Source: Octopus sinensis (Eukaryota). From it: DNA of 64,000 nt. Shown in pieces: positions 1 to 64,000 of the stretch. The stretch's first letter is position 1; the number at the start of each line of letters is the position of its first letter. The notes under the pieces were generated by a model. It had not been told where the DNA came from. It saw only the letters and a list, made by a program, of their open reading frames with translations, and made no database searches. Both the position numbers and the translations under genes were made by a program. The stretch lies in NCBI RefSeq assembly GCF_006345805.1, contig NC_043014.1, forward strand, positions 54,746,001 to 54,810,000, given 5' to 3'.

Positions 1-765
1 CACACATATATATATACATATACACACATATATATATTATATACATATACACACATATATATATATATACATATACACACATATATATATACACATATAT
101 ATATACATATATATACATATACACACATATATATATATATATATATACATACACACATATATATATACACATATATATATACATACACATATATATATAC
201 ACACATATATATACATACATATACACACATATATATATATACATAACACACACACATATATATATATACATATACACACATATATATACGCATACACATT
301 ATTTCATAGATAGATAAATAGATATAGATATATAGTCTATAAATCCTGCTGTATACATTCATACACATCTATAATCTTCACACAAATACAGAAATCAATC
401 GCTACGTACAGAAAAGTGACAAACCGTTTAGAAATTTCACGGGGAGAAATCTATGAACTTTGATTGTTAAATAATGCCGATCAGATGGAACGAACGTTAA
501 TACACTTACACGAACAGCACCACATTGAAAATATGTGTTTTCTGTGGCTTTCTATGTGATTAAGTAATCTTTATTAGTCTTTAATTATACACGCAGAATA
601 TACACGCATATCTATATATGTTATATGGCATTAGAAAACACGTGTGAATTCTTCTTTCTCAGATGAGTGAGCGTATCGATGCCTGTATAAATAAACAGAT
701 GCTTGAAATTATTTCTCTTATTTCTAAACAGTTTCCCCGTGTTGTATTTTGATGTCTCAATATAT

Positions 766-800
<35 letters not shown>

Positions 801-1277
801 TATACATGAGTGTGTGTGTGTGTGTGTATATGTATGTATATGTATATATATATATATATATACACACATACATATATATATACATACATATATATACACA
901 TACATACATATATATATACATACATATACACATACATATATATACACATACATATATATACACATACATATATATATACATACATATATATACACATACA
1001 TATATATACACATACATATATATACACATACATATACATACACATACATACACATACATATACATACACATACATATACATACATATATATATATATACA
1101 CATACATATACACATACATATACATACATATATATATATATACACATATATACACATACATATACATACATATATATATATATACATACGTATACATATA
1201 TATATATATATACATATGTATATATATATATATATGTATATATATGTATATATATTTGTATATATATATATATATTT
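1..1277. repeat. Compound (TA)n/(CA)n microsatellite blocks (1-300, 770-1277)
   Basis: Direct inspection; source of the many spurious Y/I/H/T ORFs. Confidence 0.95.
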
Positions 1278-1589
1278 GTAGGTGGCAAAAAAAAAATCGC
1301 AGCTGTGTGAAATAGATAAGGAAAGAGAGAAAGAAGAGAGATTTCCTTATAATCTGACGAAATAATAAAATGTATAAAATAAAGACAGATGCCGATGTTT
1401 GTTGTAACCAAAAAAGAAATGTAAAAAAAAAATGCCACCCCAAAACAAAAAAGAAGGAAAAAAAAACGCTGATCGTCTCAGCTTCTTCATCCCTAATAAA
1501 GGAGTCAGGCCCAGTTCGAAACCACGTTTGTTATGAAACATGTTAAATATCAGAGGTGGTGGTGGAGGCGGTGCACTATGTAGTACCGT

Positions 1590-2095
1590 CGCACGCACAC
1601 ACGCATACATGTGTGTGTGTAAACATATGTAGAGATATAGAGAGACGCAAGGCAAGACATATGCACGCAGGAACGCACGCACACACACACATACATAGAC
1701 ATGCATTGAAACCGACACACGCGCGCACACATATGCATTGAAACGGGCACACGCACACGCACGTACACTCACACATGCATTGGAACTACACACGCACGCA
1801 CATACATGCATGCATTGAAACGGACGCGCACACGCACGCACACTCACACATGCATTGAAACCGCCACACACGCACACATACATGCATTGAAACCGCCACA
1901 CGCACGCACACATGCATTGAAACGGGCATACGCACGCACGCACACTCACACATGCATTGAAACGGACACACGCAAGCACACTCACACACATGCATTGAAA
2001 CGGACACACGCACGCACGCACACGCACACACAGAAAGACATGCATGGAGACCGACACACACACACGCACGCGCACGCACACACTCACTCACTCAC
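1590..2095. repeat. Minisatellite: about 10 units with core ATGCATTGAAAC separated by (CA/CG) spacers
   Basis: Core or a variant at about 1701, 1733, 1775, 1810, 1850, 1882, 1911, 1952, 1990 and 2040. Confidence 0.9.
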
Positions 2096-2169
2096 TGAGA
2101 ACGATCACATCTCTCTGATGGTTGTGTGACTGAGAGAGAGTGAGGGAGAGAGGAGGGAAGAGAGAGAGA

Positions 2170-2308
2170 TCCGGGGCTGAGCGGGGGCGCATGCGCACTG
2201 GCGTCAAACTGGGACTTAGTCTCGTTACATTGTCCTAGCTCCGCCATTAAACCCGAACAGTTGTTCATTGCAAAAACGTCGGAGAGAGAAGAACAATTTC
2301 CGTGAACG
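2170..2308 (+). promoter_or_regulatory. TOP1 core promoter / 5' UTR with NRF1-like palindrome GCGCATGCGC (2187-2196) and YY1-like CCGCCATT (2241-2248)
   Basis: Local GC/CpG-rich patch carrying motifs typical of housekeeping promoters, just upstream of the exon-1 ATG. TSS position is not determined. Confidence 0.6.
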
Positions 2309-2350
2309 ATGGACGGCTTCAGCTTCGATCAGGCCATCGGTGCCAAATCG
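2309..2350 (+). CDS. TOP1: TOP1 coding exon 1 ([14 protein letters not shown])
   Basis: ATG in strong context (acgATGg), in-frame TGA 6 nt upstream, GTTAGT donor at 2351 (phase 0), directly downstream of promoter-like motifs. Assignment to TOP1 is inferred from phase compatibility. Confidence 0.72.
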
Positions 2351-2901
2351 GTTAGTAAACCCCTCTAATAATCACTAAGACCAGCTCCGATCGCCGATCG
2401 GGGCCCGTTAAATAGCCTCTTATGTCCTGTTGGCGAGCGACAAACAAAGGCTGGAAATTTGACTATGTTAAAAATGGCTGAAAAATTTTCTAAGTCCCAG
2501 AGAAGAGAGAAGAGAGAGACGGGCCTTGGCTTCGTCTCTCTCGATGCAATCCTCTCTAATTTTCTCACCACCAACGAGGCAGAATCGCAAATGATTCCAT
2601 TGTACTTTCTTGGTTCTAGAAATTAGAGAAAAAGCTTAGATCGTTCCCTTTTTTTTTCTTCTTTCATATATGTATGTATGTATGTATATGTGTGTGGTGT
2701 GTATATATGTGTTGTATATGTAGGATAAAGAAAGCAAAATTGCGAGAAAGCAAAAAAATTGTAGTCTCTAAATAGTTTTTTTAATTTCAAACCCGACGAT
2801 TTGTCTCCACTTCCAGCTGGAATTGATTCTGTTGGTGTCTGCGCGTGTTTATATATATATATATACATATATATATACACATGTATATATATATATGTAT
2901 G

Positions 2902-2933
<32 letters not shown>

Positions 2934-2979
2934 TGTATGTATATATATATATGGTATGTATATATATATATATGTATGT

Positions 2980-3013
<34 letters not shown>

Positions 3014-3015
3014 GT

Positions 3016-3049
<34 letters not shown>

Positions 3050-4318
3050 GTATATATATATATATATATATATGTATTTATATATGTATATATATATGTA
3101 TGTATATATGTATGTATATATATATATATATATGTAGATAATAGTATGTATATATATATATATATTATATATATATATATATGTATGTATATATATAATA
3201 TATGTATGTATATATATTATGTATATATATATATGTATGTATATATATATGTATGTATATATTATGTATTATATATATATATATAATGTATATATATAAT
3301 GTATATAATATATGTATATATGTATTTATATATAATGTATTGTATATATATATGTATGTATATATATATATATATGTATGTATATTATATGTATGTATTT
3401 ATATATACTTGTTATATGTTTATATGTGTGTAATCGTGAAATCGGTGTTTTCTACAACATGACTGTTGTAACCTTCATCCATCTATCTGTATGTATGTAT
3501 ATATATATAGATTGATATACACACGTACTTGTAATCGGTGTTTATATATCTTCATCATCATCTCAATGTCTCTCTCTCTCTTATTAATAATGTTCACAAC
3601 GAAATCTGTCTACTTAAGGAATCAGACAGGGGGGGGGACATAAAAGAGAGAGACAGAGACAGAAAGAGAGAGAGTCAACCACTCAACCACACACACACAT
3701 TGTAATAGAGAGGAGACACCACCAAGAACAACAGCAACACTAACTCAGCTACGTGGAAGATATTTTCTCCTTAATTACATTTTTTTTTTAGACAATTGAA
3801 AAAAAAAAAGAAAATCGCACTTGGCTCCCCCCCCCTCCCCATCACACTCAGCCTCTCTTATTCTTCTCTATCTTTCCTCTTCGTATCTCTTCTCCTTATT
3901 TAATAAATTACACAATTCGTCGTTCGGGGCCCCTCAAGGAAAAAAAGCATGAACGTCGAGTCGAGCACTCACTCTATTCTTCTCGCTCTATTTTTCTCTA
4001 TTATTTTTCATTCCTTATCCGTAATAATAAAAAACTATTCTTCTTCCCCTCTGAATTATGATCTCAATGCCTTCTCTTTCTTTCTTTCTTTCGCAGGATT
4101 CTCATTCATCAGTGAAATCGTCGAACGGTAAGCGAACAATTAAGCCATTTAATAAAGTAGATCTTTCTTTAATTGGTTAATATTTTCTGTGTGCCATATC
4201 TTCTTTACGGATGTATGGAACACATACACACACGCATATATATATATATATATATATAGTACATAATACACAGATTATATATATGTATATATATAGTACA
4301 TAATACACAGATTATATA

Positions 4319-4356
<38 letters not shown>

Positions 4357-5501
4357 ATACACAGATTATATATATATATGTATAATCTGTGTATTATGTA
4401 CTACAGTGGAAAGATAGGAGAGAATTATGAATAATCCTGTATTTAACTTTAGGATGTACAATCTTTTTTTTTTCCTTCCTTAAACAACGCATTCCTCATG
4501 TTATTTCCGTGCATAAACCAGTGTATATAATCAATTATACATACATTTATGTAAAGCCTTTTACTTTTCTCTCTTCTTGCTTCTTCACGTGTAAACGTCT
4601 CTTTCTTTCTGTGTGTATATATATATATATATATATTATATGTGTGTGTATATATAATAATGATCTGTTACCGTTCATACATACACACATAAAGATATAT
4701 ATACATGTGTGTGTGTGTATACACGTTAGCCTTCTACCTCTCTGTCTCTCCCTAATCTCATCCTCTCTCTGCACTTCGTTCCTTTCTCCGTGTCTCTTTA
4801 CCTCTCTGCCCCTCCCTCTCGTTGTCTTACTGCCTTTCTAGATGTACGCCGCATTGTTTCACCTCCTTTCTCTTTCATCCTCTCCCCTTTCCCTCTGCCT
4901 TCTCCCCCCTTTTTTCTCCCTCTACTCCTCTTACTCACTTCCCTCTCTTGCTATTCTTGCCTTTCACTTCCTCTTTCTACTTCTCCCTTGTTTCTCGCTT
5001 TCTTTTCTTCTTCTTCTTGTGTCATCGCTTCCTTCAACGCTTTCTTTCTCTTTCACTCTCCTCCACCTTCCTCATTTAACATTACCATCTCTCCTCCCCC
5101 TATCTCTCCTTGCCCTCTCTCCTCTCTCACTACTTCTTCAAGCTCCCTCCCTATTCTGTTTCTCTATCTCTTTCTCCTCATCAGTACATTTCTCTTACTC
5201 CTATCTTTCCCCTCTGTGTGTCTATATTTCATATATATACACACACATATATATTATACACGTGTGTATAATATATATGTATGTTCGGCATCCACGAAGG
5301 ATGTCTGTGTGTTTCAACCCTCGCCCCCTCCCCTCCAATTCTTTCTCTCTGCCGGTGAGTCTCTCCGCGACTCTCTTTAACCGTTCCAGGACCGTTTCCC
5401 GGCAAAGGAGGACCGTTCTTTATTTCAAAAGAACCGAACCAAAGCATTGAGCCTCACCGTTTCTACTCTGTTCCCTGCTTTTACCTATTACACACATGCA
5501 G

Positions 5502-5549
<48 letters not shown>

Positions 5550-6076
5550 GTGCTTATCCATGGCTTATCTATTTTTATGCTTTTGAGATTTCAACCTTAT
5601 TTTTTGTTGTAATTGCTTTATTTTCTTCTTTTTTACAATTAAGTTTTGTTTTGAGTGTTGCTGAAAAGATTCTCAAAAAATGCTTTAAATATTAAATAAA
5701 TGCAAGAATTTGATACATTTATATTTGGCAAGAAAACGATTTATCATATAGAACCTTTTTTTCTGACTTGCTAAAGAAAAAATAAAAGAAAAAAAACGTA
5801 AAGTGCGTGAATGTGGGATCATAATTGATAAAGAAAAAAAAAATTTTTTTTTTAAAAGGTCATTAACGGATTTTTGTTTGTTTTAAAATTTAACCCCCCC
5901 TCTCTCTCTCTCTCTAATTTACCTTGTATTTTTACAAATGTTCATCTGAAATATTTTATTTTTCTACACTCTTTTGTGGAGTTGGGTACCATTTCTGTTG
6001 AGTCTCGGTAAAGTATTTGAAGTTTGTTGGCTTTTGATTTAATCATCTATGTATATATATATACATACACACATAC

Positions 6077-6112
<36 letters not shown>

Positions 6113-6354
6113 TACTATATATATATATATATACATACATACACACATACTATATATATATATATATACACGCATACTATTCTTGTTGCTTTTTTCCTAT
6201 TATATATATACATACATACACATATATATATACATACATACACACATACTATATATATATACATACTATATATATATATACATACATACACACATACTAT
6301 ATATTATATACATACATACTATATATATATATACATACATACATACACACATAC

Positions 6355-6387
<33 letters not shown>

Positions 6388-6394
6388 CATCATC

Positions 6395-6435
<41 letters not shown>

Positions 6436-6554
6436 AATATACATACTATATATATATACACAAACATATATACATACTATGTATATATACATACTATATA
6501 TATATATATATTATATACATACATATATATACATACATGCGTACATACATACTA

Positions 6555-6593
<39 letters not shown>

Positions 6594-7531
6594 CCTACAC
6601 ACATTATACGTACATACATACACACATTTTATATGTGTATATATATGTATGTATGTCTATGTACGCCACACACGTCCGTTCCGTTGTCGGGGCACCTTGC
6701 CGAGATCACCCAATTGGTTGTCTGTGTTTATTTATGGATAGACTTCGTAGATGCGTATTTGGTGAATATATTTGCCAAGTTGATCAAACAAACCTTCAAA
6801 TCGGGGTGACATGGTGCCCCCTTTCCTTAGCTTTCCCTAGTTTCCATCCCCCCCTCTTTCCCTTCCCCCTTCTCTACCCTTTATGGACGTCTTTACCTTT
6901 CCTCCTCTCCCTCTTTGTCAATTCGATGAAGTGTCTCTCTCTCCCCTCGGTGCGCTTACACGAAGTGACGTCGATCGGTGCGGGAGCCGAGTCAGATGTA
7001 CGTAAGACGGAGAAGAAGGAAGTGGGGGGGGGCAGGAGAGGAACGAGGGTTCCTCGGTGGTAAAAGCACTTCACCCACTGACTCTTTTGCTCCGGTTCGA
7101 AATCGGTGCAGATTTAGCGTCGGAGATGGCTGTACGGAAGAAGAAGAAGAAGAAAGTTGATGGTGCCAGGGTGGAGAGAAATTAGAAAGTAGTAGCTGTA
7201 GTAGCAGTAGTCTTTTCTTGAAATAGGCACAAGGCCGGAAATTTTGTTGGTCAGGGAGTTTAGTCGATTACATTGACTTCTGCGGGCGTCTAACACGTGT
7301 GTATGCATGTATATATATATATATGTGTGTGTGTGTGGTGTGTATGTATATATAGATATGTATGTGTATATATATATATATGTATTTACAGCAAGGAGCC
7401 AGAGAGCCACTTGCTAGAGAGGTCATAAGCTCTATGTATATTATGTGTGTGTATATATACACATATACACACACATACATATATATATATATACATGTAT
7501 GTATATTATGTGTGTGTATATATACACATAT

Positions 7532-7562
<31 letters not shown>

Positions 7563-7610
7563 CATATATATACATGTATGTATATTATGTGTGCGTATAT
7601 ATACACATAT

Positions 7611-7641
<31 letters not shown>

Positions 7642-7857
7642 CATATATATACATACATATAGTATATATATACATATATATATATACATATATATACATA
7701 TATATACACATATATACATATATACATATATATTATACATATATATATATATACATATATATATATACATATATATACATATATATATACATATATACAT
7801 CATCATCATCATCATTTAACGTCCGCTTTCCATGCTAGCATGGGTTTATATATATAT

Positions 7858-7900
<43 letters not shown>

Positions 7901-8049
7901 TATATATATTTATAATTATATATATATACATACATATATATATACTTTATATATATACATACATATATATATATATACATATTATTATACATAATAATAA
8001 TATATATATATATATACATACATATATATATATATACATATATATATAC

Positions 8050-8080
<31 letters not shown>

Positions 8081-10531
8081 CACACACACACATACATACA
8101 TTTATATATATACATATATATATACACACACACATACATACATTTATATATATACAACACACACACACACACACATATATATAATGAGACTTTACACGAC
8201 TGGACTAGTTTTCTGTTATCCGCTTCAGAATTCGCCAGAGTTGAAATATCCAAACGAATTCCGCCTGAAGGCCACAAGACTAGTCTGGTCTTGTAATAGT
8301 CATCATTGTCTTAGATAAATGCATCCACTCGATGTATTAATTAGGTATGGTTTGGTGGGTGTCGTATCGGGAATACATGAAATTTGTGTGTGTGTGTCAG
8401 CCTTTCTCCTAATATGTTTAAGGCAGAAAATTTGGCAGAAGGGAACAGTTTTTTTTACATCTGTCCCAAAAGGATGAAAGTCGAAGTCGGCGAAATTTGA
8501 GGAAAATTTATATCAAGTGGATATAGTTTTAGTTCGTTGCTTCCTAGTTAGTGCCTTGGTTCGAATCCGTTGTGGGCATTTCGTTGGTTATTTTAAGCAG
8601 TGTATTATTTAAATCTGCGCGCCTCGGTCTATCTGGCTGTCGAGGTACCAACCAGGCTCCGGTTGGCTGGCGCAGCATCCAAGACTGTGTTTAAATTCAT
8701 TGTCTCATTAACGGCAGCACGTCCCTAACCCGAGCCTCAGCTCCCTAAAGATCCGGGCCCCCTGGAATACAGAAACCTATAAGAAGGCCTCTACATGGTC
8801 TTTCAGTGTGCACGAAACAGCAATCAAATTCTAACTCACGCTCCACTATCTTGGTTCAGAAGGAATACATTCGATAATGTAATTGTAAATTCCTCGTAAA
8901 AAAAATAATAATAATAAACGGGATGGTCTCAAGAGGATTGTCTTTAATAACTGTTCGATCACATCTGACTTGAAGCTAAACAGTATTTATGTTCATTATA
9001 GAATCCACGTATTTCGCTATTTTCCATAATTAATCACACTGATTAAGAGCAGTTTATGTTTTTAATCTTTTATGGTTATTTAAACCCCAGCCGACCACGT
9101 TTCATGCTGTAAGACTCATAATTATTAATATCTAAATTATTAACACGTTGGAGGAGAGTAAAGAGCCAAGTGGATCCGGAAAAGGATTTTTTTAATCTTT
9201 GAACATTAAGACAAAATAATGGCAAGCATTTTTATCCTACGCCCCTACCAATTCCTCTACTGGCGATCTCTCTCGTACGCTCGAAAATGATGGCGATTTT
9301 TCTAACATCGACATATAAGGTGTCACGTTTCTTTAAGGGATGGAGGTATGGATCGGATTCTGGTGGTCGTGGTCGATGGAAGACAACATTGTACTTGCAC
9401 GATGTGGGTTTTGAACCTAGAACGTCCAATAAAGGAAACGTATTACTTAATCTATCGACTCAGTGTCTTCTGAACGGTAAAGCTGACGACATCGTTTGAC
9501 GGATGTGAACTCCTGAAATGGAACGGGTCCCTTATGTAAAGATGGTGACGACCTGTATTTAATGGGGGCTCAATTTATCTGCAACCAACTGGTTCTATAC
9601 TTCTACAATACACAAAATATCTTCAACAATTCTTTCGATACAATTCCTAATAATATTCACTTATAGGCGCAGGAGTGGCTGTGTGGTAAGTAGCTTGCTA
9701 ACCAACCACATGGTTCCGGGTTCAGTCCCACTGCGTGGCATCTTGGGCAAGTGTCTTCTGCTATAGCCCCGGGCCGACCAATGCCTTGTGAGTGGATTTG
9801 GTAGACGGAAACTGAAAGAAGCCCGTCGTATATATGTATATATATGTATGTGTGCTTGACAAGCGATGCTGGTGTGTTTACGTCCCCGTCACTTAGCGGT
9901 TCGGCAAAAAGACCGATAGAATAAGTACTGGGCTTACAAAAGAATAAGTCCCGGGGTCGATTTGCTCGACTAAAGGCGGTGCTGCAGCATGGCCGCAGTC
10001 AAATGACTGAAACAAGTAAGAGAGTACTTTTTAAACCTCGAATTGCTATGAGGGTCCACTTGAGTAAAAATAGGAACGAAAGGGGTCCCCTAGGCTAGAA
10101 GATAAGTGGGAATCCCTGGTCTAGACCATTCCGCCCGCTTTAGCTCCGATCATAATTGTAATTCTAATAAAATATCATTTTTCCATCGTGCTTCTAATAA
10201 TGATTCCTGACAACAGAGCATATACGCGGCCCGTCGAATTGCTAAAGATAGCAGTCAAATTTTTCTCTCATCATGCCCTGCGATCGGCTGACATGTATAG
10301 AATAGCTACCAAATCCACCCTCATGTTACACTGAGAAAACGAAGGACATACCGAACAATATAGTCTTAGGGTATAGGCATGGCTGGAATGCCCTTCAATG
10401 CAGGCTTACTCCATCGAGGGTGGGTGGGTGCTAATCAACACATAGGTTCTGAGAAACTGATGTGTGTGTGTGTATTTTCTGTTCTTTTACTTGTTTCAGT
10501 CATTTGACTGCGACCATGCTGGAGCACCACC

Positions 10532-10571
<40 letters not shown>

Positions 10572-11018
10572 TATATATAGTTATAATATATGTATGTATA
10601 TATATATGTTATATATATATATATATATGTATATATATGTAGTATATATATATATATAGTATGTATATATATGTATGTATATATATAGATATATATGTAT
10701 ATATATGTATGTATATATATATATAATATATATGTAGTATATATTGTTATGTATATATATATCTATATATGTATATATATGTATGTATATTATATGTATA
10801 TATATGTATGTATATATATATATATATATGTAATATATGATGTATATATATATATATATATATGTTATATATGTTTATGTATATATATATATATATATGT
10901 ATATATATGTATGTATATATATTATATATATATATGTATATATAGTCTTGTATCTATATATATAGATATGTATATATTGTATGTATATATATATATATAT
11001 ATATGTTATATATGTATG

Positions 11019-11049
<31 letters not shown>

Positions 11050-11431
11050 GTATGTATATATATATATATATATGTGTATATATATGTATGTATATAATAT
11101 ATATATATATGTATATATATGTATGTATATATATATTACCTTATGTATGTATATATATGTATGTATATATGTATATATATATGTATGTATATATATGTGT
11201 GTGTATATATGATTTCTTTACTACCCACAAGGGGCTAAACAGAGAAGGGACAGACAAACGGATTAAGTCGATTATATCGACCCCAGTGCGTAACTGGTAC
11301 TTATTTAATCGGCCCCGAAAGGACGAAAGGCGAAGTCAACCTCGGCGGAATATATATATATATGTGTGTGGTGTGTGTGTGTATATATATATGTATGTGT
11401 GTGTGTATATATATGTGTGTGTGTATATATA

Positions 11432-11481
<50 letters not shown>

Positions 11482-11547
11482 CATACATACATACATACCA
11501 GCATGGAAAGACGGACAGTGTATAATGACGCTGCTGATATCTGTGTC

Positions 11548-11582
<35 letters not shown>

Positions 11583-14500
11583 TCGTGTAAAGACGGTGGT
11601 GGTATTAGTTAAGAAGTCTCGTTTCAACGTCAGTGCTTTTGGCTGGAGATAAAAGTGCACTTCTTAGGCAATGACACTATCGTTGTTTTTTGCCAAGGCG
11701 CCGTACTAGACAAGTACTTGGAGAGGAGTGCCGCCGCCGCCGCTCGCTCGCTTGCTGCAGTCCTTCCTTTCTTGTGACCTGTTGCCCACATCTACCTATT
11801 TCTTTACTAGCCACAAGGGGCTAAACATAGAGAGAGGACAAACTAGTACAGACACACGGATTAAGTCGATTACATCGACCCCCAGTGCGTCACTGGTACT
11901 TAATTTATAGATGTTGCCCACAGCTACCGTTATGAAAACCTTGGACAATAAAAACATACACCGACTGCTTGCCTCGTGGCAGTCCTCACTGAAAGGGACG
12001 GACCCATGATCAGAGTTAGACCTAACTACATCGCTCAGTTCAAGGTATTTCCCTTCTATTTCTAATTGCTTGTTATTATTTAGCCCCTGGTCACTGGTGG
12101 CGGGACAGGCTTATTATGACAGAAGCCATGAGCATCTCTCGGCCCGCTAGTTTTTCAGCCATCGTTATGCCTTCGGTCACAAAACCCCTTTGGGATTATT
12201 TTCGAGGCTGATAGGAATTGTGTTCGGGGGTTGCTGTTTCTTTCCCATTATCTCGATCTATGATAGTCGGACCGTTTGACTAACTCTGTAGTGTTGGCCA
12301 TATGTGTATCATGCCTCTTCTGCAACACCTTGCTATGACGACCACCTCAACATTAGAGTTCTCTCCACGTTTTCCAAAGCTGCTACAATATCCATTCCGA
12401 TCGCTGGTCTCTCCATATCTCTCTCTACCACCATCCACCCCACCACGATTATATGATTCATTCTCTTTCAATCGGTGAAACCACAACGCTTTTGGAGTGC
12501 ATGTGTGTGTGTGTGTGTGTGTGTGTACATGCGTGAAATATAATTAAGGAGATATGTATGTATGTGTGTGTGTATAAAAATATATGTATGCACATAGGAA
12601 TATATATGCATATATAGGTTTCAAATTTTGGTACAAGGCTAGCAAATTCGGGAGAGGGGTAAGTCGATTAGATGCATGTATGTGTATGTATGTATATATG
12701 TATGTATATATATATATATAAATGTATGTATATATGTATGTGTATATATATGTATATATAAATATATTTATGTGTGTGTGTATATATATAAATATGTATA
12801 TGTATGTATATATATGTGTGTGTGTATATATATATATGTGTATGTATATGTATATATATGTGTATGTATATGTGTATATGTGTGTGTGTATGTATATATA
12901 TGTATATATATATATGTGTGTGTGTGTGTATATATTTCTTTGTATGTATATATGTATGTATGTGTATATATATATATGTGTGTGTGTGAATGTATATGTA
13001 TAGAATATATATACATGTATGTATATACATATATATATATATATATACACTCTCGGAGTGGTTGGCGTTAGGAAGGGCATCCAGCTGTAGAAATTCTGCC
13101 AGATCAGATTGGAGCCTGGCTCGCCAGTCCCCAGTTAAACCGTCCAACCCATGCCAACATGGAAAGCGGACGTTAAACGACGACGACGACGATGATGATG
13201 GATGATATAACCATTTTCAAAATCTGGCATTGAAGGGTCACATTTTCGAAGAGATACCTGTGCTTTTTCTGCAGTGACCCTGGCAGTGCACAGTAGCTGA
13301 GTTGCATCTAGTTGCGTAACCTCTTGATCAAATTCTGCACTTCAATGTCTGACAGAGATTCAGAACAAAAACCCAGATCAAGATAACCATGCCGGTATCT
13401 TTATAGAAATGCTGTCGTGGTAATTACAAGTCTGTGCCTCAAAGGAACCTGATGATGGCTTATCGTCTGTACGTGTGTGTTTCTGTATACGTTCACGTAT
13501 ATATATATATGTGTTGGTTGTGTATTGCAATGTATTCCTGTATATGTAATTGTGTATATGCATATACATGTGTGTGTGTGTGTATATACACAAATTTATA
13601 AATATATTTGACATAGTTCAATCTTTTTTGAAAAGTAAAAATTTTGCATTATGTAGCTTGTTATTCTGTTTATGTGAACATTTTTCTGGTTGAAATACAC
13701 CGAAAAATGGCGACACAGCAGTCAAGAAATCGTAAAAAATAGGGATTTTCATAGAAAAAAAAGCACCTTTTTGATGTAAATAATTTTTGGTGTTAACATG
13801 GTCCGATTTGAATTTTTTCTTCTACGGAAGGAAGAGCAAGCCTTCTTCTGTCATACTCTCAATTTTGATCAACTTGCGCCGCGGGGTCTTGGAGGAGATG
13901 GTGTTAGTTGAAGGCTACCAAACTTGCCACACACACACAGACAGACAACCTCAGCTTTATATGTATAGATACATATATCCAGCATGGCCCTTAGTGTGTT
14001 GGCTGAAACACGCAAATATGATTGTACTTGTGTGCATGTTTGTGTGTGAAATAGCTTTTTACCAGTTCCCGTCTGCTAAATCCAGTCCCCTAACAAGAGG
14101 GCTGTGGTAGAGGACAAGTTGTCCAAGAGGGTGACAGAGCTGGAATCGAACCTGATAACATATGGCTGGGGAGCAAACTTGTCTAAACACAAAAAGTGGC
14201 ATGCCTGTGTGGTTATGTATAAAGTATATATATATATATATATATATCATCATCATCATCATCATCATCATCGTTTAACGTCCGCTTTCCATGCTAGCAT
14301 GGGTTGGGATGTGTCTGTACATATACACTTGTGTATCTTTATATCATCATCATCATTTTATGTCCGTTTTCCATGCTGGCATGGGTTGGACGGTCTGACA
14401 GGAGCTGGCGAGGGGGCCCCACCAGGTTCCATTGCCTGTTTTGGCCTAGTTTCTACTGTCGGTTGCCCTTAACACTAACCACGTGTTTTGGTGTGTGTGT

Positions 14501-16102
14501 GTGTGTAATCCGACTTTCTCTACTTGCATCAAATGAGATTTGTTGAGGCAGGTTTCCTATGACTGGGATGCTCTTCCTGTTGCCAACCTCCACTTGCTCC
14601 CAAGCAAGCTAGTAACATTTCCCCATAATTCTTGGAGTATACACAGCATACTTGGCCAGACATGTTTCCAGGCCAGGATTCCGTACATTTGGTGTCAAGG
14701 GAAGCTGACATGGACAGACACGAATATATATATATACACGTTGATATTTGTGTATTTTATTTCCCAGCCTCATGTGGCATGACTTCTGGGGGTTATATTC
14801 TACAGTTGGGTCACCTTGCTGATATAAACTCTCCTTTCCTGTGGCCAAGAAGATAATTTGTTTATATGCTACATGAAGCGTTGCCACAACCCATGTGATG
14901 TCCATGGGAAAACGTGTGGAGACAAACACATACACGTGTACATATATTTGTATACACGTGTGTATTTGTGTGTACATATATTTGTATACATACTCATATG
15001 TAGGTGTGAAGGTGCATGGCTGAGTGCTTACGATCGTGAGGTTGTGAGTTCGATTCCCGGGCCGGACCGCGTGTTGCGTTCTTGGGCAAGACGCTTTATT
15101 TCACGTTGCTCCAGTCAGTTCACTGTGGTGCCAAGAGGGAAGGTTGGTATGCTGGCCTTCCATAAGCAACCTTGCCCGGACTTGTGCCTTTGAGGGTAGC
15201 TTTCTAGGTGCAATCCTATGGTCATTCATGACCGAAGGGGGTCTCCTACCCCCCCTCCCCCCTCTCTCTCTATATATATATGTATATGTGCATGTATGTA
15301 TAAAAACTATATATTTATATGGGCGGCGAGTTGGCAGAAACGTTAGCACGCCGGGCGAAATGCTTACGTTGTGAGTTCAAATTCCGCCGAGGTCGACTTT
15401 GCTTTTCATCCTTTCGGGGTCGATAAATAAAGTACCAGTTACGCACTGGAGTCGATGTAATCGACTTAATCCCTTTGTCTGTCCTTGTTTGTTCCCTCTG
15501 TGTTTAGCCCCTTGTGGGTAGTAAAGAAATATATATATTTATGTGTGTGTTTGTGTATTTACATGCTGTGTATATATATCTATATACACACATATATGTA
15601 TGTATATGTTTTTCTGAATCTATAAGTCCTGTATACCCCTGCTTGTATTGAAACCAACCCAGCTGGTGATCGAACGTGTTTTGATAGGTCGTCACTGGTA
15701 GTCAGGAGTTTGGTTTAGTCGGTTACACTTTGGTGAATCGACCATCACACCTTGTCGGCCTTCCCAAAGGAGCGACACGGGGGAGGGCTGCACTAGCATT
15801 CCACTGGTACCGGGTCGACGTGAATTGAAGGGTTTTGCTCATGCACAAAGTACTTCAGGCCCCCTTGGAAATCGAACCCACCACTTAATGTATCATCTGT
15901 TACGTCCCCCAACCACAAAGGTCTGCGCTCTTATCTATGTGTGTGTGCGCGTATGTTAGAAGTCTGTGTTTATGTTCCCCCTAACTTGGCAGATCGGCAA
16001 AAGAGACCGATGGAATAAGTACCAGGCTTTAAAAAAAAGTACTGAGATCGATTCGTTTGACTTAAATTCTTCGTGTGCGTATGGATATATACATGTATAT
16101 AC

Positions 16103-16154
<52 letters not shown>

Positions 16155-16288
16155 TCATCATCGTTTAACGTCCGTTTTCCATGGGTTGGACGGTTCGACC
16201 GGGGTCTGGTAAGCCAGGAGGCTGCGCCAGACTCCAATATATATATATATATCCTTTATCGTTAAAGGTGCCAAACTGGATATAACCA

Positions 16289-16323
<35 letters not shown>

Positions 16324-19300
16324 ATATATACACACACACACTTCTGCATATAGAACAGTGTGTGTATGTGTTTCCTAACTAGTGACGCTGTATCCAGGTA
16401 GACGTATGTGTGCGAGTACATACCTGCATACTCACCCGTTTATTATCTGAACGAGGGGAGGGGCGTCGTTTATTTTATTCGGTTATCTGCTCTGATCGGA
16501 AGAGAAAAAAAATTGAAAAGAACTGAAGCCACACTGAAAATTCTTAGGTAAAAAGAAAGGAAGAAATCGTGTTTGTAGAGTTTTAATGTCATCGAATCCA
16601 TAGAAATGTGTAAGAAATACTGGGTATTATTTTAGAATTAATGATATTTCACAAAGTCAAAATAAGGAAAGACAACGTCACGTCATGAATCGTTTAAGAG
16701 ACTCAAATATGGAAATTTAATGAGGCATGGCGTAGACAACGTGACGGTTGTTGAGTTTATTCGAAGATAATTCAGGTAGAAACGGGTGATTATTGAGGGG
16801 TGAATGTCCCTGGTCACTGGGTGTTTGATAGGTTTCTGTCACGTGTTTGATTTGTCAGCGCCAGGCGTGGCTGGCTTCCCAATTACGTGGTTTAGGGTTC
16901 AGTACTACTGCGCGGTCCCGTGAGCAAGTGTTTTCTGGTATAGTCCTGGGCCGACTAAAACCTTGTGGGTGGATTCGGTACACAGAGACTGAAAGGGGTT
17001 CGCCTCTGTGTTGACGTATAAGCAATGGTTGTTTGCTTTCTTCCATGGGGGAAATATTACCTTGTTTTGTAAACAGGTGTGAGGGTTGGCGACAGGTAGA
17101 GTATCCAGCCGCAACGAATTCCGTCCGACTGATGCCAGCATGGAAAAACGGACTTTAAACAACGATGATGATGATGAGCGGTGACTTTTGACGGAGATGC
17201 GTGAATTTCAAACGGCATCGATTTCGTCTTGTTCATCGAACTGTTTTCGAGTAAAGTCGCAGACGGTCGATAGGTTTCGTGGTTGAGGACTGGAAGAATT
17301 ATCTGTGTCTGATTTTGTCTCATCCTCGCCGTCCCTGCATTCTCCATGTTTGTCTGTGACTATTAAAACTGTGAAAGGAGGTGCTCGATCATATCTCGTG
17401 TCTCCTTTCACGGTTTCACCTAATCCACTAAGCCTCTTCGAACTTTTCCTAATCCCAGCAGTTCGTTAAGTTCTTAGTAATATCAGTGCTTGCTGGTTGG
17501 TCTAACCGCTTCCCTTCACGCTCACAGCTACCAATGCACAGTTCATAGAACCAGCGATGCGCTCCCAAGAATTACAGTCATGTACAATTGATCCTTTCCT
17601 TGACCCCTTTTTGTATGCCCTCGAAAATGTTTCGCTGACAATATTTCTTCATCGTTAAAGCGTCGAGCCAACAGAACCGTTAGCACGCCGGGCTAAATGC
17701 TTAGCATCTGTCTTAACGTTCTGAGTTCACATTCCGCCGAGGTCGATTTTACCTTTCATCCTTTCGGGGTCGATAAAGTACCAGTCAAGTACTAATTCAA
17801 GCCTTGTGCTATAGTAGAAAGGATTATTATTAAGGCGGCAAGCTGGCAGAATCGTTAGCGTGATGGACGAAATGCTTAGCGGGATTTCGTCTGCCGCTAC
17901 GTTCTGAGTTCAAATTCCGCCGAGGTCGACTTCGCCTTTCATCCTTTCAGAGTCAATTAAATAAGTACCAGTTACACACTGGGGGTCGATGTAATGGACT
18001 TCATCCTTTCCTCCCAAATCTGAGGCGTTGTGCTTCCAGTAGAAAAAGATTATTGTTAAGTCTTCCGATACGGATGACGAGTGATTTATCAGTGCTCGTG
18101 ACGGTGATGCAGAGGTCAATTCGAACTGCGACCCCTCAGCATTCTATGTCCCGGTGAGCGCAAGTGTTGTTTCTCCGACCAATGCAAGCCAAAAGAATCC
18201 ATTTTCATCAGAATTGTACAAATTGCTCGTGCTTATAATTCTCTTGGAGCCGAGGTGTTGCAGTTATTCTCTTCATTCCACCGTGGACCTGAGTTCTCCA
18301 AACAGGGCTGAGTTGTCCCTTTACGATCTTTGCCATGCAATGATCAGGTTTTTGCCGTTTCATCGGCCTTGAGTATTATGTACAACGAAACACCCACGGA
18401 AACTGACAATTTTATTTTCGTATTTCTCCCTTCATTGAAATAAGGGACCTTAGAGAAAGAAGGAGAAAATCTCGTCTAACATCTTTAAAAAAAATTCATT
18501 CACATGTGAGAATGTCGAGTGACGGTTCCCTGGGATTATCACCTCGATGACAGTTGACCCCAATATAAGCCGTCACTGGTTTCAAGTACTTAATCCCCGC
18601 TGCTCTGAAATTCTAAGTTCAAAACTTGTCTTTAACCACCCCGGGATGTTTAATGTTGTTGAGCGACGACTCCATCTGATCGAAGGTATTACCGGTCTTG
18701 GCCATTCTGGAGCTACCTATATCACTCAATACGTCCTTCCTTCTTTAAAAACGGTGGGGTTTAAGGTTGCTATCTATAGAGGTTCTTCACAGAGTTGTCG
18801 TATAAACTTAATCCAGCAGACGTGGGAACAAGAGCTTTCCAACCGTGTCTACCCCGTCTTTTTTTAGCGGTATTTTAAAGTACTCTGTCCAATATGCCTC
18901 ACCCCCCCCCCTTACCTTTTTTCTTTTCTTTATTAAAAAGACGATAGGGATAAAATGACTATTATATTTAGCAGGTCGGATGGCCACGTAAATGGTGACT
19001 CACTCCTCAAGAAGTCATTTACCAGTATGGAATTCGAACGTGTGTATCACCCCCTTTCTGCCTCGTGCAGATTATTCTGTGAGCGGGGGGTGAGGGTGAG
19101 GACGGGGGTTAGAAACACGTTATTTTCTGTAATGAACACCGAATGATTTGGTGTGAAACCTCAGGAGTGGGTGAGAGGGGGGTACTTCCGATCGACCCAA
19201 TTCGGTGGTAGCGGTGTCAGCGTCAGCGGCGGTGTCGGAGTTTGCGTCAGCGTTTTATCACCATTCAGAATAAAACAGCTGTAAATGGTGGCAAGCGGTG

Positions 19301-22300
19301 TCGGGGCGAATTTTCAGGCTCCAAATATCATCCCCGAATTAAGCAGACGAGTCGTTCGGTTCGCTCCCGCTGCGCGACCTTCCCACTTCCTTCCTTTTCT
19401 TTTTTTTTTTTTTTTTTTTGTCTAGAATTACATTGCACAATGTATCTTTTTTTCTTTTCGTATTTTTTTCTTCTTCTTCTTCAAACCAATAACAGGGGTG
19501 TGTTTTGAAGAAGCTTTTGGCTGCCATTTCTAGCAGGTCGATGCCTTAATTTCCCCCCTCCCCCTCTCTCTCTCTCGAAGCGTTTGGCTGCCATTTCTAG
19601 CAGGTTGATGCCTTAATTTCCCCCCTCCCCCTCTCTCTCTCTCGAAGCGTTTGGCTGCCATTTCTAGCAGGTTGATGCCTTAATTTCCCTCCCTCCTTCC
19701 CTCTCTCTCTCGAAGCGTTTGGCTGCCATTTCTAGCAGGTTGATGCCTTAATTTCCCTCCCTCCCTCTCTCTCCCGAAGCGTTTGGCTGCCATTTCTAGC
19801 AGGTTGATGCCTTCATTTCCCTCCCCCCCTCTCTCTCTGCTTGTGGGAATCTGAGCTATTTCGTGTCGACAGCCAAACACGGCTGACGAATGTCTTCTTC
19901 ACATCAAACGCAACAACAACAATAAAGATATGACGTCTTTCTCTTTTTAATGAATAGAGAAGAAGAGAAACAAAAATGTCGAAGAGAGAGAGAGTCGTTT
20001 GACGTCTTCCCGTTTCACTTTGTCTCCTCCGCCAAAGAAAGCCAGACATAAGTAAATAAGCGAGCGAAGGAGGGGGGGAACCTTGACCCCAGTGGTTCCA
20101 ATTTGTCACGTTTTTAAGGCGAAACGCATTCGGAATATATTAGGTTATTTCCCGGCAGCTGAAAATAAATTTACTGTAAAAAAAAAAAATTATTCTTTTG
20201 TCTTAACGCAGAGCCCGTTTCTTATCCGTGTGGAGTGGTTTTGTTAAATATTTTGCTTTTAATAAACACAAAACAAGGTGTGGCGACCGAAACAAACAGG
20301 AACTGATCTTGTCCTTGTTAAGAGTTTAAAAAACATTTTTGTTTTTCACTGAGTGGTGGTCAGTAATTAGCCTGGGGCTCCCCGACTTCTGTCTAAGTAA
20401 TATATATTTCTTTACTACCCACAAGGGGCTAAACACAGAGGGGACAAGCAAGGACAGACAAAGCGATTAAGTCGATTCCATCGACCCCAGTGCGTAACTG
20501 GTACTTTATTTATCGACCCCGAAAGGATGAAAGGCAAAGTCAACCTCGGCGGAATTTGAACTCAGAACGTAACGGCAGACGAATTGAGTTCAAATTCCGC
20601 CGAGGTTGACTTTACCTGAATTAATTTGATCGGATCCTTTCTTATCCCCTAATCTCTGTGTTTTCACCACCGCCGAAACCTGAACTCGGGGTTTCACGGC
20701 GCTCTATTGCTTCCACGGTCCACGCGTTATTTCCGGGGTTAACTTTAACCTCACGTCCTTTCGGGGTCTGCGAAATATATTACCAGTCAAATATTGGGAT
20801 CGAAGGCATGGACTGATCGATTCTCTTGAAAATTGTTGGCCTTGTTGTACCTGGCAGAACCGTTGGAAGGTTGCAAAAAAAAAAAGTTTTGATTTCAAGT
20901 TCCGCTGAGATCAACTTCGCCTTTCAACCTTTCGGGGTCGGTAAAATAAATTACCACTCAAGTATCGGGGTCGATGCTATCGACTGGTCCCCTCCACCGA
21001 ATTCAGGCCCTGTGCTTTACCGCGCCGGACCAAAATATTTAGCGGCATCTCGTGAGTTCAAATTCCGCTTAAGCTAACTTTGCCTCTCATACTTTCGGGG
21101 TCAATAAAATAAGTACTAATCGAACAGTGGGGTCAATGTAATCGACTTAATCTCCCCCCCTCCGCCGCGAAATTGCTGGCCTTGTACCGAAATTTGAAAC
21201 CAATATTGTCTTTTATAGGTATGTTACCAAATGATGTCTTTAGTTGGTTTCTTCCCCAGTTCTGACAACAACCCGAGTCTATTATTCCTCCAGTTTCTGG
21301 GGGTTTTTTTTTTATGTTGTTACAGTTCAGGAAAGGGCAACATTTATTTTATATCGTCATCTTTTTGTGGGGGACATGAAGAGGCTATCGTCGCCGTGAC
21401 TTGGGCCTTGAAACCTCGGCACCGAGCGATCAAATGGCGCCAGTACCGTTTCGCACCTTACTTCCTCGATTAATTTTTCGTTTGGCACCTGACAGTTTCA
21501 CTATTTCGTCTTTTCTGAACACTTCTGCTTCTTTCTTTTCCATTTTACGCCCACATTCAAAGATAACCGATCACATAAGTCTTTGTGGTTGCTTGTTCTG
21601 CTAGAAATAGAACCAAATCAACCTCATTTTAATGGTTCAACATCCCAGATGATCCTGTCAACCCCCCCAAGTTAAGATAGATTAGAATTTGTCAGTTTTA
21701 AATGCGACTTTGTTTATCTGTAGACCCCTTCCTGCGCGAAGAGACTTATGGTCGAAGATATTCCGAACGTGGCCACCTCGTCATTTTTAGGACATTTGAG
21801 GCGTTTACTCAGTCTTTCCCCCTTTTTACGATCATGGCTGTGATTAGTCATTCCACACAGAAGACATCTTAACATGATTTGACGGAAGCCAATGGAGGAA
21901 TCTCTTAGTGGTCGTTCGACACACTAGAAATAGCAGCCAAATTACCTTTTCCATCTCCCTCTCCGTCTTGAAAGAAAGGAAGAGAGGGACGCGTTAAATA
22001 AAATAATGTAGTCCTCGGTACACAGCATCTGTAAGGAGAATGAAATGGCACCCCCATGCCTTTTATCACGGTTCTGCTCACTCAAACAAGGGCCAGTACA
22101 CTTCGCTCAAAATTAAGAAAATCTTTTAAATAAATTATCAAACTGTAAAAGAACTTGGTTTCCCGAACCCCAGAAGGATGGGGTTTGTGTTTTTTTTTTT
22201 TTTTCTCCTGAGAACTTCCTATAAGTGACAGAGACATGGTGACCCATTTTCTCTGGTTGGGGGAGGCAGGTGTCTAAAAATAAGCGACAGGTCCGAGACA

Positions 22301-25300
22301 GGTGGGCGAAAAACTTTTATTTAGCAGCCATTGAATCGGTGATATTTTTATAACATTCCCTCCAATTAAAGTAAAAAAAAAACTTCCCTCGCCGCCGCCG
22401 CCCCCGCCGCTATGTTTGGGCTCCAGAGAAGGAAGAAGGGTTTATAGACAGTTGTGGAGAGTAGAGGGATGGCGGAGGTGGGGGTGGGGGGCTGTCGGGT
22501 CGGGAACGGAAATTAGGAAGTCTTCATCCGTAGGAAAACCGTGTTATTATTAATGTGACTTCCTGCCGTCTGTGTGTGTGTGGGGGGGTGGTAAAAGAGG
22601 GTGGAGTAATGATGTGTCGGTTGGAACCTGTTAAGAAAGGATGTGTTTTAATGTATTTTCGAGAACAGGTCAGCTCCGTACGTGTAAAGCGAGGAGACTG
22701 TGTTACTGTGTTACACGATTATTTTGTGTGTTTGTGCGATGAAGTGATGGAAAGAAAGCGGCTGCTACGAGAGCAGCACTGCGATACTCCGAGTTTATAA
22801 GAGTTTATAAGGTGGCGTGTGCGGGAGAGAGTATTTGACCACGAATGGTAGAACTCTGGGTAAAGTGTCTTCATTATGTGTCCTTCTGTTCTAAGTTCAA
22901 ATCCTAGGTATGGCGGGGGAGGCAATAAAATAACCTATTTCTTTACTGCCCACAAGGGGCTAAACACAGAGGGGACAAACAAGGACAGATAAACGGATTA
23001 AGTCGATTACATCGACCCGAGTATGCAACTGGTATTTATTTTAATCGACTCCGAAAGGATGAAAGGCAAAGTCGACCTCGGCGGAATTTGAACTCGGAAC
23101 GTAGCATCAGACGAAATACTGCCAAGCATTTCGCCCGGCGTGCTAACGATTCGGCCAACTCGCCGCCCTTAAAATGTTTAGCCTACCCCCCCCAGCTCAG
23201 TACCCCCTGACTGTGAACAGACCTATCGACAAAGGTTTTTTCTGGACTGTATCAACGTGTCCATTTTGTAAAAGAGGAGGATGTGAGTTGAGGGAGACTT
23301 GGGGTCTATTTCTAGCCTGTTGTCGTGTGCTAGACAGCTGTTTCTGCTCTGAGCCGCTCTGCACTCAAACACTCATCGACTGGGTTCTGTCTTTCTGGTT
23401 TGATCTCTCTCACGCACATTCGTAGAAAACTTGAAAAGTAGTTGCCAACTCTGTTTGTAGCTCTCGACCTTGCAACCCACTTCTCACCGAATCCCTTGGC
23501 TATTTCCACTGCAAACTGGATTTTATTTTTCTTTCTTTCTGTAAAAGAACGGAAGAAAAATATTCATTTTACTCAACCGAGAATGAATCACTCTCTCTTC
23601 CGTTGTTTGATGTTTAACGATCTGTTTTCTTTTGTTTTTATGATTTCATCACATAAATCATAAAACTTGGATTTAAAAAACTTTTCTCCCTGATTCGACT
23701 AACATATTAAAGACATGCCACTTGCGACCATCCCATCATTGTTGTATGGCTAATATACTACGTTACCCACCTTTTTTTAGTCTATGAATACTATGGTGTG
23801 ATTTAACAGAGCATTAGCTGCTATTTCTAGCAAGTCGAACGATCGTGTACAGGTTTTTGAATAAGTGAAATCACTTTTGTTTCCTCTTCTCTTTTCGATG
23901 GGCGACGGCGGAAAACGCAGAAAATGGACTTCGCTGGTTACAAATCACTTCCTCCTTTAATATTATATAATATAACCATTTGCTGGTAGAACCGTTTTAG
24001 CACGCCGGACAAAATGCTTAGCGCCATTTCGTCCGTCTTCACGTTCTGAGTTCAAATGTCACCGAGGTCGACTTTACCATCTCATCCTTTCAAGGTCGAT
24101 AAAATAAATACCAGTTGTGCACTGGAGGGTCGTCCCTTGAAATTGCTGGCCTTGTGTTCAAATTTGAATACGCTGTTTGAATACGCGATTTCTTTTCCTT
24201 AATTAAGCCTTTCTGTCTTGAAATCCTTGAAATGGAAGTGTTGAGATATATATTCAAATCTCCGATTGAACATAGCGCAGGAGTGGCTCTGTGTGGTAAG
24301 TAGCTTGCTAACCAGCCACATGGTTCTGGGTTCAGTCCCACTGCGTGGCATCTTGGGCAAGTGTCTTCTGCTATAGCCCCGGGCCGACCAATGCCTTGTG
24401 AGTGGATTTGGTAGACGGAAACTGAAAGAAGCCCGTCGTACATATGTATATATATATGTGTGTGTATGTGTTTGTCCCCCCTAGCATTGCTTGACAACCG
24501 ATGCTGGTGTGTTTACGTTCCCGTCACTTAGCGGTTCGGCAAAAAGAGACCGATAGAATAAGTACTGGGCTTACAAAAGAATAAGTCCCGGGGTTGAGTT
24601 GCTCGACTAAAAGGCGGTGCTCCAGCATGGCCGCAGTCAAATGACTGAAACGAGTAAAAGAGTATAGCAAATATTAAGATTTCAAGAAATAAACATGATC
24701 CACCCCCACCCCCCACCGCGTGGGTCCCTTTTCATCGATTGTTGAATGGCATACCGGGGACGGGTTGGGGTGAGCAAGTTACAGGTCTCCTGTGACAGAG
24801 GGAATGACAACGAAGTGTCTGTAATCACCAGACACACGCGCTGGCGAGCAAACAGTTCCATCCGTATTCCATTCACAAGATAATCTTTGGCTATGGAAAT
24901 TGTCGCTCAAACTGCACTTAAACTGTTCCACTACCGCGGACCGATCCTGTCGCCTCCGTTGTGTCAACCTTATGGAAGCACTCCGTCGGTTACGACGACG
25001 AGGGTTCCGGTTGATCCGAATCAACGGAACAGCCTGCTCGTGAAATTAACGTGTAAGTGGCTGAGCACTCCACAGACACGTGCACCCTTAACGTAGTTCT
25101 CGGGGATATTCAGGGTGACACAGAGAGTGACAAGGCCGGCCCCTTGAAATACAGGTACAACAGAAACAGGAAGTAAGAGTGAGAGAAAGTTGTGGTGAAA
25201 GAGTACAGCAGGGATCACCACCATCCCCTGCCGGAGCCTCGTGGAGCTTTTTAGGTGTTTTCGCTCAATAAACACTCACAACGCCCGGTCTGGGAATCGA

Positions 25301-27712
25301 AACCGCGAGTCCGCTGCCCTAACCACTGGGCCATTGCGCCTCCTGTCAACCTTACACAGCTGCAGAGACTCAACAGTGGAGAATTAAGAGACTCTCATCT
25401 TCTTTTATTCTGGCCTCGTCTGAATTGCTTGTGGAAGATAAAAGTCTAGTACCCTAGAATAGTTACAGTGGAAAGCGTGAGGCGGTTTGGGGCATGGCCG
25501 GAGAGGTCTTTGCTGTCGGTGCCGTGCACTGGAATCAGGTCAGAAGCACCTGACTTGCAAAATCGATGTCTTCTTCAACAGCACGCGGCTGTTTGCCCAT
25601 CAAAACAGGTGACGAGATATATATAAACAAAAGTGAGGGCAGTTGGATCGATACGCTGGCGCCGATTTTATTTATCGAGCAGCTGTACGTAGCTTTGAAG
25701 ACGGAAAAAAAATCCATAGAAAGAAACACACAAATCTGTGGCCATAGATAGTGTTTTTATGGTGTTATTCCGATCTGTTTATAGCAAAACTTCCTCATTA
25801 CAGACCGACTACCTAAAGAAATTGATAGATCTTGTTCAACTGCTCTCTCTTTGTCGGTATTCCTTTCTCTCGCCGTTGTTCTAACAAATACGCGAATGTC
25901 TAAGCTTCGCAAAGACAAACAGGGTCGAACCGTGACTGGATGTCATCGTCCTGTCTTCGCGTTACCTATTTCTATTTACAATAAATAAACCATTCTAGTT
26001 GTGTCGACACACTTCATTGGTTTTTGTCTCTGAGTTATCGCCTCCTGTTTCTATATTCCTCGTCCGATGTTAACCTCTGCTGCTTCTTCTTCATCGATAC
26101 CAATATTGTCCCTTGGCAAACTGGCAGAATCGATAGTTTGCCGGACAAAACGGTTCGCGGCATTTCTTCCCGCAAAATAAGGGACCAGTTAAGCACTAGA
26201 GCAGTGGTTTTCAACCAGGGTTCCGCCAGTACAGTCCAGGGGTTCCGCAAGAAGTTACAAAACTGCTAAAATCATCAGTAATTTTTAATTCTCCTGTGCA
26301 GATATGTGTGCATTAGACTATTAAATTATTGCACAGGGGTTCCTCGAGCCAGTGGAATGTTTCCTTGGGGTTCCGCTCCAGCAAAAAGTTTGAAAAGCAC
26401 TGCACTAGAGGGTAAATGTAATCGATTACTGTCCTCGCCCTCGAAATTTCGGGCCTTGTACCTTTAAACAGAAAGGATTAATTTAAGTTACAATACGAAC
26501 TCAAGCCAAACATAGCCAGCGGCAAGGTTTCGATTCCCAACCATAGCCATTCTATTTCACGCGTGTTGCCTTTAGGATAGTTAAAAACACGGGAAAACCT
26601 TCACACACCTAATTTTGGGGTGGTTTCATAAATGAGTCGGGAACCGTTTTCCATTCTTTTTTCTTTCACTTACAAAAATATTATAAGAAGGTCCAGGACT
26701 GTTGTGTAAATTTTAAAGGGTGACCACTTCAACTAATGTTTATTGTGGAAGCACTCCGTCGGTTACGACGACGAGGGTTCCGGTTGATCCGAATCAACGG
26801 AACAGCCTGCTCGTGAAATTAACGTGTAAGTGGCTGAGCACTCCACAGACACGTGCATCCTTAACGTAGTTCTCGGGGATATTCAGCGTGACACAGAGAG
26901 TGACAAGGCCGGCCCCTTTGAAATACAGGTACAACAGAAACAGGAAGTAAGAGTGAGAGAAAGTTGTGGTGAAAGAGTACAGCAGGGATCACCACCATCC
27001 CCTGCCGGAGCTTTAGGTGTTTTCGCTCAATAAACACTCACAACGCCCGGTCTGGTAATCGAAACCGCGATCCTATGACCGCGAGTCCGTTGCCCTAATC
27101 ACTGGGCCATTGCGCATCCACACTAATGTTTATTATCTCCTTCTCCTTCTCAATACTGTGTGTGCTGTACTACTGTTAACTGGAATCGAACCTGTCTTTG
27201 ATTCCACAGGCCTTAACTCAACAAATGTTTGTGTGTGGTGACTCCCACGTCCACAGTTCTTCCGTGAACGGTTGAATCACAAGCGACGGCTCCGTTCAAC
27301 AAGCGTCACGCTATCGTCATTCATGGTTGTTGCCGATCCTTTTGCGTCACTAACATTTCTTGTCAAAAGATACAAATGACACATTTCTATCCTCCACCTC
27401 CTTACACACGCACACGTGTGTGTGTATATGGATGGAGAGAGAGCTACAGACAGGTGGATAGATAGACAGGTGGATAGATGGATAGGTCCGAGGCTTTGAT
27501 TTTCTTTTCTTTTTTTATCTTTTTTTACTTGTTTCAGTCATTTGACTGCGGCCATGCTGGAGCACCGCCTTTAGTCGAACAAATCGACCCCGGGACTTAT
27601 TCTTTGTAAGCCCAGTACTTATTCTATCGATCTCTTTTGCCGAACCGCTAAGTGACGGGGACGTAAACACACCAGCATCGGTTGTCAAGCAATGCTAGGG
27701 GGACAAACACAG

Positions 27713-27743
<31 letters not shown>

Positions 27744-30700
27744 CACATATATACGACAGGCTTCTTTCAGTTTCCGTCTACCAAATCCACTCACAAGGCT
27801 TTGGTCGGCCCGGGGCTATAGCAGAAGACACTTGCCCAAGATGCCACGCAGTGGGAATGAACCCGGAACCATGTGGTTGGTTAGCAAGCTACTTACCACA
27901 CAGCCACTCCTGCGCCTTTCTGTTTACAAAATCTTTTTTCTTTTTCTAAGTTTGTTGATTTTTAATCCTCAGAAAATGTCAGTGTGTGTGTTATATAACG
28001 TAAATTGATTATTAAAGCTTAGACTTATTTCAATACGAAATTCCGTGTGTTTTCCCACGTCAATGGCAGTGGGAAATAGCATTTACTTTGAGGAGTGTAA
28101 CAACCATTGCACTGATTGTTAAATCATTTCTGCCGAGTGTGACCAAACTCAGTGGAGTTGGCCTCGGTCACGCTTCTTTTGTTATTTAGTGTGTGTGTGT
28201 GTGTGTTGGACGATGACAAAGCTGGAACTGGTCATAAATGATGTCAAAATAAATGTAAACTTTTTCTACGTCTATGAGAAAGAATAAGTCGCAGGTTGAA
28301 ATAAAAGTGCTGGGGTCGATTGGTTCATCTAAAGATTCTCCATGGCGGTGCCCCAGTATGGCCGCAGTTAATATAGTTTGTTCCCTACATCTGACTCTAC
28401 GTACGGCACATAACTATTTCTCCCTTAAAAATGCAAAAATTACATTTCCGAAATTATTTCTCTATTTTTAATTTATTTTTCAAAGTTATTTTTTAATAAC
28501 GATTACTCAGACTTCAGTTTTTCTAATTCTCCCAAATTTTCGTTTTGTGATCATAAAAGGAAAGAATATACCAGTACCTTCATTTAGAGATGAAACGAAA
28601 TAAATAAATAACGGGAGAATGCTTACTTAAGGGAGTTTAGCTGCTATTTCTAAATGTCAAGAAGCCGCGCAGTTGTTCCTGTGGTTAAATACGAGACGGA
28701 AGTTAAGCTAAATAAATATTTTCAGCTTTTTTCCATTAAAAAATGTGGTTATGTAAATTCTAGGAGCCAAAAAAATAAAAATCATAATTTCATTTTTTTT
28801 TTTTTTCGAAAGAATATTTATTGCGGACGCTGTATAAAACGCAAAGCGAATCTTGTGTCCATAGGTTGCAGTTTGTTACCATCCTGGGACGCCCGTTGCC
28901 TTATTTCGACAGGACATTTATGCTGTTAAAAAAAAAAAAGAAAGACCGTTGTTGGCCTCGAAACCCACAGCCGTCATTTTCGAATTCATTTTTTTTTTTT
29001 GCAAATCATTCCAATTCTAAAACATGATAGGTTTGTTTCTCTTCGCTTTATTAAATTATTTAATTTGTTTTTTTTTAATTCTTTATTTTGTTTGTGTCAA
29101 CGTAGTTCGTGTCACTGACCGGGTTGACTACAAAATAAGAAATGAAATACTGCTGTGTATATATATATATATATATATGTGTGTGTGGGTGTGTGTTTAG
29201 AAATGGCTGTCTCACTCGTTTCATGACATAATTACTTATTCCAGTTTTGATCGCCGGCTCAGTTCCTTCTCTTTGGGGGTCTTTTCCTGCCTCTTTTTAA
29301 AATGTCAGATTTGGGGTAAACTTTACATTCTCGCATTCCCCCTCTCCTATTTACCTTTCTCACAAGGCCTGGGACTTCGAAGGACAGACATCCCGACGGT
29401 TATTTTAATTTTGTCGTTCACTCTCGATCGTTATTTTTAACTACCAGTCGTCGTACAAAAAAATCCTCACTTATAATACAATAATGTTTGTGTGTGTTCA
29501 AAATCCTCGTTATTATACGACTTTGCTTTTCGTCCTTTCAGGTTCGATAAAACCCACCAAATCCCTCGACTTGCCCCCTTCTCCTCTTAGGGTTAGAAGA
29601 ATCGTTAAGGACACCTGGCAGAATGTTTACCGTCATTCCGTCCGCCCTTACGTTCTGAGTTCAAATTGGGTCGAGATCGACTTTGTCTTTTCGGGGAATC
29701 GATAAAATAAATACTAGTTGAGTACTAAAGGTCAATGTTATCGACGAACCCCCTGCCCTAAAATTTCAAGCTTTGTACCTATCGAAGAAAAGATTATTAT
29801 TATTATTGTTTGGGTTACCTTGTCCGACGGTCGGATTTTCGCACCTGGTGAAATTTTCGATAAGAAAAATTATTTTTGTACTTAATAACCTTTGATATAA
29901 AAAGTCATTGACCATAACATTATTTCTAGAGTCTATGAAATCGTTCGTCATGATAGTTGTTAGTTTGGGGCTACCAGCTTGTGTCTGGAAACCTGTTTCT
30001 TTGCCCTCGGTCTTGAGTGAAGAAAACCCGAAATCAAAAAAACATTCAAACCATTATTCCGTGCTTTTTTCTAGAATACAGAAAACCTCTTCATTTTCCT
30101 TGTTTATTTATTTTAAGATAAGGAAGGAGTGAATTAAGGAAGGTCTTCCTGCTATTTCTAACAGGGCGACCAGTCATGAACACTATCTCGAGGCATGTTG
30201 ATGCATGCGATATCTCCTGCTGTTTATTTGAATGTTTCTTTCGTAGTCCCATCGCCCCATAATTAATGATTGTTTATCGGTGACTAATGTAATCGTTTGA
30301 GTTTTTAATAAATGGTGTTTCACACAGGAAGCACAAGTGACCAGGCCAATCCCGTCTGCAGTGAAAGTCTCGTCTCCAGTTACAAAACATTATTATTTAC
30401 ACGGAACTAAATTACTTGGCAGTTGGGATGTCTGTTTTGGTTTAGTGATGAAGTGAGCATGTTCGAGTTCTATCCCGCCTCAACTAAATTGGAAAGGCAA
30501 ACAAACAAGGTAGAGAGTGTTAGGACTTAGATAGGTGGAACTTGGTCGATTTAACCTATTTCTTAATTGCCCAGAAGGGGCTAAACACAGAGGGGACAAA
30601 CAAGGACAAAGGGATTAAGTCGATTACATCGACCCCACTGCGTAGCTGGTACTTAATTTATCAACCCCGAAAGGATGAAAGGCAAAGTCGACCTCGGCTG

Positions 30701-31437
30701 AATTTGAACTCAGAACGTAACGGCAGACGAAATACCTATTTCTTTATTACCCACAAGGGGCTAAACATAGAGGGGACAAACAAGGACAGACAAACGGATT
30801 AAGTCGATTATATTGACCCCAGTGCGTAACTGGTACTTAATTTATCGACCCCGAAAGGATGAAAGGAAAAGTCGAACTCGGCGGAATTTGAACTCAGAAC
30901 GTAACGGCAGACGAAATACTGCTTGGCTTTTCGCCCGGCGTGCTAACGATTCTGCCAATTCGTGATTACAAATGACTGGGGATGCCTTTCATGGCATTCA
31001 GGGTCGGTAACTAGTCGCAACAATCTGATTTTAAATGTTAGGTTATCTCCCTTAGAGAGGGGTTTGTCTAAATGCCTATGGGTGATGGATGGAGCAGCGT
31101 ATTTTTAGGTTGTTTAAACTAAAAATGTCAGTGTTGTTGTCCGTTTATAAACAAACTCGAAACATCACGCCATGGTCCACTTTTTAAGCCGACAACAATA
31201 TGAAGCGTTGTTTGGCTGATTATTAGTAAACAGCTGTTATCTTCTTTGCCGTCACAGGCTTCTTCTAGATGATAGCCGGATGTAAATGAAAAATCCCACG
31301 AGAGGTTTACTCTCTTTCCACCAACACATAATTATGTTTTCGTTTACTCTCGTACATGTCTGTAATTCCTCTTACTTCTTTGTCTTCCCCGAGTTTTGCT
31401 CTGTCACATCTAGCTCGTTTAGGAGTGTCATATATAT

Positions 31438-31485
<48 letters not shown>

Positions 31486-31582
31486 CGTATATATATATAT
31501 ACACACATACGTATGTGTACATACATCTATACGTATATCTATATATATATATATACATACGTATATATATATATATACATAC

Positions 31583-31626
<44 letters not shown>

Positions 31627-31792
31627 GTATGTGTACATACATCTATACGTATATATATATATATTATATATATATATACACACATACGTATGTGTACATA
31701 CATCTATACGTATATCTATATATATATATATATATACATACGTATATATATATATACACACATACGTATGTGTACATACATCTATACGTATA

Positions 31793-31823
<31 letters not shown>

Positions 31824-34800
31824 GCAGGAGTGGCTGTGTGGTAAGTAGCTTGCTAACCAACCACATGGTTCCGGGTTCAGTCCCCCTGCGAGGCATCTTG
31901 GGCAAGTGTCTTCTGCTATAGTCCTGGGGTTGATTTGCTCGACTAAAGGCGAAAAAAAAAAGAGTATATATATACACACACATACGTATGTGTACATACA
32001 TCTATATGTATATATATATATATATATATGCATATGTGGGCACAGGATGTTGTGAAACGTGTACAAAAAAAATTAAAAACATGGAGACTGACCCCTCATC
32101 AGTTGTTGGCTGTTTTTCTAGTCTTGTTTAGTGATACAAACAGGAAAAACAGAACTCCAAAATATGAGTATATGTATATATTTTTATTAGTATTTAGCAG
32201 AAATAACAGAGTGACTCAAGGTCGGAGAGTTTCGTGCATTGGCCCTTGCAATATATGTGTGTGTGTGTGTATAGTCATATAAATGGGACGGTGTGCTGGG
32301 TTTGTAATTTCTAACTCTTGCACCATTATCCTCTCGACTTATTGTTGTTATTGTAGTGACTTTTGGCCATCGTTAGCCAAATATTTGAGGCCTTCCAGAT
32401 GTAGTTGACATTCTCTCTTCAGAACAAACCTGAGCGTTTTGGGGTTTTTTGTTCGGTGGGGGGTTGCGACATTGCCAAACTTTATGGAATAATTACTGTG
32501 GTGTGATGAGGCCGCTGTCAAAGTTTGGTGATTGGAAATGATGCACGTGTGTTCTTGTTATTTTTCATTCCTTAGGACTGCAATATATTCCGATATTTGC
32601 ATACCAATTGTTCCATTGCATGGTGGTAGGGACCTTGTCAGACTGGCAGGAACATTTTGAATGCGATTTTTTAAGATTGTAATTAAATTTAACAAGATTT
32701 GAACCCCTCCTCTCTCTCTCCCCCTCTCACACACACACACATTTATTCTTTTCCTGTTTCTGTTTCAGATCTGAAGTTAAAAGTCAACAATTATGGCACT
32801 GTAAATAACCACTCCAACTCGGCTAGTACAAACAATCACATTAAAATGAAAGATGGACACATTTCCAAATCCAAAGACAGTCATAGTAGTTCCAAGCATT
32901 CCTCCAGCTCTGAGAAACACAGAGATGGACATTCGGATAAACCCAAGAAGTCATCTAGTTCCGATAAGCACCGTGACGGTCACTCAGACAAGCACAAAGA
33001 CAAGCACTCTGAGAAACACAAAGATTCTTCGAAACACAGTTCATCCTCATCATCATCGACATCATTAGACAAGCATGGGTCATCGTCATCTAGCAAAAGT
33101 AGCTCGCACAACTCAGAGAAACACAAAGACCGCCACAAAGAGAAGAGCTCCTCCTCCTCCAACGACAAACTCAAGGAGAAAAGCAAACACAAACCAAGCG
33201 ACTCTTCGACGGTGAAGTCGGAGAAGTCCAGCGAAGAGCGCAAGAAGGAGCGGAGTGAGCACCGGGAGGCCAAACCGAATGTGGTCAAGACGGAACATAC
33301 ATCTATAAAGTCCGATTCTAAACATATGAACAATATGTCCTCATCCAAACACAACTCTGTGACCAGTCCCGTATCAAAGATCTCCCCCAGCAAGATTAAG
33401 AGAGAACCAATGAGTGATGATGATATTCCACTGGTAATTAATCATTAATTATTTCTATTTTGATTTGTTTATTTTAACCCTTTCGTTACCAATCCGGCTG
33501 AAACCGGCTCTGGCTCTTTAGTACAAATGTCTTGTTTTCATAAGTTTTGAATTAAAATCTTCCACCAAATCTTAGTTAAAATTTATGTTCCTAACACTAG
33601 CTTAACGATAACGAAGTTAATTTACTAAATTCTTTGTTATATTTAAAGTAATTGTAAGAAACTCAGAGCATCTCAAAATAAATACAGTAACGAAAGGGTT
33701 AAATGGCGTTGTCCGTGAATTATTGTCTAATTTCTTCCTTAATGACACATTCTGAGACCCCTCTACAAAGATGGCTAATCTTTTTGTGACCATATAAGGA
33801 AATAAAACTTAGTTTGTCTTTTGATTGATTTTGAAAATATAATCATGAATTTGACAGGATTAGTAAAATAAACTTCATTCATTATTAACTTGGTGAAGCG
33901 GTGAAAGAGTTTCCTGGCTTATAATTTATGATGGGAGCTGTTTACTTTAAAAATGTGCTCTTTTAAAATTATTAGGTTTTGTATGATCAAGGTAAGTGTG
34001 GTCTCTGATGAGTTGTTATAAAAAAAGAAAAGGGTTAATATTAAAGTTAATGTGAAGGTGGTGGTGGTGGTGGTCGGTTGGCAGACCTGTTGTTGTACCG
34101 GAAAAATTGCTTCACGGCATTTCTTCTGATTTCGAATACCGCTGTAGTCAATAAAATAAGTACCAGTTGAACACTGGGGTTAATGCAATTGATTTACCCC
34201 ACTCCTCTCCCCTGAAATTGCTGGCCTTGTGCCAAAATATGAAACCAGTGCATAAGTTAATGCAGTTTGAATTATTGGTGAAATGAGTTTCCAAGAGATC
34301 TTAGTCCAGGGCTGGAAAATGGATTCAGCTGAATATTGCACCTGAGATCTAGGGACAATCGCGATTGTCCGCACAACAAGGTCAGCACGTTTAGAGGAGA
34401 AGCAGTTTGATGTTGCATTGGTATCTGGAAACTGGGGAGGGGGAGGCAGGGGGATTAAAGGCAAACAGAGGGGATAATCTTGTTTGGTTCCTGGGTGTGT
34501 CATGGGATCCACCCCCAGACACGTTCTTAGCGTTGTGGGTTAAATAACGAGCACATTAGCTGAGGGTAAAATAAACAGTGCATGACCGCCAAGAGCACCA
34601 TCTGAGCTTGGTCGTTGCCAGAGCAGCCAACTGGCTTCTGTGTCAGTGGCACATAAAAGGCACCATTCGAGCGTGATCATTACAAGCATCGCCTTACTGG
34701 CACCTGTGCCGGTGGCATGTGTAAAAAGATTCAAGCGAGGTCCTTACCAGTAGCACCTGATTGGCCCTGTGCCGGTGGCATGTAAAAAGCACCCACTACA

Positions 34801-37800
34801 CTCTCGGAGTGGTTGGCATTAGGAAGGGCATCCAGCTGTAGAAACTCTGCCAGATCAAGATTGGAACCTGGTGCAGCCATCTGGTTCGCCAGTCCTCAGT
34901 CAAAATTGTCCAACCCATGCCAGCATGGAAAGAGGACGTTAAACGATGATGATGTTGTTGGAGTTTGCTTTTTTTTTTTTGCTGGGTGGTGAAGGAGGGT
35001 CAAGATAGATCTCACCATGGAATTGGACGGTTTTTACAGTTATCGGGTCACATTTTTCTTTTCCTTAGACAAGTCTCTTTACTTAAATTGTCTTTGCTAC
35101 TCTAGTCAAGTTTAATTGACCGTTTTGGATTTTAGTAGTCTTCATCAAGCTGTGAAAACCACATTTTGGAGGTGTTTCACTCACGTACAATGAACTCACT
35201 AAATCTCTAGTGACCTGTCTATCTTTATATATTTGTGTGTTTGTGGTCGCAATTTTTACATTGTTTCATTTCTTCTCTTTTGTAGATTAAAAGGAAACCT
35301 GATGATGTTGCTATTAAGAAGATGAAAGTAGAGAGTGATGATGAACCTCTACAGGAGAAATACAAGGCAAAAATACAGTTAGTATCTCTGGTTCTACTAG
35401 TTTTGTTGACTCTTTCCAATCTGATCCAGCAGACAGAATAATGGTCGGAAGAGTCCTGTCCGTGACCATCTCCCCTTTGTGTTTATCAAGGACTGCATTC
35501 TCCAATCTGTCCTTTTTAAAGACTAAAATGTTATTTAAGGGATTGTATTGTCTACTGTGTCTTTTTTTCTTTTAAAGACAGTAGTGTGATTTGAAGCAGA
35601 TTTGACTGCTATCTCTAACATGAAGGTAGTCCATGTAGAGATACCTTTGTTGTCTCAGGAAGTCAAACCAACTGATATCAACTCAGTTGAGTGAATATTA
35701 ATTCTCTATATCTAGGACTAAATTATCTTATGTGTCTTATTTGTAAAATGATAGCATGTTATTTAAGGAGTATTTAGCTGCTATTTCTAGCATGTCATAC
35801 AGCCACACAGAGGCTTCCACTTTAAACTCAGTGCAGAGTTGTGTTGGTTAGTACAATGACAGCAGTAGTATATCTGTCAGTCATTCAGTAGACCTGACAT
35901 ATAACTGACCAATTAATTGGTCCCTAGCGCTAACTTGTTAACTAACACACTGGACATACCATGTTTTGGTGTTGACTGATGTCACATTGAAGACATGGGT
36001 GCGGTGGAGATGGTGGTGGGTTTTGAACTGGCAAAAATCATACTTTGATCTCTTCGGGTACCATTCAAGCTATTTATTTGACAATTGCAAGTTACTTGGT
36101 GACCCTATCAGTGCTGGTACCATGTAGAAAACACCGGCGCTGGTGCCACATGGAAAAACAGCCAGTGCACTCTGTAAAGTGGTTGGCATTAGGAAGGGCA
36201 TCCAGCTGTAGAAATCATGCCAAAACAGACAACTGGTGCCTGGGGCGGCCCTTGGCCTTATCAGCTCCTGTCAAACCGTCCAACCCATGCCAGCATGGAA
36301 AACAGATGTTAACCCTTTCGTTGCTGCATAGTATCATGCCAAGTGAGATCGCAGTTGTGGCCAATGCCGGTGCTATCTGACTGGCACGCAAAAAGCACCA
36401 CTCACGCATTGGGCCTCATGGAGGCAGTGGCAGGTGACCAAGACCCATGGCGATATACCGTGCTTGAAGAAGACTTGTCAGGCCAAGTGAGACCATAGTC
36501 ATGGCCAATGCTGGTATCAGGTCAATGGTACCTGAGCCGGTGGCATGTAAAAAGCACCCGCTACACTCTTGGAGTGGTTGACATTAGGAAGGGCATCCAG
36601 CCATAGAAACCTTGCCAGATCAGATCGAAACCTGGTGCAAGCACCCCCAGCTTACAAGTTTTCAGTCAAACTGTCCAACTCATGCCAGTATGAAAAGCAG
36701 ACGTTGAACGATGATGATGATGATGATGTGTGTGTGTGTTTTACTGTCTCCTTTCCTTGACTTTGTGTGAGAGATGTAAATGAATGTCACCACCATGCTA
36801 ACAAGTGTCCTTTATTTCTAATCTTCCCTCGAAACTCTTCTGGTTGTGGGGAAATATCTTGCTTGGCAATGGGAAGGCATCAAACTGTGGAAAATCCACC
36901 CCCGACATATTCCTGCTGGGCCCATGCAAGTCTGGAAGAGTGGACATGAATCAATAATGATGGTGATAATGGTCATCTTGCCATAAGATTCTGCTTCACA
37001 AATCAGTTCTCATCTAAGCCATGCCATGATGGGAAAACAGATGTTTGGCCAAATGATTGTACATAGATGCTGGCTGTGTGGACAAGAATCCCTCTTTGCA
37101 ACGACGTGGGTTTGAGTTCAGTTCCACTGCACAGTATCTTTGGCAAGTGTCATTCACTGGGTCAGTCAGTGCTTTGTGAATGAATCTGTCGTATGTGTGT
37201 GTGTGTGTGTGCTTGACAAATGGTGTTGGTTTGTTTACATCCTTGTAATTTAGCACTTCAGCAAAAGAGAACCAATCCAATAGGAAAAACTCTGCAAGGT
37301 GGTGCCCCAGCATGGCCGTTTGGGGTGAGGAATGAACAGTGTTGGTTGGAAACTAATATTATTGACTCGAGAGAGTAAAAAACCGATGTTGACTTCTCTG
37401 GGTTTGAACTTAGAAGCCAGAGATACGAAATCCGTTGTTGAAGCGATTGTTTGGTGTGGAATTGTGTTGAATGAAGTGATGGGGAGGCTGAGGAGGAGGA
37501 TGTGGTTTCTTTCTGCATCACTAAAATATGTTTTGTTTTTGTGTGTTTCTTTCAGAGCTGAAAAATTGAAGGCTAAAGAGAGGAAAGAAGACATTGAGAA
37601 CAGAAAGAGAAAAGCAGAGGAAACCTATGAGCCAATAAAAGTAATCTGTTTATTATTGTTGTTGTTGTTGTTGTAGCCTTTTTAAGCTTTGCAGTGATGA
37701 GATACTGAACGTTATTTTAGCCTGAATAGATTTTACATTCCTCTGACACCAAACATCACTGACAAAATGAACAATCGTTAGAACCCTAATTAGGTTTTAT

Positions 37801-40800
37801 TATTTAAACTGTACTTAGTTTAGTTGGTGGACTGCCAGTTTACTTCTATAAAGACAGTAGTGTGATGTGAAACGGATTTGACTGCTGTTTCTAGCATGAA
37901 GGTAGTCCATGTAGAGGCACCTTTGTTGTTTCTGGAAGTTGAACTGACCGATCAACACTGTAAATTCAGTCCGGTGAATCGGCCTTTGACATTCTTTTAT
38001 ATGTATATATCTATTTATGGAGGCGCAATGGCCTAGTGGTTAGGGCAGCGGACTCGCGGTTTCGATTCCCAGACCGGGCGTTGTGAGTGTTTATTGAGCG
38101 AAAACACCTAAAAGTTCCACGAGGCTCCGGCAGTGGGTGGCGATCCCTGCTGTACTCTTTCTTCTGTTGGCCTGCTCGCTTAGCCAGCGGGGTGGCGTCA
38201 TTCGAAGGCTAAAACAATGCGAATGCATTGTGACCAGCGATGTGTAACAACATCTGATGGTCTGGTCGGTTACGTGATTACGTGATATCCATTTCTACAT
38301 GATAGCTTACAACTCCGATATGAGCAATGCCATTGCTTGAGTGTTCTCCTGGCACATGGCTTCATCCCGTCATGGAATTGGTCATTGGGTGCTTCAACCT
38401 TTTTCAGTTTATAGCCAGCCATAGAAAGCGATGCCTCTACCTGAAGTCTTTCAAAAGATTTTCTTTTTCTCCCTCATTTATCATTTCCCATTGCTTATCT
38501 TTAATGTTTGTGGTTCCTTAAATTTCAGAAGAAAAAAATAAAGAAGGAGATAAAGAATGAAGTAGAGTCTCCAATCAAGGGACGAAAAAAGAAAGATAAC
38601 GAAGAGCAGCAGACCGTTTGGAAATGGTAAGTTCCTTGGATTTTTTGGAAATGGTATGTTCCTTGGATTTTTTGGAAATGGTATGTTCCTTGGATTTTTT
38701 GGAAATGGTAAGTTTCTTGGATTTGTGTCGTGTTTCATACTAGTGGCCAATGTCTCTTTGTCTCTGTCAGAATCCACTGATGCAAAAAAACAACCCCAAA
38801 GTCAAACTCAGTTGCTATTGAAAAGATTTTGGGGAGACAATAAAATAATTCTCCACTTTTCCGACCTGATTTTTTGGATTACTTTCTGCTCCCAATCTGT
38901 CATGTGATGGGTCTTTGTTCTACATTGCCTTATTTTACCTATTTCTTTACTGCCCACAAGGGGCTACACACAGAGGGGACAAACAAGGACAGACAAACGG
39001 ATTAAGTCGATTACATCGAACCCGAAAGGATGAAAGGCAAAGTCGACCTCGGCGGAATTTGAACTCAGAACGTAGCGGCAGACGAAATACTGCTAAGCAT
39101 TTCGCCCGGCGTGCTAACGTTTCTGCCAGATCGCTAGGAATAGGTGCCTGGCTGCTAGGAATAGGTACCAAATCATCAAACTCTGACTGGCCCACATCCT
39201 CCTATCCAGCCGGAGATGCGGTGGTTGGAGCTTGAGAGCTGTTTTCAGTACAGTTTACTGTGGGGGTCAACTGCACGGGGAAATGTCTATTTGTATAGTT
39301 TGGCAATAAACATGGCTGTGTGGCTTTAAGAAGCTTGTGTCCCGACCATGTGGTCTTGGGTTCAGTCTCACGGCACGGCACCTTGGACAAATATCTCCTG
39401 CCACAGCTCTAGTCTAAAACTTTTGTGGGTGGATTTGGTAGGCAGAAACTAAAAGAAGAACTAGGTGTGTGTGTGTGTGTGTGTGTACACTTGTGTAGAC
39501 ATCATGTGGTTGTGGATGGGTTTCATCGTCATGAAAGGTAGGTTGTTTATGTCCAGTGTTTAACGTAAAACATATTCAGCCTTGCAAAAATATTGCCTTA
39601 CTTGGAAACTGTTGAGGGTCAATGACAAGACGGGTGTGTGGCCATGGAAAATCTGTCTAACCCATGCAAGCATGGAAAAGTGGACGTTAAGTGATGATTG
39701 TTTATTTATCATTTTAGGTGGGAAGAAGAGAGAAGAGATGATGGTGTGAAATGGACTTTCCTTGAACATAAAGGGCCATTGTTTGCCCCAGATTATGATC
39801 CTCTACCAGATAATGTAATTTTTAAATATGATGGTGAGTTATTTATTTATTTAATGTTTTTTTCTTCTTGTTATTATTTGTCTGCTGTAACAGTAAATAT
39901 TTGATAGCTTTGATTTTTTTTATCCGCTTTTATCAGAATTGTCATTGGCTCAGTCCACTTGTCCGCATAATGGCCAACCATTTTGGTCCGTAACAATTTC
40001 AGCTGTAATTATGCCATTTGTATTTGGCATGTTGTTCCAACTGAATCTTCTCTTGAAACAATAACCAGAGTTTCTTTTGGAAGACGAGTGTCATGTCTCT
40101 ACAGAGAAGCTCCGTCCAGAGAGATTAATGACCGCTCCAGCTGTTTACGGTCAAGCAATGGCAAACACTGTAGTTATCGTCATCGTTTAACGTCCGCTTT
40201 CCATGCTAGCATGGGTTGGACGGTTTTGACTGATGGCTGCACCAGGCTCCAATCTTGATCTGGCAGAATTTCTACAGCTGGATGCCCTTCCTAACGCCAA
40301 CCACTCCAAGAGTGTTGGTTAAAACTGAATTATGATCATTCTGTGGTCCCAACTCTTGAGAAAATATGATGGTATATTCAGGACAAGACTTGCAAGTCAT
40401 AGCACGTGTGTGTGTGTGTGAGTGTGTGCTTGCTGGTTTGTTATGGGACTGAAATACCAATTGACCAACAAGACACGTGTGTTCATGTCTGCCTTGCTGA
40501 AAAATATTTGTCATTCTTAATGTTGTCGATATCAGTTCAAGATGTTTGTAGTGTGATAAATCAAGAACCAACTTGACCCTTGAGCCAATATTTAGATCTT
40601 TTCTTAAAAGGGGTCTTACATAAAAAGTCATGAGGGAAACTTTTATTATAAATATCATCATCATCATCGTTTAGCGTCCGCTTTCCATGCTAGCATGGGT
40701 TGGATGGTTCAACTGGGGTCTGGGAAGCCAGAAGGCTGCACCAGGCCCAGTTTGATCTGGCAATGTTTCTACGGCTGGATGCCCTTCCTAATGCCAACCA

Positions 40801-41326
40801 CTCCGTGAGTGTAGTGGGTGCTTTTTACGTGCCACCGGCACAGGTGCCAGAAAAGGCTGGCAACGGCCACGAACGGATGGTGCTTTTTACGTGCCACCGG
40901 CACGAGGCCAGTCGGGGCGGCGCTGGCACGGCCACAAACGGATGGTGGTGCCAGATGAGTCTGGCAAACGGCCACGAACGGATGGTGCTTTTTACGGGTT
41001 TTTGTATCATAAAAGCAAAAGCAGTTTGGAGATGGTTAGTATTTTGGTTTGAGTGTGTAATGGACGTGGATGATGTTGATTGGAACCAACTAAATTTTCA
41101 GGATTTTAGGAAAGAATTTCATTGTTTAAAAAACAACAGCCTTGTTTTTGAATTGTTAACAAATGAGTGTATAACATTTTGTAGGTAAAGTAATGAAACT
41201 CAGCCAGGGTGCTGAAGAAGTTGCAGGCTTCTATGCAAAAATGTTGGAACACGATTATACCAAAAGTGAAATATTTAACAAAAATTTCTTCAAAGATTGG
41301 AGAAAGGTCAGTGGCTTTTTTTTTTT

Positions 41327-41391
<65 letters not shown>

Positions 41392-44300
41392 CCTCTCCCT
41401 CTCTCCCTCTCTCTCTCTCTCTCATATTAAGGCAGCAAGCTGGCAGAATCGTTAGCATGCCGGGCAAAATGTTTTGCAGCATTTCTTCGGCCTTTATGGC
41501 CTGAGTTCAAATTCTGCTGAGGTCAACTTTGCCTTTAATCCTTTCGGGGTCGATAAAAGAAGTACCAGTGGAACATTGGGTAGAGAGTATTATTATTTAT
41601 TGATTGATTGATTGAGCTGGGTCCAAGTGTTCAAGTTGCTCTCAGACAGAATCAGCAAGACTCGGTTTAGAACAAGTAGAATTCACTTGACAAGCTGCTC
41701 TACAGTTTCTATCTATTCAGTCTCACTTCAAGGTATTGGTCAATAGAAAATGACATTTGCCCCCCAAGATGCTCTGCAATAAGACTGAATGCAGGACCTT
41801 GTGATTGCAAAGTGAACCTGTTGACCATTTGGCCATACTGTGGCAACCATTCCTGCCTCTGACTTTGGTATGGTTGTTCTATTGAGGGGATGTTTTGTTC
41901 TTTGGTCAGAATTTAAACTTTGGCTGTATTCACATAGAACTTACGTCTCCCAGATTTTAAAAAAAAATGCAACATGAATAGGCGCAGGAGTGGCTGTGTG
42001 GTAAGTAGCTTGCTAACCAACCACATGGTTCCGAGTTCAGTCCCACTGCGTAGCATCTTGGGCAAGTGTCTTCTGCTATAGCCCCGGGCTGACCAATGCC
42101 TTGTGAGTGGATTTGGTAGATGGAAACTGAAAGAAGCCTGTCGTATATATGTATATATATATATATAAGTGTGTGTGTCTGTGTTTGTCCCCCTAGCATT
42201 GCTTGACAACCGATGCTGGTGTGTTTACGTCCCCGTCACTTAACGGTTCAGCAAAAGAGACCGATAGAATAAGTACTGGGCTTACAAAGAATAAGTCCCG
42301 GGGTCGAGTTGCTCGACTAGAGGTGGTGCTCCAGCATGGCCGCAGTCAAATGACTGAAACAAGTAAAAAAGAAAAAAATTTTTAAATGAATGTTATCAGT
42401 CAGTAATATTACCATGTAGCCTTTTTTGCTTTGAAGGGAGAACAAACTTGGATTTGCTTCAACCATCCAATGGCTGTCAACCACCAACACATTTGTCCTT
42501 TCAGAGTTGAATTAAATAAATACCAATCAAATATTGGCTTCAATATAATCAACTACTCCTCCCACAAAATCCCAGCCATTGTCCCTGGATTAGAAAAGGG
42601 TTATTAAACGAAAATGAGTTGAAACCCTGCTAGGGTCAGCTTCACCTTCCATCGCTTTGAGGTGAATAAAATCAAAAACTGGGTTTCATTGGATCTTTAG
42701 TCACCCCATATCTTTACATTCCAAGTTCGAATCCTACAAAGGTCAGTGTTGTCTGTCAGCCCTTTGGGATCAATAAATTAAAGTACCTGTCAAGTACAGG
42801 TGTCAGCCCGCTCAAATTGCTGGCCTTGTGCCGAAATCAGAAACCATTATTAGCACTTTGACATTTAACCCTTTAATGTTCAGATTACTCTGTTAAATAT
42901 AATACTTTTTCACTCAAATTGTTTTGAATTAATCATGCATTATCTTGTAGCTTTGAGGTTTCAGTGATGTGATTGTTTATTTTTAGCATGACATTGTAGG
43001 TTAGGTGTGAGAGGCTAGAAATGGCCAGTTTGAATATAAAACTTTTAGAATATTTGGGCCGGATATGGCCAGTTTAAACACTAAAGGGTTAAGCCAAGTA
43101 TACCCAGCAAAAATATTTTGTCTGTTTTATGTTCAAACCAGCAGAATTCGGCCCCTCACACCAACCTACAATGTTACGTCATCAAAATTTCAAAAACTGG
43201 GAGATAATCCATGTTTAATTAAAAACAATGTGAATTAAGCACAATACATTTGATAGGGTAATCTGAAGGCTAAAAGGGTTAAGAGGAAATTTGCTTTGAT
43301 TTTCATTTCAGGTTATGTCAGCTTCTGAGAAAGAAACCCTTTCAGATCTGAAGAAATGTGATTTCAGAGACATGCATGCTTTCTTCACTGAACAGTCAGA
43401 GGAGAGGAAAAACAGAACTAAAGAAGAAAAGCTGGTAAGAGGACTTTTCAGATTTTCAGCTTAATTTCATTAAAGACTAATTAAAACTGGAGTGTGATGT
43501 AAGCCCGTTTAGTAAATCTGGTGCAATGCACCTGTTTGTTAGCTTCAGTCGGTATTTTCTTGCTTGGAAGGAAAGTCTAAATAGTAATTTGGCAAGGCCG
43601 GCTGTCTTTCCTTCTATCGTGAGGATCGTTATCATTTTCCATGCTGGGTGGCACGTAAAAAGCACCAACCGATCGTGGTCATTGACAGCCTCCCCTGGCA
43701 CCTGTGCCGGTGGCATGTAAAAAGCACCCACTACACTCATGGAGTGGTTGGTGTTAGGAAGGGCATCCAGCTGTAGAAACACTGCCAGATCAGACTGGGC
43801 CTGGTGCACCCACCTGGCTTCCCAGATCCCCGGTCGAACCGTCCAACCCATGCCAGCACGGAAAACAGACTTTAAATGATGATGATGATGACATGTCAGT
43901 TCCAGCCGCAGCTCATCATTTCTTTTACGGCTGTCATCCTGACATCAAACCTCACCATTTCTTCCTGTACCTTCTTTGCTCTTTCTCTTCCGTCATTTGA
44001 CACCTTTTATGCATCCATTCGTCATCTTTCATAGACATCATCTGTGCACACCTGTGCACTTTACATCTAGTGTATTTCATGTCATCGTCATTTTAACATC
44101 TACTTTCTCATGCTTATATGAGGCAGACGAGAAGAAGCTGGGATAGAATTTTCTACAGCTGGATGCCTGTCCCGTCGCCAACCGCCTCTTGTTTCCAAAT
44201 CATGCAATAATCTCCCAATCGAACAGCAGACAGCCTGCACAGGCTTTATGCAAAGAGTTGGAGACAAACGAGGGAGAATTTTCTTTACAAAATCCACACA

Positions 44301-47300
44301 TTTGTCAGGACAGGTGAGAAAACCTGAGAATGCTTTTGCAGGGAATTGGAAGCGGTCAGCGCTGCCAGTGAGGCCATTGTTTACAACCAATAAACACATG
44401 GGAAGACAAGGGAACCACATCATTACACAGACATACTTAATATGATAGAGTGTGCATTGAGAGATTCAGCTGTTATTTCTAGCAAGTCAGACCACCATAT
44501 AAAGGCACTCTCGTTCTCTTTTAATCCTTTTAGTGTTTCTGATCTTCACCAGACGGGTTGGCTGATGGCTTCAAACCGAAATTTGGAGGTGTTTAATTAA
44601 TGTTGTTGTGTCCCAGCAGCTGAGGGTGTGGTCACCCCTTTTTCCTTTCTTTCTGTTGCTTTTTTCAGGCATTGAAGAAGAAGAATGAGCAGATTCTAGC
44701 TGAGTACGGCTATTGTATTATGGATGGACACAAGGAGAAAATCGGTAACTTTCGGATTGAACCACCGGGTCTCTTCCGGGGTCGAGGAGACCATCCAAAG
44801 CAGGGAATGTTGAAGAGGAGGACCATGCCTGAGGATGTGATAATTAATTGTAGCAAGTGAGTTCATTCATGTAGTTTGTTGTTGTCGTTGTTGTTGTTGG
44901 TGGTGGTGGTGGTATTAGCAGGTCAGCTAATTAAGGCAGCGAGCTGGCAGAATCGTTAGCACGCCGGACGAAATGCTTAGCGGTATTTCGTCTGCCGCTA
45001 CGATCTGGGTTCAAATTCCGCTGAGGTCGACTTTGCCTTTCACCCTTTCGGGGTTGATAAAATAAGTACCAGTTACATACTGGGGTCGATGTAATCGACT
45101 TAATACCTATGTCTGTCCTTGTTTGTCCCCTCTGTGTTTAGCCCCTTGTGGGTAATAAAGAAACAGGTATTAGCAGGTCAGCCCCGATCAAACAGACCTA
45201 TGACAGGTGCAGGTCTTGTAGGCACGTGGTTGAGATTAAGTTCATTTTACAACTCCTTGGTCTGGGGGTGCAGTCCAGGTGAAGCCCCTGGACCAGGTGC
45301 CTTCCAAATGGGGTACAAGATACTCACGAGGGAAATTTGACTTAACCCTTAATCGTTCGGATTATTATTGATTCCTATTGCTTTGAATCATTTAGGCATT
45401 ATCTCATAGCTTTGAGATTTCAATGATGTGATTCTTTATTTTTCAGAATGACATTGTAGGGTAGGTGCAAGAGGCTGGATCTATTAAGTTTGCATGTGAA
45501 ACAGAAAATTTTAGGCCAGATTTGGCAGTATTAAATGCTAAAGGGTTAATCTATTCTCCAGATTCACACCACCCCCTTGTTGTTGGCTGCGTTTGGTTAA
45601 TTAACAGACAACAAGTCCTCTGTTATTTTGTAAAGTCTGGTTCTCAGCAGCGAAGAGGCATTGTAGAATTCGAATACCAGCTGTATGGGTCATACCAGGT
45701 TGTCTAACTTGACTGATTGCCTGTTTGCCTTCTGACTGCACAATCAGGGCTGACCTGATGATATAATTGCATAAGTAAAGATACTTAGAGCTGTTTCTTA
45801 CTATATAAAATGGTGTAGAACCAGCTGGAACCCATTGCTAAATTAGCAATTAGAGTTGTGCAATTAGCAACCACATTGGTAGAATCATTAAAATGTTTTG
45901 CATATTGAGAGGCGTCTTTCTCCTGTTTTGAGTTCAAGTCCCACGAGACTAATTCCAAGTTTGTGCACTTAATGATTTTTGTTATAAATGTTAATAATTA
46001 TTCACATTATTATTAAATATAAACGTCCTTTTGTTTCAGAGATTCTAATGTTCCTCAGCCTCCAGCTGGCCACAAATGGAAGAAGGTCCAAGCTGACAAT
46101 AAGGTGGGTTTAATTGTTATTCATCATCATCATCATCGTCTTTATTTAACACTAAATGAGGAGCACTTCTGGGATTAAGAATCCCTGGTGCCACATAAAA
46201 AGCAGCCGGTCCACTCTGTAAAGTCATTCGTATTATAGAAACAATATCATTGACTTCACTTTGAAACATAATACCTCAGAATGGCTGCCATCCAATGACT
46301 GGAACCTGTTAGAAGAAATAAACAATCTTTTTCTTTTCTTTTTTTTTTCCCCCTTCTAAACTATGAGAAATGTTTCAAGAAAAACCAAGACATTGATGCC
46401 AACTGTTTCGATAGTAATAATGATGATGTTGTTGTTGTTGTTGTTTGTGCAGGTCAGTTGGTTAGCATGTTGGTCAGAGAATATTCAGGGCCAAACCAAA
46501 TACGTCATGTTGAATGCAGCATCACGCTTAAAAGGCGAGAAAGATTGGCAAAAGTACGAAGTGGCCCGGCGCTTATACAAACACGTGGACAAGATCCGTG
46601 CAACATACCGAGAGGACTGGAAATCAAAAGAGATGCGAATTCGGCAGAGAGCTGTTGCCTTATACTTCATTGATAAGGTCAGTGGTGGTGGTCACCATGT
46701 GGAGGCACCTTTTTGAAAAAAAAAAATAATAATAATAATAATAATAATAATCTAACTTATGCATGTTTGTTATAAGATTTAACCTTGTTTTGTTATAGTT
46801 TTTAATTATTTATTTGATTACGTGTTCATAATTTCTTAATGAAATACATTCCTGTGTGTTTCAATTAATTTTTTAAATAATCAACAATTTCGAAATCCAG
46901 TCATATCAGCCCAAATACCTTTTCGATCTACTGCTTATTATATCAAGTAAGCTAATTAAACCGCAATAACAACTGTAGCCAAGCATTTGTGAATATGAGT
47001 CGTGTTGTCTTTTCTGTTTGCAGCTTGCTTTGAGGGCAGGTAACGAGAAAGAGGAAGGGGAAACTGCTGACACGGTGGGTTGTTGCTCTCTGCGCGTGGA
47101 ACACATTAAGCTGCATCCGGAGATCGACAACAAGGAATTTGTGGTGGAGTTTGATTTTCTCGGTAAAGATTCCATCCGTTACCAGAACAAAGTGCCTGTG
47201 GAGAAGCGTGTTTTCAAGAACCTGCAACTGTTTATGGAGAACAAGCAGCCGGGTGACGACTTGTTCGACAGATTAAATGTAAGGCTTGCAATTTCTCTCC

Positions 47301-50300
47301 TACTACCTCTCTCCTCTCTCCTCTCTCTCTCTCTCCCCCCCTCTCACTCACACTTACACTTTCTGTCTTTTTTTTTTTTCGTATCATCATCATCATCATT
47401 GTTCGACCGTGGTCGAGACAATGGAATTTACTATGTTACGCCAGACTTCACGGTCCATTATGGCATTACGGAGGTCCTGTTGCTGGATGCCTGTATCCTT
47501 GGAGATTACATCAGGATAGGAGAGTGTGCGCCCTCTGGTATTGCGAGTAGATGGCTTCCAGAGGAGAAGAGTAGAAATTACTTCTTTTTCAGCTCTACAA
47601 CAATGTCCAGCAAACTGGACTCTCCTACCTTTTTTTGTATACTTTCTCTGCATTTTCTTCTCTTTCAAACCTCCTTTTTTCTTCTCTTACCGTAATGTTG
47701 ATTGAACTCTTGTGTGTCTGCCTACAAAAGCACATAAGACCCTGTTGCTCCGCCTCAAACGTGGGTTTCTCTAACATTTTGCCTTCTTTCTTCTGCTGCT
47801 TTGCCTCTTCCTCAGACGGCCACTTTGAACAAACATTTACACGATTTGATGGAAGGCCTGACTGCCAAAGTCTTCAGGACGTTCAATGCCTCCAAGACGC
47901 TGCAAGAGCAGCTCGATCTCCTGACTAACCGTGAGTATCAACTTGGTGCCTGTTGCAGTCCCCGGGAGTAGTATGTGGAGGGCACGGGTGGATTGTCTCG
48001 AGTTAGGTTAGAATGTTGATGATGTGGCAGTGATGGTAGTTGATCCAGGTCAGCTCTGATTCTGCAGACCTAATGACCAAAGCCATTTCATTGATGACCA
48101 GACCCTGCTTTCACTTTATAATGGTCGGGTGTGGTCTGAGCGATCTGAAGATCTGAAGGTCTCTTTTCTGTCAATAGATAAATATGTGAAGTAGGGGGAG
48201 GGGGCAGTGTTCCCTTTAACTTTTTGCTGTGGATGGGTACTCTCTCTCTTTTACTTGTTTCAGTCATTTGACTGCGGCCATGCTGGAGCACTGCCTTTAA
48301 TCGAGCAACTCGACCCCGGCACTTATTCTTTTGTAAGCCCAGTACTTATTCTATCAGTCTCTTTTGCTGAACCGCTAAGTAACGAGGACGTAAACAGACC
48401 AGCATCGGTTGTCAAGCAATGCTAGGGGGACAAACACAGACACACAAACATACACGCACACACATATATATATACATATATACGACGGGCTTCTTTCAGT
48501 TTCCGTCTACCAAATCCACTCACAAGGCTTTGGTCGGCTCGGGGCTATAGCAGAAGACACTTACCCAAGGTGCCACGCAGTGGGACTGAACCCGGAACCA
48601 TGTGGTTGGTTAGCAAGCTACTTACCACACAGCCACTCCTGCGCCTACATGAATTTGTTTATATGATTTTTTTTTTTTTGGTTACAAAGTCTATATACAC
48701 AGCTCTGCAAGTATATACACAACCATCGGTTGTGGCTTTGGTATGTGTTGAGAAGATTAAGAATGTGTACGATGACCGACTGGCGTGGTGTTTTGCTTAG
48801 AAATGTAGAGATTTTATTCTTTGTATATAGAATGACATCCCTGGGACCTCTGACTTGGAATGACCCCCACCCCCATCAAGCAAGAACTTGAAGTCAAGCA
48901 AACATAGGGGATCGACTTTGTGGCTTTAGTTAATTAATCATTATTTTGTTGGTGTCTTTTATTTCCTTTTTTTTCTTTTGTTTATTTCTTACCCCCAAAA
49001 AATCCAGTTATAGTAATTAATTGCAAAGCCCTAAGAGAGAGCTGGGAGATGAACCCAAACCTTACAGGATTTGAAACAAGGAACAAAACAACCATTATTT
49101 ACCTCTGTTTCTCTGTACAAAGTATATAAACCCAAAGAAACTGGAAGTAGCTCTAGGGAACTGGTATTGTTCAGCTTGTCCCTCATTATGAGGGGACAGA
49201 TTTTAGTGATGGGTTGGTGAGTTAGAACAGATTAGGGGCTGAGTCAGATTTGAGTGAATCCCTTGTTATTTGTCTATAAGCTTCTCTGCTCATTTGATGT
49301 GTTTTCAATTTGCAGCGGAGGAGTCAGTCACAGCCAAACTCTTGTCCTACAACCGTGCCAACCGAGCCGTGGCAGTTTTATGTAACCATCAGCGGTCAGT
49401 GCCTAAAAACTTCAGCAAACAGATGGAGAACTTGCAGAATAAGGTTTGTGATTTTTTATTGTTTTCTTGCCACAGAAACATAGACAAATGTTTTAACCCT
49501 TTCGTTACCATATTTCTGTTGAGATGCTCTGTGCTTCTTTCAGTTACTTTAAATATAAGAAAGAATTTAGTAAAATAACTTAGTTATCATTAAGCTAGTG
49601 TTAGGAACATAAATTGTGACTAAGGTTTGGTGGAAGATTTTAATTCAAAACTTATGAAAACAAGACATTTGTATTACAGAGCCAGAGCCGGTTTCAGCCG
49701 GGTTGGTATCAAAAGGGTTAATTTTCAGATTTTGTTTCACATAGTTGTTTGACTTGTTAGAAATAGCAGCCAAATCTTGTGCAAATTGAAGGCACATTTG
49801 ACTGACTGTCTTTAAACCTTTCGTTACCATATTTATTTTGAGATGCTCTGTGTTTCTTTTAATTACTTTAAATATAACAAAGAATTTAGTATTCAGTTAG
49901 TGTTAGGAACATAAATTGTGATTAAAGTTTGGTGGAAGATTTTGATTAAAAACTTATGAAAACAAGACATTTGCACTGCAGAGTCAGAGCCAGTTTTAGC
50001 CAGGTTGGAAACGAAAGAGTTAAAGTATAAAAAAAAAATGTGTGCATATAAGCAAAAAAGGAAAACAAGAATGTTAACTCTTTAGCATTTCAGCTGGTCA
50101 GATCTGGTCCCTCACACCAACCCTGAAATATCATTCTATTGAAATTAACAGTTGCCTCGTGAAAACCTCAAAGCTACAAGATAATGCACAATTAATTGAA
50201 AACAGTGTAATTAAATAAAATAATAATGAAATTATTGTATACAGTGCTCAGGTGCACCACAACTTGTCAGAGTATATGCAGTAATGTACAAATGTCTGGA

Positions 50301-53300
50301 AAGCGAACAATGCACGAGTCAGATACATGCCAAAATCAAGTGTAGTGTTGGTGAATCTCAGAAAGCATGGAAGTTTTGAAGGATGCAGTGCTCCGACAAC
50401 TAACAACTGATGCCGGCAGTTTGTTCCATGCTTCCATTATAATTGAGAGAGTAATCTGAATGCTGAAGGGCTGAATAGAGACATTGACAGTGAGTCGAGG
50501 TAAACTTAGGTCACATCTCTCTGCTTGACGCCTTCTTTTTGACCTGAACTAAACAAGAATTAAATGACAACAACCAACAACAGTGGCCGACTTGAGGCAG
50601 AGCACATGTGTCACATTGTAAGCTGTGTAGATAACGTCACTGGAATTAAGTTGAATGACAGAAAAGATGCAGAAATATGAAGATAACATGAATCATTCCT
50701 GTGAAATAAGTAATACACACACAGACAGACATTTTATTTATGTCAGAAATATATTGTTTATATCAGAGAGAAAAATGACCTTCTGGTTATGGATGACCAG
50801 TGTTAGCTTCCCATCTGGAAAGGAGATTGTGTGTCCTTTTGCTCGGAGTTTTGCTGTGTTTAAAGGAATAACAAAAGCTGACAGATCATCATCATCGTTT
50901 AGCATCTGCTTTCCATGCTGGCATGGGTTGGACGGTGTGACTGAGGACTGGCAAGCCAAGAGGCTGCTCCAATCTGAGCTGGCAAGGTTTCTACAGCTGG
51001 ATGCCCTTCCTAACGCCAACAACTCTGAGAGTGTAGTGGGTGCTTTTTATGTGCCTCTTGTATGGGAGCCAGTCAGGCAGCCCTGGCATCAACCACACTT
51101 GAATGGTGCTTTTTACGTGTCACTGGCACGGGTGCCCATCAGACGGCACTGGCATCTACTATGATTTCGCTTGACCCAACAGGTCTTCTCAAGCACAGCA
51201 TGTCTCCAAGATTGTAATAAATCTAGAACAGACATAAATTGTTGTCGTGTCTCTCACGCTTTCTGCAGTGCATTGATGTCTCTACAACAAAAGCTTTCCC
51301 GATTAAGCTTGAGTTCTCCCTTCAAATGAAGCTGTGAGGGTTACTTTGGTCTGACTTTCTCATTGTGTTTTCTTTGCAAAGATATTGGAGTGGTTTGCTA
51401 TTGCCCTTCCTAAATGGGTGGCTGTTGGCCCACTAGGAGCTCATCCAACCTTCAACTGGTCTTGTTTTTAGGTCTGACACCCTCCTTACAAGAGCAACAA
51501 ACTACCAAGTGTGGTGGTGGTGGTGGTGGGCGCCAGTTTGGTTGCTGACCACTCGGCCATAGAACAAGTAGCATTGGTTTACATGGTTCCAGTAGCAGGT
51601 CTCATTGGCCTGTGATGAGATCCCTGACCTGATTCAATAGTTACAACTCCCTCTGCTAAAAAAGGTGGTGGGGGAGGCTCAGAACTTCCAGAATGTGCCT
51701 CATAGTCCCACAAGTACCATTTTTTTCTCAGTCCCTTCATCCCTGCTCCCTGTAACTCTTCCTCTTTCTCCTCACACTTATTAGTTGCTTACTAATACTC
51801 TGAGTAATTTCACTAATTTTGTTATTTTTCAGATAAAAGCAAAGATGGATGTAATTAAAGAGGGTAAGAAGCAGGTGAAAGATGCCAAAAGTGACTACAA
51901 GAATCTCAAAACAGAGAAGGCTAAAAGGTGAGCTCAGTTTTTCTGCCCTTTTCCGCAGCCCATCTGGGGTCCACTGGGTAGCAAGGCGTCTTCACTTTCC
52001 CTGTATTGTCATCACACATTCACTTTTCGCAGCCCTTCTTTTGTGTTAAATCTGTATTGAAAGGTTCTGGACATTGAAATGTTTGTGTTTGATTTCTGTG
52101 AGCAAGTGGGGTTTTTTTTGTGAAGCTGAAAATCTGTTCTTGTTGTGAAGCTGTTGCCTACATTTTCTAATGGCATCATGACCAAGCTGGAGCAAATAAA
52201 TTAATGTCTTATTTTGCTTTTGTTGTCCGTCCAGTCAGTGTTTAGATCAGTGGTTCTCGACCTTGGATCTCGGGGCCACATGTGGCTCTTGACAATAAAT
52301 ATAATAATAAGTTATCATTTAATGTCCATTGTCCATGCTGGCATGGGTTGGATGGTTTGACCAGGCTGGTAAGCTGGAAGGCTGTACCAGACTCCAGTCT
52401 GGTTTGGCATCGTCTCTATGGTTGGATGCCCTTCCTAATGCCAACCACTCCAAGAGTGCAATGGGTGCTTTTACGTGCCACCCAACACAGGTGCCAGTTT
52501 GCGTGACACCAGTATGGCATCTGTTTAACTTTGTGTGGTGCAACCCACTAAAAAAGATCCAGGTTTTGAATCTGGCAAAGGACATTAAGAAGGCGAAGAA
52601 CTGCTTGTTTAGAGGTGTATGAAGTGCAAGTAATTAACAGGTACAATAGAAACAAACGAGAGTTACCTGGGTTTTTGTTTGTTTTTTTTTCCTTACTTGT
52701 TCCATGTTGTCTCGGCTGTAAACCCTTGTTCCTATTCATCATCATCATCGTTTACCACCTGCCTCCCACACTGGCACAGATGTCTAAATAGAAAGATGGT
52801 TGCATGTTGCGAGGGTGCTGGGAATGAAAGATTCCTCGTGAACATGTCATAAGTCTGAATACAAAAGTTCCAGTAGAAGAATGGGGCTCGTGGGGTCGGA
52901 GCGTAAGCCATCTCTCTGCTTCATCTCATGTCTGTATTTCATCCTTGTTGTATCTCATTCGATTTCATTATATTTTGTAAAATTTTAAAAGTCATATAAT
53001 CATTGTGTGTCTGACCCCAATCAGGCTGTATTGTCCCCCTCTATGTTTGGGCCCTTGTGGCTAATAAAGAAATTGGATGTCTAAATAGAAGTAATTTTTA
53101 TTAACTCCCCATTTCCTCAGTTCTTTGTTTGTTTGTCTCATATCTAATCCATCTTTTCTGGTCCCTAATTCTCTGCCCTTTATTTTGCAGCTTATATGAG
53201 AAAAAGAAAAAGCAACTGGAGCGCTTGCAAGAGCAGCTCTGTAAACTAGAGGTGCAAGCTACAGATAAGGTAAGTTTGGCATTCATTGTATGTGGCCCCT

Positions 53301-55525
53301 GGTTGGCCCAGATTCGACAGTCCTGGGGTACACAGGGAGACAATTGAATGTCAGGTCCATTTTCCCACACTGCACATCCTTGCATGCAGTGATGAATTAT
53401 AAGGGACTGCATAGTAGTGTGTTCAATAATAGGGTCCCGAAAAGGGTTACAGTAATGTGGGGTGGGGTGAGGGTGTACATAGGGTTAGTGGTGTCACTGT
53501 TTTAGGAGATTACATTTGGGGTGGTGGATAAAGCAATGATGTAAACAATGGAAGATGGTGGCCAGTAAAGCTCCAGCTTAGACATGACCTCATTAATCCA
53601 CCTTAAACTCTGGTATGTCCTTACCCTGGGAGAAGGGTGGAAGTGAACATGGGCCAGTTTTTGAGCTCAAAACAGTAAACTCTCACCCATACACAAATCA
53701 TTATCATCATTTAACGTCCGCTTTCCTTGCTAGCATGGGTTGGACGATTTGACCGGGGTCTGGAAAGCCAGGAGGCCGCACCAGGCTCCAATCTTGATCT
53801 GGCAGAGTTTCTACAGCTGGATGTCCTTCCTAACGCCAACCACTCCAAGAGTGTAGTGGGTGCTTTTTACGTGCCACCAGCACACAAATAGTAGCAATTG
53901 TAAAACTTTCTCACATAATGAGTTTGTCAGAACAGAACCCTCTCACCCAATCATCCAAGTTTCCTTTGCTCTGTGTCCCTGTTTTGTTTCCCTTTGATCT
54001 ATTTACAGGAAATGTGATTATTTTATGGGACTTTCTGTTTTCTTTTAATTACAGGACGAGAATAAAGAAATTGCTTTGGGCACCTCAAAATTAAACTATT
54101 TAGATCCAAGGATCTCTGTTGCCTGGTAAGTACCGATTCCTCTGACCTTCTGTATGAAGAAATCAATGTATCGTTCCTTTAGAATTGTTGTCTAAACCCT
54201 GACGTGGCTGATAGACATTTCATAGGGAAATGGTAGCTGTTGATATTGTTTAGTAGTAATATTGGTCCTGAGCCTGCAGACCTATGATCAAAGATATTCC
54301 AGCCATGATCCTCCCATCAGACACAGTGCATTCAGGTCTACATTATTCAGTACTTTTTTTTTCATTTTTTGATAGTTATATGATTTAAGGAAGATTTGGC
54401 TGCTATTTCTAATAGGTCAAACAAACATCTTCAGTCCCTTGTTCAATTGCCATCCAGAGGTGGTCAGCCTTGGTGATGGCCAGTTTCAGGAGAACCACAC
54501 ACAGTAAATTTGTTGTCCTTCAAGATAAAAGTCATAGTACTGTATTGTTTTATTTGCCTCAGGCTACTTTGCTACTAATAGGTACCACTCCTTTTGTTGG
54601 GGATTAGCTCTGATCTGAAGCCTGAATCTTGTAACTAACGGCATAACCATAACCGGTTTGTAGGGAGTTTTGTGATCAATCAGATCAAATGAATTCACAG
54701 AAACCCCTTTGTTTTTGTTGTTTAACACCGGGTCATCTTTAACTGAACAGACCTACAATCAAAGCTGTTCCAGTTATGACCATCCTGTCTTTGCATATCA
54801 ACACAAAGGGATTTGTCTAAGGTCGATAAATTAAGTACCAGTGACGCACTGGGGTCGATGTAATCGACATAATCCCTTTGTCCTTTTTGTCCCTTCTGTG
54901 TTTAGCCCCTTGTGGGCAGTAAAGAAATAACTCTCATTTTTTTTTTATATACTCTTTTACTTGTTTCAGTCATTTGACTGCGGCCATGCTGGAGCACCGC
55001 CTTCTAATCGAGCAACTCGGCCCTGGGACTTATTCTTTGTAAGCCCAGTACTTATTCTATCGGTGTCTTTTGCCGAACCGCTAAGTAATGGGGACATAAA
55101 CACACCAGCATCGGTTGTCAAACAATGCTAGGGGGACAAACACACACAAGCACATATATATACATATATACGACGGGCTTCTTTCAGTTTCCGTCTACCA
55201 AATCCACTCACAAGGCTTTGGTCAGCCCAAGGCTATAGCAGAAGACACTTGCCGAAGGTGTCAAGAAGTGGACTGAACCCGGAACCATGTGGTTGGTTTG
55301 CAAGCTACTTACCACACAGCCACTCCTGCGCCTATTGTTCATTCTTTTCATTTTTAATTTTTTTTCCATATGTCATCTCTTTATATATTTATATATTTAA
55401 ACTTCTCGTTTTTTTTTTTCAGGTGCAAAAAATGGGAAGCCCCACTGGAAAAGATTTATAACAAGACCCAACGTGAGAAGTTCCGTTGGGCCATTGACAT
55501 GGCAACACCAGACTTCAGGTTTTAA
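2309..55525 (+). CDS. TOP1: DNA topoisomerase I (type IB), spliced CDS of 19 exons: 2309-2350, 4097-4127, 32769-33433, 35286-35377, 37556-37640, 38529-38626, 39718-39833, 41185-41306, 43312-43434, 44669-44856, 46040-46103, 46453-46677, 47024-47278, 47816-47930, 49316-49443, 51833-51927, 53191-53269, 54055-54125, 55423-55525; 898 aa
   Basis: Translated exons contain the hallmark Topo IB motifs [51 protein letters not shown] and [11 protein letters not shown]. All introns are GT-AG with compatible phases. Summed length is 2697 nt (899 codons including TAA). Exons 1-2 are less certain than the core. Confidence 0.97.
2845..3425. repeat. (TA)n/(TATG)n microsatellite in intron 1
   Basis: Direct inspection. 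Confidence 0.95.
4097..4127 (+). CDS. TOP1: TOP1 coding exon 2, 31-nt microexon ([10 protein letters not shown]+G)
   Basis: Long pyrimidine tract ending tttctttctttcgcag, GTAAGC donor at 4128. Phase 0 to 1, exactly bridging exon 1 to exon 3. Ser/His-rich like exon 3. Confidence 0.78.
6045..8185. repeat. Compound TA/CA microsatellite blocks (6045-6650, 7300-7385, 7435-7800, 7845-8185)
   Basis: Direct inspection; interrupted by unique sequence at 6650-7300. Confidence 0.9.
9664..10026 (+). mobile_element. tRNA-derived SINE, family A (full length)
   Basis: A-box/B-box-like head (ggctgtgtgg...ggttcagtccc), CORE-like cttgggcaagtg, internal TA/TG tract. Near-identical copies occur elsewhere in the window. 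Confidence 0.9.
10530..11480. repeat. (TA)n microsatellite with embedded partial family-B SINE (about 11213-11350, minus strand)
   Basis: Direct inspection. Confidence 0.85.
12545..13200 (+). mobile_element. TA/TG microsatellite followed by the 3' part of a family-C SINE (about 13049-13200) with an RTE-like tail ending (GAC)n(GAT)n
   Basis: ggcgttaggaagggcatccagctgtagaaa...ccaacccatgc..catggaaagcggacgttaaac motif is repeated many times in the window. Confidence 0.85.
13590..13969 (-). mobile_element. Non-autonomous Helitron-like element, 5' portion
   Basis: Minus strand begins A|TCTATACATATAAAGCTG followed by GTCT/GT repeats, the same architecture as the 63407-63797 element. No CTAG 3' end seen. 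Confidence 0.5.
15003..15242 (+). mobile_element. Older tRNA-derived CORE-like SINE (family G)
   Basis: B box gagttcgattccc, followed by gttcttgggcaagacgcttta. Confidence 0.6.
15319..15532 (+). mobile_element. tRNA-derived SINE, family B
   Basis: Head ggcggcgagttggcagaaacgttagc, B box gagttcaaattcc, conserved core gcctttcatcctttcggggtcgataaa, 3' end gtaaagaaata. Confidence 0.88.
16860..17180 (+). mobile_element. Diverged SINE with a family-A-like head and a C-type (GAT)n tail
   Basis: Head resembles family A; 3' end gccagcatggaaaaacggactttaaac followed by gatgatgat. Confidence 0.6.
17670..18055 (+). mobile_element. Two adjacent family-B-type SINE copies
   Basis: Shared head and core motifs. 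Confidence 0.75.
19510..19838. repeat. Five tandem units of about 67 bp (gaagcgtttggctgccatttctagcaggttgatgccttaatttccc + CT tract)
   Basis: Units start at about 19510, 19577, 19644, 19712 and 19776. Confidence 0.92.
20405..21215. mobile_element. Cluster of family-B SINE copies and fragments in both orientations
   Basis: Minus-strand copy at 20405-20584, then plus-strand fragments. Confidence 0.75.
22936..23170 (-). mobile_element. Family-B SINE, full length
   Basis: Matches the family consensus from head to the aaagaaataggt end. Confidence 0.88.
24273..24664 (+). mobile_element. Family-A SINE, full length
   Basis: Near-identical to the 9664 copy. Confidence 0.9.
24973..25343 (-). mobile_element. 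tRNA(Arg)-like SINE, family D, with 11-bp TSD TGTCAACCTTA
   Basis: TSD at 24962-24972 and 25344-25354; head ggaggcgcaatggcccagtggttagggc. Confidence 0.9.
26202..26402. mobile_element. hAT-type MITE (201 bp), 13-bp TIRs, 8-bp TSD CACTAGAG, inserted in a family-B-type SINE
   Basis: CAGTGGTTTTCAA...TTGAAAAGCACTG; TSD at 26194-26201 and 26403-26410. Confidence 0.9.
26745..27121 (-). mobile_element. Family-D SINE with 13-bp TSD ACTAATGTTTATT
   Basis: TSD at 26732-26744 and 27122-27134; head retains the TCG anticodon-like loop. Confidence 0.9.
27521..27917 (-). mobile_element. Family-A SINE, full length
   Basis: Reverse complement of the family-A consensus. Confidence 0.9.
30557..30960 (-). mobile_element. 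Family-B SINE head-to-tail dimer
   Basis: Body duplicated, with junction gacgaaatacctatttcttta at 30726-30746. Confidence 0.85.
31425..32030. repeat. TA microsatellite with a recurring ~45-nt unit (acacacatacgtatgtgtacatacatctatacg) and an internally deleted family-A SINE (31823-31950)
   Basis: Direct inspection. Confidence 0.85.
32769..33433 (+). CDS. TOP1: TOP1 exon 3, Ser/His/Lys-rich disordered N-terminal region
   Basis: Acceptor tgtttcag, 665-nt open frame (DLKLKV...[13 protein letters not shown]), donor GTAATT. Composition is typical of metazoan TOP1 N-termini. Confidence 0.92.
33478..33698. mobile_element. piggyBac-like MITE, family E (221 bp), TTAA TSD, TIR CCCTTTCGTTAC
   Basis: TTAA|CCCTTTCGTTAC...GTAACGAAAGGG|TTAA. 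Confidence 0.9.
34690..34955 (+). mobile_element. Family-C SINE portion with (GAT)n tail
   Basis: Family motif. Further copies at about 36110-36310, 36330-36725, 40180-40320(-), 40655-41000(-), 43690-43890, 50885-51200(-), 52315-52520(-), 53700-53885(-) and 59115-59285. Confidence 0.85.
35286..35377 (+). CDS. TOP1: TOP1 exon 4 (IKRKPDD...[16 protein letters not shown])
   Basis: Acceptor ttttgtag, donor GTTAGT, phase 0 to 2. Confidence 0.88.
37556..37640 (+). CDS. TOP1: TOP1 exon 5 ([28 protein letters not shown])
   Basis: Acceptor tttcag, donor GTAATC, phase 2 to 0. Confidence 0.88.
38019..38288 (+). mobile_element. SINE with a family-D head but a different 3' body
   Basis: First ~140 nt match family D, then the sequence diverges completely; ends gtgattacgtgata. 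Confidence 0.8.
38529..38626 (+). CDS. TOP1: TOP1 exon 6 (KKKIKKE...TVWKW)
   Basis: Acceptor atttcag, ends at the conserved WKW|W split, donor GTAAGT. Confidence 0.95.
38618..38724. repeat. Four tandem 27-bp units spanning the exon-6 splice donor
   Basis: TGGAAATG|GTAWGTT(C/T)CTTGGATTTTT; GT at 38627, 38654, 38681 and 38708. Confidence 0.95.
38939..39132 (-). mobile_element. Family-B SINE with an internal deletion
   Basis: Segment between the two atcgacccc repeats is missing. Confidence 0.8.
39718..39833 (+). CDS. TOP1: TOP1 exon 7 ([20 protein letters not shown]...KYD)
   Basis: Conserved Topo IB N-terminal core motif; AG/GT boundaries, phase 2 to 1. Confidence 0.97.
41185..41306 (+). CDS. 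TOP1: TOP1 exon 8 ([20 protein letters not shown]...KDWRK)
   Basis: Conserved core subdomain; AG/GT boundaries, phase 1 to 0. Confidence 0.97.
41979..42368 (+). mobile_element. Family-A SINE, full length (intron 8)
   Basis: Family consensus. Confidence 0.9.
42869..43088 (+). mobile_element. piggyBac-like MITE, family F
   Basis: TTAA|CCCTTTA...TAAAGGG|TTAA. Confidence 0.85.
43112..43278 (-). mobile_element. Family-F MITE, inverted copy truncated at one end
   Basis: Reverse-complement similarity to 42869-43088; ends AAAAGGG|TTAA. Confidence 0.75.
43312..43434 (+). CDS. TOP1: TOP1 exon 9 (VMSASEKE...CDF...KEEKL)
   Basis: 41 codons, acceptor atttcag, donor GTAAGA. Confidence 0.95.
44669..44856 (+). 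CDS. TOP1: TOP1 exon 10 ([32 protein letters not shown])
   Basis: Highly conserved motif; donor GTGAGT, phase 0 to 2. Confidence 0.98.
44933..45165 (+). mobile_element. Family-B SINE, full length, flanked by a 17-bp duplication GGTATTAGCAGGTCAGC
   Basis: Duplication at 44911-44927 and 45166-45182, with 5 extra nt (TAATT) before the head. Confidence 0.9.
45346..45545 (+). mobile_element. Family-F MITE
   Basis: TTAA|CCCTTA...TAAAGGG|TTAA. Further copies at about 50078-50470(-) and 57240-57410. Confidence 0.8.
46040..46103 (+). CDS. TOP1: TOP1 exon 11 ([21 protein letters not shown])
   Basis: Conserved PPxGHKW motif; phase 2 to 0. Confidence 0.96.
46453..46677 (+). CDS. TOP1: TOP1 exon 12 ([13 protein letters not shown]...ALYFIDK)
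   Basis: 75 codons of conserved core. Confidence 0.98.
47024..47278 (+). CDS. TOP1: TOP1 exon 13 (LALRAGNEK...FLGKDSIRY...DRLN), catalytic Arg and Lys
   Basis: 85 codons; contains the equivalents of human R488 and K532. Confidence 0.98.
47385..47630 (-). mobile_element. 5'-truncated RTE/RTE-X-type LINE 3' end with an intact ORF2 C-terminus and (GAT)n tail
   Basis: [11 protein letters not shown]...LLLWKP...[16 protein letters not shown]...[12 protein letters not shown], followed by tgatgatgat. Clade assigned from remembered motifs. Confidence 0.8.
47816..47930 (+). CDS. TOP1: TOP1 exon 14 (TATLNKHL...KVFRTFNAS...LLTN)
   Basis: Contains the equivalent of human R590; donor GTGAGT, phase 0 to 1. 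Confidence 0.97.
48238..48647 (-). mobile_element. Family-A SINE, full length (intron 14)
   Basis: Family consensus, reverse strand. Confidence 0.9.
49316..49443 (+). CDS. TOP1: TOP1 exon 15 ([19 protein letters not shown]...QNK)
   Basis: Contains the equivalent of human H632. Confidence 0.97.
49497..50019. mobile_element. Two tandem family-E MITEs (49497-49717, 49816-50019), oriented opposite to the 33478 copy
   Basis: TTAA-flanked; TIRs slightly decayed. Confidence 0.87.
50221..50435 (-). mobile_element. L2/CR1-type LINE 3' fragment nested in a family-F MITE
   Basis: Minus strand reads [23 protein letters not shown]...*, where WNxLP is typical of the CR1/L2 ORF2 end; 3' UTR follows. Confidence 0.7.
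51833..51927 (+). CDS. TOP1: TOP1 exon 16, linker ([11 protein letters not shown]...EKAK)
   Basis: Acceptor ttttcag, donor GTGAGC, phase 0 to 2; coiled-coil-like linker of the expected length. Confidence 0.92.
53191..53269 (+). CDS. TOP1: TOP1 exon 17, linker ([26 protein letters not shown])
   Basis: Conserved KLEVQATD motif; donor GTAAGT. Confidence 0.96.
54055..54125 (+). CDS. TOP1: TOP1 exon 18 with catalytic Tyr (TAT at 54097-54099)
   Basis: [24 protein letters not shown]. Confidence 0.98.
54950..55334 (-). mobile_element. Family-A SINE, full length (intron 18)
   Basis: Family consensus, reverse strand. Confidence 0.9.
55423..55525 (+). CDS. TOP1: TOP1 terminal exon 19 ([33 protein letters not shown])
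   Basis: Conserved C-terminus, ending in TAA TAA. Confidence 0.97.
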
Positions 55526-55714
55526 TAACAACTGGCACCCTAGGCCTGAATCTACTTTACCTTGACATATTATGATTGTTATTTTTTTTTTTTTTTTATC
55601 ATTTCACTTTTTATTTTTTAAAAGAAAGGCAAGAAGAAGAATAAGAGAGAAAAAAAAAAGTTTGTAATAGCAAGTGTTATGGGGAAAGCAATAGTCTTTA
55701 TTTTTTATTTATTA

Positions 55715-55719
55715 TCAGA

Positions 55720-55770
<51 letters not shown>

Positions 55771-56050
55771 TATAATTTAATTAATTATTGTATTTTTCCA
55801 TTTCCTCTCCCATTGTTGGCATCCTGGTTTTCTCTCTGTAGTCACCCTTCTCAATGTGTATTTTTGTGCAGCTCACTTTCAAATCCTCTTTCTACCCCAA
55901 CTCCCATCATCCTCATCATCATCATCATTAATATTATTATTATTATTATTACTATTATTATTATAAATATTATTATTAATATTATGACTATTGTTTTTAT
56001 TTTAAATATTATTATTATTATTATTACATTTTATTATGATGATTACTATT
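55715..56050. repeat. (ATT)n and (ATC)n microsatellites in the putative 3' UTR
   Basis: Direct inspection. Confidence 0.9.
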
Positions 56051-56398
56051 GAATCATATCCCAAGAAAATTCCTGTTTCCAAGTAGGCTGAGGCAGTGAA
56101 AGAAGACAAGGGGGAAGGAGAGGGTGGGTGTGATGTTGTAGCACGAAAAATGCTACGGCCAAGGAAATCTCATGGTATGTCTCTTGACCGGCACTTGACC
56201 AACGCGATGCCACTGACCATATTTACATACACACACACACGTGTGTATACGCACACACACACATGCAGCACGAGTGCATGTAGGTGTGTATGTGAAGCTT
56301 TGGCCAGTCGTCCATGCAAACAAACATGTAAAGAATTCAATTCATATCTGACTTGGAGCTTTTCACTGTATATTTAGTAAGAAACAAAAAGAAACAAA

Positions 56399-56404
56399 AA
56401 TAAA
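56399..56404 (+). terminator. Possible polyadenylation signal AATAAA of TOP1
   Basis: AATAAA about 870 nt after the stop codon; no independent support. Confidence 0.25.
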
Positions 56405-56452
56405 ATAATTAAACATAATGAGTAATTTTTAGTGTTGCTTTTGTTGGTCTTT

Positions 56453-56454
<2 letters not shown>

Positions 56455-56547
<93 letters not shown>
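56455..56547. repeat. Perfect (CAT)31 microsatellite
   Basis: 93 nt counted. Confidence 0.95.
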
Positions 56548-56548
<1 letters not shown>

Positions 56549-56555
56549 GTCGTCA

Positions 56556-56890
56556 TTATTATCACCTCCGCCTTAGCAAAGGCAGAGGTATTGTTTTCAG
56601 TTACATTTGTTTGTTTGTCTGTGGACAAGATATTTCAAGAACCGATGAATGGATTCAGTTGAAACTTTCAGGGATGTTTGGCCTCGTGACTGGCACAAAC
56701 TGATTAGATTTTGGGGCCGATCCGGTACTGGAAAGGGATTCTGGGTTATTTTTCCTGTTTTTTTTTTTACTTAATTTTTGAGGGCGGTCGGGTTCCCTTT
56801 TAGTATTCTCATTTGTGAGAGCATTTGAGTTTATTTCAGATATTCTCAATTAAAAAAATCATCTCTGTGTGCTCTTGTTGGAGGGAGGGG
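56556..56890 (+). mobile_element. DINE-1/HINE-like (Helentron-associated) non-autonomous element, tentative
   Basis: Starts attattatc, then hairpin ACCTCCGCCTT-agca-AAGGCAGAGGT and a (TTTG)n/GTCT tract. 3' boundary uncertain. Confidence 0.5.
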
Positions 56891-58419
56891 GGATATTTAT
56901 TTTTTTATTTATTTTGTCTGCCTTCACATTCTAATTTCAAATTCTGTCAAGGTTGACTTTGCCTTCCATCCTTTTGGGGGTTGATAAATTAAGTACCAGT
57001 TGAACACTGGGGGTCAATATAATCGACTCATACCCTCCCATCCACCCCCTCCCCCCGAACCAAAAATTCAAGATTGTTGTTTATCATTTATGCACAAAAA
57101 TTTCTTTGATTTTGCAACATTCACCATCGAAGACTGTTGTGTGTCTGTCAGTGTTGAATGGACAGGAATTGTGTGTGTTTTTAGTAACACTCTTACAATC
57201 ATGAGTGCAGCCCCCAAACATTAACCGAATGTGATGTTTGTTTTTTGAAAATGGTTTGAATTAATCCTGCATCATCTTGTAGTTTAGAGATTTCAGTGAT
57301 GTGATTTTTCAGTTTTAGAATGTCATGGTAGGGCTGAGGTGAGAGGCGAGATCTGGTCAGTTTCAATATAAAACAGGTTAAATATTTTGGCCGGTTTGAA
57401 TGCTAAAGGGTTAAACCACCCCCATTTCAATTTGTTGCAATCTAATAACCTCTCAGCGCTTACCAACCTGTCATGGAACTCTGAATTTCCATAGGTATAT
57501 TCTTTGATGCGTTCTTCAATTCAGCGTGTGTGTGTGTGTGTGAGTTTGTAGATACTCAGACACACACACACTACAGCAGTGGGTTCTCGACCTTGTGGTC
57601 TGTGAACCCCTGGTGGTCTGATAAGGTAGTGCTGGTGGGGATTGGAGGTCCGTGAACATGTTAAGCTGACGGACCTTTCCATACCCTGGGGTCTGTGGGA
57701 AAACTCATTTAAATAAAAGGGGTGGCCTTGGTACTGAAAAGGCAGGGACCCACCGTGCTGGCACATTATCTTAAAGGTGTGGGAAAGGATCATGTACGTC
57801 GTCATCATCGTTGTTTAGTGTCCCCCACCACCACCACCATTTCCGTGTTGACGTGGGTTGGACTGTTTGACAGAAGCTGGCACTCATCAACATCATCATC
57901 ATCATCGTTTTTCAATGTCCGTCTTCCATGCGTGCATGGGTTAGACGGTTCACAGGAGCTGGCCAGGTAAAAAAAAAAAACACTACCCTATGCTACTTTG
58001 CCTGTTTTGGCAGGGTTTTTACGGCTGGATGCCCTTCCTTGCACCAACCACTCTGCAAATATTCTTAATACAGATTTTTTTTTTTCTGTTGGAGGAAGTA
58101 AACAAACCCTGGTGGCTGTTGTGTGAAACTATCAAAGAATAAGGGAGATAATTCCCAGAAATGATTTCCTTTCTCTTCTTTTGAGTTGAGTGTCGCTGCA
58201 TCTCTGCCTTCTCCTGCAGCTTCAGTCTGACCAATGTCTTGTCAATGAATCTGGAAGGTGGAAACTGAAAGAAGCCTGCCATGTGTACATCTAGGTGCCA
58301 TCATTTAACTTCCATTTTCCATGCATGGTTTGGATGGTTTAACAGGAGCTAGCAAGCCGGAGGATTGCACCAGGCTCTACTCATCTGTCTTGGTGTGTGT
58401 GTATATATTTACATATATA

Positions 58420-58805
58420 TTTCTTTATTACCCACAAAGGGCTAAACATAGAGGGGACAAACAAGGACAGACATAGGTATTAAGTCGATTACATCGACCC
58501 CAGTGCGTAACTGTTACTTAATTTATCGACCCCGAAAGGATGAAAGGCAAAGTCGACCTCTGCGGAATTTGAACTCAGAACATAAAGACAGACGAAATAC
58601 CTATTTCTTTACTACCCACAAGGGGCTAAGCATAGAGGGGACAAACAAGGACAGACACATGGATCAAGTCGATTACATCGACCCCAGTGCGTAACTGGTA
58701 CTTAATTTATCGACCCTGACAGGATGAAAGGCAAAGTCGACCTCGGCAGAATTTGAACTCAGAACGTAACAGCAGACAAAATACCGCTAACGTTTCTGCC
58801 AGCTC
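58420..58805 (-). mobile_element. Family-B SINE head-to-tail dimer
   Basis: Same junction as the 30.7-kb dimer, at 58591-58611. Confidence 0.85.
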
Positions 58806-60697
58806 ACCCATCATCATCATCGTTTAGCATCTGCTTTCCATGCTAGCATGGGTTGGACTATATATATTTATATATATATATATACACTTGTGTCAGCCAC
58901 TGCTTGACACCTGGTGTTGGTTTGTGTATGTGCACATAACTTAGCAGTTCAGTAAAAGGGGATCAATAGAACGAGGCTGAAGTCCAGTGACTGATATGGG
59001 TAGAAGAGAATATTTATCTTCATCGATTGAGGTGTGTCTCTGTAGTGTAATAAGGAAGGAATCCCTTTATAATCCGAGGTACATGATGACTGGGGAGACA
59101 TGTCAGGCGGGGGACAGTGTGATGGCACGTAAAAAGCACCCACTACACTCTCAGAGTGGTTGGTGTTAGGAAGGGCATCCAGCTGTAGAAACTCTGCCAG
59201 ATCAGACTGGAGCCAGGTGTAGCCTCCAGGCTTCCCAGACCCCGGTCGAACTCTCCAACCCATGCTAGCATGGGAAACGATGATGAGGTATACGCACACA
59301 TATAAATATAATACACGTATGTATGTGTGGTTTAGGTGTCGTACTCAGGATTTCCTCAGTCCAGGCAGCACTTCGTTTCACATTGCTCTTTGGGTTGGAG
59401 AGTAGCTGAATTGCCGGTGCCCTGACAGAGATGCTTTATGGTATGTCTTCCGACTCTCTGCGTACTGAGTTCACCTCCCACCTGCCTGGGGGGAAGAGCA
59501 ACGGGAAACCACTTCAGTATTCATCCCATGTCTAGTCATGGATGGCCATGGTTCCAGTGATCTACTTAACTGTGGCAGAGGAGAGTAAGCACCACCACCA
59601 CCCCAAGTCGTATAAAATGTGTTGGAGAAGATCCGCGTGCAGAGAGCTTGCTCATGGATGGACCACTGCTAGACTAGATATACATACATAATCATAATCT
59701 TTTAACCTCCGTCTTCCATCCTGGGATGAACTTTGATTAAATGAAGGACTTAATATGGAGCTCATATTTCTTTCAATTTTCGAAAAAATGAAATTCTCAT
59801 GTAGTTTTGCTTGCTGAGGAGGAAAATTGCCTTCATTTTTTTTTTTCTAGAATTTAATAATAAAAATGTTACAAGCGTTTAAAATGATCTGATTGTAACC
59901 TCTCGGCAATTTCTACAAACTGGAAGTCACAGCTGTTTGTCGCCATGGGAACAACAACTTTAACACGGTCTCGCAACCTGCTAGAAATACCAACCAAATC
60001 TTCCTTAAACTAGAACAAAGATTCTCAATTCTTTTGTTCCAGTGGACCCCTTTCTCATGTCCAGCAATTGTTGTTCTGCTCCTTGTGAAATGGTTGAGCA
60101 TCGAACAACCAGCAACCGACACGTATTTGGGATTGATATAATTTTAAAAGTTCAAATCCCAACTCTGCCGACTTTTCCTTCTTTATTTTATTGACCCTCG
60201 AAAGATTCGGAAGGAAAAGTCGACAGAGGTCAATAAAATAAAGAAGCAATCAAGTATTGGGTGCCAGTATAATCGATCAATCTCGCTTCCGAAATTGCCA
60301 AGAATTTTTATTCAATTTCTTGCTTTGAAACCTGGGGACTGGTTGTTGCTAGGGAGATAATCGTTTCTAAATAAGTCTTGGCCGGGCTTAAGAGATTTCA
60401 CTTTGAAAGCAAACACCACGACGCACAGACAATACATATGTTTAATATTATTTGTTTTCCCCCTTAAACTTGATCCTTCCAACAAGTAACTGAATCTGGA
60501 CACAGTTTTAGACGTACACCTACATCATTATTTAGAACTGGCCATCTTATATGAAATTTGAAACCCTTCCTTAGCAACAACAAACAGAATGCCAAATTGC
60601 TTTCCCCAGATTTTGCAGAGACGTAAGTTGTTATTTTTAGTTTATTGTGGTTTGAGAGACCCTCTGCTCTCCACCAAACCAAAAAAAAAAAAACATA

Positions 60698-61070
60698 GTG
60701 TGGTAAGTAGCTTGTTTACCAACCACATGGTTCCGGGTTCAGTCCCACTGTGCGGCACCTTGGGCAAGTGTCTTCTGCTATAGCCCCGGGCCGACCAATG
60801 CCTTGTGAGTGGATTTGGTAGACGGAAACTGAAAGAAGCCCATCGTATATATGTATGTGTGCGTGTTTGTGTGTCTGTGTTTGTCCCCCTAGCATTGCTT
60901 GACAACCGATGCTGGTGTGTTTATGACCCCGTTACTTAGCGGTTGGCAAAAGAGACCGATAGAATAAGTACTGGGCTTACAAAAGAATAAGTCCCAGGGT
61001 CGATTTGCTCGACTAAAGGCAGTGCTCCAGCATGGTCGCAGTCAAATGACTAAAACAAGTAAAATAGAGT
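60698..61070 (+). mobile_element. Family-A SINE, slightly 5'-truncated
   Basis: Family consensus. Confidence 0.88.
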
Positions 61071-61715
61071 ATTCATTATAGTATTTTCGCGCCAGAAGTT
61101 GAACCATTTGGTTTAATGTGTAGGGACCATCTGCTAGAAATAGCAGTCAAATCAGGCCCTACTATCTTAAAAACGAAGGGACACACTGAATAATGTAGTC
61201 CCACATAACCCCCTAAAAGGATGGAATATTCATGACCAGGATTGACCATGGGCTGACCATCACTTTCACCATTGTAAATACAGTGACCGTTGACAGGGAA
61301 CCCATGACCAATGTTGCTTTTGTTCACAAAACATAAAATTGGTGAATATTCGCTTGTAGATATGGTGGCACAACAAAATGCAAGCAATTAATGGCTATAA
61401 AATATTTAAAAATATATATAAGTACAGTAAAAACTCATGCTCTCTCCCTCTCTCATATAGAAAATAAATTTCTGAAAATATCAAGGGTTTTTAATGAATT
61501 CTCCTCTGTTAAATAACATTGTTTCACCGTGTTGGCAGACTGGGGTGAATATTTGGTTGAAATGGTGTTGAAGTAATGGCAAAAGTTCTTTCTCGAATGT
61601 TGTGAAAGGTCAAATTAATTAATTAATTGCTGCACACATTAATGAATGATGCATCTTCAGGAAGATTTGTCTTGGAACTGCAATAAAAAAAAACAAAAAA
61701 ATTTAATAATAATAA

Positions 61716-61940
61716 TTTATTTCTTTACTACCCACAAGGGGCTAATCACAGAGGGGACAGACAAAGGGATTAAGTCGATTATATCGACCCCAGTGCGTAA
61801 CTGGTACTTAATTTATCGACCCCAAGAGGATGAAAGGCAAAGTGGACCTCAGCGGAATTTGAACTCAGAACGTAACGACAGACGAAATACGGCTACGCAT
61901 TTCGCCCAGGGCACTAACGTTTCTGCCAGCTCACCGCCTT
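61716..61940 (-). mobile_element. Family-B SINE
   Basis: Family consensus. Confidence 0.85.
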
Positions 61941-62808
61941 TTAATAATAATAAGAAGAAGAAGAAGACACTTGACAAGAAATGGAGGCAAAATTGAAGGG
62001 GAGAGAAAGAGTGAAACTTACAGGTGACCCTGAACTTTATAGGTTTCTTGTCAGATGGGGAAGCAAGGTGTCCCCATCCTCCACCTCCTCATTACATTCA
62101 CTGGGTTTCGCTTGCTGTTGTTGTTGTTGTTGTTGTCCTCTCCTCCTGAAAGCTGTTCTTTTGATGGTCACCTTCAACAAAACATGCAGAATAATTATTT
62201 CAGATTTTTGCCATAAGGGCAGCCTGGGGATGAGTCAGTTAGATCGACCCCCCGACTCCTTCCCCACCAGTGTTGTTCAACTGGTACTTTATTTATCGAC
62301 CCCCAAAAGGATGAAAGGCAAAATCAACCTCGGCGGAATTTGAACTCGGAAAGCAGCAACGGGCGAAATACTGCAAAGCATTTCTGCCAGTTCACTACCT
62401 TGGACAATAGATGGGGTGGTCATGGTGATGCGGAATACTTGTGGTATCGAGGGAGATAGGGTGGCAGGGGTGTAATAAAGGGTTGACCCCTTTATTACCA
62501 GGCACAGTCCATCTTGAATTACACATAGCCACAATGGTTGAGTGTTCCATAGACATTTGTATCCGTAACTTAATCCTGCCTCAACAGAATCTGTGGTGGA
62601 TCCAGATGCTGCAGAGGAGCACTGAATCCAGGAACTCCGGATTGCAAACCAAAATTCTCTGCAATTTGTCAGATGAAAAGTTGTAAATGGAATCATGTGA
62701 ATGTATGAGTAGAAACACAGTCACGACATTCGCTGCATACATATACACATCCACACAATGGGCAGCAGTTGGCATTATAAACACACACAACCCATTTTCT
62801 ACATACAT

Positions 62809-63203
62809 GCGCAGGAGTGGCTGTGTGGTAAGTAGCTTGCTAACCAACCACATGGTACCGGGTTCAGTCCCACTGCGTGGCATCTTGGGCAAGTGTCTTC
62901 TGCTATAGCCTCGGGCCGACCAATGCCTTGTGAGTGGATTTGGTAGACGGAAACTGAAAGAAGCCTGTCGTATATATGTATATATATATATATGTATGTG
63001 TGTGTGTTTGTCCCCCTAGCATTGCTTGACAACCGATGTTGGTGTGTTTACGTCCCCGTCACTTAGCGGTTCGGCAAAAGAGACCGATAGAATAAGTACT
63101 GGGCTTACAAAGAATAAGTCCCGGGGTCGATTTGCTCGACTAAAGGCAGTGCTCCAGCATGGCCACAGTCAAATGACTGAAACAAGTAAAAGAGTAAAAG
63201 AGT
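62809..63203 (+). mobile_element. Family-A SINE, full length
   Basis: Family consensus. Confidence 0.9.
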
Positions 63204-63406
63204 ATGCTTACAAACACTACAGACACACCACAACAGAGATATATCAATAACAAACAAGTAACCACAGAGTTTTCGTAGAATCTAGATACCTACGCTCGTT
63301 CATTGTTACGTAACTTGATGTCGTCAATTCCGATTTATCTTCACGTGTTTTTCCTCTCTTGTAACTGTTAAATGAAAAAAAATAATAAACACTTTTATAT
63401 ATATAA

Positions 63407-63797
63407 CTAGCAGTATCGCCCGGCGTTGCTCGGGTTTGTAAGGGAAATAACTATATAAGCATTTTTAGAGATGTAAAGTATAATAGCCATCTCAATATGG
63501 CTAACCACAAAGGGTGGGGGTGTTACTGTAGCTTTTTACGTTCTGAGATTTAATAATAAATTTTTAGAGAGTTACTTCCCTTATATAATAGCAAAAAAAT
63601 GCATTAAAAATGGGAAAAAATGATGGTAATTTTTTTTTAAATCGTAGACGCGCGCTAATACCCAGAAGGGCTCGATATGAATCACGACTATAAGATACCC
63701 GGTTTTGGTTAAACTGCACCGCAAAATGTGGGAGTAGTTAGGAATCTAAATCGTAGGAGACAGACAGCACACAACCACACTTTTATATATATATAGA
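63407..63797 (-). mobile_element. Non-autonomous Helitron (391 bp)
   Basis: Minus strand: A|TC...subterminal GC hairpin (CCCGAGCAACGCCGGG)...CTAG|T, with no TSD. These are the canonical Helitron ends. Confidence 0.85.
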
Positions 63798-63804
63798 TAT
63801 ATAC

Positions 63805-64000
63805 TGAGATATGGATGCTGAACTCACAATGAAAATAATGCAATAAAGAGTATGCTCAAAGCAAAGCCATCGATGCCATATGTGCCAGACTCTTCAACAG
63901 TACCGTTCTACCTGTGCTGTTATATGCAGGTGAGATGTGGACTGCTTCGAAGAGGATACATCATTGATGGTCTACGAGGCAAAAGGCCATGGAAAGATCT
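63805..64000 (+). mobile_element. Degenerate RTE-type LINE ORF2 fragment running off the window edge
   Basis: ARLFNSTVLPVLLYAGEMWT...QKAMERS, with frameshifts. Confidence 0.75.

Follow-up and report, generated by a model that had tools for sequence, protein, structure and literature searches.

Minisatellites that lie across an exon-intron boundary and reiterate the 5' splice site within the intron form a class known from human genes since the late 1980s. For the 37-bp VNTR of human F7 intron 7, Borensztajn et al. (2006) demonstrated experimentally that the most upstream site alone is used (PMC1557585). Reiterated donors of equal or higher strength are silent in this gene, and LMNB2 and PDGF likewise use the authentic site only (PMC1557585). 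The work on human CBS (Yang et al. 2000; Lievers et al. 2001), as summarised in PMC1557585, describes a 31-bp VNTR of 15-20 repeats that reiterates the donor at the exon 13/intron 13 border, with two pseudo-sites used. According to the same summary, a single substitution in a downstream repeat was reported to block its use, and copy number was associated with enzyme activity. For IFI6 (6-16), the authentic site and two pseudo-sites are cited there as being used, with 25 pseudo-sites present, and the use of one or two pseudo-sites in IFI6 and CBS is described as constitutive (PMC1557585).

Engineered tandem 5' splice sites from the Eperon laboratory (Hodson et al. 2012) provide a further reference, as two strong sites separated by at least 45 nt led to almost all splicing at the intron-proximal site in mammalian substrates (PMC3413131). 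This outcome is opposite to that of the natural F7 case, and two rules are at stake: "the most upstream site wins" (F7) versus "the intron-proximal site wins" (strong duplicated sites). In Octopus sinensis, a 27-bp tandem array reiterates the donor of TOP1 coding exon 6. The novelty of this case is lowered since the same architecture, splice-donor reiteration by a boundary minisatellite, has already been described in human genes such as F7 and CBS (PMC1557585), and we argue that the TOP1 array would most likely be near-neutral rather than regulatory.

The 27-bp array at the exon 6/intron 6 boundary of TOP1

The window (i.e. the whole 64,000-nt stretch of O. sinensis DNA analysed here) carries TOP1 on its + strand, with a 19-coding-exon model whose translation is identical at every residue to P0116, the Octopus TOP1 protein of 898 aa. 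This protein contains the Topoisom_I_N, Topoisom_I and Topo_C_assoc domains (Pfam PF02919, PF01028 and PF14370) and the C-terminal motif SKLNYLDPR, which we take, from human TOP1, to carry the active-site tyrosine. With these domains and this motif, the predicted product classifies as a eukaryotic type IB DNA topoisomerase. TOP1 is an essential gene. Exon 6 ends within the codon of the second W of WKW (residue 338), and its junction with exon 7 reads ...TGG AAA TG/G TGG GAA, i.e. VWKW/WEEER. The features of the region are as follows:

38529..38626, + strand: TOP1 coding exon 6 (98 nt, residues 306-338, 78% purine; the spliced model equals P0116 exactly)
38617..38724, + strand: tandem array of four 27-bp units (Tandem Repeats Finder score 195, 96% matches; unit sequences read)
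38627..39717, + strand: intron 6 (1091 nt in the gene model), with a ~184-bp interspersed element copy at 38937-39090
38627..38632, + strand: donor 1, authentic, atg/GTAAGT (U1 duplex -9.1 kcal/mol; the sole donor keeping the frame open)
38628..38630, + strand: in-frame TAA at codon 339, which enters the mRNA on use of any downstream donor
38654..38659, + strand: pseudo-donor 2, atg/GTATGT (+4 A>T; U1 duplex -5.3 kcal/mol)
38681..38686, + strand: pseudo-donor 3, atg/GTATGT (same sequence as unit 2; U1 duplex -5.3 kcal/mol)
38708..38713, + strand: pseudo-donor 4, atg/GTAAGT (+8 C>T; U1 duplex -9.1 kcal/mol, 81 nt 3' of donor 1)
39718..39833, + strand: TOP1 coding exon 7 of the gene model, acceptor tttag/GTGGGAAGAAGAG

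Four head-to-tail units occupy 38617-38724, the sole array returned by Tandem Repeats Finder at this boundary (period 27, 4.0 copies, 96% matches, 0 indels, score 195), and such an array cannot be a chance match. The first unit straddles the boundary, combining the last 10 nt of exon 6 with the first 17 nt of intron 6. By direct reading (exonic part in lower case), unit 1 is tttggaaatg/GTAAGTTCCTTGGATTT, units 2 and 3 are mutually identical with tttggaaatg/GTATGTTCCTTGGATTT, and unit 4 is tttggaaatg/GTAAGTTTCTTGGATTT. The changes between units (+4 A>T in units 2 and 3, +8 C>T in unit 4) give the order A, B, B, A'. Minisatellites of high identity with a period of at least 10 cover ~1-2% of the window, so that the overlap of one of them with one of 18 donors is unremarkable by placement alone. 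No informative microhomology was found at the breakpoints, the 27-bp unit having G on both flanks and T at its start and end, and slippage and unequal exchange are both candidate origins.

An earlier sequence-only reading of this DNA had reported a four-copy, 27-bp repeat with GT at 38627, 38654, 38681 and 38708, and Tandem Repeats Finder recovers the repeat while direct reading places the four GT exactly at these positions. It had also attributed an identical exonic context of 8 nt to the four donors; a shared part does exist, of 10 nt, but the likeness does not extend farther upstream, where the 40 nt preceding donor 1 are exonic and 75% purine while those preceding donors 2-4 are U-rich repeat with 45-50% purine. 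Purine makes up 78% and T 12% of exon 6 as a whole. In the 81-nt extension to donor 4 the values are 46% and 47%, both outside what the 19 coding exons show (purine fraction from 0.48 to 0.79, T never above 0.29). Between donors 1 and 4 the sequence is intron-like and U-rich, and donor 1 lies at a sharp compositional boundary.

Donor strengths are expressed here as U1 duplex energies, because the weights behind the Shapiro-Senapathy CV scale of the F7 paper are not listed in it. The 18 real donors of the gene range from -3.2 to -10.6 kcal/mol (mean -7.5), and donors 2-4, whose energies fall inside this range, are credible candidate 5' splice sites. The +4 A>T change weakens donors 2 and 3 (-5.3 versus -9.1 kcal/mol). 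Donor 4 matches donor 1 in U1 pairing (-9.1 kcal/mol each) and lies 81 nt nearer the acceptor. Read-through beyond donor 1 gives TGG TAA and, because the TAA at 38628-38630 is in frame, translation would end after residue 338 of 898 with donors 2, 3 or 4. The stop at codon 339 and the 338-aa product that the earlier reading had predicted for these donors thus hold, the W being residue 338.

Two further candidates were set aside. An RNA structure hiding the pseudo-donors was no better than in shuffled sequences (MFE -32.9 kcal/mol, z = +1.38). An overlapping RNA gene was searched for on either strand, with 0 Rfam matches at the gathering score in the window and chance-level values near the array (E = 0.39-0.62).

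Copy number and divergence at orthologous loci

Orthologous loci hold four copies in O. sinensis, two in O. vulgaris and one each in O. bimaculoides, Argonauta hians and Sepia pharaonis, in a series of one assembly per species, the O. sinensis state coming from CM016876.1 (100% identical to the window). This series makes the single copy ancestral and the array young and lineage-specific, and it speaks against a conserved regulatory device: the array is absent at the orthologous loci of O. bimaculoides, A. hians and S. pharaonis and lacks the conservation of regulated AS-NMD.

O. sinensis and O. vulgaris differ at 5.2% of intron 6. Drift would accordingly place ~2 substitutions in the 81 nt of extra copies on the branch of the former, where 2 events are seen, i.e. 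+4 A>T (duplicated afterwards) and +8 C>T; in the extra copy of O. vulgaris, 0.7 substitutions would be expected and 0 are seen. These counts match the neutral expectation, without sign of selection. Selection on +4 A>T in units 2 and 3, as suggested by the CBS parallel, is indistinguishable from drift with two events.

The history that we propose would begin with a small 27-bp tandem duplication across the exon 6/intron 6 boundary in the O. vulgaris/O. sinensis lineage, after the split from O. bimaculoides, followed by later expansion. The 5' splice site would thereby have been reiterated, twofold in O. vulgaris and fourfold in the O. sinensis reference. As the extra copies would have been added on the intron side, the original donor at 38627 and the purine-rich exon would be left intact and would still constitute the productive site. 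The three downstream copies would then be intronic pseudo-donors, probably silent or of low use, and any transcripts spliced from them, carrying the TAA at codon 339, should be cleared by nonsense-mediated decay. Since TOP1 is essential, an allele with most of its splicing at donor 4 would be lost.

Donor use and competing explanations

The annotated isoforms of three Octopus species and Argonauta, together with one Logan transcript, all read WKW/WEEER and differ at the N-terminus only. Every annotated isoform requires donor 1; this being the only frame-preserving site, predictors would choose it even without read support, and annotations are weak evidence on donor use. A junction-spanning 153-aa protein query returned short TOP1 fragments only (at most 71% identity, cephalopods absent) and is uninformative on this point. 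A chimeric query (the N-terminal 338 aa plus two spurious array ORFs), aimed at a truncated product ending in TVWKW and a stop or at independent contigs, recovered three full-length cephalopod TOP1 clusters only, and exact look-ups of the array-spanning ORFs of 83 aa (+) and 98 aa (-) found nothing recorded. The truncated 338-aa product was likewise not found in the protein database, but for this locus the database seemingly has neither transcript nor read-assembly ORFs from O. sinensis or O. vulgaris, so that these negatives say little on splicing. One 338-aa Logan fragment of the Sepia cluster (P0249) is a C-terminal fragment whose length match is a coincidence.

In our view, the minisatellite is probably near-neutral or slightly deleterious, with mostly silent pseudo-donors, and not a dedicated regulatory element. 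Were the donors instead leaky, splicing from donor 4 (or 2/3) would take up a substantial fraction of TOP1 pre-mRNA in O. sinensis and a part of it in O. vulgaris, yielding PTC transcripts targeted by NMD; copy number would then set productive output, a passive dosage effect that would resemble the one proposed for the human CBS 31-bp VNTR. Such leakage is favoured by the U1 pairing of donor 4, equal to that of donor 1 and above the gene's mean strength (-9.1 against -7.5 kcal/mol), by donors 2 and 3 (-5.3) lying inside the real-donor range, by sites left unmasked by RNA structure (z = +1.4) and by the intron-proximal preference of strong sites at least 45 nt apart (PMC3413131); PMC1557585 adds the precedents of pseudo-site use in CBS and IFI6 and, through references that it cites, a link between the CBS VNTR and lowered enzyme activity. 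However, the extension to donor 4 is intron-like by composition, the copies show no sign of selection, and the 338-aa product is missing from a protein database seemingly without O. sinensis or O. vulgaris transcript ORFs. A strict proximal rule would moreover leave almost zero productive mRNA from an essential gene, and the F7 pseudo-sites of equal strength are silent (PMC1557585). On balance, leakage that governs TOP1 output seems unlikely to us, but appreciable unproductive splicing may be compatible with the evidence, since strong proximal donors win in mammalian model substrates.

The remaining explanations are far less probable. The extra U1 sites might act as an intronic splicing enhancer, with U1 snRNPs on the pseudo-donors defining exon 6 and speeding donor 1, which would make the array mildly beneficial. 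An enhancing effect on splicing is reported for intronic U1-binding elements and for competing 5' splice sites (McCullough & Berget 2000; Hicks et al. 2010; as cited in PMC1557585 and PMC3413131), and the donors of the adjacent exons 4 and 5 are weak (-3.8 and -3.2 kcal/mol); but donor 1 is strong already, close relatives without the array splice the same exon normally, and F7 splicing is unchanged on addition or removal of repeat units (PMC1557585), and we hold an enhancer role to be very unlikely. It also seems very improbable that the reference copy number reflects an assembly or polishing artefact (the true state being 2 or 3) or a rare allele for which the sequenced animal was heterozygous. 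The four-copy state does come from one assembly only, and no independent array-bearing contig was found by the array-ORF look-ups and the chimeric query, but an array of merely 108 bp is shorter than one short read, its ordered distinct substitutions (A, B, B, A') are not a product of collapse or expansion errors, and an independent O. vulgaris assembly carries a two-copy array at the same place. An autoregulatory switch, by which the TOP1 level would feed back on the choice among the four donors, is extremely unlikely in our view. In mammals, SRSF1 is a phosphorylation target of TOP1, and alternative splicing changes when TOP1 is lost (PMC3771450), while higher SRSF1 favours the intron-proximal site (PMC3413131). 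As SR proteins favour intron-proximal donors, this reported SR-protein kinase activity would be a candidate route, and proximal-site use at TOP1 exon 6 would be non-productive. Under a newly evolved negative feedback, high TOP1 would raise SR-protein activity and shift splicing to donor 4 and the stop codon, leaving less productive TOP1 mRNA, with copy number (1, 2, 4) setting the loop gain of each species; we give this chain of events hardly any credence. O. bimaculoides, Argonauta and Sepia lack the element, copy number differs between sister species, and the substitution pattern holds no evidence of selection, whereas known autoregulatory poison cassettes are deeply conserved.

A near-neutral minisatellite is the preferred reading. 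The sequence-only reading had suspected a VNTR, and the orthologous loci bear this out between species (1, 1, 1, 2 and 4 copies). Its suggestion that the repeat tunes productive splicing or drives autoregulation finds no support, with the array missing from O. bimaculoides, Argonauta and Sepia, neutral-like substitutions and annotated isoforms that all use donor 1. Its fallback, a neutral slippage product, is the best-supported reading.

Comparison with described boundary minisatellites

With a boundary-spanning unit, a plausible donor in each unit and a copy number that varies between genomes, the TOP1 array can be assigned to the exon-intron-boundary minisatellites of F7, CBS, IFI6, LMNB2 and PDGF. 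As in F7, the boundary lies inside the first unit (4 nt of exon and 33 nt of intron in F7, 10 and 17 nt in TOP1), the donor is reiterated in the intron and copy number is variable; in F7, the pseudo-sites are intrinsically functional and most would give a premature stop (PMC1557585). The site reiterated in F7 is nevertheless weak (TGG/gtgggt, CV 74), and its array, of 5-9 copies, is polymorphic among humans (PMC1557585), whereas that of TOP1 is strong (ATG/GTAAGT, 7 contiguous U1 base pairs) and present in 2-4 copies, with variation so far seen between species only. Use of the upstream site is experimental in F7; in TOP1, we infer it.

CBS, as summarised in PMC1557585, likewise has its VNTR at the exon/intron border; the +4 A>T of TOP1 units 2 and 3 may similarly prevent their use, and the association of CBS copy number with activity is the same idea as a "tuning" of TOP1 splicing. 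As in IFI6, LMNB2 and PDGF, the TOP1 minisatellite reiterates the exon/intron junction, but the accounts of these genes given in PMC1557585 concern arrays that differ greatly in unit length and copy number (a 100-bp unit repeated 10-15 times in LMNB2, an 81-bp unit repeated 16-18 times in PDGF, 25 pseudo-sites in IFI6), all of them in vertebrate genes. The poison exons and sites of SR-protein genes offer another parallel, since the alternative choice in TOP1 would add a premature stop and should lead to NMD; known regulatory AS-NMD cases are, however, deeply conserved and respond to their own product, unlike this species-specific array without sign of constraint.

The TOP1 array is an ordinary young minisatellite astride a splice donor, and its modest value is that of a natural experiment: in an essential single-copy gene, a strong donor occurs in 1, 2 and 4 copies across three close octopus species. 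Junction reads from these octopuses would also reveal whether a built-in shortfall of productive transcripts can be tolerated in such a gene. As in the Hodson substrates, equally strong donors compete for one acceptor, and the octopus spacings of 27 nt (O. vulgaris) and 81 nt (O. sinensis, donors 1 to 4) bracket the ~30-45-nt threshold at which mammalian model substrates switch downstream (PMC3413131). Those substrates are artificial globin and adenovirus constructs in HeLa extract or cells, mammalian and not molluscan (PMC3413131), and counts of octopus junction reads could, with spacings on both sides of the switch distance, test the conflicting 5' splice-site rules outside vertebrates.

The donor array in the TOP1 gene model

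A tblastn probe revealed a type IB topoisomerase gene on the + strand of the window, and a spliced model with 19 coding exons, built there, reproduced exactly P0116, an 898-aa protein common to Octopus vulgaris and O. sinensis (XP_029647425.1 / CAI9738008.1) that carries the Pfam domains Topoisom_I_N, Topoisom_I and Topo_C_assoc. Its NCBI name "mitochondrial-like" looks automatic, because the protein carries a long N-terminal domain, rich in K/S/H, of the kind typically seen in nuclear TOP1. The annotated isoforms P0240, P0241, P0237 and P0238 (O. sinensis, O. vulgaris, O. bimaculoides) differ only in their N-termini (MDGFSF..., MI-DLKLKV... or an internal MKDGH start). At the exon 6/7 junction (TGG AAA TG/G TGG GAA, giving VWKW/WEEER), residue 338 is the final W of WKW.

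Features of the exon 6/intron 6 boundary (exons and intron from the spliced model; exonic part of each unit in lower case)
38529-38626, + strand: TOP1 exon 6
Intron 6, + strand: 1091 nt
39718, + strand: start of TOP1 exon 7
38617-38724: tandem array, period 27, 4.0 copies, 96% matches, 0 indels, score 195 (Tandem Repeats Finder)
38627: donor 1 GT, unit 1, tttggaaatg then GTAAGTTCCTTGGATTT
38654 and 38681: donor 2 and 3 GTs, units 2 and 3, tttggaaatg then GTATGTTCCTTGGATTT
38708: donor 4 GT, unit 4, tttggaaatg then GTAAGTTTCTTGGATTT

Direct reading of window 38300-39000 and Tandem Repeats Finder bore out these four GT positions, which had been proposed in a sequence-only reading. The identical exonic context that it attributed to the four donors extends over a common stretch of 10 nt, but the contexts diverge further upstream, with purine-rich exon at donor 1 and a U-rich repeat at donors 2-4. 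Reading on from donor 1 meets TAA, and use of donor 2, 3 or 4 therefore puts this stop at codon 339, where that reading had correctly placed it. No Rfam family overlapped the array region on either strand.

Other repeats are present in the window. A ~184-bp interspersed SINE-like element, with no Rfam match at gathering score, occurs in both orientations, with at least 23 copies, full or partial (30554-30919, 58418-58785, 38937-39090 and ~20 others), including two head-to-tail pairs and one copy within TOP1 intron 6. An imperfect CA/GCA-rich minisatellite (1672-2065, units of ~38-40 bp, ~9.5 copies) precedes the first coding exon (ATG 2309) by ~250 bp, in a likely promoter or 5' UTR region. 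The (TC)47 microsatellite at 41330-41423 begins 24 nt beyond the donor of exon 8 (41307) and is a second simple repeat very near a TOP1 splice site. Intron 2 (4128-32768, 28.6 kb) is rich in (TA)n or TA-rich arrays of 300-700 bp each (e.g. 6048-6593, 7452-8154, 10532-11196, 12685-13047, 31430-31822), which create many long spurious ORFs, and also carries a 67-bp x 4.9 minisatellite (19510-19838).

Copy number and divergence among cephalopods

Over 55,217 bp the window matches the O. sinensis chromosome record CM016876.1 (GCA_006345805.1) at 100% identity. It was compared with the TOP1 orthologues of O. vulgaris (L002), O. bimaculoides (L003), Argonauta hians (L004) and Sepia pharaonis (L005). 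All loci compared share the exon end gtttggaaatg/GTAAG and the position of the intron, but not the repeat.

Donor units at the TOP1 exon 6/intron 6 boundary
Sepia: one donor, GTAAGA
Argonauta: one donor, GTAAGG
O. bimaculoides: one donor, GTAAGTTCCTTTGATTTGTATCG
O. vulgaris: two identical units, GTAAGT in both
O. sinensis: four units, array 38617-38724

As Sepia, Argonauta and O. bimaculoides each have a single donor, the single copy is ancestral. The duplication thus arose in the O. vulgaris/sinensis lineage, and the unit number altered again after these two species split. The length of intron 6 varies widely across the cephalopods: it measures 1091 nt in O. sinensis, 1159 in O. vulgaris, 798 in O. 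bimaculoides, 480 in A. hians and ~470 in Sepia.

Outside the array, intron 6 substitutions amount to 5.2% between O. sinensis and O. vulgaris (beside 196 gapped columns in the alignment) and to 10-11% relative to O. bimaculoides. At ~2.6% per lineage over 81 nt, ~2 substitutions are expected in the O. sinensis extra copies, and two independent events are seen: +4 A>T, which sits in both identical internal units and weakens their donors, and +8 C>T in the last unit. The O. vulgaris extra copy shows 0 substitutions for 0.7 expected. At these numbers, the +4 change is not distinguishable from drift.

Donor strength and donor choice

Against the conserved U1 5' end, donors 1 and 4 share a computed duplex energy of -9.1 kcal/mol, donor 4 being equal to donor 1 in quality, and donors 2 and 3 have one of -5.3. 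These values lie within the range of 18 real TOP1 donors (-3.2 to -10.6 kcal/mol, mean -7.5, sd 2.2), one of which (exon 15) also has T at +4, and all four are therefore plausible sites. No local RNA structure hiding the donors was detected (z = +1.38 vs shuffles).

Exon 6 contains 78% purine, 12% T and 11 GAR motifs, while the 81 nt made exonic by donor 4 (46% purine, 47% T) lie beyond the range spanned by the 19 coding exons. The normal exon-like to intron-like transition thus lies at donor 1 and not at donor 4, a composition step that may bias exon definition toward donor 1. WKW/WEEER occurs in every annotated isoform (X1 and X2 of O. sinensis, two of O. vulgaris, three of O. bimaculoides, and Argonauta) and in a Logan transcript of another octopod, with differences only at the N-terminus; this is weak evidence for donor 1, because predictors prefer an open frame. 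A junction-spanning protein query, a chimeric query aimed at truncated products or at ORFs running through the repeat, and exact look-ups of two array-crossing ORFs returned no match from these species, apparently reflecting missing data rather than absent mis-splicing. A strict rule by which the 5' splice site in the intron-proximal position wins (donor 4 in O. sinensis) cannot fully apply, because TOP1 is an essential gene and would be left without productive mRNA.

Elsewhere in the gene, P0247, a 92-aa Logan fragment of a Sepia-like cluster, reads ...ALYFIDK, then VHFFLVFTLKLVLISYF; this looks like intron read-through after the equivalent of octopus exon 12, through intron retention or a pre-mRNA contig.

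Candidate explanations and known boundary minisatellites

We consider it probable that the array is a young, near-neutral tandem duplication at the boundary, which would have expanded into a small minisatellite while the original donor stayed the working site; the copies would be silent or low-use pseudo-donors, with their products removed by NMD. A passive but real loss of productive TOP1 transcripts, scaling with copy number, seems unlikely. Less likely readings are that the extra U1 sites act as an enhancer, or that copy number is wrong in the single O. sinensis assembly. True autoregulation via the donor array, which the sequence-only reading had raised, ranks as the least likely: a mechanism is conceivable via the SR-protein kinase activity reported for TOP1 (PMC3771450), but the absence of the array from close relatives contradicts it.

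The donor-reiterating architecture put forward here as a near-neutral duplication is not new. Borensztajn et al. 2006 (PMC1557585) described minisatellites that begin with a unit lying across an exon-intron boundary and so reiterate the donor in the intron. In the polymorphic F7 intron 7 repeat (37 bp x 5-9), only the most upstream donor is used and splicing is unaffected by unit addition or deletion; pseudo-sites work once upstream sites are mutated, and still fail to compete when improved up to CV 91 (PMC1557585). According to the same paper, the authentic site alone is used in LMNB2 and PDGF, two pseudo-sites are used in addition in IFI6 and CBS, and lower enzyme activity is associated with the CBS VNTR (PMC1557585). 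The +4 change of the internal octopus units recalls CBS, where one repeat substitution is reported to block use of that repeat.

In engineered substrates from the Eperon laboratory, two sites highly complementary to U1 are both occupied, and intron-proximal preference rises beyond ~30 nt to ~100% at >=45 nt (PMC3413131). The sister species' 1/2/4 copy series provides a test case, already at hand outside vertebrates, for the rules of 5' splice-site selection. Octopus donor spacings straddle the engineered-substrate threshold (27 nt in O. vulgaris, 81 nt between the strong sites of O. sinensis), and the F7-type and engineered-substrate evidence therefore predict opposite outcomes in octopus.
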